A stretch of DNA of 64,000 nt from a candidate division WWE3 bacterium RIFOXYC1_FULL_40_10 (GTDB lineage: Bacteria > Patescibacteriota > WWE3 > UBA101185 > UBA10185), in assembly GCA_001773215.1 (NCBI GenBank), contig MEWB01000001.1:614099-678098 (forward strand), read 5' to 3'. The translations under genes were made by a program, and so were the position numbers. Shown here one piece after another: positions 1 through 64,000 of this stretch (its first letter is position 1; every line of letters begins with the position of its first letter). The notes beneath the pieces were generated by a model. It was not told where the DNA came from. It was given only the letters and a program-made list of their open reading frames with translations, and searched no databases.

Positions 1-2468
1 TGAACCTTGAATTCTCTTCCGGACGAATCCAACACTTTGGTATTGGCTAACTTTGCCTCTTCACTAACACCTGTCTCAATCTCACCATGCTTATACTCTA
101 TTTTTTTGTTCTCCAATGAATTCTTTGATTTCACTCTCTTATCTGCATCTTGAACAACTGCAACGAGTCTATCTCCCATATTCGAATAGATCTGAGTAAT
201 TAATATACCAAATCTTTCGTGTCCTTCTTTTTTGTATTCCACCATAGGATCCTTTTGGGCATATCCTCTTAATCCTATCCCCTCTCTCACCTGATCCATA
301 TCAACTAAGTGTTCCATCCACAGAAAATCTATAACCGGCAAGCTGAGTTGGGAAACAATATTAAGCCAAATTTCCTGGCCAAATTCTTCTTCTCTTTTAT
401 CCCAGTCCTTTCTCCTAAAACTAGAGTTTTCCGCTAACTTATCCATTAACCATTGCTGATACTCAACAAAGCCTGATTCGAGCTCCAGTACTCTTCTTCT
501 CAACTTATAAACAACTTCTCGGTGTACGTTTATAACGTCATCCATTTCAACAAGCTGTTTACGTCTATCAAAGTTAAAACCTTCAACTCTCTTTTGAGCA
601 TTTTCAATTGATTTTGTAACTATTCCGGCTTCTAGAGGAATGCTTTCGTCAACCCCAAATCTATCCATAATCCCCTGCATTTTGTCACCGCCGAATATTC
701 GCATTAAATCATCTTGAAAGGATACAAAAAACCTTGAAGATCCCGGATCCCCTTGTCGTCCCGATCGTCCCCTAAGCTGATTATCTATTCTGCGCGATTC
801 GTGTCTCTCAGTTCCTATAACGTGCAACCCGCCTGAGTTTTTGACTGCCTCATAAAGTTTCGCGTCAAATGGATCGCCGCCTAAGATGATATCGACTCCC
901 CTACCGGCCATGTTTGTTGAAATCGTGACAGCTCCTTTTTTACCGGCTTGTGCAATAATCAAGGCTTCACGTTCGTGGTTTTTTGCATTCAAAATTTCAT
1001 GCGGAATGTTTTTACGAGTAAGAAAATTATGCAGTAACTCACTCTTTTCGACCGAAGTTGTACCAACCAAAACCGGTTGGCCATTCTTATGCCTCTCTGC
1101 AATCTCCTCCGCTACTGCCTTAAATTTTGCAGACTCGCTCTTGTAAACAAGATCATTATTATCTTTTCTTATTAACGGTTTGTGCGTAGGGATTTCTAAT
1201 ACATCAAGTTTATAAATCTTATAAAACTCTTCGGCCTCAGTTAGGGCAGTACCCGTCATGCCCGCAAGTTTTTTATACATTCTAAAATAATTTTGATATG
1301 AAATTTCAGCTAAGGTTTTGGACTCCTGCTGAATAGTAACACTCTCTTTTGCTTCAATTGCCTGGTGTAGGCCGTGAGAATATCTGTTGCTTGGGAGCAA
1401 TCTTCCGGTAAACTGGTCGACAATAATAACCTTATCGTCTTTAACAACATAGTCCCGATTTTTTTCGTACAAAGCATATGCAATAAGAGCTTGCTCTATT
1501 AGGTGAACCATTTCGAAGTCTTCTTCGTAAAGGTGTTCTATGCCCAGTAATCTCTCGACTCTTCTTATGCCTAAATCCGATAGAGTAGCTGTCCTAAATT
1601 TTTCATCTACATCATAATCCTGATCCTTAGCCAACGATCTTATAATTTTATCGGCTTCCAAATATCTGGATGCTGATCGAGAGTCAGCGGCCGAAATAAT
1701 CAAAGGAGTACGGGCTACGTCAATAAGTATGGAGTCGACTTCATCTACAATTGCGTAATTATGCTCCCCCCAAGTTCCAATAGGATTTGTTTGAACCATC
1801 TCGTTAATATTTCTCACCATATTATCCCTAAGGTAGTCAAAACCAAACTCGTGATTAGTTCCATAAGTGATATCAGCTTTGTAAGCCTCTGCTCGTGAAA
1901 CTTCGCGTAAGTGAATAGCATACATATCGTCAAACTCAGTTCCTGTATAGGAAGAATCGTAAATAAAAGCTCTGTCCTGCATTATTACACCCACAGTCAC
2001 TCCAAGCATTTCATATATCTTACCCATCCACCCTGCACCATGACGTGACAGATAATCGTTTGGAGTTACTAAGTGAACACCTAACCCTGCCAGTGAATTA
2101 AGATATAAGGGCAAAGTTGCTGCATTGGTTTTTCCCTCACCGGTTTTTAACTCAGCTATTTTCCCCTGGTGCAAAACCACACCTGCAATTAGTTGAACAT
2201 CATGTAAAACTTTTCCGTCATCAACCTGCCTGGTTACTTCTTTAACCAAAGCAAAGGCCTCGGCTAGAATACCGTTCAAATAGTCTTCTCGCCTATCCCT
2301 CTCGCTTATTTCAGCTAAAGCTTGTTTCCACACCAATGTTTTTGATTTAATCTCATCTGGTTGGATATCCTTAAGTTTTTCATATAAATCGTTTATTCTG
2401 TCAACCTGAGGTTTAAGCTTATTAATTTGGCGTCCATTGGAATCCAGTAATTTTCTGATAAAATCCAT
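1..2468 (-). CDS. secA: Preprotein translocase ATPase SecA (C-terminus runs off the window start)
   Basis: My translation of the minus strand gives MDFIRKLLDSNGRQINKLKP...KIAELKTGEGKTNAATLPLYLNSLAGLGVHLVTPNDYL..., the typical SecA N-terminus and Walker-A-like motif. It is absent from the ORF track only because it lacks a stop codon in the window. Confidence 0.85.
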   Translation of the reverse strand, partial: MDFIRKLLDSNGRQINKLKPQVDRINDLYEKLKDIQPDEIKSKTLVWKQALAEISERDRREDYLNGILAEAFALVKEVTRQVDDGKVLHDVQLIAGVVLHQGKIAELKTGEGKTNAATLPLYLNSLAGLGVHLVTPNDYLSRHGAGWMGKIYEMLGVTVGVIMQDRAFIYDSSYTGTEFDDMYAIHLREVSRAEAYKADITYGTNHEFGFDYLRDNMVRNINEMVQTNPIGTWGEHNYAIVDEVDSILIDVARTPLIISAADSRSASRYLEADKIIRSLAKDQDYDVDEKFRTATLSDLGIRRVERLLGIEHLYEEDFEMVHLIEQALIAYALYEKNRDYVVKDDKVIIVDQFTGRLLPSNRYSHGLHQAIEAKESVTIQQESKTLAEISYQNYFRMYKKLAGMTGTALTEAEEFYKIYKLDVLEIPTHKPLIRKDNNDLVYKSESAKFKAVAEEIAERHKNGQPVLVGTTSVEKSELLHNFLTRKNIPHEILNAKNHEREALIIAQAGKKGAVTISTNMAGRGVDIILGGDPFDAKLYEAVKNSGGLHVIGTERHESRRIDNQLRGRSGRQGDPGSSRFFVSFQDDLMRIFGGDKMQGIMDRFGVDESIPLEAGIVTKSIENAQKRVEGFNFDRRKQLVEMDDVINVHREVVYKLRRRVLELESGFVEYQQWLMDKLAENSSFRRKDWDKREEEFGQEIWLNIVSQLSLPVIDFLWMEHLVDMDQVREGIGLRGYAQKDPMVEYKKEGHERFGILITQIYSNMGDRLVAVVQDADKRVKSKNSLENKKIEYKHGEIETGVSEEAKLANTKVLDSSGREFKV

Positions 2469-2510
2469 AACTAACAGATTATAACACCCGCTCAAAGTGT
2501 CGAAAGGAGA

Positions 2511-2771
2511 ATGAACATGACTGGAAAAAAGATGTCCCTAGAAAACTTCTTGAATCAGCACCACTTGGTGACTGTTGAAATTAAAATGGAACCCGGCTAT
2601 GAAGTTGCTGTAATCACTTTTGAAAACCACAGGCGCCAGGAAACGGTACGAATATATTCATCCACCGAAGGAGAAAAATACTTTATATTCAAGGTAAACT
2701 CAAAACAAATTGGAAAGCCCCTGTTACCTAGACTCCATTGGGACGTGATAATTGTAGTTGTTGAAAAATAA
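2511..2771 (+). CDS. Hypothetical small protein (86 aa)
   Basis: ORF preceded by GGAGA RBS; no recognisable motif. Confidence 0.35.
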   Translation: MNMTGKKMSLENFLNQHHLVTVEIKMEPGYEVAVITFENHRRQETVRIYSSTEGEKYFIFKVNSKQIGKPLLPRLHWDVIIVVVEK

Positions 2772-2782
2772 GGGGCAATGCT

Positions 2783-3574
2783 TTACCAAAAGTAGATGCC
2801 CCTTAGTGTTGCCAGTAATATCAAAGCCAAGACTACTCTGTAAACTACAAACGCTTTTAACCCCATTTTGTTAATGTACTTAAGCAGAAAATTTATTGAC
2901 AAAACACCGGCTCCGAAGCTGGACAGCAACCCAATCAAAACTGTGGGCAGTGCAATTGAGGATAGATCAGAAAAAGAAGAAATTCCTTTATATAACCCGG
3001 CAACTATAACTATTGGGATTGATAGCAAAAACGAAATCCTTGCACTGAACTGCTTATCGTGACCTAAAAGCAAACCTCCTGAAATAGTTGCACCCGACCT
3101 TGAAATTCCTGGTAACAGAGCAAAAGCCTGAAACAAACCTATTAAAAAGGCATTTTTGAAAGTTAAACTAGTTGATACTATTTTGCGTTGATATAATTCT
3201 GCCAAATACATTAATAAACTACCAATGAGCAGGAACAAGGCTACAAATCCAACTCCCCTAAAAATCCCCTCGACATAATCACCCACTAACACTCCCAGTA
3301 TACCGGCGGGTATTGATCCCGCTAGTATCTGGTACCCTAACTTACGATTTCTGACTAGTATCTCTACCAGATCTTTCCAAAAGTAGGTGATTAGTGCCAA
3401 AGCACTCCCTAAATGCAAGGTAGTATCAAATACCAAGGGGTGTTCAGCCCACCCGAAAAACTTCGGAAACAAAATTAGGTGGGCAGTAGAAGATATTGGT
3501 AGAAACTCCGCGATCCCTTGAACAATGCCGAGTATTAAAGCCTGAAAGTTACTAGTCACTTCAATTTCTCCCAA
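2783..3574 (-). CDS. uppP: Undecaprenyl-diphosphatase (UppP/BacA)
   Basis: 263-aa polytopic membrane protein with the diagnostic EFLPISSTAHL motif. Confidence 0.85.
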   Translation of the reverse strand: MGEIEVTSNFQALILGIVQGIAEFLPISSTAHLILFPKFFGWAEHPLVFDTTLHLGSALALITYFWKDLVEILVRNRKLGYQILAGSIPAGILGVLVGDYVEGIFRGVGFVALFLLIGSLLMYLAELYQRKIVSTSLTFKNAFLIGLFQAFALLPGISRSGATISGGLLLGHDKQFSARISFLLSIPIVIVAGLYKGISSFSDLSSIALPTVLIGLLSSFGAGVLSINFLLKYINKMGLKAFVVYRVVLALILLATLRGIYFW

Positions 3575-4256
3575 AAACTAAAACATTATCAGAGTTAGTA
3601 TAACCGGCAACCACTAAACACTGAACGTTCGTCAGCAAGCCTGAAACATATTGTATGAAGTTATTAACTTCGTCCTGGTGGTGCTGAAGGTAAATTCTAT
3701 TAAATATCACTAGTCCCCCTTTTCTAACCAAGCTTTTTACAGCTGATATAAAATTACCTGACTTGCCTAAATCAGGGTAATTTTCTCCCACGTATATATC
3801 CACCATTAACACATCAAAAGACGCTGTAGAGATATCAAACTCCAGGGGATCTACAACTACTTTCATCGCATCGGCTACTATTAATCTGTGATTAGCAATT
3901 TTATCTGCGTCAAAGTATTTCTTAGCTATCTCAACCATAACAGGATCAAACTCAACACTCGTAAGTGCAACCTCTGGGAATTTCTTTGTTATTAAGTGAG
4001 ACAAGGTTCCTCCCCCAAAACCCAGCAACAGCATCCTTTTCATGTCTGGTTGATGCTCATTGAGTATTTCTAAAGTTTTTCCCCAATACAGCCTGCTACA
4101 TGCGGGTGAATCCCAGTTGAGTGATTGAACAAAATTGTTCACCATTATTTTACGAGTTTTGCCTACATGAAGGACTCTGATAGTACCGTTTAATGGGGAA
4201 TCAAATTCCTCTAATACCTTAGGAATTTGTAACTGGGCTACATCAAGAATGCTCAT
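3561..4256 (-). CDS. SAM-dependent methyltransferase-fold protein, spermidine-synthase-like
   Basis: LLLGFGGGTLSHLI glycine-rich motif plus acidic residue after beta-2. Overlaps uppP start by 14 nt, so it is operonic. Confidence 0.5.
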   Translation of the reverse strand: MSILDVAQLQIPKVLEEFDSPLNGTIRVLHVGKTRKIMVNNFVQSLNWDSPACSRLYWGKTLEILNEHQPDMKRMLLLGFGGGTLSHLITKKFPEVALTSVEFDPVMVEIAKKYFDADKIANHRLIVADAMKVVVDPLEFDISTASFDVLMVDIYVGENYPDLGKSGNFISAVKSLVRKGGLVIFNRIYLQHHQDEVNNFIQYVSGLLTNVQCLVVAGYTNSDNVLVFGRN

Positions 4257-4268
4257 ATGATTTTAATA

Positions 4269-5576
4269 TTACTTTATTATGTCAAATCCCGTGTATTGTC
4301 GCAAAACTTCCGGAACTACTATAGAGCCATCCTTCTGCTGATAGTTCTCAATTATGGCGATTAGTATTCGACCTATCGCAAAAGCAGTGGCGTCGTTCAT
4401 ATGAACAAACTTCAAATTACCTTTTAAATCTTTATAACGCGTGTTTAACCTTCGCGCCTGGTAATCGGTCATATAATCTGAAGTATGGGTTTCCCTATAC
4501 GTATTCTGTCCGGGCAACCAACAGTTGATATCAATTTGTTTATAATCAGGCTTGCCCATATCACCTGTACATAGGATCATCACCTGGTAAGGTATCTCAA
4601 GCTGCTGAACTAAATATTCCTGGATAGTCACAATTAGCTCTTGTTCCTTCACGCCATCTTCTTCCGTTGAAAATACTTCCATTTCCAGTTTATCGAATTG
4701 ATGAGTTCTGAACATACCACGCATATCTTTTCCATAGGTCCCGGCTTCGCGTCGAAATGCGGTTGAATACCCAATAAACCTCAAAGGTAAATCTGCCGCG
4801 GCCAAAGTCTCGTCCATAAACATAGGCCCAAGTGTATGTTCGGCACTTCCGATAAGCATTTGATCGTCCTGCTCCAAATAATATCTATCATCGATGGGAT
4901 CAAATCTATCCATCTTTTTTGCCACTTCCGCTTTTAGCAACACCGGAGGAACTACAGGGATAAAAGGTTTGTTATATTTGTTGCCTACTTTTGCTGCTAA
5001 TTCCGAAATAATCTTGCCATCTCCTAATGTTTTTAGCACATATTGGACTAGAGCGAACTGCAACAGCACTGCCGCACCTTTTAAATAGTAATGCCTGCTA
5101 CCTGTAACTTTCGACGCGGTTTCGACGTCGACAATTCCCAATGGAACTGCTATATCGACATGGTCTTTGACTTCAAAGTCAAACTTTTTTGGTTCGCCCC
5201 ATGTTCTTAATACCTGGTTTTCACTTTCATCTTTTCCAGCCGGGACATCATCCGCTATCACATTAGGTACTAAAAGCATCATTGAATCAAATACCTTTTT
5301 GGTTCCTTCTAAATCACTCTCAAATTGCTTTAATTTGTTTTTTATCTCTAAAGCTCGCTCAACATACTTTTGGCGGTCCTCCTGAGGAACTTTTCCTATA
5401 TCCTCTGATAATCTGTTTTTCTCGGCTCTTGCACCCTCGACAGAATATAAAATTGCCAAGTAGTTATTGTGTACATCTATTAGTTTATCTATATCGATTA
5501 GCTCCTCTTTTTTCTTAGCCTTTACCGCATATTTAACTTTTTCTATATTTTCTTTAATAAATTTTATGTCCAACAT
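4269..5576 (-). CDS. serS: Seryl-tRNA synthetase
   Basis: 435 aa with an N-terminal coiled-coil arm (MLDIKFIKENIEKV...) and a class II aaRS core with the conserved RxE motif. Confidence 0.9.
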   Translation of the reverse strand: MLDIKFIKENIEKVKYAVKAKKKEELIDIDKLIDVHNNYLAILYSVEGARAEKNRLSEDIGKVPQEDRQKYVERALEIKNKLKQFESDLEGTKKVFDSMMLLVPNVIADDVPAGKDESENQVLRTWGEPKKFDFEVKDHVDIAVPLGIVDVETASKVTGSRHYYLKGAAVLLQFALVQYVLKTLGDGKIISELAAKVGNKYNKPFIPVVPPVLLKAEVAKKMDRFDPIDDRYYLEQDDQMLIGSAEHTLGPMFMDETLAAADLPLRFIGYSTAFRREAGTYGKDMRGMFRTHQFDKLEMEVFSTEEDGVKEQELIVTIQEYLVQQLEIPYQVMILCTGDMGKPDYKQIDINCWLPGQNTYRETHTSDYMTDYQARRLNTRYKDLKGNLKFVHMNDATAFAIGRILIAIIENYQQKDGSIVVPEVLRQYTGFDIIK

Positions 5577-5736
5577 AAATACCTTTCATAGTAAGTATAT
5601 ACTTTTCGGGTATAAAAAATCCCCGACTTGTTTTCGTCAGGGCCTCACCGGCCTGCCATTTCTTCCCTTTTCGTCGCATTTTGGTTATAATACGTGCAAT
5701 TATTACCAAAAGCCTACCGAAAGTAAAGGAGATCAT

Positions 5737-6237
5737 ATGTATCAAACCTCGATTTTGGAACGTGAGCCTTATACGGCTCTGGTAGAAGTGATACCAAATT
5801 TAGGAGCTCATTTAGCTCATATCGACCTATCCGTCTTGCTCATTGAAATTGCCAAAAAGCCTTATCTCAAGCTTCAGGCTAAAATGAGCTTTAGTGATCC
5901 TAAGCATGGACCGCCTGAATACCACTCGTATATCCTTAAGCTTGAAGATCTTGAACTGGCCTGGCAGGCAACGGAAATGTTCAGACGAATTTTTGTGTTG
6001 CCCCACGGAGCTATTCAAGACATCAACGATCCTATCGAATGCCAGAACCCCTTCTTGGAGTGCGTTATAATGCTTTCCGAACCTCTCTTCATGAGAATCC
6101 ATGTTGCGTGTATTTTAGCTAGGAGGTTTCCGGGAGGCTTCTTGGGGGTATTAAATTCGAGAAAAGAAATTATGGATAGGCATCCAAACCTTAACTTTGC
6201 AAAACAAAGATTAAAAGAACTTGAAGTTGGCGCCTAA
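5737..6237 (+). CDS. Hypothetical protein (166 aa)
   Basis: In-frame ATG (MYQTSILEREPY...) preceded by AAAGGAGAT, so I prefer this start to the track's 5467 start that overlaps serS. Followed by an intrinsic terminator. GC is slightly elevated. Confidence 0.45.
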   Translation: MYQTSILEREPYTALVEVIPNLGAHLAHIDLSVLLIEIAKKPYLKLQAKMSFSDPKHGPPEYHSYILKLEDLELAWQATEMFRRIFVLPHGAIQDINDPIECQNPFLECVIMLSEPLFMRIHVACILARRFPGGFLGVLNSRKEIMDRHPNLNFAKQRLKELEVGA

Positions 6238-6247
6238 CTGTAATAGA

Positions 6248-6279
6248 CCGTGGGATTTTACAAACCCACGGTTTTTTTA
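6248..6279 (+). terminator. Rho-independent terminator (CCGTGGG...CCCACGG + T7)
   Basis: 7-bp GC stem followed by TTTTTTT directly after the 5737..6237 ORF. Confidence 0.6.
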
Positions 6280-6405
6280 TGTAAGCCTTGCAAATACAAT
6301 AAAGGATGATATTATTGCAACGATAACTGGTTGACACAAACCAAGTTTTTTGTTCTTATTGACCAACAAAAGTTGATTTGTTACAATCAACCGCGTTCTT
6401 TGTTG

Positions 6406-6621
6406 ATGCAAAATAAACAGGTAATAAATAAAGACGGAAAAATATTAGAAGCCTTAATGGGAGGGATGTTTAGGATAGAGCTCGACGACAGCAGTGTAGT
6501 CATAGCCTCAATATCCGGAAAGATGAGAAAGTCTCGTATCAGAGTTCTCCCTGGAGATAGAGTGAGAATGGAATTTTCACCTCACGACCTTTCTCGCGGC
6601 AGAATAGTTTATAGACTTTAA
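6406..6621 (+). CDS. infA: Translation initiation factor IF-1
   Basis: MQNKQVINKDGKILEALMGGMFRIELDDSSVVIASISGKMRKSRIRVLPGDRVRMEFSPHDLSRGRIVYR, an S1-like IF-1. The start is placed at the internal ATG. Confidence 0.85.
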   Translation: MQNKQVINKDGKILEALMGGMFRIELDDSSVVIASISGKMRKSRIRVLPGDRVRMEFSPHDLSRGRIVYRL

Positions 6622-6645
6622 TATTTTTCAAAATATAAAAAAGTA

Positions 6646-6762
6646 ATGAAAGTTAGATCTTCGGTAAAGACAATTTGCAGAGAATGCAAAGTTATAAGAA
6701 GAAAAGGCGTTGTTAGGGTGATTTGCAAGCGAAATCCCAAGCACAAGCAACGTCAAGGATAA
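6646..6762 (+). CDS. rpmJ: 50S ribosomal protein L36
   Basis: Translating the gap by hand gives [38 protein letters not shown] (38 aa, zinc-ribbon CxxC...C...H pattern). It is below the ORF-track size cutoff. Confidence 0.85.
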
Positions 6763-6763
6763 T

Positions 6764-7150
6764 ATGCCAAGAATAAAAGGTGTTGATATACCAAATGATA
6801 AGAGAATAGAAATCGCGCTTACATATATATACGGGGTCGGAAAAGCCTGGTCTACAAAAATACTTTCGACTAATGGAATTAACCCGGATACAAGAGCAAA
6901 AGATCTTACAGAAGAAGACATTGCCAAGATAAACAAATCTATCACCGAGTTTCAAATACTTACCGAAGGCGAATTAAGAAGACAAAAAAGCTCAAACATA
7001 AGACGCCTACAAGAGATTAAGTCATATAGAGGTTTAAGACATTCCAAAGGGTTACCAACCAGAGGCCAAAGAACAAGAAGTAATTCTCGAACAAGAAAAG
7101 GCAAAAGAAAAACCGTAGGAGGAATGAAAAAGAAATTAGCTAAGAAATAA
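6764..7150 (+). CDS. rpsM: 30S ribosomal protein S13
   Basis: [26 protein letters not shown]... is the S13 signature. Confidence 0.9.
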
Positions 7151-7151
7151 T

Positions 7152-7526
7152 ATGGCAAGAAAAAAGAAGGAAAAAACAATACCATCAAGCGGAAAAGTAT
7201 TTATCACCGCCACAATGAATAACACAATCATTACTATCACCGACAGTGATGGAAATACCTTATTCACAGGAAGTTCCGGAAACGCCGGATTTAAGGGGTC
7301 AAGAAAATCCACCCCATACGCCGCTACAAAAGCTACCGAAACAGTAGCTCAAAAAGCTGCTTCAGCAGGTTTAAGAGAAGTATCCGTTATAGTGAAAGGA
7401 CCTGGAATGGGCCGTATTTCCTCAATTAAGGCACTAAAAACAGCAGGGCTTAACGTTGTAGCAATTTCAGACATGACTCCTATGCCCCACAACGGATGTC
7501 GCCCAAAGAAAAAGAGGAGAGTTTAA
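7152..7526 (+). CDS. rpsK: 30S ribosomal protein S11
   Basis: ...[15 protein letters not shown]...VKGPGMGR... is the S11 signature. Confidence 0.9.
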
Positions 7527-7530
7527 TAAT

Positions 7531-8133
7531 ATGGCAAGATACCACGGACCAAAATGCAGGCTATGTAGACGAGAAGGGATTAAACTCAATCTTAAAGGAA
7601 CCAGATGTGATGGAGAAAAATGTACTATGAATAAGAGGACACAAGCTCCGGGACAGCATGGCACATCAAGAAGGGCACTATCTAACTTTGGTAAACAACT
7701 AAGAGAAAAACAAAAAGCGAAAAGAATATACGGAATTCTCGAAAGACAATTTAAAAACTATGTTAATGAAGCAATGAAAGAAAAAGGCATTACCGGGGAA
7801 AACCTCTACAGGAAACTTGAATCAAGGATGGATAATATGGTATACAGAAGCGGGTTCGCAGTATCAAGAGCACAAGCTCGACAATTAGTGAGAAGAGGAC
7901 TATTTGAAGTAAACGGTAAAAAAGCAACGATTCCTGCGAGAACATTAAGAATTGGGGATACAATTAAACCGGTGGATTTTCAAAAAATTCATGCAAGAGA
8001 GGGTTTTGTTTTACCCGATTGGCTTCAAGCTAATGTAAAGGAAAAAACTGTAAAGTATGTAGTTCTTCCCTCTATGGATGAATTACAAGAAAGGTTTGAT
8101 ATTCAGGCTATAATTGAATCGTATTCTAGATAA
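7531..8133 (+). CDS. rpsD: 30S ribosomal protein S4
   Basis: MARYHGPKCRLCRREG... N-terminal zinc-finger-like region plus S4 domain. Confidence 0.9.
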   Translation: MARYHGPKCRLCRREGIKLNLKGTRCDGEKCTMNKRTQAPGQHGTSRRALSNFGKQLREKQKAKRIYGILERQFKNYVNEAMKEKGITGENLYRKLESRMDNMVYRSGFAVSRAQARQLVRRGLFEVNGKKATIPARTLRIGDTIKPVDFQKIHAREGFVLPDWLQANVKEKTVKYVVLPSMDELQERFDIQAIIESYSR

Positions 8134-8154
8134 TTTTTAGGAGGTATTTTTTAA

Positions 8155-9090
8155 ATGACAACAAACGTATCGATAGAAAATTTAAAAGTTAAGGCACGAG
8201 AAGAAGGAAAGAATAAAGGCGTATTTGAATTTGAACCTTTACCTACCGGGTATGGCTATACCATAGGTAATGCCCTAAGAAGAGTTCTGTTAACATCCAT
8301 TAAAGGAGCAGCAATAACCCAGATAAAAGTAGCGGGGGCTAATCACCAATTCTCTACACTAGCCGGGGTTAAGGAAGATTTGGTAGAAGTAACGATGAAT
8401 CTAAAACAGGTAAGACTACAGTTGCATGGTGAGAATCCTGTTGTAGTTTCGTTAAAGAAAAAGGGACCTGGAAAAGTGACTGCAGGGGACATTGAAGAAA
8501 CTTCGGACCTTAAAGTAATGAATAAGGAACAACATATAGCTACCTTAGCTGATTCCAAGACACAGTTTGATATAGAGCTCGTAGTGGAACCAGGTGTTGG
8601 CTATTCTCCGATGGAAGAAAGACAAACTTCAAAGGTAGGTGTTATCGTAATTGACGCATTATTCTCTCCGGTATTGTTAGCCAAATTTGAAGTGGAACCT
8701 ACTCGATTTGCAGATAGAACCGACTTAGATAAAGTTGTGTTGGAGGTTGAGACAGACGGTAGCATCTCTCCGAAAGAATCCATCAAGGCTGCTGCAGGAG
8801 TACTTAAAAAATATTATCAAGCTGTATCACAATGGGTTAATCTCGAAGATATAGAGGAAGAGAAAGAAGAGGAGCTATCCGAACTTCCCGCAAAGTCAAA
8901 CGAGGAAGACATTGCAATAGAGGAGCTACCCTTACAAACAAGAACCATTAACTCTTTAAAGAAAAGCAAAATCACCACGTTGGCCCAACTTGGAAAAATG
9001 TCCGACGAAGAAATTGCTGATGTTAAAAACTTAGGAGAAAAGTCTCTGTCTGAAATCAAAGATCTACTCCAAAAAGAAGGTTATCGATAA
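8155..9090 (+). CDS. rpoA: DNA-directed RNA polymerase subunit alpha
   Basis: 311 aa with NTD motifs (GNALRRVLL) and a CTD helix-hairpin-helix; canonical position after rpsD. Confidence 0.9.
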   Translation: MTTNVSIENLKVKAREEGKNKGVFEFEPLPTGYGYTIGNALRRVLLTSIKGAAITQIKVAGANHQFSTLAGVKEDLVEVTMNLKQVRLQLHGENPVVVSLKKKGPGKVTAGDIEETSDLKVMNKEQHIATLADSKTQFDIELVVEPGVGYSPMEERQTSKVGVIVIDALFSPVLLAKFEVEPTRFADRTDLDKVVLEVETDGSISPKESIKAAAGVLKKYYQAVSQWVNLEDIEEEKEEELSELPAKSNEEDIAIEELPLQTRTINSLKKSKITTLAQLGKMSDEEIADVKNLGEKSLSEIKDLLQKEGYR

Positions 9091-9491
9091 TGAGACATAG
9101 AATCGTAGGTAAAAAGCTCGGTAGAGATGATGATCACAGAAAGGCCCTGTTGAGAAACTTAGCCGGACAGGTGATTGATAAAGAGGAAGCCGAAACTACC
9201 TTGGCAAAAGCCAAGTACTTAAGGCCTTATCTCGAAAGGCTCATTACACGAGCAATAAAAGCCTCAAAAGCTGATGACAGCGTGGTTAAATATAATGCAG
9301 TTAAATACCTAAAAGGGAAGATTTATCCTCAGGATTCTGTAAAGAAACTGTTTGACAGTATATTGCCAAGGTTTATGAATGTACCAGGAGGATACACTAA
9401 AGTTACAAGAACCCGAAACAGAGACGGCGATGGAGCCCTGATGGCTAGAATCGAATTTTCAAAGGAAGCCGGCAAAAAATCGGCAAAATAA
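9090..9491 (+). CDS. rplQ: 50S ribosomal protein L17
   Basis: MRHRIVGKKLGRDDDHRKALLRNL... is the L17 signature; overlaps the rpoA stop. Confidence 0.9.
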   Translation: MRHRIVGKKLGRDDDHRKALLRNLAGQVIDKEEAETTLAKAKYLRPYLERLITRAIKASKADDSVVKYNAVKYLKGKIYPQDSVKKLFDSILPRFMNVPGGYTKVTRTRNRDGDGALMARIEFSKEAGKKSAK

Positions 9492-9496
9492 CCAGT

Positions 9497-9919
9497 ATGA
9501 AAGGTAATACGTACGCACCAAATCAAGATAATATAAAGAAAGAATGGCACTTCATAGATGCCACCGATCAAACTTTGGGGCGCTTGGCTTCTAAGGTTGC
9601 GCACATAATCATCGGCAAAAATAAGGTGGAGTACTCACCTAATTCGTTGGTAAATGACTCTGTTGTAGTCACAAACACATCAAAGATAGTAGTAACAGGG
9701 AAAAAGGATACCGACAAAATATACATTAAGCATACAGGGTTCCCAAAGGGACTTAGAGAAATAACATATTCAAAAATGAAAGAAAAGGATCCCACGAAAG
9801 CACTAAGATTAGCAGTGTACGGAATGCTTCCTCATAACAAATTAAGAGCTAAGAGGATAAAGTGTCTACATATTTACTCCGGGGAAGATCACCCACACAA
9901 AGCCCAGATAGCAAAGTAA
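9497..9919 (+). CDS. rplM: 50S ribosomal protein L13
   Basis: WHFIDATDQTLGRLAS... is L13. Confidence 0.9.
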   Translation: MKGNTYAPNQDNIKKEWHFIDATDQTLGRLASKVAHIIIGKNKVEYSPNSLVNDSVVVTNTSKIVVTGKKDTDKIYIKHTGFPKGLREITYSKMKEKDPTKALRLAVYGMLPHNKLRAKRIKCLHIYSGEDHPHKAQIAK

Positions 9920-9923
9920 TTTT

Positions 9924-10355
9924 ATGGCAAAAGAAACAAAAACAGAAACTAAAATTAAAAAGGATTTTATTTCGGGCACCGGAAGAAGAAAAACCGCAGT
10001 AGCCAGTGTCTTTATTTGGAAGGAAAAGGGCGAAATCCTAGTGAATAATACACCTATAGAAACTTACTTCCCAACTGAAAAAGATCAAATAAAGTGGCTC
10101 AAACCTTTCCATCTAATTGGTGTATCCCACCCAAAATCAAAATTTGATATACACATTCAGGTTAGCGGATCGGGAAAAAGTTCACAACTAGATGCAGTGA
10201 TTCATGGGATATCCCGGGCACTTGCAACAATGGAAGAAGAGTATCACTTATTACTTAGTCAAAACGGCATGTTATCCAGAGATCCGCGTATGGTGGAAAG
10301 AAAAAAGCCTTATCTTCACAAGGCTCGAAAAGCCCAACAATACTCAAAGAGATAA
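9924..10355 (+). CDS. rpsI: 30S ribosomal protein S9
   Basis: ...GTGRRKTAVASV... with a C-terminal ...RKKPYLHKARKAQQYSKR tail, typical of S9. Confidence 0.9.
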   Translation: MAKETKTETKIKKDFISGTGRRKTAVASVFIWKEKGEILVNNTPIETYFPTEKDQIKWLKPFHLIGVSHPKSKFDIHIQVSGSGKSSQLDAVIHGISRALATMEEEYHLLLSQNGMLSRDPRMVERKKPYLHKARKAQQYSKR

Positions 10356-10357
10356 TA

Positions 10358-10630
10358 TTAAAAGGTTATACTTTCCTCAAGAACAGTTCTCAGTTCTGTT
10401 AAAAGGTTTTCAAGCTTATTCTTTGTATCTACTCTTATCAGTGGAGTCGAATAGGTGTCGGAAATATCCTCCAATACTCTTAAGGGAGGCTCACTAACAC
10501 CTGTTTCGTATGAAGATATCGCCTTACCTGATAATCCTATTTTTTTTCCAAATGAAGCCTGGGAAATATTTAGCTTTAGTCTTAAACCACGAATTTTAGT
10601 ACCTATTATTGAACTTTTATTATTTTCCAT
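10358..10630 (-). CDS. XRE-family helix-turn-helix transcriptional regulator
   Basis: MENNKSSIIGTKIRGLRLKLNISQASFGKKIGLSGKAISSYETGVSEP is a classic HTH_XRE. Start set at the internal ATG. Confidence 0.6.
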   Translation of the reverse strand: MENNKSSIIGTKIRGLRLKLNISQASFGKKIGLSGKAISSYETGVSEPPLRVLEDISDTYSTPLIRVDTKNKLENLLTELRTVLEESITF

Positions 10631-10640
10631 TAATAACAGA

Positions 10641-10680
10641 ATATACCTTATTGAAGTATACATTGCAATAATATACATTG
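10641..10680. promoter_or_regulatory. Candidate operator: three ATATAC(ATTG) direct repeats at about 15-bp spacing in the divergent XRE/radC intergenic region
   Basis: atatacc...gtatacattg(caataa)tatacattg seen directly; copies start near 10641, 10657 and 10672. Confidence 0.35.
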
Positions 10681-10686
10681 TGATTA

Positions 10687-11412
10687 ATGTCGTGGTGCAA
10701 AATAAAAGATTTAATATTAGAAGAGAGACCTCGTGAAAAGCTTATAACCTATGGATCCGAATTCCTTACGGATGTTGAGTTGCTTGCCTTGGTTTTAGGG
10801 ACCGGAGGAAAAAAAATTTCCTCGTTAGATTTAGCGAGAACTCTAATTAAAGATTATGGCAAACTGGAAAACGTTCTAAAATCCGATATTGAAAAACTAA
10901 TTAACTACAAACATATCGGAAAGGCTAAGGCAGTGGCTCTAAAAGCGATCGAACAAATAACAGAGAGACATATCTCATTTGAAGCAGAACCCGGATACCA
11001 AATTAGATCCCCCTCAGATATTTACCGATACCTAAGAAAAGATCTAAAGGACAAGGACCAAGAGCATATCTATGTATTGTGTCTGAATTCGTGTAACAAA
11101 GTAATATCGAAAAACCTTATATCAATAGGCACAAACAAAGAAGCCCTGCTATCTGGAAGGGAAGTATATATAAAAGCCTTGGAGAAAGGGGCGTCAAGCA
11201 TAGCTTTGGTTCACAACCATCCAACAGGCTCGCTGGAAGCAAGCCCGGATGACATTGCCACCACACAGAAAATCGCTGAAATTGGCCAGTATCTCAATCT
11301 TCCATTACTCGATCACCTAATAATTGGTAAGAATGATTTTTTCAGCATGAAAATGGCAGGATTACTAAATTTGGATAGAAAGGAGGTGAGCAAATATACA
11401 AAAAAATCTTAG
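10687..11412 (+). CDS. radC: RadC-like JAB-domain protein (UPF0758)
   Basis: N-terminal HhH region, C-terminal JAMM motif ...ALVHNHPTGSLEASPDD... Confidence 0.8.
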   Translation: MSWCKIKDLILEERPREKLITYGSEFLTDVELLALVLGTGGKKISSLDLARTLIKDYGKLENVLKSDIEKLINYKHIGKAKAVALKAIEQITERHISFEAEPGYQIRSPSDIYRYLRKDLKDKDQEHIYVLCLNSCNKVISKNLISIGTNKEALLSGREVYIKALEKGASSIALVHNHPTGSLEASPDDIATTQKIAEIGQYLNLPLLDHLIIGKNDFFSMKMAGLLNLDRKEVSKYTKKS

Positions 11413-11467
11413 ACTTTCGAGCAAAAAAATAATAGCAAGCGCAGCACTAATAATTACTATTCTAGGT

Positions 11468-11995
11468 TTGGCAGGCGCTTCCTGGGCGGCTTTTGCCGAC
11501 AAAGGCGAGGTATTAGGAAGTACATTTAGCGTGGGATCAGCAAACATCCGGCTACTACAGGATCTTGCAGGGGGAATAGATCCTTCTAACTTAGTAGAAC
11601 AGTTAACCGGACCAAGTTTCCAGAACATAAGTCCTAATTGGAATCAAAATTACTTAGTAAAACTGTACAACAACGGAACATCCCAAATGCAATTAACAAC
11701 CCACGCCAGGTATGTAACGACAAACGATCCTCAGGATTTGAGAACCTTAATATACGTGGAACCTTTTAAGTGGAATGATGCTAATGCCAATGGAGTTTTA
11801 GACACCGGAGAAGAAGGAACCAGCCTAGGAAGAAAAACCTTGGTTAAATGGAGTACAGAAGGATACGATTTGGGAACTCTGGCAACTGGTCAAATTCAAG
11901 GAGTATTACTCAAGTTCTCCACAGATGCTGTTAGTGACTCAAAACAGGGAGCAACGGCAATTATTGACTTCGTTTTCGATTCAATAGGTATCTAA
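11468..11995 (+). CDS. Secreted protein with SipW-cognate (TasA/camelysin-like) N-terminal region; true start probably upstream
   Basis: Track ORF starts at TTG. The upstream in-frame sequence encodes a signal peptide KKIIASAALIITILGLAGASWA|AFADKGEVLGSTFSVGSANIRL, resembling the TasA FSDKEVSNNTFAAGTLDL motif. AGGAGGTGA RBS at 11381..11389. No in-frame ATG, so the start may be non-canonical, near 11396. Confidence 0.45.
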   Translation: MAGASWAAFADKGEVLGSTFSVGSANIRLLQDLAGGIDPSNLVEQLTGPSFQNISPNWNQNYLVKLYNNGTSQMQLTTHARYVTTNDPQDLRTLIYVEPFKWNDANANGVLDTGEEGTSLGRKTLVKWSTEGYDLGTLATGQIQGVLLKFSTDAVSDSKQGATAIIDFVFDSIGI

Positions 11996-12000
11996 CAAAA

Positions 12001-12034
12001 AAACCCACCGGGTGCAAAACTCGGTGGGTTTACA
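12001..12034. terminator. Bidirectional intrinsic terminator (CCCACCG-loop-CGGTGGG flanked by A7 / T-run)
   Basis: Hairpin between convergent genes, seen directly. Confidence 0.6.
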
Positions 12035-12043
12035 GATTTCGAA

Positions 12044-12388
12044 TCAATCCTGGTACTGTATAACGAGTGAAACCGCGTCGTCTGAGATCCATTCAAAATC
12101 GACCTTCACCCTATAACGTCCGGCAAGAATAGAAATTGAAGACAACTGTTGCCGTTGAGATCTAATGCACACTATTGAGCAGTTTTTCAACGTAAGCAGT
12201 TTCAATCCTTCTCTGAAAACGGGAAAAATCATTTCCCAATAGACGTCTTCATACCTATCTTTACACAGGGTTTCGAATTCCTTCTTAACAATTTCCTCAA
12301 CTTTCAATCGGCGAATAGTACGATTTTGGAATTCCTCAATGTCCCTTTGAGCCTGAAGTCTTTTCCTACGTGTTCTTTGTAGCACCAT
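12044..12388 (-). CDS. Hypothetical basic protein (114 aa; no His residues)
   Basis: Start placed at in-frame ATG (MVLQRTRRKRLQ...) preceded by GAGGAGG at 6-nt spacing. Local GC (about 47%) is above the genome background. Confidence 0.4.
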   Translation of the reverse strand: MVLQRTRRKRLQAQRDIEEFQNRTIRRLKVEEIVKKEFETLCKDRYEDVYWEMIFPVFREGLKLLTLKNCSIVCIRSQRQQLSSISILAGRYRVKVDFEWISDDAVSLVIQYQD

Positions 12389-12399
12389 TTCTACCTCCT

Positions 12400-12726
12400 C
12401 TAGTCGACCAGGGGCGCATACCAAAGTACCACAACCACCCTGGTATCCGACTGCCAGTTAAATACCGGTTGGAATATGAATGAATTGTTCACTGCCACAT
12501 ATCCCGCCGAAAGACCCAACACAAGTTCCTCTTTAACCCCCGCTACTTCCTCAATACGGAGTAACGACTCTTTCAATACGCGTAGAACCTGCTGCCAGGT
12601 GGGACACAGTTGGAGAGAATTTTGGTCGGAAAAATTCGAAAAAATTACAAACAGCAACTCAGCTTCAACGGTTCTCCGATATTCTCTGAGAAGATGCTTC
12701 CTGCACAAATGGTTTAACAATATCAT
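12400..12726 (-). CDS. Hypothetical protein (108 aa)
   Basis: ATG preceded by GGAGGT; sits 11 nt upstream of the previous ORF, so the two form an operon. Unknown family. Confidence 0.4.
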   Translation of the reverse strand: MILLNHLCRKHLLREYRRTVEAELLFVIFSNFSDQNSLQLCPTWQQVLRVLKESLLRIEEVAGVKEELVLGLSAGYVAVNNSFIFQPVFNWQSDTRVVVVLWYAPLVD

Positions 12727-12804
12727 CTCAACCTCCTATCAGCCTAATGTTCCTGCATTTTAGCATATCTTCGCTATCGCTTCATTTCCTGTTAAACTAT
12801 TTGT

Positions 12805-15360
12805 ATGGGTGTTTCAAGATATTTAAGAGAGTTTATCGGATGGTGGCTATGGGAAACTCCAAAGAGACTATTTAAAGTAGGTCACAGATACCTGATCCTA
12901 ATAAATAATCAGTTATCCTTTACTTTAAATATAAGGCTGTTATTCACCCCTTTGTTTGGAGATTACTCGTTTATTGGGCGTTTTATCGGATTTTCGGTGA
13001 GAATATTCGAGATCATTTTCGGTTTGATTTTTGTCGGAATTTTAACAATTGTGTTCTTCGCCGTTCCCCTTATTTGGTGGCTTGCACCTGTTGTGCTATT
13101 TCCCTGGCTTAATGTAATACCTTTTATAGCAATTGCAGTTTTATACTTGCTACACATTGCCCTGAATAAAGATACACCAGAAAAGAAAGTTTCCGATGTA
13201 AGCCTTTCTGATGTAAAAAAGTCATTTCGCCCGGCAACAAAGTATTATTTAGCACTTTTACGGAGAAGTTTTCATGACGGAGTTTTGGCACTATTTGAAA
13301 ATCCGCAGGTAAAGTTTCTACTAAAGAAAACTGAGCTGGAACTTCCAGATTTCATAAAGAAGATATCGGAAGCCCGGGACATAAACCTAGCAGATATTGA
13401 AACAAAAACTTTTGAAATGGCAAAAAAGCAACAAAGCAGGTATGTAGAATTGGAACAATTATTCCTTACAGTTATAGAAAACATGCCTAAGTGCGACTTG
13501 TTGCTGGGAAACTTCGGCACAAAGCTTTCTATACTACAAAAGGCTACACAAGGGATAGTAAGTGACAGAGAAAGATTGTCCCGACTGTATTTGTGGCAAG
13601 ATGACTACAAAATGCTCTTTACCGGAGGAATTGGAAAAGGAATGACCGGCCATGTTACCCCACGACTCGATGCTATGTCGGAGGATTTTACAAAACAAGC
13701 TAAGAAAGGGGGGTATGAAAGGTTTACAGTTAGAGAGAACTCAATTAAAAAAATCGGGGAAATGTTGTCGGGGTCTAATGAGAACATCCTGGTTATAGGG
13801 GATCCCGGCTCGGGAAAAACCTCATTAGTAAAGGGCATCGCATACAAAATAATCGAGGGAACCGAATACAAATCTTTGAAAAATAAACGCATAGTGAGTA
13901 TCGAGCTCAGCGGTATGATCGGAGGAACAGCCTCCTCAGGGCAATTAGCTCAAAAAATAAATGATGCGATAAAAGAAGCTCAAAGCTCACGTGATATTAT
14001 TCTGTTTGTCGATGAAATTCACACTTTGGTATCCGGAGGTGAGGGCTCCCTAATATACTCTATTCTGGAACCAATATTATCTTCGGGAACCATCCAGTTT
14101 TTAGCTGCCACTACAAAGCAGAATTATCGAAAATACATAGAACCAAACGGAGCATTCTCACGTTTATTTAATTTACTTGAACTGGAACCTGCAACTAAAG
14201 AGGAAACACTAAGCATTCTTAAATTCGATGTTGAAGAGATAGAAACCAAGAGAGGCCTTTTTGTAACCTATCCTGCACTAGAGAAAATTGTAGATTTATC
14301 CGAAAAACTAATCCACGAAAGGGTTTTACCTGATAAGGCCGTACAAATTCTGGACAGAGTCGCTTCCGCGGCCGCCCACGGAACTAAAATTGTCAATACG
14401 GATGCAGTAGAAAAAGAAATTGCCGAAATGACTCATATCCCTATGGAAGCTGTAACACAAGAAGAAGCAACCAAATTACTTAACATAGAGGAATTGTTAA
14501 AACAAATGGTAATTGGCCAGGATTTTGCCATAAAACAAATATCGTCGGCCCTTAAAAGAGCTCGTGCGGGAATGAGGGATGAAAAGAAACCAATAGCAAG
14601 CTTTCTATTTGTAGGAACTACAGGGGTTGGAAAGACCCAAACTGCAAAGGCGCTCGCAAAAAACTATTTTGGCGATGCTAAAAATATGATCAGGCTGGAT
14701 ATGAGCGAATACCAGCAGCTGGATAGTATAAATAGACTCCTTGGAACCCCTGATGGCAGCACCAAAGGGATTCTAACAGAAAAAGTAAGAACTCAGCCTT
14801 TCGCTTTGCTGTTACTAGACGAAATTGAGAAGGCCCACCCCAATATACTGCTTACCTTTTTACAGGTATTAGACGATGGCAGGCTCACTGATTCCTCCGG
14901 ACTAACAGTTGATTTCACAAATACCATAATAATTGCAACTAGCAATGCAGGTACCAAAGTTATCCAGGAAGCATTTACAGCAGGAAAAAACCCGGATGAA
15001 ATGAAAGAAACTGCAATGATGCAGGTACGTGAAAAATTTGCCCCCGAATTTTTGAATAGGTTTAATGGAATTATCGTATTCAATCCACTCACAAAAGACA
15101 ACGCCAAGAACATAGCCAAGCTCTTATTCAAGGAAGTTGCCATAGCAGCGGAACATAAAGGCATTAAGTTGTCATTCACCGATGATCTTATATCTAAAGT
15201 GGTAGAGAAGGGGTACAGCCCGGAATGGGGGGCACGCCCTATGTCGAGAGTTATAGAAGACACTGTAGAATCTTATTTGGCAGAAAAGATATTATCTCAG
15301 CAAATTAAGCAAGGGGACGAGATCGAACTCGGCTCGGAGATACTTGTTTCGATAACTTAA
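12805..15360 (+). CDS. ClpA/ClpB-family double AAA+ ATPase with N-terminal transmembrane domain (no IGF/IGL ClpP-docking tripeptide seen)
   Basis: D1 Walker A GDPGSGKTS and Walker B FVDEIHTL; D2 Walker A VGTTGVGKTQ and Walker B LLLDEIEKAHP; sensor region TSNAG and GARPMSRVIED. The first ~120 aa are hydrophobic helices in place of a Clp N-domain. Confidence 0.75.
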   Translation: MGVSRYLREFIGWWLWETPKRLFKVGHRYLILINNQLSFTLNIRLLFTPLFGDYSFIGRFIGFSVRIFEIIFGLIFVGILTIVFFAVPLIWWLAPVVLFPWLNVIPFIAIAVLYLLHIALNKDTPEKKVSDVSLSDVKKSFRPATKYYLALLRRSFHDGVLALFENPQVKFLLKKTELELPDFIKKISEARDINLADIETKTFEMAKKQQSRYVELEQLFLTVIENMPKCDLLLGNFGTKLSILQKATQGIVSDRERLSRLYLWQDDYKMLFTGGIGKGMTGHVTPRLDAMSEDFTKQAKKGGYERFTVRENSIKKIGEMLSGSNENILVIGDPGSGKTSLVKGIAYKIIEGTEYKSLKNKRIVSIELSGMIGGTASSGQLAQKINDAIKEAQSSRDIILFVDEIHTLVSGGEGSLIYSILEPILSSGTIQFLAATTKQNYRKYIEPNGAFSRLFNLLELEPATKEETLSILKFDVEEIETKRGLFVTYPALEKIVDLSEKLIHERVLPDKAVQILDRVASAAAHGTKIVNTDAVEKEIAEMTHIPMEAVTQEEATKLLNIEELLKQMVIGQDFAIKQISSALKRARAGMRDEKKPIASFLFVGTTGVGKTQTAKALAKNYFGDAKNMIRLDMSEYQQLDSINRLLGTPDGSTKGILTEKVRTQPFALLLLDEIEKAHPNILLTFLQVLDDGRLTDSSGLTVDFTNTIIIATSNAGTKVIQEAFTAGKNPDEMKETAMMQVREKFAPEFLNRFNGIIVFNPLTKDNAKNIAKLLFKEVAIAAEHKGIKLSFTDDLISKVVEKGYSPEWGARPMSRVIEDTVESYLAEKILSQQIKQGDEIELGSEILVSIT

Positions 15361-15377
15361 AAAGCTATAATCCACAT

Positions 15378-16388
15378 ATGGAAAATTCGGAACCACAACA
15401 ACGCCTACAACACCTTAAAGAAGCTTTTTTCTTCAAAGATAAGCAGGAAAAGATTAAGCAACTCCAGAAAGAACTAGAGGACGAAACTACGTGGAAAAAT
15501 TGGGAACTGGGAAATAAAATTTCACAGGATGTTGCCAACCTTAAACGAGATATCGAAGAAATAGAACTGTTGGAGCTTCTACTGGAGGATAACAACGTAG
15601 AAGAATTTAACAGGGAAATAAAACGGTTGGAATTAAAAACTTTTATGTCGGATCCCCATGATAAAGGTGACGCCTTAATGTCGATACATGCCGGGCAAGG
15701 GGGCACTGAGGCAATGGATTGGGTTGAAATGCTTTATAGGATGTACCTGAGATACTGCGAAAAGAAGCACTGGAAGGTGGACGAGATAAACCAAACACCC
15801 GGAGACGAAGCCGGACTAAAAAGTGTCACATTCGAAGTGGTGGGTCCATATGTGTATGGCTTCTTAAAACACGAAGCGGGAGTCCATAGGCTAGTTAGGC
15901 AGTCTCCTTTTAACGCCGATAATCTTCGACAGACGTCGTTTGCATTGATAGAGATAATACCGGTTGTTGAGGAAAGCAAGGAAATTGAGATAAAAGAGGA
16001 GGATTTGGAATGGGATTTTTTCAGATCAGGAGGTAAAGGAGGGCAAAATGTTAACAAAGTATCCACTGCAGTTAGGCTCAAACATATTCCTTCGGGAATA
16101 ATTGTTGAATCACAAGAGGAAAGATATCAAGGCCGAAACCGCGACAAAGCCTTAAAGGTGTTGAAAGCAAAATTATTCGCCCTGGAACAGCAAAAAATCG
16201 AGGAAGAAACACAAAAGGCTAAGGGTACCTTTAAAACACCTGGATGGGGAAATCAAATTAGAAACTACGTTCTCCATCCTTATAAATTAATAAAAGATTT
16301 GAGAACTAATATAGAACACGTTAACCCCGAAATGGTACTAAACGGAGATCTTGACGAGTTTATCGACGCCGAAGTTGCCCAATTATAA
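15378..16388 (+). CDS. prfB: Peptide chain release factor 2
   Basis: SPF tripeptide (VRQSPFNAD), GGQ motif (SGGKGGQNVNKVST), RF2-type N-terminus. Single uninterrupted ORF. Confidence 0.85.
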   Translation: MENSEPQQRLQHLKEAFFFKDKQEKIKQLQKELEDETTWKNWELGNKISQDVANLKRDIEEIELLELLLEDNNVEEFNREIKRLELKTFMSDPHDKGDALMSIHAGQGGTEAMDWVEMLYRMYLRYCEKKHWKVDEINQTPGDEAGLKSVTFEVVGPYVYGFLKHEAGVHRLVRQSPFNADNLRQTSFALIEIIPVVEESKEIEIKEEDLEWDFFRSGGKGGQNVNKVSTAVRLKHIPSGIIVESQEERYQGRNRDKALKVLKAKLFALEQQKIEEETQKAKGTFKTPGWGNQIRNYVLHPYKLIKDLRTNIEHVNPEMVLNGDLDEFIDAEVAQL

Positions 16389-16395
16389 CGCTTTA

Positions 16396-18639
16396 TCATT
16401 CCAAACTATCAACGGATTCATTGCCTAGACCGGGTTCGCTATCAGTGTGACCAGGCATAGAGTTATTGCCCACCAAAACGTCCCTAGCTTTACTCCCCCC
16501 CTCATGAGGGCCAATAATACCCTTCTCTTCCATGATATCAATAAGTCTTGCAGCCCTGGCGTAACCTATCGAAAGCTTTCTCTGTAGTAATGATGCAGAT
16601 GCTTTTCCCATCGCTACTACAAGCTCAACTGCATCATCAAAAACGTCATCATCTACGTCACCTCCCCAAGCACTTTTTACGTTACCCCCGGATTTTTCAG
16701 TCTCCATGTTAAGAACCTCATCTTTATATTCAGGCCCCACATCTTGGCTTTTTAGATAAGTCACTAAGTTGCTAATTTCCGAGTCGGTAATCCAGGGGCT
16801 TTGTAACCTAGTGGGCTTTTGAGCATCCGGAGGAACAAACAACATGTCCCCCTTGCCCAGCAGTTTTTCGGCACCCGGCTGATCGATAATTACTCTCGAG
16901 TCTATTTGACTTGTAACATTTAGTGCAATTCTACAAGGTATGTTTGCTTTAATTAGTCCTGTTATTATTTCTGTGGAAGGTCTTTGAACTGCAAGTATCA
17001 GATGAATTCCTGTGGCACGTGCCAATTGGGCCAGCCTGATAATGCTTTTCTCTACACCGGCAGGGTCTTGAACCATTATTTCGGCTAACTCATCAACAAT
17101 AATCAAAATATAAGGTAAAGCCTGAAAACCAGACTTTTCATTGTAAGACTCAATATTTCTAGCTTTTGCCTGCTCAAATAGTGCGTATCTTCTTTCCATT
17201 TCGGCACATGCCCACTTAAAAGCCGAAGGAGCTTTTTCCATATTAGTGATAACGGGAGTAATAAGATGAGGTATATCCTTGTAATGAACAAGCTCAACTC
17301 TTTTTGGATCCATTAAGATAAACTTAACTTCCTGGGGGCTAGCCCTATAAAGTATTGAAAACATCAGATTATGTATAAATACGGATTTCCCTGATCCGGT
17401 TGTCCCAGCAATCAATAAGTGAGGCATCTTTGCAATATCATAAACGTAAGTTCTACCACCAACGTCCTTGCCAAGTACAATACTAATTTTAGACTTGGAA
17501 TTTTTCATTGCATCGGATGTTAACAACGATTTGAAATACAGGATGGTTCTCGAATTATTTGGTACCTCTATACCAATTAACGACTTCCCGGGAATTGGTG
17601 CCTCAATTCTGACTGATCCCGTTGATGAAGCCAAGGCCAAAGCTAGATTTTCCTGTAAACTGGCAATTTTAGACACTTTAGTAACCGATTTGGGTCTTAA
17701 AGAGAATTGCGTGACAGAAGAACCTACTTTTACGTCTTCTATGTCAACATCAATTCCAAACGATCTTAGAGTGTCTTTAATTATCTTCGAGCGGATCTCA
17801 ATATCGGAAGTATCAGGCTTCTCAACCGGCGGATCCACAAGCAATTCCAAAGAAGGTGTTTGCCATATTTTATCTGCAAAAGAAAATTCAGGAGTTTGCG
17901 GTGCCAAAGAAGTAGTTTGATGTCTTGGTTGGTCCATCTGCATAGGCTCTGCCGGTGGGGGAACAATTTCGATTTCCGGTTCTATATCTGATTTATAAGT
18001 GTATGTCGAGACCTCTGGCGCATCGTATGAAGTGTCACTAGAAATAATACCGCTACTTATGTCAATGTCATCTTTTGATCGAACTTTTTTCTTTGGGAAT
18101 TTCTCGGCAATATTCTTTAATATCCCCTGGACTGATGCCAAAATTTGGTTCAGCGGAATATCAAGCAAAATTATCAGAGACATGCCTATAACAAGCAGCA
18201 GGAGTACAAATGCCCCCGGCTTGCTGATACTATTCCACAGAACCATTGAAATTTTGTAACCAACTAAGCCTCCTCCACCACCGTCCTTTGCCACTTCGTA
18301 AGATTGGTCTTGACCTACAAACAGATGTAAAAAACCGGCTAAAGCTAACGTCAACATTGCCCCTCCAACTAACAACCGTGGCTCTCTAAATTTAATTTTT
18401 GTGTTATTAACAAACAAAATTCCTAGTAACAAAAACAAAAAGGGAGCAAATATTGCAACATTTCCTAAAGTTCCTCTTAATAAGTCTTGTACCTTTGCAT
18501 TCAGAGAATAAGAAGGTGCAAAAAAGGAAACCAGCGAAAGCACCGCCACTGAAAATATCACTAGCGCAATAATAGACCTCGTTGTTTCCGGGCGAATATT
18601 CAATTTAAGCTTAAATTTTTTCTTTCGACCTCTAGGCAT
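16396..18639 (-). CDS. ftsK: DNA translocase FtsK/SpoIIIE
   Basis: N-terminal TM helices, linker, motor domain with GTTGSGKS Walker A, C-terminal winged-helix gamma domain. Confidence 0.85.
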   Translation of the reverse strand: MPRGRKKKFKLKLNIRPETTRSIIALVIFSVAVLSLVSFFAPSYSLNAKVQDLLRGTLGNVAIFAPFLFLLLGILFVNNTKIKFREPRLLVGGAMLTLALAGFLHLFVGQDQSYEVAKDGGGGGLVGYKISMVLWNSISKPGAFVLLLLVIGMSLIILLDIPLNQILASVQGILKNIAEKFPKKKVRSKDDIDISSGIISSDTSYDAPEVSTYTYKSDIEPEIEIVPPPAEPMQMDQPRHQTTSLAPQTPEFSFADKIWQTPSLELLVDPPVEKPDTSDIEIRSKIIKDTLRSFGIDVDIEDVKVGSSVTQFSLRPKSVTKVSKIASLQENLALALASSTGSVRIEAPIPGKSLIGIEVPNNSRTILYFKSLLTSDAMKNSKSKISIVLGKDVGGRTYVYDIAKMPHLLIAGTTGSGKSVFIHNLMFSILYRASPQEVKFILMDPKRVELVHYKDIPHLITPVITNMEKAPSAFKWACAEMERRYALFEQAKARNIESYNEKSGFQALPYILIIVDELAEIMVQDPAGVEKSIIRLAQLARATGIHLILAVQRPSTEIITGLIKANIPCRIALNVTSQIDSRVIIDQPGAEKLLGKGDMLFVPPDAQKPTRLQSPWITDSEISNLVTYLKSQDVGPEYKDEVLNMETEKSGGNVKSAWGGDVDDDVFDDAVELVVAMGKASASLLQRKLSIGYARAARLIDIMEEKGIIGPHEGGSKARDVLVGNNSMPGHTDSEPGLGNESVDSLE

Positions 18640-18659
18640 TGGTATTATAATAGCAGTAT

Positions 18660-20387
18660 TTACACTGATATGGAATGAACAATCACCATTGGAGTGCGAC
18701 CCTCTTCTTTTCGAATATATTTATCAACATCATTCTCAATTTTGCGTCGCAAACTTCCCCAATCCAGCCCTTTCGACTGGTGCTTATTAATTGTTTTCGT
18801 AATAAATTTCCTGCTCCTGTCCATAAACTCCCTGGATTCTTTAACGTATATGAACCCTCGAGTTACAATATCAATTTTGTCCGCAAATATTTGATTGTTT
18901 TTCCTTGATACGGGCACCAGTACAACAAAAACGCCGTCTGTGCACATTTGGTCTCGGTCTTTTAGGAGTATTGGATCAATTTGGCTTGCCATAGCCCCCT
19001 GCCCACCAATATACACCTGCTTTACTTCCAGTTTCGTTCCCATTCTAGCAGTTCCTCTTTCAAACAAGATACAATCCCCTTCAGTAGGTTCCAAAACCCT
19101 ATCCTTTGAAACCCCAAGGGATTCTACCATTCTGGAATAAGCCTTCATCTTAGTTATCGTACCGCCTATAGGTAAATAGTACCTAGGTTTTACAACTGCA
19201 GCAATGGTCATTAAGTCATCTCGTGTTCCATGACCTGACACATGCAGGTTATCCTGAATTCCACTGTAAATGACTTCCGCCCCGATAGTAGTAAGTTGAG
19301 CCATCATTCTATCCACTGCAATATCTACTCCCGGAGGATTTGGATCGGCTGAAAAGATTACTGCGGCATCCTCTTCTAACTGGATATATCTATTTTCGTT
19401 TCTACTTACTTTCCCAAGTGCTGAATCCTCTTGGCCGTAGCACCCTGCGATGATATAAACTAAACTTTTTTGGTCATACTCATTAGCTATTTTGTCATCT
19501 ACAAATATAGATTCGTCGAAAGGCAAATAGCCAAGTTTTTTAGCAACATCAGTATTCTGCTTTATAGAACGCCCTGAAAATACCACCTTTTTTCCGATTT
19601 TTGCCGCTGCACTTATAATTTGATACATTCTGGATATATTTGACGATATTGTTGTGACAAGAATCTGTCTTGACTCATATTTATCAAACAAATCAACAAA
19701 TGTATCGTTAAGAGTCGCTTCGGATTTTGACCTACCTTCATGGGTTACACCTAAACAATCGGATAATAGGCACAGTACACCACTCTCCCCATATGACGCT
19801 ATCCTTCCCAAATCAATCGGTTTGTCTATAACAGGTGTCCAATCTATTTTGTAGTCGGCCATATGAAGAATTCTGCCCTCTGGAGTATTTATTGAAATAC
19901 CTGTTGCCTCCGGAACAGAGTGATTCACCCTAAAGGCGGATAAAGAAAACGCCCCTATTTTTACCTCAGCAGTACTAGGAGAAAATTCATGGAAGCGCAA
20001 CTTATCCAACAATGGTTTAAACTGCTTATCACCCAATTTTTCACGGATAAAACCCTGAACGAGTTTACCCGCATAAATTGGCACATCGAACTCCTCCATC
20101 AAAAAAGGAATTGCCCCTATATGATCTTCATGCCCGTGGGTAATTATCAAAGCTTTAAACTTGTGTCTGTTATCCCGCAGATAAGTAAAATCGGGTATTA
20201 CAACATTTACCCCAAGCATATCGTTGTCGGGAAAATCTACTCCGCAATCTATCGCAATTATTGTGTCGTTGTACTCATATAGAGTCATATTCTTTGTAAC
20301 CGTCTCAGTTCCTGATAAAGTGATTATTTTTAGTCCTCCCGAACTGCCGGCCGTATTATTAATTAAAGTATCTATCATATTATTCAT
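18660..20387 (-). CDS. rnj: Ribonuclease J (metallo-beta-lactamase / beta-CASP)
   Basis: HGHEDHIG motif, beta-CASP region, 575 aa. Confidence 0.85.
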   Translation of the reverse strand: MNNMIDTLINNTAGSSGGLKIITLSGTETVTKNMTLYEYNDTIIAIDCGVDFPDNDMLGVNVVIPDFTYLRDNRHKFKALIITHGHEDHIGAIPFLMEEFDVPIYAGKLVQGFIREKLGDKQFKPLLDKLRFHEFSPSTAEVKIGAFSLSAFRVNHSVPEATGISINTPEGRILHMADYKIDWTPVIDKPIDLGRIASYGESGVLCLLSDCLGVTHEGRSKSEATLNDTFVDLFDKYESRQILVTTISSNISRMYQIISAAAKIGKKVVFSGRSIKQNTDVAKKLGYLPFDESIFVDDKIANEYDQKSLVYIIAGCYGQEDSALGKVSRNENRYIQLEEDAAVIFSADPNPPGVDIAVDRMMAQLTTIGAEVIYSGIQDNLHVSGHGTRDDLMTIAAVVKPRYYLPIGGTITKMKAYSRMVESLGVSKDRVLEPTEGDCILFERGTARMGTKLEVKQVYIGGQGAMASQIDPILLKDRDQMCTDGVFVVLVPVSRKNNQIFADKIDIVTRGFIYVKESREFMDRSRKFITKTINKHQSKGLDWGSLRRKIENDVDKYIRKEEGRTPMVIVHSISV

Positions 20388-20391
20388 TTTT

Positions 20392-20997
20392 CTAAATTTC
20401 TAACCCCAACTGACCATCGGTCGATTGGGAAGTTGTTTCATCTTTCTTATTTATAATTTCATTAAGTACATTTGGAATTCTAACGAAGTCTTTTTTGAAA
20501 GTTTCCATCATGTTTCCATTTCTTAGAGCTGCTGCGGGATGGTAAATGGGATATATATTAAATCCTTTAGTCTGAACAAGGTGTCCTCGATCCCTGGTTA
20601 TTTTCCCATCCGGATAAAAGTAATTCATAGCAAATCTACCTAAAGTCACAACAAGTTTGGGAGAAATGGTATTTAGTTGCAAAGCCAAATATTTCTCACA
20701 AGCTTTTATTTCGTCGGGCAAGGGATCCCTATTTTCCGGAGGGCGGTGCTTTATCACATTGCCAATCCAAACATCCTCTCGGGCATAGCCTATCTTCTTT
20801 AAACCTGCCTCCAGCAACTTCCCGGCCCTACCAACAAAGGGCCTCCCTGTAGCGTCTTCTGTGGCCCCTGGAGCCTCTCCAACGAAAGCAATGGCCGCCT
20901 TAGGATTCCCTTCGCCCGGTACCGGGTTCTTTGCGGCTTCGTACAACCTACAGTTTTTGCAAACTTTAATGTTTGTCGTTATATCTTCAAGTGTCAT
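20392..20997 (-). CDS. Uracil-DNA glycosylase, family 4
   Basis: GEGNPKAAIAFVGEAPGATEDATGRPFVGRAGKLL is the UDG family 4 signature. Confidence 0.8.
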   Translation of the reverse strand: MTLEDITTNIKVCKNCRLYEAAKNPVPGEGNPKAAIAFVGEAPGATEDATGRPFVGRAGKLLEAGLKKIGYAREDVWIGNVIKHRPPENRDPLPDEIKACEKYLALQLNTISPKLVVTLGRFAMNYFYPDGKITRDRGHLVQTKGFNIYPIYHPAAALRNGNMMETFKKDFVRIPNVLNEIINKKDETTSQSTDGQLGLEI

Positions 20998-21503
20998 CTA
21001 ATAATCCCCCTGCTTTTTAACAGGTCTAAAATTTTCAGTAATATCTCCCTTTTCTTTTTTTGCCTCATCAAGCTTAACAGCCTTTTAGCTCCAATATATT
21101 CCATCCAAAAATAATCATCAAACCCCGTGTCTTTTACATCTAACCTGCCGGTTTTATGATTAACAACCATAAAGAAATAATGTTTGCCCTTCATTTCCAC
21201 ACCTTTTCCCAAATGAAACTCCATTTCCTCCTTAGTTACATCTTTTGGGAAAAACTCCGCACTTGCTTCACCTATTATTTCAGCTTTCTTCTCACATCCT
21301 GCTGCAAAGCTGTTACCAAGCTCTTCAGAAATTTCGCGGTAAAGAGCTTCCTCAAGATTTTCCTCGAACCTAACTCCCCCTTGGGGAATTAGCCAAAGGT
21401 TGTAGTCCTTTCTATGGAGCAACAACAACTGATTATCAAACACAACACATGCTATTACAGTGGGTCTCATGCCTTCTTTTCTAATTGGTCCTAAATCAAT
21501 CAT
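20994..21503 (-). CDS. NUDIX hydrolase
   Basis: Nudix box GGVRFEENLEEALYREISEELG. Confidence 0.75.
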   Translation of the reverse strand: MIDLGPIRKEGMRPTVIACVVFDNQLLLLHRKDYNLWLIPQGGVRFEENLEEALYREISEELGNSFAAGCEKKAEIIGEASAEFFPKDVTKEEMEFHLGKGVEMKGKHYFFMVVNHKTGRLDVKDTGFDDYFWMEYIGAKRLLSLMRQKKKREILLKILDLLKSRGIIR

Positions 21504-21507
21504 ATAT

Positions 21508-22569
21508 TTAACTTGGCAAGTAGTGTTTTAAATTTTCGGCAGTGAGGTACACTTTTTTGCTCTTGCCTTCTACTATTTCCTTAGCTACCTTTCGGCAAAT
21601 AGACTCCAGGGTTCTTCCCAAACTTCTAATTCCCGAGTCATATCCAAATGGTCTTACAATTCCTGGCCAGAGATTTGGATCTATCTCCAACTCTCCGGGA
21701 TTTAAACCGGATCTTTCCATTACTTTGGGCATAAGATACTCTTTTGCGATAACCTGTTTTTCCATATCGGTATAGGAAGGCATTTTTATAACTTCCATTC
21801 TATCCATTAATGCTGTTGTTATAGTACCTGTATTATTTGCCGAACAAATAAACAGAACATCCGATAAGTTAACCGGATAATCAATGTAATGATCTCTAAA
21901 TTCAACATTTTGCGCCGGATCCAAAATCTCGAGTAATATGGCCATAATATCGTTTCGTAAACCTGCTTCACCTGAGGCTTTTTCGATCTCATCCAAGAGT
22001 ATTACAGGATTTCTTGTTCCCGTCTTAATCAGTGCCTTAATTATCTGCCCAGGCTCCGCTTCCGGAAAAGCTTTACTCTTTCCTCTAAGTTCCAACGGAC
22101 TTCCAATACCTCCCATGGCAATACGCTGAAACTTTCTTCCCAAAGCTTGGGCAATAGAAATAGATAGTGTAGTTTTACCAACGCCCTGTAAACCAACAAA
22201 AAGCAGTACAGGGGATCTCGCAATGGCGTTTCGGTTTCTCATTTGTAATAACTGCAGTGTTGCCAGGTATTCAATTATTCTCTCCTTAACGTAATCCATT
22301 CCATGGTGACTATTATCCATAAGCTTACGAGCATTTTCTAAATCCAGCTTATCCTCTGTTTTATTCTTCCATGGTATAGAAGCAGTAACTTCGATATATC
22401 TGGATAAAGTATCAAATTCCTCGGCGTAATGGCCTAAATTTGCCATCCTTTCCAAGCGTTGTATCATCTGCTCCAAACGTTCCGACAAATCTTCAGGCAT
22501 TCCCTGAGTCTCAGCGATTATTGTATGAAGTCTTTGAAGCTCCTCGAACGCGTATTTTTTTTGATCCAT
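21508..22569 (-). CDS. Lon-like AAA+ ATPase module lacking the S16 protease domain
   Basis: Alignable to the Lon linker + AAA+ region: LLFVGLQGVGKTTLSISIAQALGRKF (Walker A), ILLDEIEK (Walker B), EVLDP..N..F.DHY, LSDVLFICSANN, LMDRMEVIK. The ORF ends after the AAA+ alpha-subdomain, and no protease domain is adjacent. Confidence 0.7.
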   Translation of the reverse strand: MDQKKYAFEELQRLHTIIAETQGMPEDLSERLEQMIQRLERMANLGHYAEEFDTLSRYIEVTASIPWKNKTEDKLDLENARKLMDNSHHGMDYVKERIIEYLATLQLLQMRNRNAIARSPVLLFVGLQGVGKTTLSISIAQALGRKFQRIAMGGIGSPLELRGKSKAFPEAEPGQIIKALIKTGTRNPVILLDEIEKASGEAGLRNDIMAILLEILDPAQNVEFRDHYIDYPVNLSDVLFICSANNTGTITTALMDRMEVIKMPSYTDMEKQVIAKEYLMPKVMERSGLNPGELEIDPNLWPGIVRPFGYDSGIRSLGRTLESICRKVAKEIVEGKSKKVYLTAENLKHYLPS

Positions 22570-22584
22570 AGTGTTATTCTACCA

Positions 22585-23538
22585 TCATAAAATTGATATT
22601 TGATTCAATCCCGATTTACTAACCGCTCTTATTAGTTTTGAAAATTCCGGACTGATATTTTCTTGCTTTTCCAATAGGGACAGAACTTTATCCCCCAACA
22701 TGTATATATTCACTCTCCCCAGTCGAGGCGCCAACCGATACATATCATTAAATTTAGAATCGGAGCCTATGTTTCTTGCTATTCCATCCTTCGTATCTAC
22801 TGCTTCTTCTAATAGGCCACTGCTAGAGGAAAATAACACCACCTGATTAGCAACACGGATATTTAGCTGTTCTATATCCGAAAAATCCCCCTGAGTTAAT
22901 TTAGAATCAGGCTTTAAGAACATTATGAGACCGTATTCAACGTTTTCCTCTTTTGGCACTAAAAACAGCACAAAGTTTTGGCGTACAGAATCTTTAAGAA
23001 TTCTATAAACAGGCTTGTATTGGTCATCAAACGCAAACAAAGTCTGTGAAAAACCTTCCAAGTCAGCCCCTTCCACAATAGCCTCAGAGATGTAGGGTAT
23101 ATACTGCTTTGCATCATCCCCCGAAAAACTTCCTGAAGCAAAAGGTATGTCAATATCTAGCAATATAGCCTGCTGTTGAAGCCTAAAGGTGTTATCGATC
23201 GTTTGCTCAGAGCTAGGACCGTCTTCATTGGTGTTTCTTACCGGAAGAAGCCCTGATTTTTGCAAAAAAAGATATGAAATTGTAAAAAAGGCTGTTGAAA
23301 GAATGAGGATCGCCACTAACAACTTGAAATTGATAATATAAAGAGTTTGCTTAAGTGAATTTGAAAAATATCTTAAAAAAGAAACCTTAGCAGATGACGA
23401 CTTATACTCGTGAGTGATTATATATTCATTTGCAGGTTTAGTTAGATCAGTGGGCAATTTTTCCCCACAAAAAGAGCAAAAGTAGGCACTTCCACTGGAT
23501 AATTTAAGTTTGCATTTGGGGCAGAATCTTTCCTTCAT
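22585..23538 (-). CDS. Hypothetical membrane protein with N-terminal zinc ribbon (CPKCK...CSFCGE)
   Basis: CxxC...CxxC ribbon, one TM helix, extracytoplasmic domain of unknown function. Confidence 0.45.
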   Translation of the reverse strand: MKERFCPKCKLKLSSGSAYFCSFCGEKLPTDLTKPANEYIITHEYKSSSAKVSFLRYFSNSLKQTLYIINFKLLVAILILSTAFFTISYLFLQKSGLLPVRNTNEDGPSSEQTIDNTFRLQQQAILLDIDIPFASGSFSGDDAKQYIPYISEAIVEGADLEGFSQTLFAFDDQYKPVYRILKDSVRQNFVLFLVPKEENVEYGLIMFLKPDSKLTQGDFSDIEQLNIRVANQVVLFSSSSGLLEEAVDTKDGIARNIGSDSKFNDMYRLAPRLGRVNIYMLGDKVLSLLEKQENISPEFSKLIRAVSKSGLNQISIL

Positions 23539-23568
23539 CTTAGTTCAAGTATAGCGATTCCATAGGTG

Positions 23569-23597
23569 AAAAGCTACGGACGTACTCCGTAGCTTTT
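23569..23597 (-). terminator. Intrinsic terminator downstream of pnp (8-bp stem GCTACGGA/TCCGTAGC flanked by A4/T4)
   Basis: Seen directly, 8 nt past the pnp stop. Confidence 0.6.
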
Positions 23598-23604
23598 CCC
23601 AAGG

Positions 23605-25794
23605 TTACCTTCTATTTCGCCCTCTGCCGTTTCCGCGGCTGTTTCGAGAATCATTTCTTCTAATATAGTCGCCGGAATCCTGACCTTCTGGTTGATCTAA
23701 AGCCTTCTTAGATAAGCTAATTTTTCCGTGTTCTCCTAGGCCTACAACTTTAACTTTCACCTTGTCTCCAACCGAAAAGTGATCCGCCACGTTTTCTACA
23801 TAACTATTGGCTATTTCACTAACATGCAGTAAACCAACTTTACCTGGAAGAATTTCGACCAGTGCACCAAAGTCTAGTAAATCAACAACCTCACCGTCGA
23901 ATATTTCACCTACCTCCACATCTCTAACTAAGGCATTGATTATTTCTAATGCTTTCTGGCTCTTTTCCAATGTATCAGCAGATACAGTGACACTACCATC
24001 ATCTTCGATAAAGATCTCAGAACCGGTTTTTTCCTGTATTTCTTTTATAGTTTTGCCCCCAGAACCGATTATGACGCCAATTTTTTCAACGGCTATAATG
24101 GTTGTCAAAAGTTTAGGCGCAAATTCAGAAACTCCTGCTTTAGGAGTACTTATTGTCTGCTTCATCACATCTAATACCTTTAATCTGGCCTCTCTGGATC
24201 TATCAAATATCTCAGAAACCATTGTAAAAGGTAAACCTGCTACCTTCATATCAACTTGGATAGCTGTCACACCTTCTGCTGTTCCTGCAACTTTAAAATC
24301 CATCACTCCCAATCCATCTTCCAGCCCGTTTAAATCTGTAAGTATTCTATATTTCGAACTTTTCTCGTCGAATACTAATCCCATTGCAATACCGGCAACC
24401 ATTTCCTTAATTGGTACACCAGCATCCATAAGAGCTAAAGTGGAAGCACAAGCTGAGGCCATAGACGAAGACCCGTTTGATGATAATGTTTCTGAAACCA
24501 ACATTACCATATAGGGAAATTCCTTTTGATCGGGTATAACCGGCCTCAAAGCTTTTTCAGCTAACATACCATGTCCAATTTCTCGAGATTTTGGAGCACC
24601 CGTACGTCCAACCTCACCTGTAGCAAAAGGGGCAAAGTTGTAATAGTGAATATATCTTTTGGTTCTCTCACCGTACATATCTTGAATCAACAGCTCCAAA
24701 GAAGGAGATCCTAATGTTGCTACTGTTAGCACCTGGGTTTGTCCTCTTGTGAACAACCCTGTTCCATGTGTTCTTGGTAAAACTCCTATCTTAGCAGTCA
24801 ACTCTCGGATATCTTTTTCACCTCTCCCGTCAACTCTTAAACCTTCTTCCAAAACTAAGGACTTCATAGCTTCCTTTTCCAACTCTTTTAGGGCTCTTTG
24901 CATATCTGATTTCTTATATTTGCCTTCGAAAGTTGTTATCACCTTCTCCTCAATTGATGTCATCGCTTCTTTGAGAGCTTCAGCATCAGATTCTCCTACC
25001 GGTCTAACACTTAACTTAATTTCCTCTCCTGCAAGCTCCCTTATAGCAATAAGCATATCTTCAGGCACAGCTTTAGACTCGTATGCGTATTTTTTGGCTT
25101 GAGGGTTTACCTCATTGGTAAACTCATTTAAAAGTTTGAATATGGGATCCGACTTGTCTCTTCCAAAATTGATAGCACTTAAAACTTTATCCTCGGGTAG
25201 CATATTGATCTCTGCTTCTAATGCCAACAATCTCTTGTCTTCGCCTACAAAAGACAGCATCATATCCAGTTGATCGGCTCTTAATTCCGAACTACTTGGA
25301 GGGTTAATTGTCATTTCGTCACCTTTTATTCCAACCCTAATTGATGCCATAGGTCCATTCCACGGAATGTCGCTGGCTGTTAAAGCAGCAGAAGTTGCCA
25401 CCATACTTAATACTTCTGGGTCACAGCAAGCGTCCAAAGAGAGTACTGTAACAATAACCTGAACCTCATCCATGTAATCCTTAGGAAATAGCGGTCTTAT
25501 CGCATGGTCTATTAATCTCTTTGTTATTACCGCCTCGTCTGTACCTTTTCCATCCCTTTTTACAAATCTTGAAGACTTAATTGTTCCGCTGGCGTACAGT
25601 TTTTCTTCATAATTTACCGTTAAAGGAAAAAAGTCTATATCTGGGGCTGCAACACCCGATACAACAGTGACTAATACAACTGTATCGCCATACGAGGCTT
25701 TTACTGCCATATTAGCTCTACTTGCCAGCTCACCTGTTTCGAGTACCAATTTTTTACCGTTAATTTCTACTTCTTTTACGATTTTTTTTATCAT
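23605..25794 (-). CDS. pnp: Polynucleotide phosphorylase
   Basis: Two RNase PH domains, KH and S1 domains, and an R/G-rich C-terminal tail. Confidence 0.9.
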   Translation of the reverse strand: MIKKIVKEVEINGKKLVLETGELASRANMAVKASYGDTVVLVTVVSGVAAPDIDFFPLTVNYEEKLYASGTIKSSRFVKRDGKGTDEAVITKRLIDHAIRPLFPKDYMDEVQVIVTVLSLDACCDPEVLSMVATSAALTASDIPWNGPMASIRVGIKGDEMTINPPSSSELRADQLDMMLSFVGEDKRLLALEAEINMLPEDKVLSAINFGRDKSDPIFKLLNEFTNEVNPQAKKYAYESKAVPEDMLIAIRELAGEEIKLSVRPVGESDAEALKEAMTSIEEKVITTFEGKYKKSDMQRALKELEKEAMKSLVLEEGLRVDGRGEKDIRELTAKIGVLPRTHGTGLFTRGQTQVLTVATLGSPSLELLIQDMYGERTKRYIHYYNFAPFATGEVGRTGAPKSREIGHGMLAEKALRPVIPDQKEFPYMVMLVSETLSSNGSSSMASACASTLALMDAGVPIKEMVAGIAMGLVFDEKSSKYRILTDLNGLEDGLGVMDFKVAGTAEGVTAIQVDMKVAGLPFTMVSEIFDRSREARLKVLDVMKQTISTPKAGVSEFAPKLLTTIIAVEKIGVIIGSGGKTIKEIQEKTGSEIFIEDDGSVTVSADTLEKSQKALEIINALVRDVEVGEIFDGEVVDLLDFGALVEILPGKVGLLHVSEIANSYVENVADHFSVGDKVKVKVVGLGEHGKISLSKKALDQPEGQDSGDYIRRNDSRNSRGNGRGRNRR

Positions 25795-25906
25795 ATTTAT
25801 TTTTCTAACTTTTGGTGATTTTAAAAGGGTTTAGGGATAAAATGCTGAGCACTGTTAAAATGCACAATACCTTATCACTAACCTTTCCAAATCCCAAAGA
25901 TTTAAA

Positions 25907-26185
25907 TTATTTACTTAGTTCTACCTTCTCCAATAGAGAAGTATACCTCTTTTCATCTTTCTTTTTTAGATATGCCAACAGTCTTCGTCTCTTATTAACC
26001 ATTTGAAGTAATCCTCTTCTGGAGTGATTATCTTTTTTATGGTCTTTTAAATGAGCGGATAATCTGTTGATCTTCTCGCTTAACAGTGCAACCTGCACTT
26101 CCGGAGACCCGGTATCGGCTTCATGCAATCTGTTACCTTTTATTATCTTTTGCTTTTTTTCTTGCTGTAATGGCATATACGACAA
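25907..26185 (-). CDS. rpsO: 30S ribosomal protein S15
   Basis: ...[36 protein letters not shown]... is the S15 signature; canonical position upstream of pnp. Confidence 0.9.
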
Positions 26186-26217
26186 TGTATGTTAGCAAAC
26201 ATTATCAATAAAATCAA

Positions 26218-26835
26218 CTACATAGTTTTATTCACTATTCCCTTTAGCAAGGCCTTAGCCGCGATTTCGTCGGCTTTTAATCCAAGTTTATAAGCGTTAT
26301 TTAAAACAAACAAACTAAGTACACTTGTTTCGGCTCCGGTGATATTAAAAGTCCCATAATTAGTGTTATCTATTGAGTTGTCAAAATTTACTAGCTTCAC
26401 ATTCTTTAATACGTCTTGAAATTTACCTAATTTCTCCTGAGTAGGCACACCTACAGATAGTACTAAATCAAAATCAGATCCTTTAATAATTGGTATTACC
26501 TTTGAAATGTCGAAATCTTTGTTTATCGGGCTAACACTTAGGTATAAAGTTTGGTCTTCGGTGTAATAATGAACTTTCGACGCCTGAGTTCCGGAATAAT
26601 CAATTGAAACAAGTAGTTCTCTCTGTTGTAGCTCTTTTTGTACTTCTGTCTCACCAATAATATCTTTACAATCCTCAGGTATCTCGCCATCAAATAAGAA
26701 GGTACAATTTTTTTGCTTTGCCATAACCATCCTCATTACTCCAACACCGGCACAAAACTTGTCTATAGAGGAATCAGCAGGAATGACCACTGCTATATTA
26801 TTTGAATTTACGATAAGATCTTTAATTTCAGCCAT
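26218..26835 (-). CDS. DHH-family-like protein with degenerate catalytic motifs (NrnA-like fold?)
   Basis: NIAVVIPADSSIDKFCAGVGVMRMV aligns to the DHH N-terminal motif (PDGDAIGS replaced by PADSSIDK); VSIDYSG sits in place of DHH. It occupies the infB-(rbfA/nrnA)-rpsO position. Start set at MAEIK. Confidence 0.35.
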   Translation of the reverse strand: MAEIKDLIVNSNNIAVVIPADSSIDKFCAGVGVMRMVMAKQKNCTFLFDGEIPEDCKDIIGETEVQKELQQRELLVSIDYSGTQASKVHYYTEDQTLYLSVSPINKDFDISKVIPIIKGSDFDLVLSVGVPTQEKLGKFQDVLKNVKLVNFDNSIDNTNYGTFNITGAETSVLSLFVLNNAYKLGLKADEIAAKALLKGIVNKTM

Positions 26836-26839
26836 ACTA

Positions 26840-28333
26840 TTAAATTGCTTCAATCCACAGATCTCTCTGGATAGCATCAAATTGCGGCTTAAGTAAAACA
26901 CCACACTCTGTATCTCTACCTGCAACCGTAATATCATCCTGTCCTCGTTTGAGCTTCTTAATAGATCCCCTATATAAGGGCTCGTCTTCGACTTTAAGTT
27001 CCGCAGGATCTTTGTCGTAGATGGCTATTCTCATATCTGGCTTTAGGGATCCTGCAATTACCTTACACCCCGCTATAACGTCCCCTGACTCTAATTTGAA
27101 AAGTTTTACTATCTGAGCTCGGCCCTTAATTTTTGCTTCCTCTTCCACTGCGGTACCCTCTAATATTTTTTTGGCATAATCAATCAAATCGTAAATAGTT
27201 TGAAAGGACTTCACTGTTACTTTCTGGCTATCTGCCAAATCTTTAACATTTCCGGATATCCTGGCGTTAAAACCTAAAACAATTCCCTTTGCTCCTCCCG
27301 CTAGTATTACGTCGGAATCGTTAATATCGCCTGTGCCTGTATGTAAAAACTTAAGCGCGTATGTTGCCTCTACCGATTTAGAAACTAATTCAGCTAAGCT
27401 GGCTTTTATTGCCTCCAAAGTACCGGCAGTATCCGACTTTAAAACAAGCCCAATAGCCTTTTTACTTTTTTGTCCCAAAATTGTAAGCTCATCATCCATA
27501 GCAGAAAGTTCCGCCAGTTCACTGCCTTTTGATACAATTAAATCCCCAACTTTAGGCATATCTTTAAAACCGAGTATTTCCACCGGTGTAGAAGGATAGG
27601 CTTCGGAAACTGAGCTACCCTTTTCATCCAGCAACAGTTTTATTTTGGCCTCGTGGCCGCCTGCCACAATTTGGTCCCCAATCCTCAGAATGCCATTTTT
27701 AACGATACAAGTTACAACATACCCTTTTTGCCTATCCAAACGGGATTCTACAATTATTGCTTCCTTTTCGCTTTCGGAGGATCCTTTTATTTCCATTATT
27801 TCCGCTTGAGCCAAAATTGCATCCAGTAAGTTTTCAATTCCTTGTCCCGTCTTCGCTGAAACCGGAACACAAACTATATCTCCTCCCCAATCCTCAACTA
27901 ATATATTCTCACTAGCCAATTGCTGCTTGGTTTTTTGCAAATCTGCTCCGGGTAGATCAATTTTATTAATTGCTACTATCAACGGAGTCTTTGCGCTTTT
28001 AATATGGGAAATTGCTTCTTTAGTCTGGGGTTTTACTCCCTCTTCCGCGGCCACTACCAATATAACAATATCTGCTGCCTTCCCACCCCTCGCTCTCATT
28101 TGTACAAAGGCTTCGTGCCCGGGGGTATCGATAAATGTTATTACACTGTTTTTGTGAGTTACTTGATAAGCACCTATATGCTGAGTAATACCGGCATACT
28201 CTTTGGCCTGAACATTTGTTTTGCGAATAAAGTCGAGAATACTGGTCTTTCCATGATCGACATGGCCCATAACCGTAACAATAGGGGGTCTAATCTTCTT
28301 GTATTCAGTTTTTGCTCGCATTTGTTTATCCAT
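26840..28333 (-). CDS. infB: Translation initiation factor IF-2 (short form, G domain onward)
   Basis: GHVDHGKTS, DTPGHEAF, NKID G-motifs; 497 aa with no long N-terminal extension. Confidence 0.9.
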   Translation of the reverse strand: MDKQMRAKTEYKKIRPPIVTVMGHVDHGKTSILDFIRKTNVQAKEYAGITQHIGAYQVTHKNSVITFIDTPGHEAFVQMRARGGKAADIVILVVAAEEGVKPQTKEAISHIKSAKTPLIVAINKIDLPGADLQKTKQQLASENILVEDWGGDIVCVPVSAKTGQGIENLLDAILAQAEIMEIKGSSESEKEAIIVESRLDRQKGYVVTCIVKNGILRIGDQIVAGGHEAKIKLLLDEKGSSVSEAYPSTPVEILGFKDMPKVGDLIVSKGSELAELSAMDDELTILGQKSKKAIGLVLKSDTAGTLEAIKASLAELVSKSVEATYALKFLHTGTGDINDSDVILAGGAKGIVLGFNARISGNVKDLADSQKVTVKSFQTIYDLIDYAKKILEGTAVEEEAKIKGRAQIVKLFKLESGDVIAGCKVIAGSLKPDMRIAIYDKDPAELKVEDEPLYRGSIKKLKRGQDDITVAGRDTECGVLLKPQFDAIQRDLWIEAI

Positions 28334-28372
28334 AAATTTGTCGAAAACATATTAAGCTTAGTTAGCTCAAAG

Positions 28373-29503
28373 TTATTCCACATTTTCGGTTTTTTCTTCT
28401 GAAGCGGCTTTTTCTTCGGCCTTAGCGATCTTATCAGCAGCTTCCTGTTCGTTTACTTTTTGTATGGCTGCATCCCAAATTCCCACTATTTTCTTTTCAG
28501 ACTTCTCGGCTTGGTCTTTATTTCCTTCGGTTGCGGCAAAAGTCCCCGCAGCACCTTTAATGTCGATCTTCCACTTTGTTAGTTTGTTTGCCAATCTTGC
28601 ATTTTGCCCATCTTTGCCTATAGCTAAACTTTGCTGATCCTCCGGAACGGTCACAATTGCTCTATTCTCCTCTTTGTCCAAAACAACCTCCGTAACCTTA
28701 GAAGGTGCCAAACTTGCAGCTATAAACTTTTCAGTAATTATAGAAAAAGGCACGATATCAATTTTTTCCCCAAACAGCTCGCTTATTATAGATTGCACTC
28801 GAACGCCTTTTTGGCCTACACAACTTCCTACAGGATCTATTTTAGGATCTTTGGAAGAAACTGCAATTTTTGTTCTTGAACCGGCTTCTCTGGCAATAGC
28901 TTCTATAACAACTGTGCCTGTAGCTATCTCAGGAACTTCCTGCTCAAACAACCTGGCTACAAACTGAGGATCAGATCTGCTTACAATTATTTCTGTACCA
29001 CGCCCCGGATTTTGTCTAATATCTTTAACTAGAACCTTAATCTTTTGGTTTAATCTATAAACTTCCGAAGAAACCTGTTCGCTTTGAGGCATAACTCCCT
29101 GCGCCTTATTTTTCCCCAGGTCCATTATCACCAATTTCTCATCTACTCTAAACACCGTCCCGATCACGATTTGGCCTATTTTTTCGTGAAATTCTTCGAA
29201 CAAAACTTCCTTTTCGGTTTCTCTTATCTTTTGAAGTATAACTTGCTTGGCTGTTTGTGCCGCAATCCTTCCAAAACCCGAAGGAGTAACATCGGAACCA
29301 TCTTTTAATATCTTCATTTCACCTGTGTCAGGGTTTACTTCGGCCTCAAATTCCTCAACCTCAACATCCTCACCGGCTTCTTTTCTATCTTTTTTATAAG
29401 CAGTTAAAAGGGCCATCTTAATAGACTCTATAACACTGTCAACGGGAATTCCCCGCTCAGTAGCCACTTGGTTTAACGCTGCACTAAATTCTGTTATTGC
29501 CAT
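28373..29503 (-). CDS. nusA: Transcription termination/antitermination factor NusA
   Basis: NTD + S1 + two KH domains, acidic C-terminal tail. Confidence 0.9.
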   Translation of the reverse strand: MAITEFSAALNQVATERGIPVDSVIESIKMALLTAYKKDRKEAGEDVEVEEFEAEVNPDTGEMKILKDGSDVTPSGFGRIAAQTAKQVILQKIRETEKEVLFEEFHEKIGQIVIGTVFRVDEKLVIMDLGKNKAQGVMPQSEQVSSEVYRLNQKIKVLVKDIRQNPGRGTEIIVSRSDPQFVARLFEQEVPEIATGTVVIEAIAREAGSRTKIAVSSKDPKIDPVGSCVGQKGVRVQSIISELFGEKIDIVPFSIITEKFIAASLAPSKVTEVVLDKEENRAIVTVPEDQQSLAIGKDGQNARLANKLTKWKIDIKGAAGTFAATEGNKDQAEKSEKKIVGIWDAAIQKVNEQEAADKIAKAEEKAASEEKTENVE

Positions 29504-29607
29504 ATATACCTATTATATTCAAAAAGGCGGGACTTTTCACCCACCTAAATAAATCTATACATAAACTAACATGTGTATACTACTACATTTACGCCAACAA
29601 TACCATA

Positions 29608-30528
29608 CTAGGCCTTCTGATACTCCTCGAGTAAACTTCTCTGCTTTCTGTTTAGCCTTTGTGGGATTTTTATGGCTACCTGCACCAAAGCACTACCTCT
29701 GGCGGAAGAGTTTACCTTTGGCAAGCCTTTCCCTTTTATAAGAAACTTTGTATTAGGCTGGGTACCTGCGGGTATTTTGAGCTGGGTTTTCCCAATACCC
29801 GTACGAGAATTAGTGTCAACAACCGGAATTTCGACATTGCCTCCCAAAGCGGCTGTTATAAAATCCAGTTCAAGTGAAATTACAATGTCTGATCCCACTA
29901 TTGAAAACTCACGAGGCGATTTAACTCTTACACTGATGTATAAGTCTCCTTTTGGAATATCCGCCGACTGGCCTGCCATCCCTTTTCCCGAAAATTTAAT
30001 CTCTGTCCCGTCTCTAATCCCAGCGGGAATTTTTATTTTCACGTTTCCACTTTCAATCCTTATATCCCTTTCTATGCCTAATACTGCATCACTAAATTCA
30101 ATGTGTAGCTCGTAATATAAGTTTTTGCCCTGCTTTGGTCTTCTATTTCCGCCATATCCTCTAAACCCGAATATCTCTTCAAACACATCAAAGGGGTCAA
30201 AACCCCCACCCATATCAAAAGGGTTTCCGCCTGCCGAATATGAATATGTAAATGGCCCCCAAGAACCCCCGGCTTGGCCATTTCCCGGTTGTCCGCCCAT
30301 TCCTGCATGGCCAAACTGATCGTACATTTTTCGTTTTTGTGGATCACTTAAAATTTGATATGCCTCATTAATCTCTTTAAATTTCCTCTCAGCTTGCTCC
30401 TTATCCTCTCTAGCCACCATATCAGGATGGTGAGCTTTGGCCATTTTTTTATAGGCCTGCTTTATATCGCTATCACTAGCAGTCTTTGGAACTCCCAGTA
30501 TTTCGTAGTAATCTATCTTAGTTGACAT
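29608..30528 (-). CDS. DnaJ-family co-chaperone (J domain + G/F region + CTD, no CxxCxGxG zinc finger; CbpA-like)
   Basis: YYEILGV...HPD J-domain, Gly/Phe-rich linker, C-terminal substrate-binding domains. Confidence 0.75.
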   Translation of the reverse strand: MSTKIDYYEILGVPKTASDSDIKQAYKKMAKAHHPDMVAREDKEQAERKFKEINEAYQILSDPQKRKMYDQFGHAGMGGQPGNGQAGGSWGPFTYSYSAGGNPFDMGGGFDPFDVFEEIFGFRGYGGNRRPKQGKNLYYELHIEFSDAVLGIERDIRIESGNVKIKIPAGIRDGTEIKFSGKGMAGQSADIPKGDLYISVRVKSPREFSIVGSDIVISLELDFITAALGGNVEIPVVDTNSRTGIGKTQLKIPAGTQPNTKFLIKGKGLPKVNSSARGSALVQVAIKIPQRLNRKQRSLLEEYQKA

Positions 30529-30634
30529 AACGTTGTTTATTCTAGCACCCGGATTTTAAGATTGCCAGGGCAATTTGCCTATAATACTACGGGATAGTAT
30601 AATGCCAGAAATATCACAAAAGGAGATAGCTTTT

Positions 30635-31069
30635 ATGTTAAACAGATCTTTCTTGCGATTTGTTGAAATGCTGATAGTTTTGGTTTTAGTCGAGTATGTT
30701 AGTACCAACTCCATCGCGTTTGCACTTCAGGACATCTTCCATTCCAAAACAGTTGGTATCGTAATTGCCTTGGCCTTCTGTTCAATGGATGGGATGGAAA
30801 TCGGAATCATCTCAACCCCTAAGATTAACAGGCGGTACATCTGGTTATGGATCGGCCTTTTGGCGATTAGCACAGCTTTTGCGTGGTGGGGAATGTACCT
30901 AGCTGCTAGTCAGGCATACATCCAGAGTGAGTGGCACGGAATCGTGGTGATGGTGCTTCCACTGCTAGTGGCGGTAATAATGTTTTTCGGGCGCTTCGGA
31001 TTGATTTTAGCCTGCGCAGCAGAATTATGGGGGCAAAAAGCTATCGAAAACGTATTTTTGCGACAATAA
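30635..31069 (+). CDS. Hypothetical small membrane protein
   Basis: Start at ATG after AAAGGAGA; 4 predicted TM helices; GC is elevated versus neighbours. Confidence 0.4.
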   Translation: MLNRSFLRFVEMLIVLVLVEYVSTNSIAFALQDIFHSKTVGIVIALAFCSMDGMEIGIISTPKINRRYIWLWIGLLAISTAFAWWGMYLAASQAYIQSEWHGIVVMVLPLLVAVIMFFGRFGLILACAAELWGQKAIENVFLRQ

Positions 31070-31080
31070 TGAGGTGAAGC

Positions 31081-31482
31081 ATGGAAACATCGAAAAAGCT
31101 TAAAATCCTGGGCTACTTGGTTGCAGTGAACGGCTATGTAGGACTTGTCTACATTGTCGTTTTGCTGGCCTTCGCAATGACGACTTTCTTCACATGCTCT
31201 TACGTCGTGGGCGTAGATTCAGCACTAGTCTTTTGTATAGTAGATCTGATTGCGGTACTTATACTTCCGCGATTCGGGAAATATGCCCTGACAATGGCAA
31301 CTGTGGTTTGGAGCTTTGTAATATCGATAATCCAGGGAATTGGCCTGGTTAAGATCTTCGAACAAAGCTTCGGGGCTACCGACTCTCTCATGGCCATTAC
31401 ACTTATATTGGCCACCATATTGTTGATTGTAGCTCGAGTTATGATCGTCGTAACTTATGGCAAGAATGGAAACTTACGCTGA
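31081..31482 (+). CDS. Hypothetical small membrane protein (likely paralogue of the preceding gene)
   Basis: Four hydrophobic helices, GGTGA RBS, followed by an intrinsic terminator. Confidence 0.4.
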   Translation: METSKKLKILGYLVAVNGYVGLVYIVVLLAFAMTTFFTCSYVVGVDSALVFCIVDLIAVLILPRFGKYALTMATVVWSFVISIIQGIGLVKIFEQSFGATDSLMAITLILATILLIVARVMIVVTYGKNGNLR

Positions 31483-31491
31483 TGATTTACA

Positions 31492-31523
31492 AGACCGGAA
31501 TTTTAAACTCCGGTCTTTTTTTA
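31492..31523 (+). terminator. Intrinsic terminator (AGACCGG-loop-CCGGTCT + T7)
   Basis: Seen directly after the 31081..31482 ORF. Confidence 0.65.
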
Positions 31524-31535
31524 TGATTAAAATCG

Positions 31536-31565
31536 AAAAACCCCCGGGGGACGGGGGTTTTTCTT
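31536..31565. terminator. Bidirectional intrinsic terminator (A5-CCCCCG-loop-CGGGGG-T5), probably serving hup on the minus strand
   Basis: Seen directly. Confidence 0.6.
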
Positions 31566-31592
31566 TTATTAGTATTAACAAACGAAAAGACG

Positions 31593-31865
31593 TTATTTAA
31601 CAGCGTCTTTTAGTCCTTTACCAGACTTGAAAGCAGGTGTCTTGCTTGCAGGAATGTGTAATGGAGCACCGGTTTGTGGGTTTCTTCCCATTCTTGCCGC
31701 TCTTTGTCGAACTTCGAATGTTCCGAATCCTGTCCAGGTAACTTTTTCGCCTCTCTTTAATGCCTCTACTATCACATCAACTACGGCATCAACAGCTCTG
31801 GCGGAGTCTACTTTTGTCATTCCAGCTTTATCTGCTACTTTTGCAATTAAATCTTGCTTAACCAC
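31593..31865 (-). CDS. hup: Histone-like DNA-binding protein HU
   Basis: ...[44 protein letters not shown] is the HU signature. GTG start chosen 6 nt after AAGGGGGTG; the track's longer N-terminus is probably not translated. Confidence 0.8.
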
Positions 31866-31929
31866 AATTAACACCCCCTTCCAATAAAAATGCCTGGTGG
31901 CAAAATTTCTATTATAAACAACCAAGCTA

Positions 31930-32709
31930 CTAAACTAGCAGCTTGTCCACACGCGAGATCGTCATCTCCCGTGTATCCAATAATACACTTCTAAAAGCTT
32001 TTCTACCAGAATCTTCCCACTCAAACCGTTGATTCTGTGCAGTTAAAAATTGCTTAATGATAATTTCACTCTTTACTCCTATCACCGAATCAATAATTCC
32101 GGTCATACCAACATCAGTGATATACATTGTCCCTTTGGGCATAACCATTTGGTCGCAAGTTGGAACATGGCTGTGAGAGCCGATAATTGCAGTAACTCTT
32201 CCGTCCAGATAATTTGCAATCGCATATTTTTCACTTGTCACATCTGCGTGGAAGTCGAGAATTGAAACGGCAATATTTTCTTTTGCAGTTTCTTCTAATA
32301 TTTTGTCTGCTGTTGTGAATGGATCTTCTACGTAACAATTCAAGCCCCCTGAGGATCTGCCGAGTAAGTTAAAAATAAGCACTTTACCGTTTTTACCGGT
32401 ATCAAGTATTTCATATCTTTTACCTGGAACTCTTTTAGGATAATTCGCCGGAATTACTAGAGGTACATTATCAATAAAATCCTCAGTCCCTTTTTCCCAG
32501 AAAATATGATCTCCACTTGTAAAAAAGTTGATACCACAGGTGATCATTTGTTGGAGTTTTTCTTCGGTAACGCCACGCCCGCCAGATAGGTTTTCTGCGT
32601 TAGATAAAACAAGGTCAGGTTTGTAGTCCGAAATTACCCATGGCAACACTTCTTTTACAGCTTTTCTGCCAGGGCCGGCTACAATTTCGCCTACAAACAA
32701 AATCTTCAT
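31930..32709 (-). CDS. ymdB: YmdB-family metallophosphoesterase (2',3'-cyclic-nucleotide phosphodiesterase-like, TIGR00282)
   Basis: [15 protein letters not shown]...GDHIFW is the YmdB signature; immediately downstream of rny as in Bacillus. Confidence 0.8.
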
Positions 32710-32776
32710 AACGAATGAAAATTTACCTTAATTTTGTTGTAATAACAAGCTGTGCGCATTGCAATATTTTTCTCGT

Positions 32777-34267
32777 TTATTTTGCGGTCTCTACAACCCT
32801 GGTTTCCCTTATCACAATAACCTTAACTACCCCAGGATACGTTTGTTCCAGTTCGATCTTTTTCGCAATTTCCCTTGCCAGATAAGCCGTCGAGTAGTCA
32901 TCAACCTTTTCGGGAGACACAAAAACCCTCACTTCTCGTCCTGCTGACACGGCAAATACTTTATCGACTCCATCAAATGAAAGGGCGGCTGCTTCCAAAT
33001 CTTTTAGCCTTTTAACATAAGATTCATAGTCTTCGCTTCTTGCACCAGGCCGAGCTCCGCTTACATGGTCTGCCAAGTTTACGATTGCTGATTCCACATG
33101 GCTAAACGGTTTATCTTCATGGTGTTCCGCCACACAATCTATTACTTTTTGTGACATTTTATGCTTTGTTAGCAAATCGACTCCAAGCTGCACATGAGTA
33201 CCTTCATCTTCAGTTACTACCTTTCCGATATCGTGGAATAGGCAGCCTAACCTAACGGCCTCAACATCGGCATTCACTTCTCGAGCAATTGCTACCCCAA
33301 TTCTGGCTTCTTCCAAGGTATGCTCGATCATATTTTGTCCATATGAAAATCTATATTTGAACCTTCCAAGCATTTGTACCAAATCTTTAGCGAGATCATA
33401 TACCCCAAGTTTATGACACAAATCATCCCCGGCTTTAAACATTATTTGATCAATCTCTGACTTTGCTTTGTTAACAACCTCTTCAATTCTAGCCGGCTGA
33501 ATTCTCCCGTCTGCGACTAATCTTTCAAGTGCGAGCCTAGCAACCTCTCTACGAACTGTATCAAAGCACGAAACAATAATTTCTCCCGGAGACGAATCTA
33601 AATCAAGATCAACCCCCGTTAGTTCTTCGAAAGTCCTGATATTTCGTCCTTCCTTTCCAATTATTCTTCCTTTTAGCTCTTCATCAGGAAGTTTCACTTT
33701 TGAAGTTGTGTATTCAACTACTAAATCTGTGGCACCAAATCTCATGGCGCTGACTAAAATTTCCTGAGATAGTTTGCTTTCTTCTTTTTTTATTTCTTCT
33801 TCCATGTGTCGAATCTTTTTGCCTTTTTCTTCGGCCAACTCTTTATCAAGTTGCCTCATAAGCAAATCTCGGGCTTCGTCTTTTGAGAGTGATGCAATTT
33901 TTTCCAGTTCTCCTTTTCTTCTTTTAAGCAGTTCCTCAACCTCTTCGGTTTTTAGGTCGATCTTTTCCTTGGCGGCTTTCACATCTTTAGCTTTTTGTGC
34001 AAGCTCACGCATTTGAGCAGCTAAATCGGCTTTTTGCTCTGCATATTTCTTCTCAAATTCTAAAGCCGTCTCTTTAATTTTTCTGGCTTCATCCTCAGCT
34101 GAGGTGCGTATACTTAAAGACTGATCTTTTGCCTCTATAATTATTTCCTTGGCTCTTGTTCTTGCTTTTTCTACCAACGGTGCACTCTCAACATTCATAT
34201 CTTGAGCGGGTGCTACAACAACAGTTTCTTTAGAAAACAAATTTTTCAATAAATTCCAAAACGACAT
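32777..34267 (-). CDS. rny: Ribonuclease Y
   Basis: Coiled-coil N-region, KH domain, HD domain (HDIGK). Confidence 0.85.
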   Translation of the reverse strand: MSFWNLLKNLFSKETVVVAPAQDMNVESAPLVEKARTRAKEIIIEAKDQSLSIRTSAEDEARKIKETALEFEKKYAEQKADLAAQMRELAQKAKDVKAAKEKIDLKTEEVEELLKRRKGELEKIASLSKDEARDLLMRQLDKELAEEKGKKIRHMEEEIKKEESKLSQEILVSAMRFGATDLVVEYTTSKVKLPDEELKGRIIGKEGRNIRTFEELTGVDLDLDSSPGEIIVSCFDTVRREVARLALERLVADGRIQPARIEEVVNKAKSEIDQIMFKAGDDLCHKLGVYDLAKDLVQMLGRFKYRFSYGQNMIEHTLEEARIGVAIAREVNADVEAVRLGCLFHDIGKVVTEDEGTHVQLGVDLLTKHKMSQKVIDCVAEHHEDKPFSHVESAIVNLADHVSGARPGARSEDYESYVKRLKDLEAAALSFDGVDKVFAVSAGREVRVFVSPEKVDDYSTAYLAREIAKKIELEQTYPGVVKVIVIRETRVVETAK

Positions 34268-34456
34268 ATAATTCCTCCACTAAAACAACAACTAATAATT
34301 GGTATTGCCATGAAAAAGGATTTCAAAAACCGAGTATACAAACAAAGCGGCACCGTAGGCTTTTATTTAACTCAAAAAAATCCGGTTTATTCAGTGAATT
34401 CATAGCAATTTCAAGTTGATTTTAGTAGATTTAAGGGAAAATAACAAGCTGCAACT

Positions 34457-36118
34457 TTAATTGTTGTACCACCCGCTTGGGTAGCTTGAATAAGAGACTT
34501 CCTCGGAGAAATCCCCCTCCCTGCATCCGTTAACTCCTCTTAGTTTAATCTTTTGCCAGGAGGCTACGTTGGGTAAAAATTCGTGTCCATCATTCTTGGA
34601 TTTAGCTATTTCCCAGGGGTAACTCCCTGTTCCATCATCAATTCGTATTTTCACGTGTTGGGAATCATATTGTGTCCAGGTTAGATACATTCCATTGTCT
34701 TTGGGCTCGAGCTGAATCCAGGTCGTTTCCTCAGGTTCTCTATCTTTGCAGGAAGTGTCTTTGAGAAAGGTAAGTGTGTAAAAAGGTTTCATAAAGATGA
34801 TATGTACAGCACCACGATCAGTACCCCCATTATCATCATACCAAGCTCCAATAACTATGTCGTGAATCCCATCATCATTAAGATCACCGGGGTCAGATAC
34901 TGAAATACCAAAAGCATCAGAATCAGATAAAACGGGGCCGTTCACTGTACTGTCATTTATTTCTGTCGTACTCTTTACAGAACCGTCCCTATTCATAAAG
35001 TGAATGTGTAAAGCTCCTCGATTCGTACCACCATTGTCGTCTCCAGTAGCTCCTACTGCTAAATCCTGTATCTCATCGTTATTCAAATCCCCCAAGGTTA
35101 CTACCGAAGCCCCATATCCATCTAAATCGGAAAGTTGGGGTCCATTCGTTGTACCGTTGTTTATCTCTACTGTGCTTTTTACCGATCCGTCTCTATTCAT
35201 AAAATGAATGTGTACCGTTCCTCTATTGCTGCCACCAGTGTCATCTAGGTTGCCACCTACAGCTACGTCCTGTATCCCATCGTTATTTAGATCCCCTATG
35301 TTTGCAATAGAAAACCCATATGTATCAGTATCAGATAAAACAGGACCGTTCTCGGTGCTATCATTTATTTCTACCGTACTCTTTATAGAACCATCTTTGT
35401 TCATAAAATGTATGTGTACCGCTCCTCTTGAACTACCTCCATTATCATCTCCGCGTGCACCTACTGCTAAGTCCTGTGTTCCATCACTATCCAAATCTCC
35501 TATATTTGATACTGATCTTCCGTAAAAATCATTATCCAAAAGATCCGGACCATTTGCTGTAGTATCATTTATCTCCACTGTGCTTTTTACCGATCCGTCT
35601 CTATTCATAAAATGTATATGTACTGTTCCTCTATCTGTACCACCAGCATCATCATATTGGGCGCCTACAGCTAGGTCCTGTATACCATCGTTATTTAGAT
35701 CCCCTATGTTTGCAATAGAAAAACCGTAAGTATCAGCATCCGATAAAACAGGACCGTTTTCTGTGCTATCATTTATTTCTACCGTACTCTTTATTGAGCC
35801 GTCTTTGTTCATAAAGTGTATGTGTACCGCTCCTCTAGAAGTACCTCCATTGTCATCAAAAGCTGAGCCTGCGGATAAATCCTGTACCCCATCGTTATTT
35901 AAATCTCCTATGTTTGCTACTGCAACCCCGAAATAGTCAGTATTATCAAGTAGTGGCCCGTTTGCCGTTCCATCATTTATCTCCACCGTGGATAAGACTT
36001 CTCCATTGTTATAAAAATGTTTCTTGGTGCTGGCGTAGACGGGATTGGAAAGACTACCTGAACACAGGACACACGCCGTATATGCAGATAAGATAAGAAC
36101 TATGCGATTTTTGGGCAC
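34457..36118 (-). CDS. Secreted FG-GAP repeat (integrin-alpha-like beta-propeller) protein
   Basis: Signal peptide; at least 7 tandem ~66-aa repeats each carrying DLNNDGxQD calcium-loop and F/YG-...-GAP motifs; C-terminal beta-rich domain. Confidence 0.75.
   Translation of the reverse strand: MPKNRIVLILSAYTACVLCSGSLSNPVYASTKKHFYNNGEVLSTVEINDGTANGPLLDNTDYFGVAVANIGDLNNDGVQDLSAGSAFDDNGGTSRGAVHIHFMNKDGSIKSTVEINDSTENGPVLSDADTYGFSIANIGDLNNDGIQDLAVGAQYDDAGGTDRGTVHIHFMNRDGSVKSTVEINDTTANGPDLLDNDFYGRSVSNIGDLDSDGTQDLAVGARGDDNGGSSRGAVHIHFMNKDGSIKSTVEINDSTENGPVLSDTDTYGFSIANIGDLNNDGIQDVAVGGNLDDTGGSNRGTVHIHFMNRDGSVKSTVEINNGTTNGPQLSDLDGYGASVVTLGDLNNDEIQDLAVGATGDDNGGTNRGALHIHFMNRDGSVKSTTEINDSTVNGPVLSDSDAFGISVSDPGDLNDDGIHDIVIGAWYDDNGGTDRGAVHIIFMKPFYTLTFLKDTSCKDREPEETTWIQLEPKDNGMYLTWTQYDSQHVKIRIDDGTGSYPWEIAKSKNDGHEFLPNVASWQKIKLRGVNGCREGDFSEEVSYSSYPSGWYNN
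34860..36000. repeat. Intragenic tandem DNA repeats (FG-GAP blades), about 198/405-bp period; the best pair (around 35285..35480 vs 35692..35885) is about 90% identical
   Basis: Near-identical nucleotide stretches seen directly; antisense ORFs in the track are repeat artefacts. Confidence 0.7.
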
Positions 36119-36138
36119 TATAAATATGATATAGAAAC

Positions 36139-36606
36139 TTAATCAGTATTGGAAGTAACTTCTTCGATTAATTCGTACCTATATCCCTTGGATAACAGAT
36201 ACTTTTTTAATAATTCTGGCTTCTTTCGGGTTTTTTGAATAATATTAGCAATACACTCTTTTTCAAAAGTTTCCGGTATTTGTGCGAGCGAAGCATCTAT
36301 CGTATCGCTTTTGAATCTTTTTTTGTACAGAAAGTTTTGAATGGACCGTATACTTCTAGGTTGAGTAGAATTGACAAAGCTTTGAACATACATGTTTACG
36401 CTTTTAACCTCATCAAATGCTTCGTCCTCAGATGTTTTATCACGGATAATTTTCACAACCAAAACTAAATCTTCGTCAGATACCTCTGAAAGGTATGTAG
36501 AACACAAGGTTTTCAGCTTATCAGTTACTTCCCTTTCACTGCGGGGTTTGTAATAGGCATAATCAAGCAGTTTCTGATAGATCTTTCCTGTTAATTCTTC
36601 CAACAT
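36139..36606 (-). CDS. recX: RecX-like regulatory protein
   Basis: 155-aa helical protein immediately downstream of recA, with three-helix-repeat RecX-like composition. Assignment rests partly on context. Confidence 0.6.
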   Translation of the reverse strand: MLEELTGKIYQKLLDYAYYKPRSEREVTDKLKTLCSTYLSEVSDEDLVLVVKIIRDKTSEDEAFDEVKSVNMYVQSFVNSTQPRSIRSIQNFLYKKRFKSDTIDASLAQIPETFEKECIANIIQKTRKKPELLKKYLLSKGYRYELIEEVTSNTD

Positions 36607-36615
36607 CTCTATAGT

Positions 36616-37740
36616 TTACTCTTCCGCGTTCGCCGATATATTGTCCTCTATTGGGGCGGCATCCTCATCGTCGGCATTGGAACCAATCGACATTGGAAGT
36701 TCAGCTTTTTGCTTCACCATATCCTTAATCTTTTTTTCAATTTCAGGTACTAATTTCGGATTTTCCTTTAGATAGATCTTGGCAGCATCTCTACCCTGAC
36801 CCAGTTTTTGACCCTCGTACTCATACCAAGATCCACTCTTCTTTACAACGCCAAACTCTACTCCAACATCTATCAAACTTCCTTCTTTACTAATACCTTC
36901 CAAGAACATTATGTCAAAGTCGGCGGTTCTAAAAGGTGGGGCAACTTTGTTTTTAACTATCTTGGCCCGCACTTTAATTCCGGAGAAATCATTCCCACTC
37001 TTTATTGATTGTGTTCTTCTAACTTCTATTCTCACTGAGGCATAGTATTTTAGCGCCTTGCCGCCTGCAGTTGTTTCGGGGTTTCCAAACATCACACCAA
37101 TTTTAGTTCTCAACTGGTTCGTAAAAATCACAGAACAATTCGACTTGCTAACAGCTCCCGTGATTCTTCTTAAAGCCTGGCTCATCAACCTTGCTTGCAT
37201 AGCAATAAAGCTATCCCCAATTTCACCTTCCAACTCGGCTCTGGGAACCAAGGCCGCCACGGAGTCAATTGCAATAACATCCACAGCATTAGACCTAATT
37301 AAGGTTTCGGCAATATCTAAAGCTTGTTCACCTGTGTCAGGTTGGGAGATCAAGAGATTATCAACATCAACGCCGGTTTTTTCCGCATATGTAGGATCAA
37401 AGGCGTGCTCTGCATCTATTAGGGCAGCCGTCCCTCCGAGTTTTTGTGCTTCTGCTATGATGTGCTGCACCACTGTGGTCTTACCCGAAGATTCCGGCCC
37501 ATATATCTCAATAATTCTCCCGCGCGGAATTCCGCCTATGCCAAGAGCCAAATCCAAAGCGATCGACCCTGTTGGAATAACCGGTATTGTTCGGTCTCCA
37601 GGTCTTTCACCTAGCTTCATAATTGAGCCTTTTCCAAAACTTTTCTCGATTTGAGAAAGGGCCGTTCTTAAAGCCAGCTCTTTATTCTTTTGCATTGTGT
37701 TGGTGGAATCGTTTGGTTGAACTTGCTGTTTTTGTGTCAT
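36616..37740 (-). CDS. recA: Recombinase RecA
   Basis: GPESSGKTT Walker A, L1/L2 loops, full-length 374 aa. Confidence 0.95.
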
Positions 37741-37807
37741 AGTAAAAATACTATAGCAGGGTAGGGATTTTTAACAAGAGGCATTATTCCATCCACAGTG
37801 GAAAGTC

Positions 37808-39277
37808 CTATATTTTTAATCTCTCTAAGGTTTGATCTTTTCCTAAAAGCGACAATACATCAAACAAAGGAGGTGTTGCAGTTTTTCCGGTTAAAAATAC
37901 CCGCAAGGTCATAAAGGCTTCTTTCGGCTTATAGCCGTATTTTTCTAACAGTTCATGTGAATATTTGTCTAAATATTCGGTATTCCAATCACCCTCGGAA
38001 ACCCTTTCGTATTCTCCGGCAAAGTTAGTAATTATCTCTTTGGCAGTTGCCTCATTCCCGGCATATGAAACTGTCATTGATATATCTACAGAAGGCCTGA
38101 TATAAAAAAACTCTGTTAACTCACTAAACTCCTTTAATACCTTAAGTCTTTCCTTTATCAAGCTGATTACTTTTATATTAAACTCATCATTTTTTGCACT
38201 CGAAAGTAGGGCTACATTATACTTCTGCGCCCACTTTGTAACTTCCTCCCAAAGCTGTGAGTCAGTTAATTGCCTTATGTAAATCCCATTAAGCCACAAA
38301 AGCTTGTCTCTATCGAAAGCTACTAAATCGGTATGTTGAATTTTTTTTGTGTCAAAGTCTTGGACAAACTCTTCAAGTGTATAAATTTCCTTTTCGGTAC
38401 CTGGATTCCACCCTAAGAACATCAGAAAATTCACTAGAGCCGGTACTAGATATCCCTCTTCTAAGAACTCCCTGGCAGACACAGGCCCAAACCTTTTAGA
38501 CAGTTTTTTATTGGCCCCTTTTTCTTTGATATTAGGAAGGTGTGCAGTTATAGGCATCTTCCAGCCAAAAGCACGGTACAACAACACATGCTTTGGTGTC
38601 GAGGGCACCCAATCGGTACCACGCATAATGTGTGTAACACCCATTAGGTGATCATCAACTACAACAGCTAAATGGTATGTGGGATAGCCGTCTGATTTAA
38701 GTAAAACTTGATCGTCAATATCAGAAGAATTAAACGTGATATCACCAAGTATCTCGTCATGAAAAGATATTTCCTCGTTTTCAGGAACTTTCAAACGGAT
38801 TACATAAGGTGTGTTACTTGCTAATTTCTGTTCTATCTCGGTTTGCGACAGTTTCAGGCAGGCGCGATCATATCTGGTTGCCGAAACTCCCTGCTTTTGT
38901 TGAACTTCCCGTAGTTCGGCTAATCTTTCCGAAGTGCAAAAACAGTAATAGGCATGTTTTTTTTCTACCAGCTCTAAGGCGTACTTCTTATATAAATTCA
39001 ATCTTTCAGACTGAACGTAAGGACCAAACTTTCCTTCAGCTTCCGGCCCCTCATCCCATGAAAAGCCGTAATCTCTAATCACGTCGAGGATTTTTTCAGT
39101 AGCATCAGGCACAAACCTGGTCCTATCGGTATCTTCGATTCGAACAATAAACTTTCCACCATGCTTTCTTGCATAAGCTATGTTATAGAGCAGTGTTCTT
39201 ATATGACCTATATGATATTCTCCGGTCGGGCTCGGAGCCATTCGGGTTCTTACCCCCTTGAAAGTTGTTTCTTCCAT
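37808..39277 (-). CDS. gltX: Glutamyl-tRNA synthetase
   Basis: HIGH (PSPTGEYHIGH) and KLSKR motifs; class I catalytic core. Confidence 0.9.
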   Translation of the reverse strand: MEETTFKGVRTRMAPSPTGEYHIGHIRTLLYNIAYARKHGGKFIVRIEDTDRTRFVPDATEKILDVIRDYGFSWDEGPEAEGKFGPYVQSERLNLYKKYALELVEKKHAYYCFCTSERLAELREVQQKQGVSATRYDRACLKLSQTEIEQKLASNTPYVIRLKVPENEEISFHDEILGDITFNSSDIDDQVLLKSDGYPTYHLAVVVDDHLMGVTHIMRGTDWVPSTPKHVLLYRAFGWKMPITAHLPNIKEKGANKKLSKRFGPVSAREFLEEGYLVPALVNFLMFLGWNPGTEKEIYTLEEFVQDFDTKKIQHTDLVAFDRDKLLWLNGIYIRQLTDSQLWEEVTKWAQKYNVALLSSAKNDEFNIKVISLIKERLKVLKEFSELTEFFYIRPSVDISMTVSYAGNEATAKEIITNFAGEYERVSEGDWNTEYLDKYSHELLEKYGYKPKEAFMTLRVFLTGKTATPPLFDVLSLLGKDQTLERLKI

Positions 39278-39298
39278 GGGAGCATTCTAGCATATATA

Positions 39299-40438
39299 AT
39301 GAATGGGATGAATCTAACTAAAACTTCTGCGGCTTTCAAAAAAGGCCTAAAGGTAGCAGGGATCATTGTTCTGGTCTACTACATAACAACTTTATATATT
39401 TATCCATTCGCCAAGAGCATATATCGAAGAATTATTGTTAAGGTCGATCCTCCAAACGCATTGTTCGGCCAACTAGACCAGCTGGAATTTACTTCGAAAC
39501 CTATTAAAGCTGAAAACGTCACATATGTGCTTAACACAAAAAATGGCAGATTACCTGAGGACATGCCTTTTAAAATGAAGGTATACAAATTTGAGCAGGG
39601 AAGCGTATCCTTCACAGCCGGCGGCGAGGCCCTTGATACAGCAGCTTTTATGGGGTTTTCTGATTCTGATTTAATTTCTGATCTAAAAGGATCTACCTAC
39701 AAGTGGAGAAGCCTTTCTTCAGGAGGACTACTCGAAATTAATAAAGACACCAGAACGATAGAGCTAAGTACTGATCTAACCGGCCCCGGCCAAGAATACT
39801 TTAGAGGCTATTTCGCTCCCGAGGCGGCACAAGAAAGCGCGAGAGCTCTTTTTAAATCAATCAAAAGATTTGATTCCTTATATGAAAGCGGAAAGCAGGA
39901 GGTAGTAATGGGAAAGTTTAACGGCAGCACTATAGCCAATGTAGACAAAGGAAGCGGCCAAATAGCGCGTGTCGATTTTTTTCGGTTTGTAAAAGAAGGC
40001 AATTTAACATATATGATACTTGGACCTGATCCCTCAAAAGGACTTTTGCATACCTACGTGCGAAAAGTGTCAAAAGAGCCTTCTCCATTCAATTACCCAA
40101 TTGTGCAAGGTTATTTTAAAGAGGTGAATACCGATTCCAAAGCGTTTTACCCTGTTATTGAGGTGGCCAGCGCATGGAAAGCCGTTAAGCAGGGAAGCGG
40201 CATTATCGCCCAGGTTTCACCCAAAGCCAACAACCCATTTGAAGAGTACGAACCTGTGGCTATAAATACCATACTAATTAACAACATAAAACTAGCTTAT
40301 TATGAATCCCCCCAAAACTTACGATACTTACAGCCCATATTTGTATTCGAAGGAAATTACAGAGTAACCGGAGGCCAGGGTGGAGATATCGTAATCTACT
40401 TTCCTGCAGTATCAGGAGAATACGTCAAGAAAAACTAA
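39299..40438 (+). CDS. Hypothetical membrane-anchored extracytoplasmic protein
   Basis: Start moved to the ATG after the gltX start (MNGMNLTK...); one N-terminal TM helix; no recognisable domain. Confidence 0.4.
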   Translation: MNGMNLTKTSAAFKKGLKVAGIIVLVYYITTLYIYPFAKSIYRRIIVKVDPPNALFGQLDQLEFTSKPIKAENVTYVLNTKNGRLPEDMPFKMKVYKFEQGSVSFTAGGEALDTAAFMGFSDSDLISDLKGSTYKWRSLSSGGLLEINKDTRTIELSTDLTGPGQEYFRGYFAPEAAQESARALFKSIKRFDSLYESGKQEVVMGKFNGSTIANVDKGSGQIARVDFFRFVKEGNLTYMILGPDPSKGLLHTYVRKVSKEPSPFNYPIVQGYFKEVNTDSKAFYPVIEVASAWKAVKQGSGIIAQVSPKANNPFEEYEPVAINTILINNIKLAYYESPQNLRYLQPIFVFEGNYRVTGGQGGDIVIYFPAVSGEYVKKN

Positions 40439-41463
40439 TTGAGCTTCCAAGAATACTTTTCATTTACCCAATCCAGTAGCTTGTATGTGTCCCCAAACCT
40501 ATCACTACTGGCCATAACGACGATTACCAAATCTTTCTCCAAGTCGGCGTACTCATAAAGTAAAACCTCTCCTGCACCCTCCGTTGTCCCCGTTTTAATT
40601 CCCAGTGTTCCCTCAACCTCCCATAGAGCTTTATTTGTATTCTGAACCTTGGTTCTAAATTCCTTGTTTACTGATGTCAAAGTGTACTCCTGTGTCCTGA
40701 TGGCTTTTCTAATAAACGGATCCTTAATTGCTGCTTTGGCTAACAAATACAAATCTTCCGCAGTTGATACATGCTCCCCATTATCTCCATCCAGTCCTAT
40801 TGGATTCGAAAAATTTGTACTTTTCATACCAAGGGCACTGGCCTTATCATTCATTTTTCTGAGAAATAACTCGTATTCAACTTTGTTTCTTGCCAATACA
40901 CAAGCAGCATCCCCTGCGGAGCCAACTAACATTGCATTTATTAAGTCCCTAGCATAATAGCTCATACCCTCCCACAGAAAAACCTTGGTGCTCTCAACCG
41001 AAGAACATTCGGGAACCATCTTCACAGTTTCATCCAGATCATAAACATCTAAGGCTACTATAGCCGTCATAAGTTTTGTAGTAGAAGCCGGTGGTAAAAT
41101 TACCCCTGAATTTTTCGAGTACAAAATTTTGTCATTTCTTCTATCAGCTACAATTGCCGACAAAGAGGTAACGTAAGGAGCCGGCAGGTCCTCTGCTATC
41201 TTAGGAAATTCAGAAATTCTCGGAGATGAACTAATAGTTTGTGATGCAGGATATAGTGAATACACGAATCCATTACTCAAGTAAGAAATATCTGAAAAAA
41301 AGGCCACAGAAAAGTAAATGAGAAATAACCCTAAGGTTGCCGGTAGAAATCTTGCTGTCTTAACAAGGAATCTTTCAACACAATAGAAAACAAAATCTAT
41401 CCCAATAAGTGTCAGGGCCATAAGCCTTATTATGATCAGTCCCATACTCGATATTGAAAGCAT
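40435..41463 (-). CDS. D-alanyl-D-alanine carboxypeptidase (S11 / PBP5-like)
   Basis: Active-site SxxK (ASTTKLMT), SxN and KTG-like motifs; N-terminal membrane anchor. Confidence 0.75.
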   Translation of the reverse strand: MLSISSMGLIIIRLMALTLIGIDFVFYCVERFLVKTARFLPATLGLFLIYFSVAFFSDISYLSNGFVYSLYPASQTISSSPRISEFPKIAEDLPAPYVTSLSAIVADRRNDKILYSKNSGVILPPASTTKLMTAIVALDVYDLDETVKMVPECSSVESTKVFLWEGMSYYARDLINAMLVGSAGDAACVLARNKVEYELFLRKMNDKASALGMKSTNFSNPIGLDGDNGEHVSTAEDLYLLAKAAIKDPFIRKAIRTQEYTLTSVNKEFRTKVQNTNKALWEVEGTLGIKTGTTEGAGEVLLYEYADLEKDLVIVVMASSDRFGDTYKLLDWVNEKYSWKLN

Positions 41464-41464
41464 A

Positions 41465-42757
41465 TTAGGGGTTAATTCTCTTAACATCGCGGGGCAATAA
41501 CGTGGCTTCTTTTACACTAGGCAAATCCAGCATCTGCATAATTATTCGGCCCGGCCCAATTCCCACACCACCATGAGGAGGACACCCGTATTTAAAAAAG
41601 TCCATATAGCCCCTTAGAGATTCCACATCCATCCCTTTCTCTTTAGCTTGCTTTTCCAATACCTCGTAGCGATGCTCTCTTTGGGCACCGGTTACGATTT
41701 CTAAACCCTTATATATCAAATCAAAGCCCTTGGTAATATCAGGTTGATCGGGATAACGCATATGATAAAAGGCTCTTCCGTTCGCCGGATAATCGATTAG
41801 AAAAACAAAATCGCTTCCCGTTTGCTCTTTGATCAATCTTCCAAGCTCCCTTTCTTCCTCAGGTGATACATCATAATCTTTTTCTCCTGAAATACCTTTT
41901 GCTCTTAACAATTCCTTGGCTTCTTTCATGGTTACTCTTGGAAATGGCCTTTTTGGTATTTCGAGTTCGGGCAACACAGTTTTGTTAACTTGTTCAAATC
42001 CTGATATCAAAAATTTCTCCAGTTCATCCATTACATCATGATGTGACTCAATATAAGACAGCTCAAAATCCCAGCCTGTAAACTCAGTCATATGCCGGGT
42101 TGTATACGAAGGTTCAGCCCTAAAGATAGGACCGGTAATAAACACCTTCTCAAATCCGGCAGCCATCGCCATTTGCTTATAAAATTGCGGGCTTTGGGCC
42201 AAATAGGCTTTTCTGTCAAAATAGTTCACCTCAAATACTTCCGCCCCGGACTCACTTGGAACTCCCATAAATGATGGTGCATAGACTTGAATGAAGTTAT
42301 TCTCTTCAGTGTATTTTCTTACACCTTTTTCGAGTTCAGTCCAAACTTTGAAGATATTTATTCTTTCATCTTTTCGTAAATCAATCCATCTGTAGTCGAA
42401 TCTCTTGGGAGCATCAGTTTCCTCTCCGCCTTTTTCGAAAACTACCGGTATGGGAAGCTCCGGGGAGGCTAGTGATAACACCATTATTTCCTCTGCTTCA
42501 ATCTCGAAGCCGTTGGGTGCCTGTTTCTCTTCTTTTGCCAAACCTGTGATACATACAACCGATTCAAGTGTCAAAGTTTTGCACGTATCAAAAGCTTCGG
42601 TGTGTGACTTTAGTACAACTACTTGTGCCCTTCCTGTAACATCGCGAATTATTAAAAACGCTATCGAACCTTGCTGCCGAATGGTTTCGACAAATCCTTT
42701 GATTGTAATTTTTTCACCTATTTTTTGCTTTATTGATTTTATATGAGTTCTTTCCAT
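41465..42757 (-). CDS. aspS: Aspartyl-tRNA synthetase, archaeal/eukaryotic type (class IIb); AsnRS not fully excluded
   Basis: N-terminal OB fold, FRAE..S.T.RH..EF, QSPQ, C-terminal GGxGxG.R....L...I.E..L.PR. The C-terminus resembles archaeal AspRS. Start set at MERTHIK after AAGGAAAG. Confidence 0.75.
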   Translation of the reverse strand: MERTHIKSIKQKIGEKITIKGFVETIRQQGSIAFLIIRDVTGRAQVVVLKSHTEAFDTCKTLTLESVVCITGLAKEEKQAPNGFEIEAEEIMVLSLASPELPIPVVFEKGGEETDAPKRFDYRWIDLRKDERINIFKVWTELEKGVRKYTEENNFIQVYAPSFMGVPSESGAEVFEVNYFDRKAYLAQSPQFYKQMAMAAGFEKVFITGPIFRAEPSYTTRHMTEFTGWDFELSYIESHHDVMDELEKFLISGFEQVNKTVLPELEIPKRPFPRVTMKEAKELLRAKGISGEKDYDVSPEEERELGRLIKEQTGSDFVFLIDYPANGRAFYHMRYPDQPDITKGFDLIYKGLEIVTGAQREHRYEVLEKQAKEKGMDVESLRGYMDFFKYGCPPHGGVGIGPGRIIMQMLDLPSVKEATLLPRDVKRINP

Positions 42758-42949
42758 ACTTTCCTTATAAACAGAAAAACCTCTACTAAACAGAGGTTCC
42801 GATATTACGGAAGGTGCCAACCTTCATAATGCTTATTTACAGCTGTAACGGGCATTCCCGGCTCGCCATTTCCTGCGAACAGCTTGGCGGTTGTCACTTT
42901 TCCGCCTCAACGCTTTTTATAACTAACAAATGTATTCTATATTTTACGG

Positions 42950-43363
42950 GAAAAAAAGCAAGCCCCGCAAATCTTTTTAGAATCTGCGGGGCGTAATAGT
43001 TTGCGGCTGGCGGATACGAACCTCTGTTCGATGTACCATAAAATCCGCCAGCCACTATTTAGTGGGGGTTCGAGTGGAGTCTACCGATAAGTATATTACA
43101 GTATTTCTCCAACCCTGAAGCCCACGGCGGTTGAGTGCATGCCGTCAGATCTGCAGTATCTGTTTTCGGCTTGAACGCAGGTCTCGTGGTCTACGTATCC
43201 TAAAGCTTTTCCACTTACCAGCTTTAGCGATAGGCGACTTGTTTCGCCCTTACCACAAGTACACTGCGCAGAAGGGGGTGCACTCAACGTAAAACGACCG
43301 ATCCATGGCGTGGGAAATCTCGCCGATTTACACCATAAAAAAGACGCCACTTCACGGGTCGAT
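42950..43363 (-). ncRNA. Candidate structured ncRNA 2 (about 410 nt), class unknown
   Basis: GC-rich (about 52-55%), ORF-poor. Transcribed from a perfect TTGACA-17-TATAAT promoter at 43370..43398. Ends in two consecutive hairpins: an 11-bp perfect stem GGCTGGCGGAT/ATCCGCCAGCC, then GCCCCGCA-loop-TGCGGGGC followed by TTGCTTTTTTT, about 190 nt upstream of aspS. Confidence 0.5.
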
Positions 43364-43369
43364 GCATGA

Positions 43370-43398
43370 ATTATAGACTAATTTATGGAATTTGTCAA
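43370..43398 (-). promoter_or_regulatory. Consensus sigma70 promoter (minus strand): TTGACA - 17 nt - TATAAT
   Basis: Reverse complement of 43393..43398 is TTGACA; of 43370..43375 is TATAAT; spacer is exactly 17 nt. Confidence 0.65.
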
Positions 43399-43429
43399 GC
43401 TATAAGTTATAAAGATCTGTAGGGGAATT

Positions 43430-43771
43430 AAAAACCGCCTCCGTGTTGTTATATTAACCAACGCGAAGGCGGACTAAGATCGATGGATGCAGGGAGCCGG
43501 ACAGCACGTCCTAAGACAGTTTCGCGAAGGCCGGTTTTATGCAACGGGCGTGGGGCGAGCTAGCCAGGTAATAGGTCATACGCCAGCTAACTGCCAAGCG
43601 GCGGGTGGCACAACATCACAATGTGCGGCCACATAGCCAAAGCCCGCGAAAGTTCCGGCCAAAGGAGCCCTGCCTCTACACTTGTATACAACCGGGGTGT
43701 CCCGTATGCTTGGTTTCCCAAGAGTGTAGAAGGGCCCACGCATTCGAAAAACTGCTACTCTCTGCATCCAT
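43430..43771 (-). ncRNA. Candidate structured ncRNA 1 (about 290-340 nt), class unknown
   Basis: GC-rich, ORF-poor. The predicted 5' end ATGGATGCAG (43762..43771) pairs perfectly with CTGCATCCAT (43483..43492), a P1-like terminal helix. Internal GNRA-capped hairpins (CTTGG-GAAA-CCAAG) and nested helices. Terminator CCGCCT...AGGCGG + T5 at 43430..43472. Confidence 0.5.
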
Positions 43772-43778
43772 GGCGCGA

Positions 43779-43807
43779 ATATTACGCTATTTTCGCAGAA
43801 ATGTCAA
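43779..43807 (-). promoter_or_regulatory. Near-consensus sigma70 promoter (minus strand): TTGACA - 17 nt - TAATAT, with a second upstream TTGACA
   Basis: Reverse complement of 43802..43807 is TTGACA; of 43779..43784 is TAATAT. Confidence 0.6.
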
Positions 43808-43809
43808 TA

Positions 43810-45438
43810 CTATGGGATCTTAATGTCAACCACAACCAAATCTACAGACCTTTTATTGTTGAATTCATTAATTTTTAGTGTAAAAGCCAGATCTACTATA
43901 TCCCCTAAGCACAAAGATTCACAAGCTTGTTTGCCATTGAAGTAAATCGCTTTATAGTCCTTTTTTCCTGCGGTTACAGTCAGTTTTACATGCTGAGCCG
44001 ACTTTCCGATAATATCAATATTCTTAACTTTAACCCCCGTTACGGCGAAAACAGGTTCTCTGTTGCCCACTCCAAAAGGTTGTAATTTCTCCAAGTTCTG
44101 CACCAATTCAATGTCAATTGCTTCCAAAGGCAGTTCAATATCTACTTCTACTGTTCTTACCAAATCGTCGTCCAAAATACATGAATTGGCAAGTTTGACC
44201 ACCTTTCCTTCCAGCTCGGTGATTTTATTTTTATTGATAGAAAACCCCGCCGCACCCGGATGACCCCCCAAGCTTTCAAACATATCCTCAAAGTTCCTCA
44301 AAAAGGCTATTATGTCCACGCCGGGTACCGATCTTACAGACCCTTTTGCCATTTCCTCGTTTATGCTCATAACAATAGAGGGGCGGTAATACTTTTGAGT
44401 AATTTTAGCAGCCACTAAACCGATAATACCTTCGTGGAAATCCTCATGGTAAGCAATCACCACTTTTGGCAAGTTTTTTAGATCAAACTGTCCCGCCAAC
44501 TCATACATTTGTAAAGTTTTATCCTGCCTATCAATGTTTATTTCGTGCAGTTTTTGTGCAATATCCTCTACCACCGAGGGATCCTCTTCGGTGAATAGTT
44601 TTACAGCCTCCACGGCATCAATTAATCTGCCCGTCGCATTAATTCTAGGCCCAATGACCCAACCCAATTCGTAGTTAGAAATCTTTTTCCCCTCATTTCC
44701 AGAGGTTTTTATTAATTGGGCAAGACCTAAAGGGGGCTCAGTATTTATTACCGAAAGGCCTGCTTTAACAATAGCTCTGTTAAAACCAAGCAGGGGCTGA
44801 ATATCTGTAACTGTGGCCAGGGCTGCTAGAGCTACTCCGGCTTTACTTTTTGAGCCTAGGCTCTTGCTTAAAATCCATGCTAGAGCTGCTCCAACTACGG
44901 AGTCGCTCCACACTATTTCGTCGGCATTTGGTAAATGTGCCGGTTTTTGATGATGATCAGTGATTATGATCTGCTGACCTATTTTTTTAGCGTAATCAAC
45001 TGCATCATTCGCTGTGATACCACCATCAACGGTAACAATTAATGCCCTTTTGCCGCTAACCAGCTTGAGTGCATCATCAATCGACAACTCTGTTAGTCCA
45101 TAACTGTGAACAAATCGATTGGGTATAAAGAAAAAAGTATTTTGGTAGTTGAGTTCCTTTTTTAAAGTATTAAACAATATGGCCGTAGCACATACCCCAT
45201 CTGCGTCGTAATCCCCATGGATTATTATAGGTGTCTCCTTCGCAATGGCGTCTTTTATAATTTTGGTTGCAGACTTCAAAGATTCCACAAACTCTTCAGG
45301 CAGTAACTTGAAAGACTCGTTGAAGGTAGGAGGATTTAGAAAAGCTTTTATATCTGTGATTCCGCGTTGTAACAGAATTTGCTCGGCTAAATCATTTGTT
45401 GGATTATAAACTCCGGAGATTACCCATTTTTGTGGCAT
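43810..45438 (-). CDS. recJ: Single-stranded-DNA-specific exonuclease RecJ
   Basis: DHH (HGDYDADG) and DHHA1 domains, 542 aa. Confidence 0.85.
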   Translation of the reverse strand: MPQKWVISGVYNPTNDLAEQILLQRGITDIKAFLNPPTFNESFKLLPEEFVESLKSATKIIKDAIAKETPIIIHGDYDADGVCATAILFNTLKKELNYQNTFFFIPNRFVHSYGLTELSIDDALKLVSGKRALIVTVDGGITANDAVDYAKKIGQQIIITDHHQKPAHLPNADEIVWSDSVVGAALAWILSKSLGSKSKAGVALAALATVTDIQPLLGFNRAIVKAGLSVINTEPPLGLAQLIKTSGNEGKKISNYELGWVIGPRINATGRLIDAVEAVKLFTEEDPSVVEDIAQKLHEINIDRQDKTLQMYELAGQFDLKNLPKVVIAYHEDFHEGIIGLVAAKITQKYYRPSIVMSINEEMAKGSVRSVPGVDIIAFLRNFEDMFESLGGHPGAAGFSINKNKITELEGKVVKLANSCILDDDLVRTVEVDIELPLEAIDIELVQNLEKLQPFGVGNREPVFAVTGVKVKNIDIIGKSAQHVKLTVTAGKKDYKAIYFNGKQACESLCLGDIVDLAFTLKINEFNNKRSVDLVVVDIKIP

Positions 45439-45442
45439 TATG

Positions 45443-46357
45443 CTACCTTTTGGCTTTTTCCCACAAAACCAGTATAGGTGTAGCAGTAAATATACTTGAA
45501 TAGGTTCCGGAAATTATGCCAACCAGCATTGCAAGCACAAAGTTCTTGATACTGGCACCGCCCAAAACATATAAAGAGGATAAAGTTAAAACCACTGTGA
45601 AGGAGGTCGCCAAAGATCGGGCTAGCGTTTCGACAACGGAAAAATTTGCCACTTCTTCGAAATTAAAACTCTTAGGTAGTTTCCTTAGGTTTTCTCTAAT
45701 TCTATCGAAAACAACTATTGTGTCGTGTACAGAAAACCCTAAAACAGTTAACAGCGCCGTAATAAATAGCGCATCGATTTCCACACCAAAGTAGTGGCCT
45801 AAAATAGCGAAGAAACCGATGACTACATAGGCATCATGGAACATCGCAATTATTGCCGAAATACCAAACTTAATACTGGAATAAGGCTTGGGGATATTTC
45901 TAAAGGCATACGCTATATAGCTCATAATTCCAATCATGGCCCATGCTAAAGCCACGAAAGCTTTTTTAGCGGTTTCGGCACCTACTACCGGACCCACAGT
46001 TTCGAACGACTTTTGTTCAAAATTGTTTTGTGCAAATTTTTCACTAAGCCCGTTCTTTAATTCGTCGAATTTTGCAGTATCCAATGGTTTTGTTTTAATC
46101 TCGGCAGTTGTTTTTTCCTGCTTGTCTAGCCTCACCGATTCGATATCAACTCCTTTCTCCTTAAATACATCTCTGACAATGGTTTCCTCGTTCTCCATCG
46201 GAGAAAATGAGAATGTGATGATTGATCCGCCTGTGAAATCTATCGCAAGATGCAACCCCTCTTTAAGAAGATAAACTGTCCCCGGTAGCATTAAAACTAA
46301 TGAAACCACTAAGTACCAAACCTTATATTTCATTAGATTCATTATGTTTTTATTCAT
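45443..46357 (-). CDS. secF: Protein translocase subunit SecF
   Basis: Six-TM SecD/SecF family, follows secD. Confidence 0.85.
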   Translation of the reverse strand: MNKNIMNLMKYKVWYLVVSLVLMLPGTVYLLKEGLHLAIDFTGGSIITFSFSPMENEETIVRDVFKEKGVDIESVRLDKQEKTTAEIKTKPLDTAKFDELKNGLSEKFAQNNFEQKSFETVGPVVGAETAKKAFVALAWAMIGIMSYIAYAFRNIPKPYSSIKFGISAIIAMFHDAYVVIGFFAILGHYFGVEIDALFITALLTVLGFSVHDTIVVFDRIRENLRKLPKSFNFEEVANFSVVETLARSLATSFTVVLTLSSLYVLGGASIKNFVLAMLVGIISGTYSSIFTATPILVLWEKAKR

Positions 46358-47741
46358 GCTTGGGCCTTCTTAACTGACCAAAATTTGTAGCCTCAATAAA
46401 AGTTTTGACGACAAATATTGATGTAAACAATGATACAAATATTCCTATGGCTAAAGTAAGCGCGAAACCACGAACCGACCCTGAGCCAAACTGGAAAAGA
46501 ATGAAAGATGTAATTAATGATGAAACATTAGAATCTTTAATGGAATTCCACGCCCTTTCGAAACCTAGTTTTATAGCCAAATTTCGAGGCTTCCCCCAGC
46601 GGATTTCTTCACGGGTTCGCTCGAATATTAAGATACACGCATCAGTGGCCATTCCAATAGACAAAATAAATCCGGCTATACCGGGCAAAGTTAAAACTAC
46701 CGGTATTATTTTGAATATAGCTAAAACAATAAAAGAATAGATGATCAATGATATGCCCGATAATATACCCAAAAATCGATATCTTAAAACCAAGAAAGCG
46801 AAAACCAAGATTAGCCCCACTACGCCTGCAAGAAAGCTTTTTTGGATTGATTCCCCCCCTAAGGTTGCACCGACTGTTTTCTGCTCAAGAACCTCGACCG
46901 GAATAGGTAAAGCACCTGATCTCAACTGAATAGCCAAGGTTTTTGCTGATTCAAACGTAAAGTTACCACTGATCACTGGATCGGAAATTAGACCTGTCGC
47001 TAAATCTTCAGATACAGTAGGGGCAGAAATCGGGAAACTGTCCTCATCAAGGTACAAGGCGATAGGTTTACCTATATTGGTTTTAGCCAACTCACTGAAT
47101 TTTGTTCTACCCTCGTTGGTAAACTTTAGCTGGATTTGGGGTTTGCCTTGCTGAGAAATATCCCCACCTTGAGCTACAACCACATCTGCACCTTTCATAT
47201 CCGCACCTGTAACCCCGCTGTCTTCCCAGCTGTCGGGGCTGGACACGTATTGAAGGTACTTGTCTTGTGTCCATTCCAGGTCTTTTTTAAGTGTTTTAAA
47301 CTTTAGTTGAGCAGTTTGACCTATTAGATTTATCGCCTCGGACACATTATCGATCCCGGGAATTTCAACAATTATTCTGTACTCATCTCCCACCTTGGAA
47401 GTTGCAACAAAAGGTTCGGTTACCCCCAATAAGTTCACCCTTCTATCGATAACCTCTTTAGCCGATTCCAAAGCTCCTGATTTTTCATCATCAGCTATTT
47501 TCGACATATCAGCCCGTAACACCACTTTTATTCCCCCCTCTAAGTCCAAACCTTTTTTAATATCCCTTAAGTCTAATTGCCACTTTCCTAAATTAATAAA
47601 ATAACCGCCTACCGACGTATCCAACTTTAACCACTTGTTATTTATACTAATGGGAATTCGGGGTAAAACTACTAATATCGATAAAACGGTCATCGCAAAG
47701 ATCATCCCGAGTCTAAAATTTAGATTTTGCATTACTTTCAT
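46350..47741 (-). CDS. secD: Protein translocase subunit SecD
   Basis: Large periplasmic loop plus SecD/F TM bundle; overlaps the secF start. Confidence 0.85.
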   Translation of the reverse strand: MKVMQNLNFRLGMIFAMTVLSILVVLPRIPISINNKWLKLDTSVGGYFINLGKWQLDLRDIKKGLDLEGGIKVVLRADMSKIADDEKSGALESAKEVIDRRVNLLGVTEPFVATSKVGDEYRIIVEIPGIDNVSEAINLIGQTAQLKFKTLKKDLEWTQDKYLQYVSSPDSWEDSGVTGADMKGADVVVAQGGDISQQGKPQIQLKFTNEGRTKFSELAKTNIGKPIALYLDEDSFPISAPTVSEDLATGLISDPVISGNFTFESAKTLAIQLRSGALPIPVEVLEQKTVGATLGGESIQKSFLAGVVGLILVFAFLVLRYRFLGILSGISLIIYSFIVLAIFKIIPVVLTLPGIAGFILSIGMATDACILIFERTREEIRWGKPRNLAIKLGFERAWNSIKDSNVSSLITSFILFQFGSGSVRGFALTLAIGIFVSLFTSIFVVKTFIEATNFGQLRRPKHE

Positions 47742-47747
47742 AATAAA

Positions 47748-48329
47748 TCAGGATATAGAGTAGAACTTTTCTTCATCTCCTACAAGCATCATCCTGCTTT
47801 GGGATAATACCCTATTTATAAATTGATCTCCAGTTCTTTTTCGAGATTTAAATTCTGTGGATGTCATTACTGAGAAATTTAACTCTCTGCCCGATTTAGA
47901 CTCCTGCTCTTTGACAAGCTTTTTTAATGCCTCAACTTCGATATCACCCACAATAAACAAGTCCACATCCAAAGCTGTGGATTCACGACCTTTAAAGTAA
48001 GCAGGGCAAAATACAGCAAACTCTATATCACCCAAATCTGATTTTTTTTGAAGAATTTTCTTGGCTAGTCCGGTCTCTTTAGCTAGTAGGTTTAAAAGCT
48101 CGTTGTAGAAAGGATTTAACCGATCGACACTGTAATAGATTCTATTCATGCTTTGACGCCGTTTAAAAATTCCGGTTTTTACAAGATTGTCTAATTCCCT
48201 GCGTACGGCGTTTATTTCAGTATTTACTGCCCTAACAATACCCCTAACATGAACTTCCTTTTTGTTGCTCAGCAACATCAGCTCTAATATTTTTAGTCTT
48301 ACCTCTGACACGAATAAATTTTTTAACAT
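47748..48329 (-). CDS. Winged-helix (ArsR-like) DNA-binding domain fused to a nucleotidyltransferase-like domain
   Basis: N-terminal HTH (VRLKILELML...IYYSV); C-terminal ...STALDVDLFIVGDI resembles a minimal-nucleotidyltransferase GS/DxD region. Confidence 0.45.
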   Translation of the reverse strand: MLKNLFVSEVRLKILELMLLSNKKEVHVRGIVRAVNTEINAVRRELDNLVKTGIFKRRQSMNRIYYSVDRLNPFYNELLNLLAKETGLAKKILQKKSDLGDIEFAVFCPAYFKGRESTALDVDLFIVGDIEVEALKKLVKEQESKSGRELNFSVMTSTEFKSRKRTGDQFINRVLSQSRMMLVGDEEKFYSIS

Positions 48330-48353
48330 AAAAGCAATTTCTTGGGCAGAGTT

Positions 48354-49535
48354 TTAATACACAACTTGATCCATGTTCGCATCCGAAACAATGCTAATCC
48401 AGAAATTACCCCTATTGAAGGCTATTTCTTCCCCATTGGTATCGTAAAAAACAGTTCTTTCGTCTCGGCCGGCTTTGGTCCATGTGGCATCAATAACCCT
48501 GCCATCTATCATTATCAAGGCTTGGCCGCTTCCTTCTAGCTCATAGGTTAACCTATTTTTATCATCTCCTGCAATAGGCTGTTCAGGAACAAACTGAATT
48601 ATCAGGTTCTTCACTCTTACCTGTTCTCCCGTATTTAGATCAATTGTTGGCTTGGGTTGGTCGTTTTCATCAAAACCGGTATATCTTCGATAGGTATTGG
48701 TTCCCATGTCGTATTTGAACATACCCGTGTAATCACCCTTATACCAAAAATCAATTTGAATAAGATCCTCACATCCTATTTCGGCGCACTTTGTTGGTGA
48801 AGCTGCCGAATCCTCTTTGAACTCCCATAACCTTATATCACTCGTACCGCCCCACCCTAGGTCTTTTCCAACCTGATTGAGATACTGCACGTTTCCAAAA
48901 GCCGTATGCTCCCATGCAACATCCGAACTGACCCTTTTCATATCTCTCCAACAAGCCTCATCTTTTGGATCATCCAGAACTTGGTCACAATTAAGACCTG
49001 CTCTGCCCAAACTTCTCACAGGCCAAGATTCTATCGCCTGTAAAGCCTGGGGAGACCAGCCTATATGCATAATAGCCGCATCCGCTAATTCTTTAACAAT
49101 GACCAGATAATATTCTCTTGTACTTCTAATCGGCCCCGCTTTTTGGGGAAATTTGGAATGAAAAAAACTAAGAAATCTTGTTATCCCACCCTCGGCGACG
49201 ATTTCATAAATAATATCTGCATCGCCCAACCCCGCTTGAGGGCGAGCACTTATATGATTATTCACCATTACACCAATCGGGCGGGAATCAATCCAGGAAG
49301 CAGCATCTTCGCCCATATAGAAAACCCCGGTTAACGGACTCATTACTTCTCCCCTGATTACGCTATTATTGCCCCCGGTAGTCACTCCGGATTTTTGGAA
49401 AGGGTTTAAGACCTGTCTGGCATTTTTTCCCGAAAGAAACAGATATAGGATTATTAGGATAATAGGGATTAAACTGAAGGGAAGGATTTTTTTTACTTTA
49501 TCCTTGAAACTCGGCGGCTGCATTTGATCATACAT
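48354..49535 (-). CDS. Membrane-anchored extracytoplasmic protein, DUF3048 (YerB)-like
   Basis: N-terminal TM helix; conserved patterns reminiscent of DUF3048 N/C domains. Family assignment from memory only. Confidence 0.4.
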   Translation of the reverse strand: MYDQMQPPSFKDKVKKILPFSLIPIILIILYLFLSGKNARQVLNPFQKSGVTTGGNNSVIRGEVMSPLTGVFYMGEDAASWIDSRPIGVMVNNHISARPQAGLGDADIIYEIVAEGGITRFLSFFHSKFPQKAGPIRSTREYYLVIVKELADAAIMHIGWSPQALQAIESWPVRSLGRAGLNCDQVLDDPKDEACWRDMKRVSSDVAWEHTAFGNVQYLNQVGKDLGWGGTSDIRLWEFKEDSAASPTKCAEIGCEDLIQIDFWYKGDYTGMFKYDMGTNTYRRYTGFDENDQPKPTIDLNTGEQVRVKNLIIQFVPEQPIAGDDKNRLTYELEGSGQALIMIDGRVIDATWTKAGRDERTVFYDTNGEEIAFNRGNFWISIVSDANMDQVVY

Positions 49536-49562
49536 CGTTAAATTATATATGTATCAACCAAG

Positions 49563-49591
49563 TTGCACAAATAACAAACAAAGTGTAGTAT
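49563..49591 (+). promoter_or_regulatory. Candidate promoter TTGCAC-17-TAGTAT upstream of a greA leader
   Basis: Seen directly; followed about 160 nt downstream by a CCCC-ACAC-GGGG + T7 hairpin (49753..49777) and then greA. Confidence 0.4.
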
Positions 49592-49813
49592 GTGCTTCCT
49601 GAGGCGAGCTCACGTATTGCGTAGCAGTGCCTAATTGTTACATATTGATGCAGGTCTTACCCCAAAGAACATTGCTATAACAGCATTTGCCCCAATATGT
49701 ATAGATTGACACCTGGGCCAGGGTATGATAAAAAATACATCGTAATAGTTTTCCTCCCCACACGGGGCTAATTTTTTTGTGGACCTTCAAAGTCCACTAT
49801 AAAGAAATATAAA

Positions 49814-50278
49814 ATGGATAAAAACAATAAAATAACATTAACTAAAGAAGGGCTCGATAATCTTAAAAAAGAATTGCAAGAGTTGATAAAAATCAAACAA
49901 CCGGAAATTGCTCAAAAGATTAAAGAGGCTCGTGAAATGGGCGACATTTCTGAAAATGCAGCCTACGACACAGCTATGCAAGAAAAGGCCTACATCGAAG
50001 GTCGAGCTGCCGAATTGGAAGAACTGATCAAATCATCTTCGGTGGCAAATTGTTCTTCCGACGGTACTGTGTGTGTTGGATCTAAGGTTTTAGTTCATGT
50101 AGACGGAACACAAGAGGAGTTTCACATCGTGGGACCCCCCGAAGCCAACCCCATGGAAAAAAAGATTTCCCACGAATCGCCTTTGGGATCTATGCTTATG
50201 GGCAAAAAGATCGGGGACAAGTTTGAAGTTGAGGCTCCTATAGGGATCCTTACCTACACAATCCTAAAAATCAAATAA
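49814..50278 (+). CDS. greA: Transcription elongation factor GreA
   Basis: N-terminal coiled coil with DxxE acidic tip (DISENAAYD), C-terminal FKBP-like domain. Confidence 0.85.
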   Translation: MDKNNKITLTKEGLDNLKKELQELIKIKQPEIAQKIKEAREMGDISENAAYDTAMQEKAYIEGRAAELEELIKSSSVANCSSDGTVCVGSKVLVHVDGTQEEFHIVGPPEANPMEKKISHESPLGSMLMGKKIGDKFEVEAPIGILTYTILKIK

Positions 50279-50329
50279 ATTCAATAAAAAATCATTGAAT
50301 ACTTGATTCTATTGTGGTTATATTGCCAC

Positions 50330-51811
50330 ATGGCAACAATTCAAGAATTACGCGAGGTGCGAATTAATAAACTAAATAAACTCATAGAAATGGGATTTAA
50401 TCCCTACCCGCCCTATGCAAATAAAACTGTTATAAACAGCAGGCTCACACAAAACTTTGAAAAATACGAAAATAGCGTACAAACCCTTACCGGAAGATTA
50501 ATGTCGTGGAGGGAACATGGACCCTTATCCTTCGGCGATCTCCAGGATGAATCAGGTAGGATTCAGTTATATATCAAGCAGGATTCCTTGGCAGAAAAAA
50601 ATGTCGAGGAACAACTATTGGGATACGAGGATTTAAATCTACTGGATATAGGAGACTTTTTAGAAGTTACGGGCAAAGTAACTAAAACACAACGAGGTGA
50701 AATTTCCTTGGAGGCGACCCACTTAAAAATTATCGCAAAAGCATTAAGACCTTTACCCGAAAAATGGGACGGCTTAAAGGACGTGGAGGAAAGATACCGA
50801 AAAAGGTATTTAGATTTATTAACAACTCCTGAAACCCGAAGGGTGCTGGATGCACGCTGGAAAATAACATGGGAACTTCGTAAATTCCTAATCGAAAAAG
50901 GGTTTAATGAGGTAGAAACACCAATATTGCAATCTTTGTACGGGGGTACAAATGCAAAGCCGTTTACTACCCATTTTAATGCACTGGACTGCGACTTTTA
51001 TCTAAGAGTAGCACCTGAGCTTTACTTAAAAAGGCTAATTGTCGGAGGTTACGAGAAAGTGTTTGAGATAGCTCGAAATTTTAGAAACGAGGGTATGGAT
51101 CACTCTCATTTCCCTGAGTTTACGATGGTTGAGTGGTACGAGGCGTATGCCGACTACAACAAGGTTATGGACTTAGCCGAAGAACTAGCTAAACACCTGA
51201 TAAGGCAACTTAGCGGAAAGACTGAACTAAGTGTGGGTGAAAATACTATCGAAATAGGAAACACCTGGCGAAGAGTACCGGTTGAGGAGTTGTTGAAAGA
51301 ACACTTGGGAATAGAATGGAACACGGTTTCTGAAACTGAACTAAAAGAGCTTCAAGAAAAATATAAGGTGAAAACCAGAGGTGTGTGGACAAAGAATAAG
51401 GCTCTTTTTGCCATTTTTGATCACGTAATCACAAAAAAGTTGATCGAACCTACATGGGTAATTGATTACCCCATCGAAGTTAGCCCCTTAGCTAAAGCTC
51501 ACAGGTCTAAACCGGGAAGAACCGAGAGATTTGAAGGCTACATTGGAGGCGTGGAAATCTTCGACGGCTGGAGCGAGATAGTGTCGGGTTTAGAACAGAG
51601 ACAAAGGTTTGAAACTGAACAAAATAACATGCGGGAAGGTGATGATGAGGCCATGCCACTTGATGAGGACTTTATTGAAGCACTTGAGCACGGGGCGCCT
51701 CCAATGGGTGGCATCGGCTTTGGTGTCGACAGACTTGTGATGTTTTTAACAAACACTTGGGCAATTAAGGATGTTACAGCTTTTCCGATTTTAAAACCAA
51801 GAAATAATTGA
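50330..51811 (+). CDS. lysS: Lysyl-tRNA synthetase, class II
   Basis: N-terminal OB anticodon-binding domain, class II motifs 1-3 (...FRNEG..., ...GGIGFGVDRLVMFL...). Start set at ATG (MATIQELREV). Confidence 0.9.
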   Translation: MATIQELREVRINKLNKLIEMGFNPYPPYANKTVINSRLTQNFEKYENSVQTLTGRLMSWREHGPLSFGDLQDESGRIQLYIKQDSLAEKNVEEQLLGYEDLNLLDIGDFLEVTGKVTKTQRGEISLEATHLKIIAKALRPLPEKWDGLKDVEERYRKRYLDLLTTPETRRVLDARWKITWELRKFLIEKGFNEVETPILQSLYGGTNAKPFTTHFNALDCDFYLRVAPELYLKRLIVGGYEKVFEIARNFRNEGMDHSHFPEFTMVEWYEAYADYNKVMDLAEELAKHLIRQLSGKTELSVGENTIEIGNTWRRVPVEELLKEHLGIEWNTVSETELKELQEKYKVKTRGVWTKNKALFAIFDHVITKKLIEPTWVIDYPIEVSPLAKAHRSKPGRTERFEGYIGGVEIFDGWSEIVSGLEQRQRFETEQNNMREGDDEAMPLDEDFIEALEHGAPPMGGIGFGVDRLVMFLTNTWAIKDVTAFPILKPRNN

Positions 51812-51823
51812 TATCATTAGCCA

Positions 51824-53047
51824 ATGAACGAAGAAGTTGTTGTAGACATTAAAACTGTTGAGGAAAAACTAGCTGATTTACAAAGGAGAAAAAAGAAGTT
51901 CAACAGAATAATGGCTATAGTAAAATTAGTTGGTATATTTTTGATTCTGTTTGTGATTTCTTCCCTGATATACAACAGATATTTTAAAAAAAGTCCTCCT
52001 GCACCTTTTGAACCAAAGGAAGATACCCCAACAACAGAACCTAATGACTTCACAGTTATTACTCCTAAGATTTTTACTGATGATACTCTAAAAATATCAT
52101 TTCAGTACCCCGGAAACGCACAACTTACACCGTTGAATGTTTCAGAAGATAAAAAAATAACAAAGCTGTCCGTTTTATATGATACTTCATGGACAGATGC
52201 ACTTCCCCAAGTTACCGAATCGGCTGTTAACGACGGCTATGCGTTAAAAATAACCAGGTTCGAAACCCAGGTTACCGATATTCAAAATATTGCCAAAACC
52301 AAGCTTAAAAGCCTTCAGGACAAATGTTTCCCCGTAACCGAATACACTAGTCCGCACTTTGAAAAGATCGACAACATTGATTCGATAGCATTTGAGGCTA
52401 ACAAATGCGGGGGAGATTACAAATATATTTATGTACCTCGCTTTTACGCATATTATGAGCTTGAACTCATCGCCAAAGGAGATTTTGGCTATACCGAGAG
52501 ATACTCAAGGACTATGGGTGAAGTTGTGGATTCTCTCAAATTCTTTTCGGAGGATCCACCGGGATGGACCCCATTTATTGTTTTTGATAATGCAAAATAT
52601 CTATTTTCTTTTAAGCATCCGAGATTCGACTCTAACTGCTGTGATGTACCGGGACCAAAGTTTGAAAAAAACTCTCCTACAAATTTAGGCAGTTTAGTGG
52701 ATCCTACTACCAAGATAGATAGCAAGAATTTCGATGGAATCACCTTGTACGCGGATAAAGAGACCGGAAGATCATTCGACCAATATGTGGAAAGACAGAA
52801 AACTTTGTTTAATGACGAGTATGTGATCGTAAAGGGAGAAAATCCTAAAACTTCTCAAGAAGAATTCACTGTTGGAGGGAAGCGCGCGATAAGAATCAAA
52901 GGTTACTCGTGGAAAGGTAATGATTTGATATATTTGGATACTTTGGATAGAGGAGCTGTTATCACTGTTTCGGTAAACAACCTAACAGGTGAAAGCTTTG
53001 AAATAAAGCTAAAAGGCATGTTGGAATCGTTTGAGTTTAGAAACTAA
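51824..53047 (+). CDS. Hypothetical membrane-anchored protein (407 aa)
   Basis: Single N-terminal TM helix, Pro/Thr linker, extracytoplasmic domain with no recognisable motif. Confidence 0.4.
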   Translation: MNEEVVVDIKTVEEKLADLQRRKKKFNRIMAIVKLVGIFLILFVISSLIYNRYFKKSPPAPFEPKEDTPTTEPNDFTVITPKIFTDDTLKISFQYPGNAQLTPLNVSEDKKITKLSVLYDTSWTDALPQVTESAVNDGYALKITRFETQVTDIQNIAKTKLKSLQDKCFPVTEYTSPHFEKIDNIDSIAFEANKCGGDYKYIYVPRFYAYYELELIAKGDFGYTERYSRTMGEVVDSLKFFSEDPPGWTPFIVFDNAKYLFSFKHPRFDSNCCDVPGPKFEKNSPTNLGSLVDPTTKIDSKNFDGITLYADKETGRSFDQYVERQKTLFNDEYVIVKGENPKTSQEEFTVGGKRAIRIKGYSWKGNDLIYLDTLDRGAVITVSVNNLTGESFEIKLKGMLESFEFRN

Positions 53048-53090
53048 ACAATTTCCATATTCGCGAAGAAATTTGCTCGAGTCCATATAG

Positions 53091-53594
53091 TTATTTTGGT
53101 CGCGACATTAAGCCAACATTTTTTGAACTTGCAAAATTAAATTCAACTCTTTGATAAATTACACCATGATCGTCGTAAAATTTCGAGATCTGGTCTATCA
53201 AAGCTTCCCTGCCAAGCTTTCTTGATCGATCCCAAAAGTTACAGCAGGGGATTAAGATAGCAGGCTTAATAAGTGCCGCTTCGGCTACAGCTCTGGTGGC
53301 TTCGTCGGGATGTAAGCCAATTATTAAGTCGAAGGTTGAAGCAAGATCGGAATCAAATACTTCTTGCACAGAAGGAACACCTACTAAGGCAAATCCTCTT
53401 GGATCAACCACTTCAGCTTCGTAGTTGTACTTCTTTCGCAAAATCCTTGTTAGCATCCCCCTTCCTCCCGCCACATCGGCAATGTACCTAACTTTTCTCC
53501 CATAAGTTTGGGCAACAAAATCCGCTAAAACCTCAAACCTTTCGGGGGCGCCATGAAACATGTGACCTTTAGTTTTTCCCTTGAGTGTACTCAT
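53091..53594 (-). CDS. Small SAM-methyltransferase-fold protein (Methyltransf_32/METTL25-like?), paralogue A
   Basis: Motif I DVAGGRGML, acidic VVDP, GLHPDEA and LIPCC motifs. Confidence 0.45.
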   Translation of the reverse strand: MSTLKGKTKGHMFHGAPERFEVLADFVAQTYGRKVRYIADVAGGRGMLTRILRKKYNYEAEVVDPRGFALVGVPSVQEVFDSDLASTFDLIIGLHPDEATRAVAEAALIKPAILIPCCNFWDRSRKLGREALIDQISKFYDDHGVIYQRVEFNFASSKNVGLMSRPK

Positions 53595-54175
53595 ACCGTT
53601 TCCTCAGCTTTTTTGTTGTAAATAACAATATTTTGGCCCTTAAAATTGAGCTCTGCTTTTCCAATATCAAAGCCCTGTTGCTTGGCGTAATCAACAAGCG
53701 AATCCAGCCAGTTAATACCCTGTTGTGGAATAATCGGCTCTCCTACAACACAACATGGTAGAAGCACAAAATCCTTCCCATATTTTTTGCAGGCATTTAT
53801 GATTTTCATATTCGAACCATGTGCGTGCAATCCGATGAGCAAGTTATAATCTTGAGCCATTTCTTCTTTAAATTTATCCGTAACTCTTGTAACACTCCCT
53901 CTTTCTTTTTTAACAAGCGTTGTCCTCGTCTTCGTTAAGTCTTTAAAGGTTCGGGGTAATTCTTGGTTAAAGGGATCAATAACGACAGCATTCCAGCCGC
54001 TTTTGTTTAATAAATAGGCTAACAGCCCCTTCCCACCACCTACATCCGCGGCTTTACAGGGTTTATAGTTAGTTACCAACCAGTCGTGTAAGAGATGGAA
54101 TCTTTTGCGGTGACTAAGCCTTGGTTTTCTTCTATCTGTTTTTTGCTTCACGAAGGCATTATAGCAACAAACCAA
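53591..54175 (-). CDS. Small SAM-methyltransferase-fold protein (Methyltransf_32/METTL25-like?), paralogue B
   Basis: Motif I DVGGGKGLL, VVIDP, GLHAHG, LLPCC. Its stop overlaps the start of paralogue A (ATGA), so the two form an operon. Confidence 0.45.
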   Translation of the reverse strand: MVCCYNAFVKQKTDRRKPRLSHRKRFHLLHDWLVTNYKPCKAADVGGGKGLLAYLLNKSGWNAVVIDPFNQELPRTFKDLTKTRTTLVKKERGSVTRVTDKFKEEMAQDYNLLIGLHAHGSNMKIINACKKYGKDFVLLPCCVVGEPIIPQQGINWLDSLVDYAKQQGFDIGKAELNFKGQNIVIYNKKAEETV

Positions 54176-54198
54176 GCATGTAATTTTGCCAAATTGGA

Positions 54199-55011
54199 TT
54201 ACAAGCCCAATTGCTCAAGTTTAGCAGCAGTCTCGTCGTGAAGCCGTTTCTCGAGTATCTCCTGAGCATTTATTGTAGCCATCTCTTCTTTTCTACTCTC
54301 TTCCCACGCCTCTCTGGCGGCCAGCCTCCTTGGCTCCACAACTTTTTCACCTAATAATCTTAGGAAAACTGGTGCAAAATTCACAAAGACCTTTAATTCA
54401 TCATCCCCACTCATTTGCATGCCATCTACCCTAACTTTAGGTAAAGGTTGGCCAAAATATTCTGGATAATTGACCACTTTGTAAATGTTTTTAAAGGTGT
54501 GCTTGGGACTACTGAGATCTAGTGTGATCCTTACTCCATTATAAACCAGACCAAGCTCCTCAACATTGTCCTCCTCGAGTTTTGAAGTAAAATCAGACGA
54601 CCCATTATATCGCTCCTCAAACTTCTCAACGAACTGCTTCTCAGTGAGAAGGTACCCGGCCATGTTAGCTATCCTCTCCCCATTAAGAACTTGTTTATCA
54701 CTTGGTCGTAAAAACCCAAACTTCTTCCCTCTAAAATAATTCTCAACCAAAGCCATGGTATGTGCAACAGAGACATCCTCTATAAATTTGTCCGCCTTAT
54801 CACCAAACAAACTTTGTAGTTCTCCAATAAGTGCTTGGGGGAAAGCATAGCCACGTTCCTCGAGTGTATATGACTCCGGTGTCAAACCAGTCATTCTGTC
54901 ATGGATATCAGTGTATTGTTCCCCACCAATTTTGGCAGTGCTGGGACTGGTAACGTAAGATATATCAAAAGGGTTTGCTGTGAATTCTTTTTTCATACCT
55001 ATATTTTGCAC
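54199..55011 (-). CDS. Hypothetical protein (270 aa) inside the methyltransferase cluster
   Basis: No recognisable motif. Confidence 0.35.
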   Translation of the reverse strand: MQNIGMKKEFTANPFDISYVTSPSTAKIGGEQYTDIHDRMTGLTPESYTLEERGYAFPQALIGELQSLFGDKADKFIEDVSVAHTMALVENYFRGKKFGFLRPSDKQVLNGERIANMAGYLLTEKQFVEKFEERYNGSSDFTSKLEEDNVEELGLVYNGVRITLDLSSPKHTFKNIYKVVNYPEYFGQPLPKVRVDGMQMSGDDELKVFVNFAPVFLRLLGEKVVEPRRLAAREAWEESRKEEMATINAQEILEKRLHDETAAKLEQLGL

Positions 55012-55035
55012 TCAACCCAAAGAAGTTGTCAACGC

Positions 55036-55491
55036 TCATCTATTCCATGCTATGCAATTTTTAGCAAACTGTTTCAACGAACCGCTTTTTATAATTATTG
55101 CTTCGGGCTCAAAAACAGCGGCATACATATTTACCAGCGATATTACATCCAATAAAGCCCTATAACTAGATAAACCTGACATATCTATGTATATCTTGGT
55201 AAACTTGTTTCCAAGCCTCATAGCCTCTTTGATGTTGAACGCATCAAGCGTTTCAAACCTTATTTCAGGGTATTTTTGCCTTGCAACTTTAATGCAATCC
55301 AAGCTTATATCCGTAGCAATAAGGTTTTTGCATTTTTCATGAATAAGTGTTGAAGTTGTTCCCCACTCACAGCCAATTTCTAGTATTGAATCTAAAGGCT
55401 TCACCCATTTTTCTATTGTTTGCCTAAACTCTTCCACACCTCTTGTGGCTATAAAAAGAGTTTTGAGCTTATACTGATTTTCATTTGCCAT
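55036..55491 (-). CDS. Class I SAM-dependent methyltransferase (151 aa)
   Basis: ILEIGCEWGTT (motif I), LIATDIS (motif II), IYIDMSG (motif IV-like). Confidence 0.55.
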   Translation of the reverse strand: MANENQYKLKTLFIATRGVEEFRQTIEKWVKPLDSILEIGCEWGTTSTLIHEKCKNLIATDISLDCIKVARQKYPEIRFETLDAFNIKEAMRLGNKFTKIYIDMSGLSSYRALLDVISLVNMYAAVFEPEAIIIKSGSLKQFAKNCIAWNR

Positions 55492-55731
55492 ATAAACACA
55501 CTGCTTGCGCAGCCTTTCTTGTGTGAGTTAGGGAACAAAAAAGCGCCCGAAGCCACACACTAATAAAATACCGAACGGTGTTTTTCTCACTTCGTTCGAA
55601 AAATAATGTATAACTTCTGGCGCTCTAAAGATAGAACTTGCTGAGCTACTCCGCCGTAGGCGAATGACCTCCAGACATTGGTATGCTAACATAGGCGACT
55701 ATATTTAGCAAATAAAGATCAAAATCTCTTT

Positions 55732-55806
55732 TGGTGACCCCACGGGGAATCGAACCCCGATTTACGGAATGAGAATCCGCCGTCCTAGCCGTTAGACGAT
55801 GGGGCC
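55732..55806 (-). tRNA. tRNA-Glu (anticodon CUC)
   Basis: Hand-folded cloverleaf: acceptor GGCCCCA/TGGGGTC, D-stem GTCT/GGAC, anticodon stem GCGGA/TCCGT with loop TTCTCAT, T-stem CGGGG/CCCCG with loop TTCGATT, encoded CCA. Confidence 0.8.
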
Positions 55807-55866
55807 ACGCCTCGCCATTCTAACAATAAACAAATCCAACGGCAAGATTACTGTATAATATTATTT

Positions 55867-56286
55867 ATGTTAAGTGATCTCAAAAAGATTCTTTACTTAC
55901 TGCCTGTTGTAGTAGCTTTACTTTTTGCTTCGTATATTTACTTCAACCGCTATCAACCTAAATCCATTCGCCAAGTTGAAGAAGTTAAGGGTAAACACGT
56001 AGGAAGCAAAGAGGAAGAAATTACATATCCACTTGGAGCAAAAAACGTAAGCTACAACGACACTAGCTCCAAAATCCAAGCAACCTTTCAAACTAATAAA
56101 ACTCCTGAAGAGATCATGAGTTTTTACAAAGCAGTTTTAATGGATAAAGACTGGGAGCTGGATTCCGAAGGAGACGAGAATGGGTTTTATATTTCGTATT
56201 ATCGAAAAGACTCTCAACGGATTAAGATATTGGCATCATTCCAAAGTAGTGATGAGGAAACTTTAGTAAGTGTTGAGAAATATTAA
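55867..56286 (+). CDS. Hypothetical membrane-anchored small protein (139 aa)
   Basis: N-terminal TM helix; no motif. Confidence 0.4.
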   Translation: MLSDLKKILYLLPVVVALLFASYIYFNRYQPKSIRQVEEVKGKHVGSKEEEITYPLGAKNVSYNDTSSKIQATFQTNKTPEEIMSFYKAVLMDKDWELDSEGDENGFYISYYRKDSQRIKILASFQSSDEETLVSVEKY

Positions 56287-58035
56287 CTAGTTATCCTTGG
56301 TTCCAACCAAAAAGATAGCTCTCCAGGGCCGGTAGTTACTTACGAACGTATCTTGGCCTATTATCTCCTCCCCGCGTTTAACAGTTCTTGAAAAGGTTGC
56401 AGTTCCTCCCCATGCAGACCAATCGACCTGCTTAACAGTTCCCTTTGGTAGGGTGGGATCGTCTTGGTATAGCGACGCGGGAGGGGGGCTTTGGTTTGTT
56501 AAAACAGACTCTGAAGTTTCAACTTCCCTACCATCAGGTGTGCCGTAGATACTGAACTTCAACCACTGCTCGGCTTTGTTGTAGTCAGTTTGTACCAAAA
56601 TATAATTTGGCGTGTCATTTTTAAATTGAAAATCTATCGAAGGTTGAAAAATAGTGGCATCAAAACCAGGAGCTCTATCCTGCTCGTAATAGCTAACTCT
56701 ATAATCATGAGGATACCTTGTTACAATCGGCAATCCAGCATCCAAAGCTGCCCTAAACAACGTAGTGGAGGTTTGACAAACTCCCCCTCCCTCACCGAGT
56801 ATTGTTCTTCCCCTGCTTATAATATAGGCAGAATTGTAACCTGTTGCAGCACTAATTTCACCAATGGAATTATTCATCGAGTAGATTTCCCCCGGTGGAA
56901 CCAAAACGCCATTAGTTCTTTCGGCCGCCAAAGTTAAATTGTGAATTCTGGAGGACATTGAACCGTAATAGGTTGAACTGCCTTCTCCCAGCAACGAATA
57001 AATCCCATACTTTGATTTGTCGGTGGGGCCTGATATTACTGTTACCGGAATTTCAACCTGGCTTAAACCGCCAAGATAGGCCTCTTTAAACTGTTCCGAA
57101 AACGCCTTTGTATTAACTTCCAACCCTTTGGAAACTAATTCAAAATCAAGAACCTTTTCCCTATCTACTCTAGTGACTCTTGCCCGGGGAGGATTATTTA
57201 CATCCATCGCAACAGATTGTACAAACAATTCTAGTCGTGGCTCATTTATACCTATTTCCAGCTTATCTCTATTTGTGATATCCAAAAACTCAATTAAATC
57301 CACAGTGGAAAGGGATTTCACATAGTCATTGTATTTCACAGATAACTTATTCATTACAATCCGTTTGATTTGGCTTAATATCTGCTCTACATCTTTTTCC
57401 ACAACTCTTGGAGTTACCTTACTCAAGGGTACCTGTTTTTGCTCGAAATCTAAACCCCCGAAAGAATTCATTACTATCGAATGGAGTTCATCGTTAACCA
57501 CCTTTTTGCCTTCGTTAGACTTAGTTACAACGATAGTATTATTCTCAAAGGCAACTCCGGCATCGACCGCTTGTTTGTTAACGTCCCCTTTTATGAGTGA
57601 ATAATTTCTACTCAGTACATCCTCGTTATAGTCGAAAAACAAATTGATATACAACGGCTTTAAAAACCCAGCCAATTTATCTTTAGAATCGTAAATAATA
57701 TTACCGGTTCGCCCTACTTCGAATGCTCTGGAAATTGAATTATCAACGTCGTATTGAAGGTGGATGTCTTTACCTGCTATTAGATACTTAATATTTCCTT
57801 CGTCGAGAATTAAGTCTGTCTGCGATTCGGCAATCCTTTTTTCTACCAAGGCTTTCGCTTCGGTAAAGTTTTTGCCCCCCACTTTCACCGACCCTATTCT
57901 AACTCCCGGGATAATCCGTTTGGCATAAACAACATGGTAGACTGAAACCAGTACCAAAAAAGCATATAAACAGATTAAGCCTATTCTAATTCTCTTGTTA
58001 GACAGTAATTTAGATAATCGATTCCCGTTTTTCAT
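56287..58035 (-). CDS. VanW-family protein with N-terminal membrane anchor and PG-binding-like repeats
   Basis: GGGVCQTSTTLFRAAL is the VanW (PF04294) signature. Confidence 0.7.
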   Translation of the reverse strand: MKNGNRLSKLLSNKRIRIGLICLYAFLVLVSVYHVVYAKRIIPGVRIGSVKVGGKNFTEAKALVEKRIAESQTDLILDEGNIKYLIAGKDIHLQYDVDNSISRAFEVGRTGNIIYDSKDKLAGFLKPLYINLFFDYNEDVLSRNYSLIKGDVNKQAVDAGVAFENNTIVVTKSNEGKKVVNDELHSIVMNSFGGLDFEQKQVPLSKVTPRVVEKDVEQILSQIKRIVMNKLSVKYNDYVKSLSTVDLIEFLDITNRDKLEIGINEPRLELFVQSVAMDVNNPPRARVTRVDREKVLDFELVSKGLEVNTKAFSEQFKEAYLGGLSQVEIPVTVISGPTDKSKYGIYSLLGEGSSTYYGSMSSRIHNLTLAAERTNGVLVPPGEIYSMNNSIGEISAATGYNSAYIISRGRTILGEGGGVCQTSTTLFRAALDAGLPIVTRYPHDYRVSYYEQDRAPGFDATIFQPSIDFQFKNDTPNYILVQTDYNKAEQWLKFSIYGTPDGREVETSESVLTNQSPPPASLYQDDPTLPKGTVKQVDWSAWGGTATFSRTVKRGEEIIGQDTFVSNYRPWRAIFLVGTKDN

Positions 58036-58561
58036 TTTTTTCGTGCTTGGGGCTTATTTTTCCAATTAGATATTTTTGTGGCTCCTCCGACATATCGACG
58101 AAATAGTCTGCCACCTCTGTGAGTTTAGATGACACTGTTTGTGAAAAACCGATTACTTCGGTTCTAACACCCTGACTTTTCGCGTATTCGAGCAGTTCGG
58201 TATAATCACCATCGCCTGAAACCAGCACCATTGCGTCGATTTTAGGTATTAGCCTGATCACATCCATACACAATCCAACATCCCAATCTCCTTTTTTGGC
58301 ACCACCGTAAAAAATTTGTAAATCTTTTTGGCGTACTTCAAACCCTATTTTTTCTAATGCAGAAAAGAACTCTTGTTCAGCTCCTACGTCTGCTTTAATA
58401 ACATATGTAAACGCCCTTATAAGCTTTCGGCCTGCTATACCTTCGGCTAGTACTTTTGCAAAATTTACTTTTGTGCCGTAAATGTTTTTAGCAGAGTAAT
58501 ACATGTTTTGTACGTCTATAAAAACTCCTACTTTTTGTTCTTTATGTTGTGAAGATATCAT
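58010..58561 (-). CDS. NYN-domain (LabA-like / PIN-like) protein
   Basis: VFIDVQNMYYS...VLVSGDGDY pattern of NYN/DUF88 nucleases. Confidence 0.65.
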   Translation of the reverse strand: MISSQHKEQKVGVFIDVQNMYYSAKNIYGTKVNFAKVLAEGIAGRKLIRAFTYVIKADVGAEQEFFSALEKIGFEVRQKDLQIFYGGAKKGDWDVGLCMDVIRLIPKIDAMVLVSGDGDYTELLEYAKSQGVRTEVIGFSQTVSSKLTEVADYFVDMSEEPQKYLIGKISPKHEKNEKRESII

Positions 58562-58634
58562 TTGTTAATTTTACATCATATTGCGCGAATTAGTAATTTA
58601 AGAGTTTTTGATGATAAAATACTGGGGATTACTT

Positions 58635-58824
58635 TGGGGGATCGTCTAAGTGGGCGCTTGCGCTGCCATTAGACAACCAGCTAATGATATCGTTATAGTT
58701 TAATTGTTCTGATAACTGTATTTCTTTATTGGGGGATCGTCTAAGCGGGCGCTTGCGCTGCCATTAGACAACCAGCTAATGATATCGTTATAGTTTAATT
58801 GTTCTGATAACTGTATTTCTTTAT
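58635..58824 (+). repeat. Two tandem 95-bp direct repeats, each beginning with the first 15 nt of the downstream tRNA-Gln (TGGGGGATCGTCTAA), then a strong hairpin and an AT-rich tail
   Basis: Units 58635..58729 and 58730..58824 differ by one SNP (AAGTGGG vs AAGCGGG). The hairpin GTCTAAgTGGGCGCttGCGCtgCCATTAGAC is seen directly. Confidence 0.8.
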
Positions 58825-58898
58825 TGGGGGATCGTCTAATGGTAGGACACTGCACTCTGGATGCAGGAATTGGGGTTCGACTCCCTGTCCCCCAGCCA
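58825..58898 (+). tRNA. tRNA-Gln (anticodon CUG)
   Basis: Cloverleaf: acceptor TGGGGGA/TCCCCCA, D-stem GTCT/GGAC, anticodon stem CTGCA/TGCAG with loop CTCTGGA, T-stem TTGGGG.../...CCCTG region with GGTTCGACTCC, discriminator G, encoded CCA. The 3' end CCCCCAGCCA is typical of tRNA-Gln. Confidence 0.8.
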
Positions 58899-58933
58899 AG
58901 ATATTATAGGAATTTGCCTACGTAGTTTGGCTT

Positions 58934-59977
58934 TTAGCTCTTGTAAGTTCTAAGAAACCTCCCTATGTCTGAATCTTTTTTAGATTCCAGCTCGATAATA
59001 TATCGAAGGGATTTTCGTGACGACTCAAACCTCCAGTTCATTATTTTATCCGCCTGTTCGTCACCGTAGCGGTTAGCTAAGAAATCCGCAATCGACTTCC
59101 TCGATTCGGAATCTGCGGACAAAAAAGCTCTGTCTATGGTTTCTTGTGTTATGCCACCTTCAATTAAAGTATTCATTATTATCGAAACACCTTCTGTTTC
59201 ATTTTTATAACCAACCACTACACCCCTATTTTCAAATAAACTGTCGCCTCCTTGTATTCCATTGGCTACCTGTTGGGCGTACCACTCCGTAACGCCTTCC
59301 TTAAAAGGTTTGGGCAGGTCGGTTGAAACATCAAGGTCATGTAAAAACTCATGTATTAGAGTAGCCTTTATATTTCTAGCAATAAGTGCCTGCTCCTCAC
59401 TTGTAAGCGATCTAGGTAGCTTCCCACCTTCTTTTTCTATCAACTCCCTTGGTGTATCCCATAACTCCCTTACGACAATAACTTTTTTTTCTGATACATC
59501 CACTTGCATTTCAGTTTTTACAAAAGATCCTGGATATGAGGAAACTGTTGGTCTAGTAAATCCACCCTCGCCTTCTATATCCCTACCTGGATATTGGGTA
59601 GCTCTAAAGAAATCATAGTCTTCGTTGGAAAGTACAAAAACCTTGATTTTGGCTAACGAAAAATCATAGGAGTCCAAATCTGCAAGTTCAAGACCGGGAA
59701 ATAGCCTTTGTAGCTTGTCTTGTGGAATAAATCCGCCTAACATCTTTAATGTATCCCTGAACGATTCTAAGACCAGCTGGGCATGCTTATCTTTATCCAG
59801 AAAACCCGCATGTTTCTCCATCTGAGTAAGGTCTTCCTCTAACATACTGGCTGAGTCAACTTCAATAATTACTTCCCCTCGGTCTTCCGACTCAAAATAG
59901 AGCAAGTGATCGTTTATTGGCTTCGCCTCTAATCCAGTTTTTTCGAAAACTTCCTTTTCCACACCCTCGAACTTCAT
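58934..59977 (-). CDS. Hypothetical protein with HExxH zinc-metallopeptidase-like motif
   Basis: TLIHEFLHDLD followed by downstream Glu residues; otherwise unknown family. First gene after tRNA-Gln. Confidence 0.45.
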   Translation of the reverse strand: MKFEGVEKEVFEKTGLEAKPINDHLLYFESEDRGEVIIEVDSASMLEEDLTQMEKHAGFLDKDKHAQLVLESFRDTLKMLGGFIPQDKLQRLFPGLELADLDSYDFSLAKIKVFVLSNEDYDFFRATQYPGRDIEGEGGFTRPTVSSYPGSFVKTEMQVDVSEKKVIVVRELWDTPRELIEKEGGKLPRSLTSEEQALIARNIKATLIHEFLHDLDVSTDLPKPFKEGVTEWYAQQVANGIQGGDSLFENRGVVVGYKNETEGVSIIMNTLIEGGITQETIDRAFLSADSESRKSIADFLANRYGDEQADKIMNWRFESSRKSLRYIIELESKKDSDIGRFLRTYKS

Positions 59978-60183
59978 GAGTTGATTATATATGAAAAGTT
60001 TTAGTTGAAATAGTGAGTACTTTAAGCAAAATACTCAAACTCGTCTACCAGACATGCTTATACTTTGCATTAAAACCATATAGTATAATTCTAAACATGT
60101 GGTGGGGTGGTGCAAATAATAGCATTGCCGTTTCATAAGCGGCAGATAGAGGTGAAAACCCTTTCCCCACCACCAAATTACGC

Positions 60184-61218
60184 ATGAAAATCAACGATTA
60201 TATAAATAATTTAATAACAAATAAGAGTCCGTACTATCTAACTACTGAAAATGAAAAAACTATCCAATTCGAAGGTATCGAAAAATATATATATAAAGTA
60301 CTCAATAACCATAAATACAAATGTACTAAAACTACAGAAAACTATGACAATATTGTAAAAAATATAATTCGCTTTAGTGTCCAAAATAAACTGCCAATCC
60401 ATCTGGATTTATCGACAGGTGCAACTAAAAATCCGAATGCAATTTCTTCCCCGGGTATTGATTGGGCGGAGGTCTTCAATATTGCATTTATACGTGAGTA
60501 CTTAAAACCAATTGCTGTTGCATACAAGCATGGAGTCGTGCTGGATTACTTCTCTGTCGCCGTATTTGAAGATAAGGTAAATCACATTCCACAAGCCGAC
60601 ATTGAAGCTTATGACAAGCAATTTTCTGAATTGATAAATGTTTATCAAAATTATTTACCTAATAATTTAAAAATAAGATATAGCAGATTAAGTGATAGAG
60701 GTAGTAAGGAGAATATATATATGTCTATGGATAAAAAAATCTCCGAGCTAAGAAGAAACTGGCCTTCCTTGAGCAATGAAGCTAAAAGTGAAAAACTACG
60801 AAGAGCCGAAAGAAACATTTATTTAACCGGAAACGAGCCTGATAAAGATGCGTTGATTTTAACATCTGCCTTATCTCATGACGCTTTTGGTAGTGAGTGT
60901 TGGAGTGACATTGCCAAACCGATTTGGCATGAGGAAGACGATATATCCCTTGGACATAGGTATACTGATGGTTGGGCAATTCACATAAAATCCGCACCCG
61001 GATCAACAGTAAACTATTGGAGCGGGACCGGGGTATTAGTTCGAAAAGGCAATACCTTTGTGCCTACGGTATTAAGCCCTAAGCAATATGATGAAATTTC
61101 AGACAGAATTACTATATTCAAGGATACCTTTTTTAAATCAAATAAAGAACTTTCCGAGAAATTAGATCCAATATTAGTGGCTCCCACAAGTGGAATGTGT
61201 ATCAAGAATAAAAAATGA
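60184..61218 (+). CDS. Hypothetical protein (344 aa), very AT-rich
   Basis: No motif; preceded by a structured leader (see findings). Confidence 0.4.
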   Translation: MKINDYINNLITNKSPYYLTTENEKTIQFEGIEKYIYKVLNNHKYKCTKTTENYDNIVKNIIRFSVQNKLPIHLDLSTGATKNPNAISSPGIDWAEVFNIAFIREYLKPIAVAYKHGVVLDYFSVAVFEDKVNHIPQADIEAYDKQFSELINVYQNYLPNNLKIRYSRLSDRGSKENIYMSMDKKISELRRNWPSLSNEAKSEKLRRAERNIYLTGNEPDKDALILTSALSHDAFGSECWSDIAKPIWHEEDDISLGHRYTDGWAIHIKSAPGSTVNYWSGTGVLVRKGNTFVPTVLSPKQYDEISDRITIFKDTFFKSNKELSEKLDPILVAPTSGMCIKNKK

Positions 61219-61272
61219 TCCCGGATCAAAAGATGCGCGGGATCATGGTTATGGAAACTTGGCAAAAAGTAC

Positions 61273-61896
61273 CTACTCGGGAGAAACGAACACAAACCGG
61301 ACGCTATTACTCCACCGATTGCCAGAGAAAATATAGGAGGCGTTGAGCCGATACTCACCACCATCACGCTTCACGAGAGACACAAGAAGATCGCCATCAG
61401 AAGCCACTAACGGCGGCATCGCTACCACTAGAGCTTCTCCTTCGGGCTGATCTAAGTACTGCAGGCGAAGTTGCGGTCCGACTTCTGCCTCACAGAGATC
61501 AAGACCTTGGGCACAAGCTGCCTTGCAGATATCAGTGTAGGTAGCAGTAGCGTCTTCGGGAAACCCAAGTTCTCCAACAGACAGCACCACGAGCTTCACA
61601 GTCTTCTTGGCTTTGGCTGGTTTCACCTTATCAAGGATGTCACTAGCCCAAGTGCCAATGCTTATTCCCGCCTGTTCAAGCGCGGTACGGAGTGCTTTTG
61701 CATCTTCGAACGTGCCCAGCTCAATAACCTTAAAGATCTCAGGCTTTTCCCAAGGATTTTCCTTGCGTAAAAATTTGCTTAATGCGCGCAACCAACTACC
61801 GCCATCGGGGCCAGCAAGTTTCCCCAGCAGAATCGTAAGCAGTCTCTGAACATCGGAAAGTGTCAATCTAATATCTTTTTTGTCCATGAGAGTCAT
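61273..61896 (-). CDS. Hypothetical protein (207 aa) in a GC-rich (about 50%) segment
   Basis: Start moved to the internal ATG (MTLMDKK...) to remove the overlap with the upstream ORF; no motif. Confidence 0.35.
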   Translation of the reverse strand: MTLMDKKDIRLTLSDVQRLLTILLGKLAGPDGGSWLRALSKFLRKENPWEKPEIFKVIELGTFEDAKALRTALEQAGISIGTWASDILDKVKPAKAKKTVKLVVLSVGELGFPEDATATYTDICKAACAQGLDLCEAEVGPQLRLQYLDQPEGEALVVAMPPLVASDGDLLVSLVKRDGGEYRLNASYIFSGNRWSNSVRFVFVSPE

Positions 61897-61900
61897 CCTT

Positions 61901-62203
61901 TTAATTGATTGTTTGTGCCAATGGAAATTTCGCTTCGCATTTAGTAACGATACTGATCGAATTGCCATCTATCTTTTCCACGCGAAGATAGGCTGTAGCC
62001 ACTCCAGTTTCCTGGGACACAAGGTCAAATGCAAAGTCACTCGCTGCTTGCGCTAGCTTCCGTATAGGAACCCCACTATCCATCTCGGCGGTCTCTAAAT
62101 TTGGAGATAGCATTACTACTGCCAGCGTTTCTGACTCAATACTTACATATCCCCGGATCTCACAGTCTGCTTCATGGTGCACCTTAAAACTCTGCCATCC
62201 CAT
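61901..62203 (-). CDS. Hypothetical protein (100 aa), GC-rich, co-transcribed with 61273..61896
   Basis: 4-nt gap to the downstream gene; composition is foreign-looking. Confidence 0.35.
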   Translation of the reverse strand: MGWQSFKVHHEADCEIRGYVSIESETLAVVMLSPNLETAEMDSGVPIRKLAQAASDFAFDLVSQETGVATAYLRVEKIDGNSISIVTKCEAKFPLAQTIN

Positions 62204-62313
62204 AAACTACTCCTTTCCTTCCTTTAGTATTCGGATATAGCAAGCATTATTAACACACAAGCCTATAAAGATCAAACAAAGTACAGTTATATCGGCTATG
62301 CTAAAATTACACC

Positions 62314-63105
62314 ATGTCGGACTATAAGCAAGAAATTTCACAAATTGCATCTCTAAGGGAAGCAAAAGGAAAAGAGCAGGAGTGTTTAGATAAAATCTCA
62401 CAGCTTTTGCCAAAGTTAGCGGAGAAAAAATTGTGGGCTTCTGTCGCAAAAATGTATTGGGAATCACACCTTGTTTGGCAACACACAGCAATGTCAGAAC
62501 TAACCAAACCGGTGGAAATGCGAAATCAAGAAATAATTGCGAACGGATCAGCAAAAATGATGGAATTTGCAAAAAAGGCCATAGAGGTTATCGAAAGTCA
62601 TAACATCGAAGATATGTTTGGGGGTGCATATAGATTCCTAGGCAGAGCATATACTTTTGTAAACGATCATGAAAAAGCGAAAGAGTGTTACGAAACTGCG
62701 ATTAACAAATATAGGGGAAAGGATGTTAAGTCTAAATTGGAAGTAAGTGGCTTCCTCGCAGACGCCTTAATTCGATTAGGCAAACCCATAGAAGGTTTGC
62801 ACTTAGCAGAGAAAACGTACGAGGAGTTTCATAACTCAGAGAGTGGTAAAAACCTAAAAGAGGAAGATTACTTCACATGGGCGGTTTGGATGTCCGGAAT
62901 AGCACCTAGAGTTGTTAAAGCATTACTTGATACAGGAATAGCCATCGACAAAAACCGCATATTATCCTGGCTTGAGAAGGTTAAAGAAGAGCTAACTAAT
63001 CCTACAGGCGTAGTAAGGTGGGGAGACCCAAAATTTGAATTCAGAATAAACGAGATAGACTCAGCAATACAAGCAACAAAAGTTCAAGGGGTATGTTCAC
63101 AATGA
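62314..63105 (+). CDS. Hypothetical alpha-helical (TPR-like?) protein
   Basis: Helical repeats; no catalytic motif. Confidence 0.35.
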   Translation: MSDYKQEISQIASLREAKGKEQECLDKISQLLPKLAEKKLWASVAKMYWESHLVWQHTAMSELTKPVEMRNQEIIANGSAKMMEFAKKAIEVIESHNIEDMFGGAYRFLGRAYTFVNDHEKAKECYETAINKYRGKDVKSKLEVSGFLADALIRLGKPIEGLHLAEKTYEEFHNSESGKNLKEEDYFTWAVWMSGIAPRVVKALLDTGIAIDKNRILSWLEKVKEELTNPTGVVRWGDPKFEFRINEIDSAIQATKVQGVCSQ

Positions 63106-63344
63106 AATGGCTCCTTTCCAGTATTTTTATTATCTTAATCGTTACAATCTTCTGGCTGTTTTTTAAACCGGGATTTTATTTTACTAATTGCGCTTGCCGA
63201 ACTAAATTTTTTATCGTCAAGCCCGCTAGTGACTGCGCAAATATGTGTGTTGCAAATCCAAAACAATAAGTTAACTACTACTCGACAAGCCGGGGTTCTA
63301 GAAAAAATGCCGGAACAGCTTTAAAATCACTGCCCCGGCATTAG

Positions 63345-63998
63345 TTAAATAGCAGAAGGTATCGAGTACTTTCCTCTAATCTTATTCGACAACAGCAAAG
63401 CAAATCCCCAGCCGGCCCGTAGATAGGTTTTTAAGCTTAGCCCATACGACTTTACCCCTTTGCCATATGTTATAGCTACTTCCTTGTACTCAATGCCGGC
63501 CAGAATTGCTAAAACTCTTATTTCGGTTTGCCATAGGTAAAAAGGACCGTAGCTTGGAGTAATCATATGCTCAGGCGGAAACCTTTGGAACAAATACTCA
63601 ACAGCTGCTCTTGAAAAAGCTTCAAAACCACTTGTTAAATCCGATAAGCTCTTTCCCTGATTCCCTAGTAGAAACCATTTAGCCAACTGAGTTCCGATTT
63701 TCGACGTCAGTTGCCTAGATGTCTTGTAGTAATTTTCTGAACCCGGCAAGTTCCTTGACGAAAAACTTGCTGTTCTGGCGTTCTTATTTTCTTCAAGCGC
63801 GCTAATAATAGGAGCCAAGACTAGTTTGATCTCACTTGGATTATGAGTACCTCCCATGTCCATTTCCAAAACAATATCTGCATTGTTGGCAAGAGCTGTT
63901 TTATAACCAGTAGGATAAACATTTCCCCACTCACTGCCATCGGGTATGGAAGCCGTGACAACTTTATCTTTGTACTCGCCAAAATCTAGTCGCGCCAA
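63345..63998 (-). CDS. Glycosyltransferase family 2 (DPM1/GtrB-like), N-terminus beyond the window end
   Basis: ...EMDMGGTHNPSEI... (D.D..H.P-like), SDLTSGFEAF, C-terminal TM segment. The track start is TTG at the window edge, so the gene is probably partial. Confidence 0.5.
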   Translation of the reverse strand: MARLDFGEYKDKVVTASIPDGSEWGNVYPTGYKTALANNADIVLEMDMGGTHNPSEIKLVLAPIISALEENKNARTASFSSRNLPGSENYYKTSRQLTSKIGTQLAKWFLLGNQGKSLSDLTSGFEAFSRAAVEYLFQRFPPEHMITPSYGPFYLWQTEIRVLAILAGIEYKEVAITYGKGVKSYGLSLKTYLRAGWGFALLLSNKIRGKYSIPSAI

Positions 63999-64000
63999 AT

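Follow-up and report, generated by a model that had tools for sequence, protein, structure and literature searches.

The stretch of DNA analysed here (the window) spans 64,000 nucleotides and stems from a candidate division WWE3 species whose closest RecJ relatives are just 53% identical. It is tightly packed with genes, among them the conserved array secD-secF-recJ-aspS, into which a block of non-coding sequence is inserted. The resulting recJ-aspS intergenic gap measures 1052 nt, the final ~190 nt of which form a separate leader in front of aspS; the start codon of the latter is the ATG at 42757, matching the calls in other assemblies, and not the TTG at 42820 assumed in an earlier, sequence-only reading of this DNA. 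At 42950-43810, the minus strand carries two tandem units, each running from a sigma-70 promoter through a G+C-rich body to an intrinsic terminator. This island is the sole G+C-rich non-coding stretch within the window (mean G+C 49.7% vs 40.1% for the window as a whole). The composition of ~55% over ~850 bp given previously was an overestimate, reached only by the core of unit 1 (56.4%), while unit 2 stands at 49.9% and the inter-unit spacer at 28.8%. With 56% and 50% G+C, the units are comparable to the tRNAs of the window (50-60%), in a genome of 40%. Across six same-species assemblies from different samples the island is 99.9-100% identical, too little strain variation to stand in for covariation. 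Its surroundings are housekeeping genes, and we found neither mobility genes nearby nor flanking direct repeats, which led us to reject a mobile element. With nhmmer, we detected no similarity between the two units and no paralogue of either elsewhere in the 64 kb.

Unit 1 is preceded by TTGACA-17-TAATAT at 43779..43807 (minus strand), with the -35 box beginning 3 nt past the recJ stop codon. A promoter matching the consensus at 10/12 positions is not rare per se in this window; support comes from its position, since the predicted start, A43771, is the first base of the RNA's terminal helix. That helix joins two 14-nt arms (43758-43771 and 43483-43496; 93% complementary) and delimits a core of 289 nt (43483..43771, minus strand). 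The predicted outer stem consists of stacked helices of 10 + 4 + 8 + 4 bp, bears a small side hairpin (43499-43511), and encloses two predicted domains. Domain A (43665-43737) is a predicted three-way junction that includes a GAAA-capped hairpin, and domain B (43529-43660) has closing helices GGCCGG/CCGGCC and GCGGGC/GCCCGU, with two long hairpins inside. Whereas several GAAA-capped helices had been noticed before, the minimum-energy folds display a single one, CUUGG-GAAA-CCAAG in unit 1. The minimum free energy is -150 kcal/mol (z -5.55; 0/100 dinucleotide shuffles as stable), with helix probabilities of 0.8-1.0. Since the sequence folds about equally well on either strand, the orientation of unit 1 depends on its promoter and its terminator. 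The latter, CCGCCUUCG.GUUG/CAAC.CGGAGGCGG followed by U5 (43430..43472, minus strand; pair probability 0.96-1.0), has an interrupted stem of 13 bp running into UUUUU and is absent from a simple terminator scan because its loop exceeds 8 nt.

The promoter of unit 2, TTGACA-17-TATAAT at 43370..43398 (minus strand), lies in the A+T-rich spacer and matches the consensus at 12/12 positions. It is the only match of at least 11/12 in the 64 kb, where mononucleotide shuffles average 2.9, and at this base composition the exact TTGACA-N17-TATAAT is arithmetically expected ~0.03 times per window (recalculated from the 0.01 per 64 kb given earlier). Starting at approximately A43363, the unit has a length of ~410 nt, and its RNA body (42993..43363, minus strand) is predicted to comprise four consecutive domains: a 5′ hairpin (~43293-43355) that is less well defined (probability 0.5-0.9); a second domain (43130-43288) closed by the 10-bp helix GUUGAGUGCA/UGCACUCAAC; a long irregular hairpin (43062-43125); and a 12-bp hairpin (43003-43055) containing an 11-bp perfect repeat (43005-43015 and 43043-43053), whose 27-nt loop holds UUUA-UGGUACA-U plus a small CGAAC-AGAG-GUUCG helix. 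Most helix probabilities amount to 0.9-1.0. The fold has a z of -7.03, with 0/100 dinucleotide shuffles as stable, and the minus strand outperforms the plus strand (z -5.5 vs -3.5). Transcription would end at a terminator (42950..42992, minus strand) made of GCCCCGCAGAU/AUUUGCGGGGC and then UUGCUUUUUUU, with 12 pairs (7 G-C) at a probability of 0.96; its hairpin occupies 42992..42962 and is followed by TTGCTTTTTTT. Thus, both promoters, the paired ends and terminator of unit 1, and the perfect hairpin and terminator of unit 2 are present where the sequence-only reading had placed them.

Do these units encode protein, or RNAs that are already known? The longest open reading frames of the island (63 to 85 aa) have per-codon scores of 0.05, 0.02, and -0.04, and island frames overall range from -0.32 to 0.17, compared with 0.345 ± 0.07 (minimum 0.19) for 27 real genes of the window. 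The 84-aa frame has no protein homologue, and the 63-aa frame matched only itself among 1.84 billion cluster representatives. Accordingly, the frames appear spurious, as had been suspected, and neither codon usage nor the protein searches of the two longest frames revealed any trace of the degraded coding remnant that would have spoken against noncoding RNA genes. The comparison with Rfam that had been called for, carried out with gathering thresholds and, for each unit separately (361-428 nt), at E<=10, gave no family match, while E. coli rnpB scores 318.6 bits with the same tool. ARAGORN at default settings found no tRNA or tmRNA on the island; it was also run with thresholds relaxed down to 60%, and with introns. 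Complementarity to the rest of the window does not exceed chance (9 complementary or repeated twelve-mers vs 6.3 expected), and we therefore rejected the units as antisense regulators. Taken together, the earlier proposal of two tandem noncoding RNA genes is partly supported, by promoters, terminators, folding, non-coding codon usage, and the lack of Rfam and ARAGORN matches, with the reservation that no homologue was found in the collections searched. On balance, we lean towards a pair of autonomous genes whose products are structured, trans-acting RNAs without an assigned class, as candidates from one species-level WWE3 lineage. As such, the units are plausible new RNAs, and the candidate classes they would represent rest on sequence-intrinsic signals in a single species.

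How much weight the silence of Rfam carries can be judged from the immediate neighbourhood. Outside both units, at 42770..42914 (minus strand), aspS has a T-box-like leader with homologues in two relatives (loci L091 and L094). From 5′ to 3′, it comprises a hairpin (loop AAAAGUGACAA), a conserved core CCGGGAAUGCCCGUUACAGCUGUAAAUAAG, an AGG-UUGGCACC-UUCCG...CGGAA-CCU element, and a terminator (42800..42776); the homologous leaders of L091 and L094 carry AGGUGGUACCG. Rfam missed this leader, ~50 nt away from the units, and its silence on the units themselves is therefore weak evidence in this lineage.

The presence of that leader also feeds the alternative that the units are cis-acting, namely attenuator- or riboswitch-like stages of one very long aspS leader, such as degenerate tandem T-boxes, with read-through of the terminators feeding aspS. 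The units lie directly upstream of aspS on the same strand, and each is closed by an intrinsic terminator, as an attenuator would be. The leader's own promoter looks weak (TTGCTT-16-TAGAAT, too poor a match for our promoter-scan criteria), so that the consensus promoter of unit 2 could drive aspS via read-through. Moreover, the 3′ hairpin of unit 2 resembles a T-box antiterminator in its long lower helix, its 5′ bulge with UGGUAC, and its small upper helix, and in its setting upstream of a T-box-like, tRNA-Asp-specific leader. Unlike an antiterminator, however, its lower helix is 12 bp long and free of terminator competition, and the UGGUAC bulge is the sole feature shared with T-boxes; a specifier element and the conserved core are missing. 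A model (R1) derived from all three WWE3 aspS leaders, which reaches 100 bits on each of them by construction, does not exceed 5.5 bits within the island even when filters are disabled, and unit 2 as a second T-box was rejected on the grounds that this lineage-specific model gives it no score. Several further points argue against cis-action: each unit starts from a promoter of its own, and what follows unit 1 is another promoter, not a gene; no obvious competing helix overlaps with either terminator, leaving no visible switch; the units (290-410 nt) exceed known single aptamers in size; and L091 and L094 have the same aspS leader without the units. We consider a cis-acting role unlikely, albeit the best-surviving of the alternatives.

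Slightly less probable still is that one or both units represent an extremely divergent RNase P RNA, tmRNA, SRP RNA, or 6S RNA that escapes standard models. In their sizes (~290 and ~410 nt), strong promoters, paired ends, and elevated G+C, the units are reminiscent of rnpB and ssrA; in roughly one in four complete CPR genomes, the RNase P RNA falls below Rfam thresholds (PMC8172020), and Rfam overlooks the adjacent T-box-like leader, too. The features in common with bacterial RNase P RNA (RF00010, RF00011) are a similar size, a paired 5′/3′ terminal helix, and a strong stand-alone promoter. Unit 1 can be drawn by hand as an outer stem, a hairpin, and a CCGG long-range helix, that is, with RNase-P-like P1 (1-10/280-289), P2 (17-24/249-256), and P3 (35-107) plus a GGCCGGA/UCCGGCU pseudoknot (112-118 with 271-277) whose strands resemble the P4 consensus GUCCGG/CCGGCU; the drawing competes with nested helices that have probabilities of 0.99-1.0. 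A few short strings are similar as well, such as GGUAAGGGCGAAA and CGGUAGACUCCACUCG...AAAUAG in unit 2, which recall conserved parts of M1 RNA from E. coli. Against this, no RNase P, tmRNA, SRP, or 6S match emerged at E<=10 with each unit searched alone, and the universal nucleotides of the catalytic core are absent. We looked for P4 formed from CR-I (GNAANNUCNGNG) and CR-V (ACNNAANNNGNCUUA), the adenines of J3/4 and J2/4, and the bulged U. The CR-I and CR-V look-alikes of unit 1 (GGAACUUUCGCG at 43656 and AUAAAACCGGCCUUC at 43540; 1-2 mismatches) are not complementary in the P4 register and hence unable to pair as P4; the universally conserved purines of J3/4 and J2/4 are missing, as is the bulged U of P4; and the flanks of the alternative GGCCGGA/UCCGGCU pairing, likewise devoid of a bulged U, are pyrimidine-rich or unrelated. 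Local alignments to M1 RNA and the RF00010 consensus score at best within the shuffle range (equalled by 32-61 of 400-500 shuffles), and the look-alike blocks are non-collinear with a third block and differ in structural context. We therefore rejected RNase P, by motif and by alignment, as a chance resemblance.

The other housekeeping RNAs fare no better. The tmRNA features, i.e., the GGGG...ACCA acceptor, the G3-U70 pair, the T-arm, and the tag frame, are missing; ARAGORN reports no tmRNA by default and only ill-formed permuted candidates at <=70% thresholds, and in unit 2 the stem resembling an acceptor carries C3-G70 and spans a mere 27 nt. The island lacks the GGAAGCAGC-type motif of SRP helix 8, even with two mismatches allowed. 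Unlike the 6S rod of about 150-200 nt, which both units exceed in length, the predicted folds are multi-branched, and no 6S match was obtained. The sequence-only reading had already looked in vain for the diagnostic motifs of RNase P RNA, tmRNA, and SRP RNA; our motif checks agree and extend this to 6S RNA, T-boxes, and group I introns, whereas its suggestion that the units might be divergent versions of the housekeeping RNAs is unsupported by motif and topology alike.

Could the block instead be recently acquired or decaying foreign DNA without a function of its own, its promoter- and terminator-like signals being fortuitous or relics? Among 16 sampled relatives, 14 recJ-aspS junctions were readable; 9/14 are fused, the others hold unrelated inserts, and none of the 14 contains island-like sequence, from which it follows that the island is a lineage-specific insertion. 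Searching both units with nhmmer against ~1.3 Mb of fetched loci returned nothing. A RecJ-anchored scan of genome contigs recovered one relative, lacking the island, and a RecJ-profile scan of metagenome contigs with generic patterns identified 3/80 loci as WWE3-like, 0 with the island. Neither blastn of the island against phages and plasmids nor peptide-pattern scans of viral contigs, using the two longest spurious frames, gave anything informative. Syntenic loci of relatives hold almost no intergenic DNA. The insert at the L089 junction is a 123-aa open reading frame, and that at L091 an AT-rich, sRNA-like unit together with a 161-aa frame. The recJ-aspS position is an insertion hot spot whose cargo differs between relatives, and the block could therefore be recently acquired DNA. 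Lineage specificity with empty homologue searches, the differing junction inserts of L089 and L091, and a G+C content departing from that of the genome are all compatible with foreign DNA devoid of function. This nevertheless strikes us as improbable: a 12/12 promoter, expected ~0.03 times per window, sits just where it should, ahead of a structured body and a terminator; the promoter-body-terminator layout occurs twice consecutively; folding goes far beyond that of shuffles; and no degraded coding frame was detected. In addition, CPR genomes of ~0.9 Mb keep little junk DNA, and this window is no exception in its dense packing.

Least probable, in our judgement, are small-protein mRNAs (in unit 1, a 63-aa frame or a leaderless one of 31 aa; in unit 2, one of 84 aa) or intron-containing tRNA genes: an AUG coincides with the predicted start of unit 1 and one assembly's gene caller reports the 63-aa frame, but the candidates score 0.05, -0.11, and 0.02 per codon, where no real gene falls below 0.19, and they lack Shine-Dalgarno sequences and homologues. 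[quoted passage not shown] With no exons and a marginal Azoarcus similarity, a group I intron or an intron-containing tRNA-Asp/Asn was rejected.

What might be the role of two autonomous, trans-acting RNAs at this locus? In unit 1, the first transcribed bases would pair with the final ones ahead of the terminator, closing a two-domain body, and unit 2 would fold into four successive domains, ending in a very stable 12-bp hairpin and the terminator. Both would be abundant, stable RNAs that may act as RNA-protein scaffolds, as ligand- or tRNA-binding RNAs, or as ribozymes. A function as base-pairing regulators is disfavoured because no antisense target is seen in the window. The unit terminators would also cut aspS off from recJ transcription, which fits aspS having its own T-box-like leader. 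A more daring proposal, which we advance tentatively and would not bet on, is that the units found two new, WWE3-lineage-specific classes of large trans-acting structured RNAs and do not descend from any universal RNA by divergence; in its boldest version, unit 2 would be tRNA-binding, given its T-box-like UGGUAC bulge and the adjacent tRNA-Asp-sensing aspS leader, and unit 1 ribozyme-like, with an RNase-P-like closed, pseudoknotted core.

Orphan large noncoding RNAs have been discovered as G+C-rich intergenic regions in AT-rich genomes (PMC11109978, PMC8632094). The units resemble the raiA motif, OLE, ROOL, and GOLLD in forming a long, G+C-enriched intergenic region free of open reading frames in an AT-rich genome, with their own promoters and terminators and an elaborate multi-domain predicted fold. 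Neither unit matches the Rfam models of these four RNAs, however, and while the latter have many representatives with covariation, all of them in Rfam, the units come from one species-level lineage. The genomes of CPR/Patescibacteria are tiny and tightly packed, and it is therefore unlikely that ~0.75 kb spent on two strongly promoted, elaborately folded RNAs that match no known family is idle. If real, the units would join the few large bacterial RNAs whose biochemistry is unknown. The phylum they come from already stands out for its RNA biology: its RNase P RNAs are divergent, its tRNA and rRNA genes contain introns, and its ribosomes are reduced. Given that standard Rfam screening overlooked a T-box-like leader at this very locus, catalogues of noncoding RNAs from CPR genomes probably have gaps.

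What does the island between recJ and aspS (~42950-43810, minus strand) encode? On balance we lean towards the most economical reading, a pair of autonomous genes whose products are stable, trans-acting structured RNAs of unassigned class and which sit as an insertion within a conserved array of housekeeping genes in a single WWE3 lineage. The promoters, terminators and helices put forward by the sequence-only reading are all found in the 1052-nt gap that separates recJ (43810-45438) from aspS (41465-42757) on the minus strand. On that strand, unit 1, which lies on the recJ side, has a TTGACA-17-TAATAT promoter (43807..43779), a terminal inverted repeat of 14 nt and a terminator made of a long interrupted hairpin followed by U5 (43472..43430). 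Unit 2 has a TTGACA-17-TATAAT promoter with a 12/12 match (43398..43370), perfect helices of 11 bp and 10 bp, and a terminator consisting of GCCCCGCAGAU/AUUUGCGGGGC plus a U-tract (42992..42950). The unit 2 promoter is the only sequence in 64 kb with at least 11 of 12 matches (mean of 2.9 in mononucleotide shuffles), and by our own arithmetic the base composition of the window predicts ~0.03 exact 12/12 matches at a 17-nt spacing. The description of the region as GC-rich fits the core of unit 1 (56.4% GC) and had to be trimmed for the island as a whole, which reaches 49.7%; unit 2 stands at 49.9%, the spacer with promoter 2 at 28.8% and the window at 40.1%.

The folds predicted for the two units are strong and well defined: -150.6 kcal/mol (z -5.55) for unit 1 (43425-43775) and -163.5 kcal/mol (z -7.03) for unit 2 (42950-43366), with none of 100 dinucleotide shuffles as stable in either case, and pair probabilities exceed 0.9 for nearly all predicted helices, the 5′ hairpin of unit 2 being the exception. 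When strands are compared, unit 2 reaches a z of -5.5 in the promoter sense versus -3.5 on the opposite strand, while the folding of unit 1 shows no strand preference. The two units bear no relation to one another, and neither has a paralogue elsewhere in the window. A role as antisense regulators was rejected, since the nine twelve-mers complementary to the rest of the window are at chance level (6.3 expected). We infer that both units are expressed, stable and functional.

Could the units instead be cis-acting stages of one long aspS leader? Directly 5′ of aspS, outside both units, the last ~190 nt share homology with the aspS leaders at two loci from related genomes, L091 and L094, and form a candidate T-box-like riboswitch common to three WWE3 lineages (window 42770-42914, minus strand; L091 12500-12692; L094 11900-12073). 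All three leaders have a short hairpin with GUGAC in its loop, which is complementary to GUCAC as a tRNA-Asp anticodon loop. They also share the conserved core CCGGGAAUGCCCGUUACAGCUGUAAAUAAG and an overlapping terminator. The T-box-type element reads AGG-UGGUACC-GUCCA...UGGAC-CCU in the relatives and AGG-UUGGCACC-UUCCG...CGGAA-CCU in the window, with a bulge element of UGGU and UGGC, respectively. Covariation among the three sequences is minimal (one compensatory pair, in an imperfect alignment). A model built from them scores 100 bits on each, matches that arise by construction, and has no other match in the window or in the relatives' loci. Eleven other relatives carry no such leader, their aspS being (nearly) fused to recJ or split off by an unrelated insert. 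The mechanical aspS ORF begins at TTG 42820, its surplus of 63 nt being part of the leader and terminator, whereas gene callers on other assemblies take the ATG at 42757 (430 aa), which AAGGAAAG precedes. As for the units themselves, the 3′ hairpin of unit 2 recalls an antiterminator: its lower helix is 12 bp long, its 5′ bulge reads UUUA-UGGUACA-U and its upper helix is small. The lower helix and the terminator are not in competition, and the three-leader model, run with filters off, reaches no more than 5.5 bits at any point of the island. Membership of unit 2 in the aspS leader system is a lead rather than a finding, and we consider it unlikely that the two units are stages of such a leader.

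Quite unlikely, too, is that the units are divergent versions of universal RNAs. The only Rfam matches in the whole window are three tRNAs, and the Rfam check proposed for the island assigned no family, with nothing meaningful at E<=10 either in 1.5 kb around it or in each unit alone. Rfam also reported no T-box for any of the three leaders at gathering thresholds, nor, at E<=10, for the window leader or for the 291-nt L094 leader with its exact AGGUGGUACCG motif. Because Rfam is blind to these T-box-like leaders and many CPR RNase P RNAs score under its thresholds (PMC8172020), its silence is weaker evidence here than usual, and we therefore added motif, topology and shuffle tests. Motif, ARAGORN and fold checks agree with the sequence-only reading that the diagnostic motifs of RNase P, tmRNA, SRP and 6S RNAs are absent: ARAGORN found neither tmRNA nor tRNA in the island at default settings and only malformed candidates at 60-70% thresholds, the SRP helix 8 motif is missing from the island, and neither fold contains a 6S-type rod. 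For RNase P RNA, the references were rnpB of E. coli and the consensus of RF00010. Unit 1 can be drawn by hand so that an outer stem is followed by a second stem, then by a hairpin and a GGCCGGA/UCCGGCU pseudoknot, following the RNase P order, but nested helices with probabilities of 0.99-1.0 compete with this arrangement. It also holds CR-I-like and CR-V-like strings with 1-2 mismatches, which are unable to pair as P4, and it lacks the universal J3/4 and J2/4 purines as well as the bulged U. In unit 2, GGUAAGGGCGAAA and CGGUAGACUCCACUCG...AAAUAG recall M1 RNA; a third look-alike block is out of order, and the structural contexts differ. Since the best local alignments to M1 and the RF00010 consensus are equalled by 32 to 61 of 400-500 shuffles, and block order and contexts likewise speak against it, we regard the resemblance as chance. 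The same holds for similarity to the Azoarcus group I intron (unit 2, 4/300 shuffles; unit 1, 13/300, both before multiple-comparison correction) and for the Tetrahymena intron, which gave no signal. Neither unit falls into a recognisable family.

Where else does the island occur? Identical RecJ is encoded on at least 23 contigs (ENA, NCBI, JGI); beyond these, RecJ identity drops to just 53% in the closest proteins. Across six assemblies the island is 99.9-100% identical, so that strain variation is uninformative. Two independent assemblies of this species have scaffold gaps, seen as runs of N (L004 ~6394-6406; L007 ~5937-5964, equivalent to window ~43010-43081), precisely within the 3′ portion of unit 2, at the 12-bp hairpin or beside it; the four others read through identically. 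Trouble with assembly or coverage at the hairpin, or local heterogeneity, may be the cause. The surrounding gene order, DUF3048-x-secD-secF-recJ-aspS-dac-x-gltX-recA-recX-rny, is conserved. Among 16 recJ-aspS junctions sampled in relatives, two of them cut off by contig ends, nine are fused with a gap of at most ~25 nt (L001, L009, L088, L090, L092, L093, L095, L096 and L098); other gaps measure 152 nt (L099), 453 nt (L094), 605 nt (L089, with a 123-aa ORF on the opposite strand) and 1089 nt (L091). The L091 junction opens with a TTGACT-17-TATAAA promoter and a ~170-nt AT-rich RNA-like unit (11655-11845) that ends in ACCUCCAUAAUCGGAGGU + U8 and bears no sequence relation to either unit of the island; behind it come a 161-aa ORF without a Pfam match and the leader. 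The recJ-aspS junction gives the impression of an insertion hot spot for small pieces of DNA. Nothing resembling either unit was found in any sampled relative junction, nor did searches among phages, plasmids and viral contigs yield a match. The island is therefore an insertion specific to this lineage, at a junction that varies between relatives. A mobile element was rejected, the island having neither flanking repeats nor mobility genes. So narrow a distribution would also suit functionless acquired DNA, which, set beside the promoters, terminators and folds, we find improbable in similar degree to divergent universal RNAs.

The island is non-coding in character: its longest ORFs span 63 to 85 aa, and the ORFs in it score -0.32 to 0.17 per codon, versus 0.345 +/- 0.07 (minimum 0.19) for real genes, with the codon usage of 27 window genes as reference. 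The 84-aa ORF has no homologue in 5.8 billion proteins and the 63-aa ORF only a self-match and a repeat-protein artefact in 1.84 billion cluster representatives, in keeping with their earlier description as probably spurious. Small-protein mRNAs or intron-bearing tRNAs are accordingly very improbable, the latter, attractive beside aspS because intron-containing tRNA-Asn/Asp genes of Patescibacteria escape annotation (PMC13011429), finding no tRNA exon halves in the island and, with introns allowed in ARAGORN, no candidate until a 90% threshold, where the single one has a broken acceptor stem.

Elsewhere in the window, AT-rich gaps that exceed 1 kb and lack any ORF of at least 100 aa occur at two other places: 25795-26839 (34% GC), between pnp and infB, which may just encode an N-terminal extension of IF-2 that escaped recognition, and 5577-6763 (39% GC), upstream of a plus-strand gene cluster. 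Directly upstream of tRNA-Gln lie two tandem 95-nt repeats (58634-58839; 99% identical), each opening with the 16 nt that begin the tRNA itself (TTGGGGGATCGTCTAA), whose 5′ end is thus present three times at 95-nt spacing. Either a scar left by duplication or the remnant of an integration site could account for this.

The two-unit island is a case known from one species, and for so small a genome a pair of putative structured RNA genes is of interest.

What the first reader, a model, noticed from the sequence alone, without database searches (positions are those of the whole stretch)
58620..58900. Tandem 95-bp repeats that each carry the 5' 15 nt of tRNA-Gln plus a strong hairpin, immediately upstream of the intact tRNA
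The sequence TGGGGGATCGTCTAA occurs three times at exact 95-bp spacing: 58635, 58730 and 58825. The third copy is the 5' end of a well-formed tRNA-Gln(CUG).

In the first two copies the tRNA sequence is replaced after nt 15 by GTGGGCGCTTGCGCTGCCATTAGAC. This folds back on the tRNA D-stem segment (GTCTAA...TTAGAC with an inner GCGC/GCGC helix) into a stable stem-loop. It is followed by about 55 nt of AT-rich sequence that looks like the tRNA promoter/leader.

The two units are identical apart from one T/C difference, so the duplication is recent.

This is not CRISPR: only about 2.8 copies, no spacers, 95-bp period. It is also not the usual 3'-tRNA att duplication left by integrases.

Possibilities are: a duplicated promoter-leader cassette that produces short tRNA-5'-fragment-plus-hairpin RNAs, scars of an element that targets the tRNA 5' half, or a slippage-prone regulatory array.

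The region immediately downstream of the tRNA (58934 to the window end) is a hypothetical-protein island with a GC-rich insert, consistent with this tRNA being a hot spot.
Basis: seen in the sequence. Interest (0 to 1): 0.6.

Follow-up and report, generated by a model that had tools for sequence, protein, structure and literature searches.

The report
Scrambled tRNA-Gln 5' stubs, tandemly repeated
Just upstream of a glutamine tRNA gene in a tiny-genome groundwater bacterium sit two near-identical 95-bp units, each made of the gene's first 15 bases, a back-to-front copy of the next bases and an AT-rich promoter-like stretch; this is most likely a local DNA-copying accident that was later amplified, though similar stubs at four other Glu/Gln tRNA genes leave room for a real function.

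Summary
The 15-mer TGGGGGATCGTCTAA occurs at 58635, 58730 and 58825, and the third copy starts tRNA-Gln(CUG). The two 95-bp units differ by one base.

The organism is candidate division WWE3 bacterium RIFOXYC1_FULL_40_10. The array appears in many independent assemblies, with 1 unit, 2 units or an unresolved gap.

- The hairpin is no more stable than shuffled sequence (z = -0.13).
- Its 3' arm is an inverted copy of tRNA nt 10-21 (11/12).
- The 80-nt module is not dispersed.
- No recombinase gene lies among the neighbours examined.

Four more tRNA-Glu/Gln genes in CPR bacteria carry the same architecture: a 5' stub ending in or just past the D-arm, then an inverted tRNA-derived piece (combined p about 7e-6). 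One of these elements is conserved between two species.

Best explanation (about 0.5): local duplication with fold-back template switching at the D-arm, then unequal crossing-over between the 16-nt repeats. The effect would be a longer leader and extra promoter-like sites.

Rivals: a selected leader RNA, the 5' mirror image of the RtT repeats at E. coli tyrT (about 0.2); a scar of integration at the D-loop, a known but rare integrase target (about 0.15); an assembly artefact (about 0.03).

Moderate interest; a new variant of a known kind.

The parts
58612..58620 (+). Extended -10-like motif TGATAAAAT. It ends 14 nt before nt 1 of the first stub and is a candidate original promoter of the tRNA.
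   Evidence: Sequence and motif scan. The same TGnTAnAAT motif lies 10-32 nt before other tRNA genes: tRNA-Glu(CUC) in the window, tRNA-Gln(UUG) in L132 and tRNA-Gln in the relative L054. This is an inference; A does not align significantly with L054.
58634..58728 (+). Repeat unit 1 (95 bp): 16-nt repeat r, 25-nt GC-rich segment H and 54-nt AT-rich segment P.
   Evidence: TRF; unit comparison.
58729..58823 (+). Repeat unit 2 (95 bp), identical to unit 1 except C at 58746 (T at 58651).
58634..58649 (+). r copy 1: T plus tRNA-Gln nt 1-15 (5' acceptor strand, nt 8-9, 5' D-stem strand, first two D-loop bases).
   Evidence: sequence.
58729..58744 (+). r copy 2.
58824..58839 (+). r copy 3, the start of the intact tRNA.
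58644..58674 (+). Imperfect palindrome GTCTAAG-T-GGGCGCTTGCGCTGCCATTAGAC (hairpin of unit 1).
   Evidence: Fold at -13.9 kcal/mol, z = -0.40.
58739..58769 (+). The same palindrome in unit 2.
   Evidence: Fold at -13.8 kcal/mol, z = -0.13.
58663..58674 (+). CTGCCATTAGAC, an inverted copy of tRNA nt 10-21 (11/12), in unit 1.
   Evidence: Tested on the identical unit-2 copy; coordinates.
58758..58769 (+). The same inverted D-arm copy in unit 2. In the 306-nt fold it pairs with nt 10-21 of the real tRNA.
   Evidence: 6/1000 shuffles; my reading of the minimum-free-energy structure.
58670..58699 (+). Sigma-70-like site TAGACA-18-TATAGT (10/12). Its -35 hexamer overlaps the hairpin's 3' arm.
   Evidence: Consensus match only: 8 sites were found in the region against 7.3 expected.
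58765..58794 (+). The same promoter-like site in unit 2, ending 30 nt before the tRNA.
58825..58898 (+). Intact tRNA-Gln(CUG) with encoded CCA.
   Evidence: ARAGORN; Rfam RF00005, 56.4 bits.
58010..58561 (-). Divergent neighbour: NYN/LabA-family protein (context only). The same tRNA-Gln/NYN adjacency exists in WWE3 genome L054, without any stub.

Best explanation
The array is a lineage-specific local rearrangement of the tRNA-Gln(CUG) promoter-proximal region. It is neither a mobile element nor a dedicated RNA gene.

**Step 1 (inferred).** A replication error copied the first 15-16 nt of the gene a second time. Through a fold-back template switch at the D-arm, which is a natural short inverted repeat, it also laid down an inverted copy of nt 10-21 next to the stub. 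The result was r-S-r.

**Step 2 (inferred from the r-S-r-S-r geometry and the apparent copy-number differences).** Unequal crossing-over or slippage between the 16-nt r copies amplified the 95-bp module. Populations now show 1, 2 or perhaps more units.

**Consequence (inferred).** The tRNA is transcribed with a leader of up to about 200 nt from the upstream TGATAAAAT site, and/or from the promoter-like TAGACA-18-TATAGT site that each unit carries. RNase P then removes the leader. The stubs cannot form tRNAs and are by-products. Any fitness effect would come through tRNA dosage.
For: - **Geometry.** There are three copies of a 16-nt repeat but only two of the 79-nt spacer. This is what recombination between pre-existing short direct repeats gives, not a simple duplication.
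- **Recent and apparently polymorphic.** The units differ by one base, and assemblies show 1, 2 or gapped arrays.
- **Derived state.** The related WWE3 genome L054 has the same NYN/tRNA-Gln adjacency with no stub.
- **Template-switch signature.** The insert holds an inverted copy of tRNA nt 10-21 (6/1000 shuffles). Four other stub elements at tRNA-Glu/Gln genes each hold an inverted piece of their own tRNA's 5' half: L132 16/1000, L014 7/1000, L187-Glu 62/1000, L187-Gln 16/1000. Fisher combined p = 7e-6, or 9e-5 without the discovery case.
- **Breakpoints.** Exact identity of all five stubs to their tRNA ends in the D-loop (nt 14, 15, 14, 20, 20); the L187-Gln and L014 stubs may continue, diverged, to about nt 25.
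- **Control.** In classical 3'-fragment arrays, 5 of 6 inserts lack an inverted piece.
- **Small inserts.** All five inserts are tiny (42-131 nt) and hold no gene.
- **No mobile-element evidence.** No recombinase is among ten neighbouring proteins or near L014. S occurs nowhere else in the window, in 190 fetched loci or in viral contigs.
- **Established process.** Template switching at short inverted repeats is known to expand arms, invert spacers and amplify segments (PMC8604942, PMC7954356, PMC13100816, PMC11790251).
Against: - The origin of most of S (13 nt of H and the 54-nt P) is unexplained. It matches neither the tRNA's 3' end plus trailer (378/2000 shuffles) nor the reverse complement of the upstream region A.
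- A full fold-back model, in which the leader is inverted too, fails in 3 of 4 cases tested.
- No close relative exists (the next NYN homologue is at most 77% identical). The ancestral state cannot be reconstructed, and which r is original is unresolved.
- Five elements at Glu/Gln tRNAs, one of them conserved between two species with a 12/13-conserved non-tRNA leader segment, is more recurrence and persistence than pure accident easily predicts in streamlined genomes.
- The sampling was biased towards Glu/Gln loci.
Confidence: 0.5

Rival explanations
1. A selected leader RNA module: the 5'-side mirror image of the RtT repeats of E. coli tyrT. Each unit would be transcribed with the tRNA and released when RNase P matures it. 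It would then act as a small RNA, as a processing or insulating hairpin, or as a switch. In the switch version, the antisense segment pairs either with the stub or with the true 5' end of the tRNA and so controls maturation.
For: - There is a precedent for tandem tRNA-linked repeats that carry a terminal tRNA segment. E. coli tyrV is followed by 3.1 units of 178 bp, each ending in the last 19 nt of tRNA-Tyr, with rttR annotated in the first unit.
- RtT-like units follow tRNA-Gln in L035 and L052: RF00391, 30-38.5 bits over the full model.
- RtT RNAs are released during tRNA processing (PMC4986893).
- The tRNA-Glu stub hairpin is collinear and homologous in two species, with conserved arms and leader and a diverged loop. 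It folds well: -20.7 kcal/mol, z = -2.7 and -18.1 kcal/mol, z = -3.9.
- In folds of stub plus tRNA, the antisense piece pairs with the true 5' end.
Against: - The Gln hairpin is no more stable than shuffles.
- There is no Rfam match.
- The element is absent from 4 of 6 sampled relatives at the Glu site and from L054 at the Gln site.
- The five elements differ in which tRNA segment is inverted, which fits a recurring process better than a conserved structure.
- With two sequences, covariation cannot be assessed.
- There are no expression data.
Confidence: 0.2
2. A scar, or a miniature non-autonomous remnant, of site-specific integration at the D-loop sublocation of the tRNA gene. An element carrying the promoter plus tRNA nt 1-15 in its attP would have integrated upstream, displacing the original 5' end. 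Nearly all of the element was later deleted and the r-S module was duplicated.
For: - r covers exactly the 5' acceptor strand, the D-stem and the start of the D-loop. This is the extent reported for Klebsiella islands that integrate upstream of a tRNA-Arg gene (bioRxiv 10.1101/2020.11.02.365908).
- Viral contigs hold orphan 5' tRNA-Gln fragments directly next to tyrosine integrase genes: L141, L155 and L162, PF00589 at E = 1e-21 to 1e-23.
- The first stub follows a promoter-like motif typical of tRNA genes in this genome.
Against: - The inserts are 42-131 nt in all five cases, with no gene. Five independent near-total deletions that keep both att copies are unlikely.
- There is no integrase among the window neighbours or in L014.
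- The would-be attP junction (P-r-H) and H-P are absent from 2.9 million viral contigs.
- The arms GTCTAA and TTAGAC are 19 nt apart. From general knowledge of tyrosine recombinases, core sites flank a 6-8-bp overlap.
- This model does not predict the inverted tRNA pieces.
Confidence: 0.15
3. An assembly artefact: a single copy expanded by the assembler, or reads from the two tRNA-Gln genes wrongly joined.
For: - Repeats of 95 bp are hard for short-read assemblers.
- One scaffold has a gap inside the array (L009).
- One contig (L011) joins the tRNA-Gln(UUG) upstream region to the tRNA-Gln(CUG) body at their shared 24-mer.
- L005 stops 20 nt into the tRNA.
Against: - At least one stub plus the intact tRNA is present in every assembly.
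- Both unit types (T and C) are resolved identically by different assemblers and in different samples.
- The stub-hairpin sequence is not part of either tRNA-Gln gene.
Confidence: 0.03

Closest known systems
RtT repeats of the E. coli tyrT-tyrV operon (Rfam RF00391, rttR)
   Same: - Tandem units lie next to a tRNA gene on the same strand. Each carries a terminal segment of that tRNA: 19 nt, near-identical (matched allowing 1 mismatch), there and 15-16 nt, identical, here.
- There are a few copies (3.1 there, 2.2 here) with high unit identity.
- They are presumably co-transcribed with the tRNA.
- RtT-like units also follow tRNA-Gln in L035 and L052.
   Different: - RtT units lie downstream and carry the 3' end. 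These lie upstream and carry the 5' end.
- The unit is 178 bp there and 95 bp here.
- The window does not match the RtT model.
- RtT units in L035 and L052 include terminators; none is predicted here.
- RtT inserts mostly lack inverted tRNA pieces.
att duplications from tyrosine-integrase elements at the tRNA D-loop / 5' sublocation
   Same: The direct repeat equals the 5' acceptor strand, the D-stem and part of the D-loop. The displaced 5' fragment lies upstream of a restored gene (bioRxiv 10.1101/2020.11.02.365908; viral loci L141, L155, L162).
   Different: - There is no element, no integrase and no cargo between the repeats, only 79 nt.
- The units are tandemly duplicated.
- The insert contains an inverted tRNA piece.
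Template-switch (quasi-palindrome / fold-back) mutations and the hairpins they create
   Same: - An inverted copy of adjacent sequence is placed next to its source.
- Breakpoints lie at a pre-existing short inverted repeat.
- A new hairpin results, and duplication of the flanking segment is possible (PMC8604942, PMC7954356, PMC13100816, PMC11790251).
   Different: - Published cases are mostly eukaryotic or in E. coli reporter genes. They are not described at tRNA gene 5' ends, as far as my searches reached.
- Only part of the insert can be traced to a template here.
tRNA gene fragments and pseudo-tRNAs in prokaryotic annotation
   Same: These are partial tRNA gene copies next to the intact gene (PMC9897764).
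   Different: - That paper attributes fragments to element integration or CRISPR spacers, and it does not treat 5' fragments separately.
- The stubs here are too short to be called by ARAGORN or Rfam.

Membership tests
CRISPR array | Short repeats (about 23-50 nt) separated by unique spacers of similar length. | tested here: not met
   The 16-nt repeats are separated by 79-nt segments that are identical to each other apart from one base.
Integrase att duplication (D-loop / 5' sublocation) | The direct repeat is identical to a segment of the tRNA gene that ends at a stem-loop sublocation. | tested here: met
   r is tRNA nt -1 to 15 and ends in the D-loop.
Integrase att duplication (D-loop / 5' sublocation) | A mobile element with a recombinase gene lies between or beside the repeats. 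| tested here: not met
   Only 79 nt lie between the repeats. Ten neighbouring proteins have no integrase, resolvase or transposase domain.
Integrase att duplication (D-loop / 5' sublocation) | A matching attP exists in a free element. | tested here: not met
   P-r-H and H-P patterns gave 0 hits in viral contigs.
RtT RNA (RF00391) | A match to the covariance model. | tested here: not met
   No RtT hit at E <= 1 in 55000-61000. By contrast, L035 and L052 score 30-38.5 bits.
RtT RNA (RF00391) | Tandem units beside a tRNA gene, each carrying a terminal segment of that tRNA. | tested here: met
   Met in mirror image: 5' end and upstream, instead of 3' end and downstream.
Template-switch (fold-back) product | An inverted copy of neighbouring sequence, beyond chance. 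| tested here: met
   nt 10-21 matches 11/12, reached by 6/1000 shuffles. Five elements combined give p = 7e-6.
Template-switch (fold-back) product | Breakpoints at a pre-existing inverted repeat. | tested here: met
   Exact identity of all five stubs to their tRNA ends in the D-loop, which is flanked by the D-stem; the L187-Gln and L014 stubs may continue, diverged, to about nt 25.
Template-switch (fold-back) product | The whole insert can be derived from local templates when compared with the ancestral sequence. | tested here: inconclusive
   Most of S has no identifiable template. No close relative is available to give the ancestral state.
Dispersed intergenic repeat (REP / MITE) | Multiple copies at unrelated sites. 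| tested here: not met
   No other copy in the 64-kb window or in 190 loci. The rest of the genome was not available.
tRNA gene or pseudogene | A cloverleaf detectable by ARAGORN or the Rfam tRNA model. | tested here: not met
   Only the third copy is called.
Type III toxin-antitoxin RNA repeats (ToxI-like) | Tandem RNA repeats directly upstream of a toxin gene on the same strand. | tested here: not met
   Downstream on the same strand is a tRNA. The NYN gene is divergent.

The most novel reading that the evidence does not exclude
CPR bacteria possess a previously undescribed class of tRNA-linked leader elements at Glu/Gln tRNA genes. Each consists of a 5' stub of the tRNA plus an antisense copy of its 5' half. 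The element would be transcribed with the tRNA and would act as the 5' counterpart of RtT RNAs. For example, it could be a switch in which the antisense segment pairs either with the decoy stub or with the genuine 5' end, gating RNase P maturation. It could also be a released small RNA. The window's 95-bp array would be an amplified member of this class.
Probability: 0.12. Interest if true: 0.7.

Novelty: new variant of a known kind. Interest (0 to 1): 0.4.

Why it matters
If the ordinary reading is right, this locus is a clean natural example of two things. First, the hairpin-rich DNA of a tRNA gene seeds fold-back template switching. Second, short direct repeats then drive copy-number change in a promoter region. 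Annotators of CPR genomes would need to recognise such stubs.

It also documents, from viral contigs, that 5'-side tRNA-Gln fragments occur beside integrases, which is relevant to att-site prediction tools that assume 3' fragments.

If the stubs prove to be functional, they would be a 5' analogue of RtT RNAs. They would also be a new handle on tRNA-Glu/Gln maturation in organisms that, from general knowledge, make Gln-tRNA through the shared Glu/Gln pathway.

Tried and rejected
1. **Unit as a whole-gene pseudogene.** I tested whether the post-hairpin part (CCAGCTAATGATATCGTTATAG) is the tRNA 3' end plus trailer. It is not significant (378/2000 shuffles).
2. **L011 as evidence of an integrated element at the 5' end.** Rejected. 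Its upstream sequence is that of the second gene, tRNA-Gln(UUG), in the normal genome (L132). The join is at the shared 24-mer, and L005 ends at k-1 = 20 nt. A chimeric assembly or a recombinant is more likely.
3. **Full fold-back model with the leader inverted too.** It is marginal in L132 (232/5000) and absent in the window, L187-Glu and L187-Gln.
4. **A or P homologous to the L054 upstream region.** Not significant.
5. **Scan of genome contigs with the 15-mer.** It was useful only for L014, L054 and controls.
6. **Closer relatives through NYN homologues.** The next homologue is at most 77% identical, and those loci lack tRNA-Gln beside NYN.
7. **Known RNA families.** None was found in the stub elements.
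8. **Other readings.** Integron attC, IS200/IS605 ends, an invertible promoter and ToxI-like repeats were considered from the sequence and dropped. The reasons were size, spacing, the lack of a second end, or gene orientation.

Full report
**1. The observation**

The 15-mer TGGGGGATCGTCTAA is present exactly three times in the window, at 58635, 58730 and 58825 (no shuffle gave three). Tandem Repeats Finder reports a 95-bp period, 2.2 copies and 99% identity over 58634-58839. ARAGORN and the Rfam tRNA model call tRNA-Gln(CUG) at 58825-58898.

The identity starts one base before tRNA nt 1, so the repeat r is 16 nt. The layout is r-S-r-S-r, with S = 79 nt: three copies of r and two of S. The two 95-bp units differ only at 58651 (T) versus 58746 (C). 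The non-tRNA parts of the unit occur nowhere else in the 64-kb window.

**2. Source and reality of the array**

The flanking NYN-domain protein and the 347-aa protein are encoded on dozens of contigs. These include NCBI GCA_001773225.1 (MEWE01000002.1), the Rifle aquifer scaffolds, JGI contigs and MEGAHIT contigs. The organism is candidate division WWE3 bacterium RIFOXYC1_FULL_40_10.

Every assembly has at least one stub plus the tRNA, and many resolve both unit types. Some have a single unit (L003, L004/L010), and one has a 100-N gap in the array (L009). The one-unit contigs are 99.96-99.98% identical to the window. Real copy-number variation and assembly collapse therefore cannot be separated without reads.

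**3. A false lead resolved**

Contig L011 has the same tRNA-Gln(CUG) and downstream gene, but unrelated upstream DNA with tRNA-Lys and tRNA-Glu(UUC). A metagenome scan showed that in the normal genome (L132) those tRNAs lie next to a second gene, tRNA-Gln(UUG). That gene shares its first 24 nt with tRNA-Gln(CUG). L011 is a join at this shared 24-mer, and L005 from the same sample stops 20 nt into the tRNA. This points to a chimeric assembly or a recombinant, not an integrated element.

**4. Anatomy of the unit**

- The hairpin (GTCTAAG...CATTAGAC) folds at -13.8 kcal/mol, but its z-score against dinucleotide shuffles is -0.13. It is not unusually stable.
- Its 3' arm, CTGCCATTAGAC, is the reverse complement of tRNA nt 10-21 with one mismatch. 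Only 6 of 1000 shuffles of the insert reach this.
- Each unit has a sigma-70-like site, TAGACA-18-TATAGT (10/12), whose -35 hexamer overlaps the hairpin arm. This is a consensus match only.
- Upstream of the first stub is TGATAAAAT, ending 14 nt before stub nt 1. The same extended -10 motif precedes other tRNA genes of this genome and the tRNA-Gln of the relative L054.
- No terminator-like site is predicted.

**5. Comparative state**

L054 (WWE3 RIFOXYD1_FULL_43_17) keeps the order tRNA-Gln, NYN, VanW, AF_1845, tRNA-Glu(CUC). Its 176-nt tRNA-Gln/NYN intergenic region has no stub. The array is therefore derived.

No closer relative exists: the next NYN homologue is at most 77% identical, and those loci lack tRNA-Gln next to NYN. 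Neither A nor P aligns significantly with the L054 upstream region. Which copy of r is original cannot be shown.

**6. The same architecture elsewhere**

Four more elements turned up, labelled E2-E5 (E1 is the window element):

- **E2, same genome.** In the tRNA-Lys/tRNA-Glu(UUC) spacer (L132 2349-2408), a stub of tRNA-Glu nt 1-14 is followed by a GC hairpin and an inverted copy of nt 4-14. The fold is -20.7 kcal/mol, z = -2.7.
- **E3, species L187.** This is the homologous element. It is collinear with E2, has a 12/13-conserved non-tRNA leader segment (ACGAGCAAARCGA) and a diverged loop. It amounts to an insertion of about 58 nt relative to L184 and L188, whose spacers are 23-25 nt. The stub sits in the ancestral leader context.
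- **E4, also L187.** Upstream of tRNA-Gln(UUG), the stub TGGGGAATCGTCTAATGGTA is followed by a hairpin whose 3' arm complements the D-loop region. Its loop holds an inverted copy of the anticodon loop.
- **E5, L014 (Paceibacterota).** A 20-22-nt stub is followed by an inverted copy of nt 24-35 and a second direct piece of nt 17-28.

Exact identity of every stub to its tRNA ends in the D-loop; the L187-Gln and L014 stubs may continue, diverged, to about nt 25. The inverted-piece tests give 0.006, 0.016, 0.007, 0.062 and 0.016. Fisher's combined p is 7e-6, or 9e-5 without the discovery case.

Among 166 other tRNAs in the fetched loci, nothing similar appears once adjacent Glu/Gln genes are discounted. 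That sample was biased towards tRNA-Gln loci.

**7. Mobile-element hypothesis**

5'-side tRNA fragments are not unheard of. In viral contigs I found 14 orphan tRNA-Gln 5' fragments, three of them directly next to tyrosine integrase genes (L141, L155, L162). [quoted passage not shown]

The evidence at this locus points the other way:
- There is no gene between the repeats.
- There is no recombinase among ten neighbouring proteins or near L014.
- The unit junction that would be the attP is absent from viral contigs.
- All five inserts are only 42-131 nt.
- No 3' fragment of any of the three window tRNAs exists elsewhere in the window.

**8. A mirror-image precedent**

Arrays of 3' fragments downstream of tRNA-Gln in L035 and L052 match the RtT model over its full length, below threshold at 30-38.5 bits. 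In E. coli K-12 I verified that tyrV is followed by 3.1 units of 178 bp, each ending in the last 19 nt of tRNA-Tyr, with rttR annotated in the first unit. RtT RNAs are released from tRNA operon transcripts during processing (PMC4986893).

Five of six inserts in the 3' arrays I examined lack an inverted tRNA piece. That signature is therefore particular to the 5' stubs.

**9. Interpretation**

Several features fit replication template switching at the D-arm inverted repeat, followed by unequal crossing-over between the r copies:
- the r-S-r-S-r geometry;
- the recency and apparent polymorphism of the array;
- its derived state;
- the breakpoints, where identity to the tRNA ends in the D-loop;
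- the inverted tRNA pieces;
- the small, gene-free inserts.

Template switching of this kind is established in the literature (PMC8604942, PMC7954356, PMC13100816, PMC11790251).

What this does not explain is the origin of most of S, and the recurrence of such stubs at Glu/Gln tRNAs with one element conserved across species. I therefore keep a selected leader RNA as the main rival (about 0.2) and an integration scar as the second (about 0.15).

Tested and dropped: the unit as a whole-gene pseudogene, and a complete fold-back that includes the leader.

**10. Verdict**

The feature is a new variant of known kinds: tRNA-linked tandem repeats, tRNA gene fragments and template-switch hairpins. Interest is moderate. 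It would rise if a wide survey or transcript data showed that the stub elements are conserved or expressed as discrete RNAs.

Noticed in passing
L132 2349-2408 (same genome as the window); L187 1045-1126 (minus strand): The tRNA-Lys/tRNA-Glu(UUC) spacer holds a stub of tRNA-Glu nt 1-14, a hairpin and an inverted copy of nt 4-14. The element is homologous in two species. Four other relatives lack it: L184, L188 and L190 (spacers 3-25 nt) and L185, which shows no stub in the 73 nt available upstream of its tRNA-Glu.
   Followed up: yes
L187 894-971 (minus strand); L014 2964-3116: Stubs of tRNA-Gln (20-22 nt) with hairpins and inverted tRNA pieces lie upstream of intact tRNA-Gln(UUG) genes in two other CPR lineages.
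   Followed up: yes
L011 7154-7706 versus L132 2128-2680; end of L005: Contig L011 joins the upstream region of tRNA-Gln(UUG) to the body of tRNA-Gln(CUG) at their shared 24-mer. L005 ends 20 nt into the tRNA. This is probably a MEGAHIT chimera, possibly a real recombinant.
   Followed up: partly
L035 1357-1880; L052 about 1830-2182 (minus strand); L054 5032-5175: Tandem units of about 175-187 nt lie downstream of tRNA-Gln. Each has a terminator and the tRNA's 3' end, and they match RtT (RF00391) below threshold. A single such unit follows tRNA-Glu(CUC) in the WWE3 genome L054.
   Followed up: partly
L141 3757-4830; L155 5857-6939; L162 5319-6557; L174 479-1081; L160 2-622: Viral contigs carry orphan 5' fragments of tRNA-Gln (about 22-45 nt). 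They lie directly beside tyrosine integrase genes (L141, L155, L162) or Endonuclease VII genes (L174, L160). This suggests att sites on the 5' side of tRNA-Gln.
   Followed up: partly
window 61200-62250: A 1-kb patch at 45-53% GC stands against a 39% background. It holds two minus-strand ORFs with no Pfam match, and gene calls there differ between contigs (L001 versus L003/L009). It lies 2.3 kb past tRNA-Gln and 1 kb past tRNA-Met, with no tRNA fragment bounding it.
   Followed up: partly
window 34902-35990: A large tandem repeat with period 204/408 nt, about 5 / 2.7 copies and 70-77% matches. It is probably a repeat-domain coding region.
   Followed up: no
L188 1-1490 (CP011214.1); locus of P0014 (no DNA held): Large serine recombinase genes lie next to tRNA-Gln(UUG) in the L188 genome (its neighbouring protein P0138 is named as Candidatus Woesebacteria), and next to the AF_1845 gene that is followed by tRNA-Glu(CUC) in related loci. 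The L188 recombinase is not among the genes called for L189, another contig that carries the identical P0138 protein.
   Followed up: no
window 55732-58898; L054; L134-L139: The gene order NYN, VanW, AF_1845 is conserved in all these relatives. tRNA-Glu(CUC) follows it in all but L139, where no tRNA was found. tRNA-Gln precedes it only in the window and L054. tRNA genes of this genome appear to use extended -10 promoters (TGnTAnAAT) 10-20 nt before the mature 5' end.
   Followed up: partly
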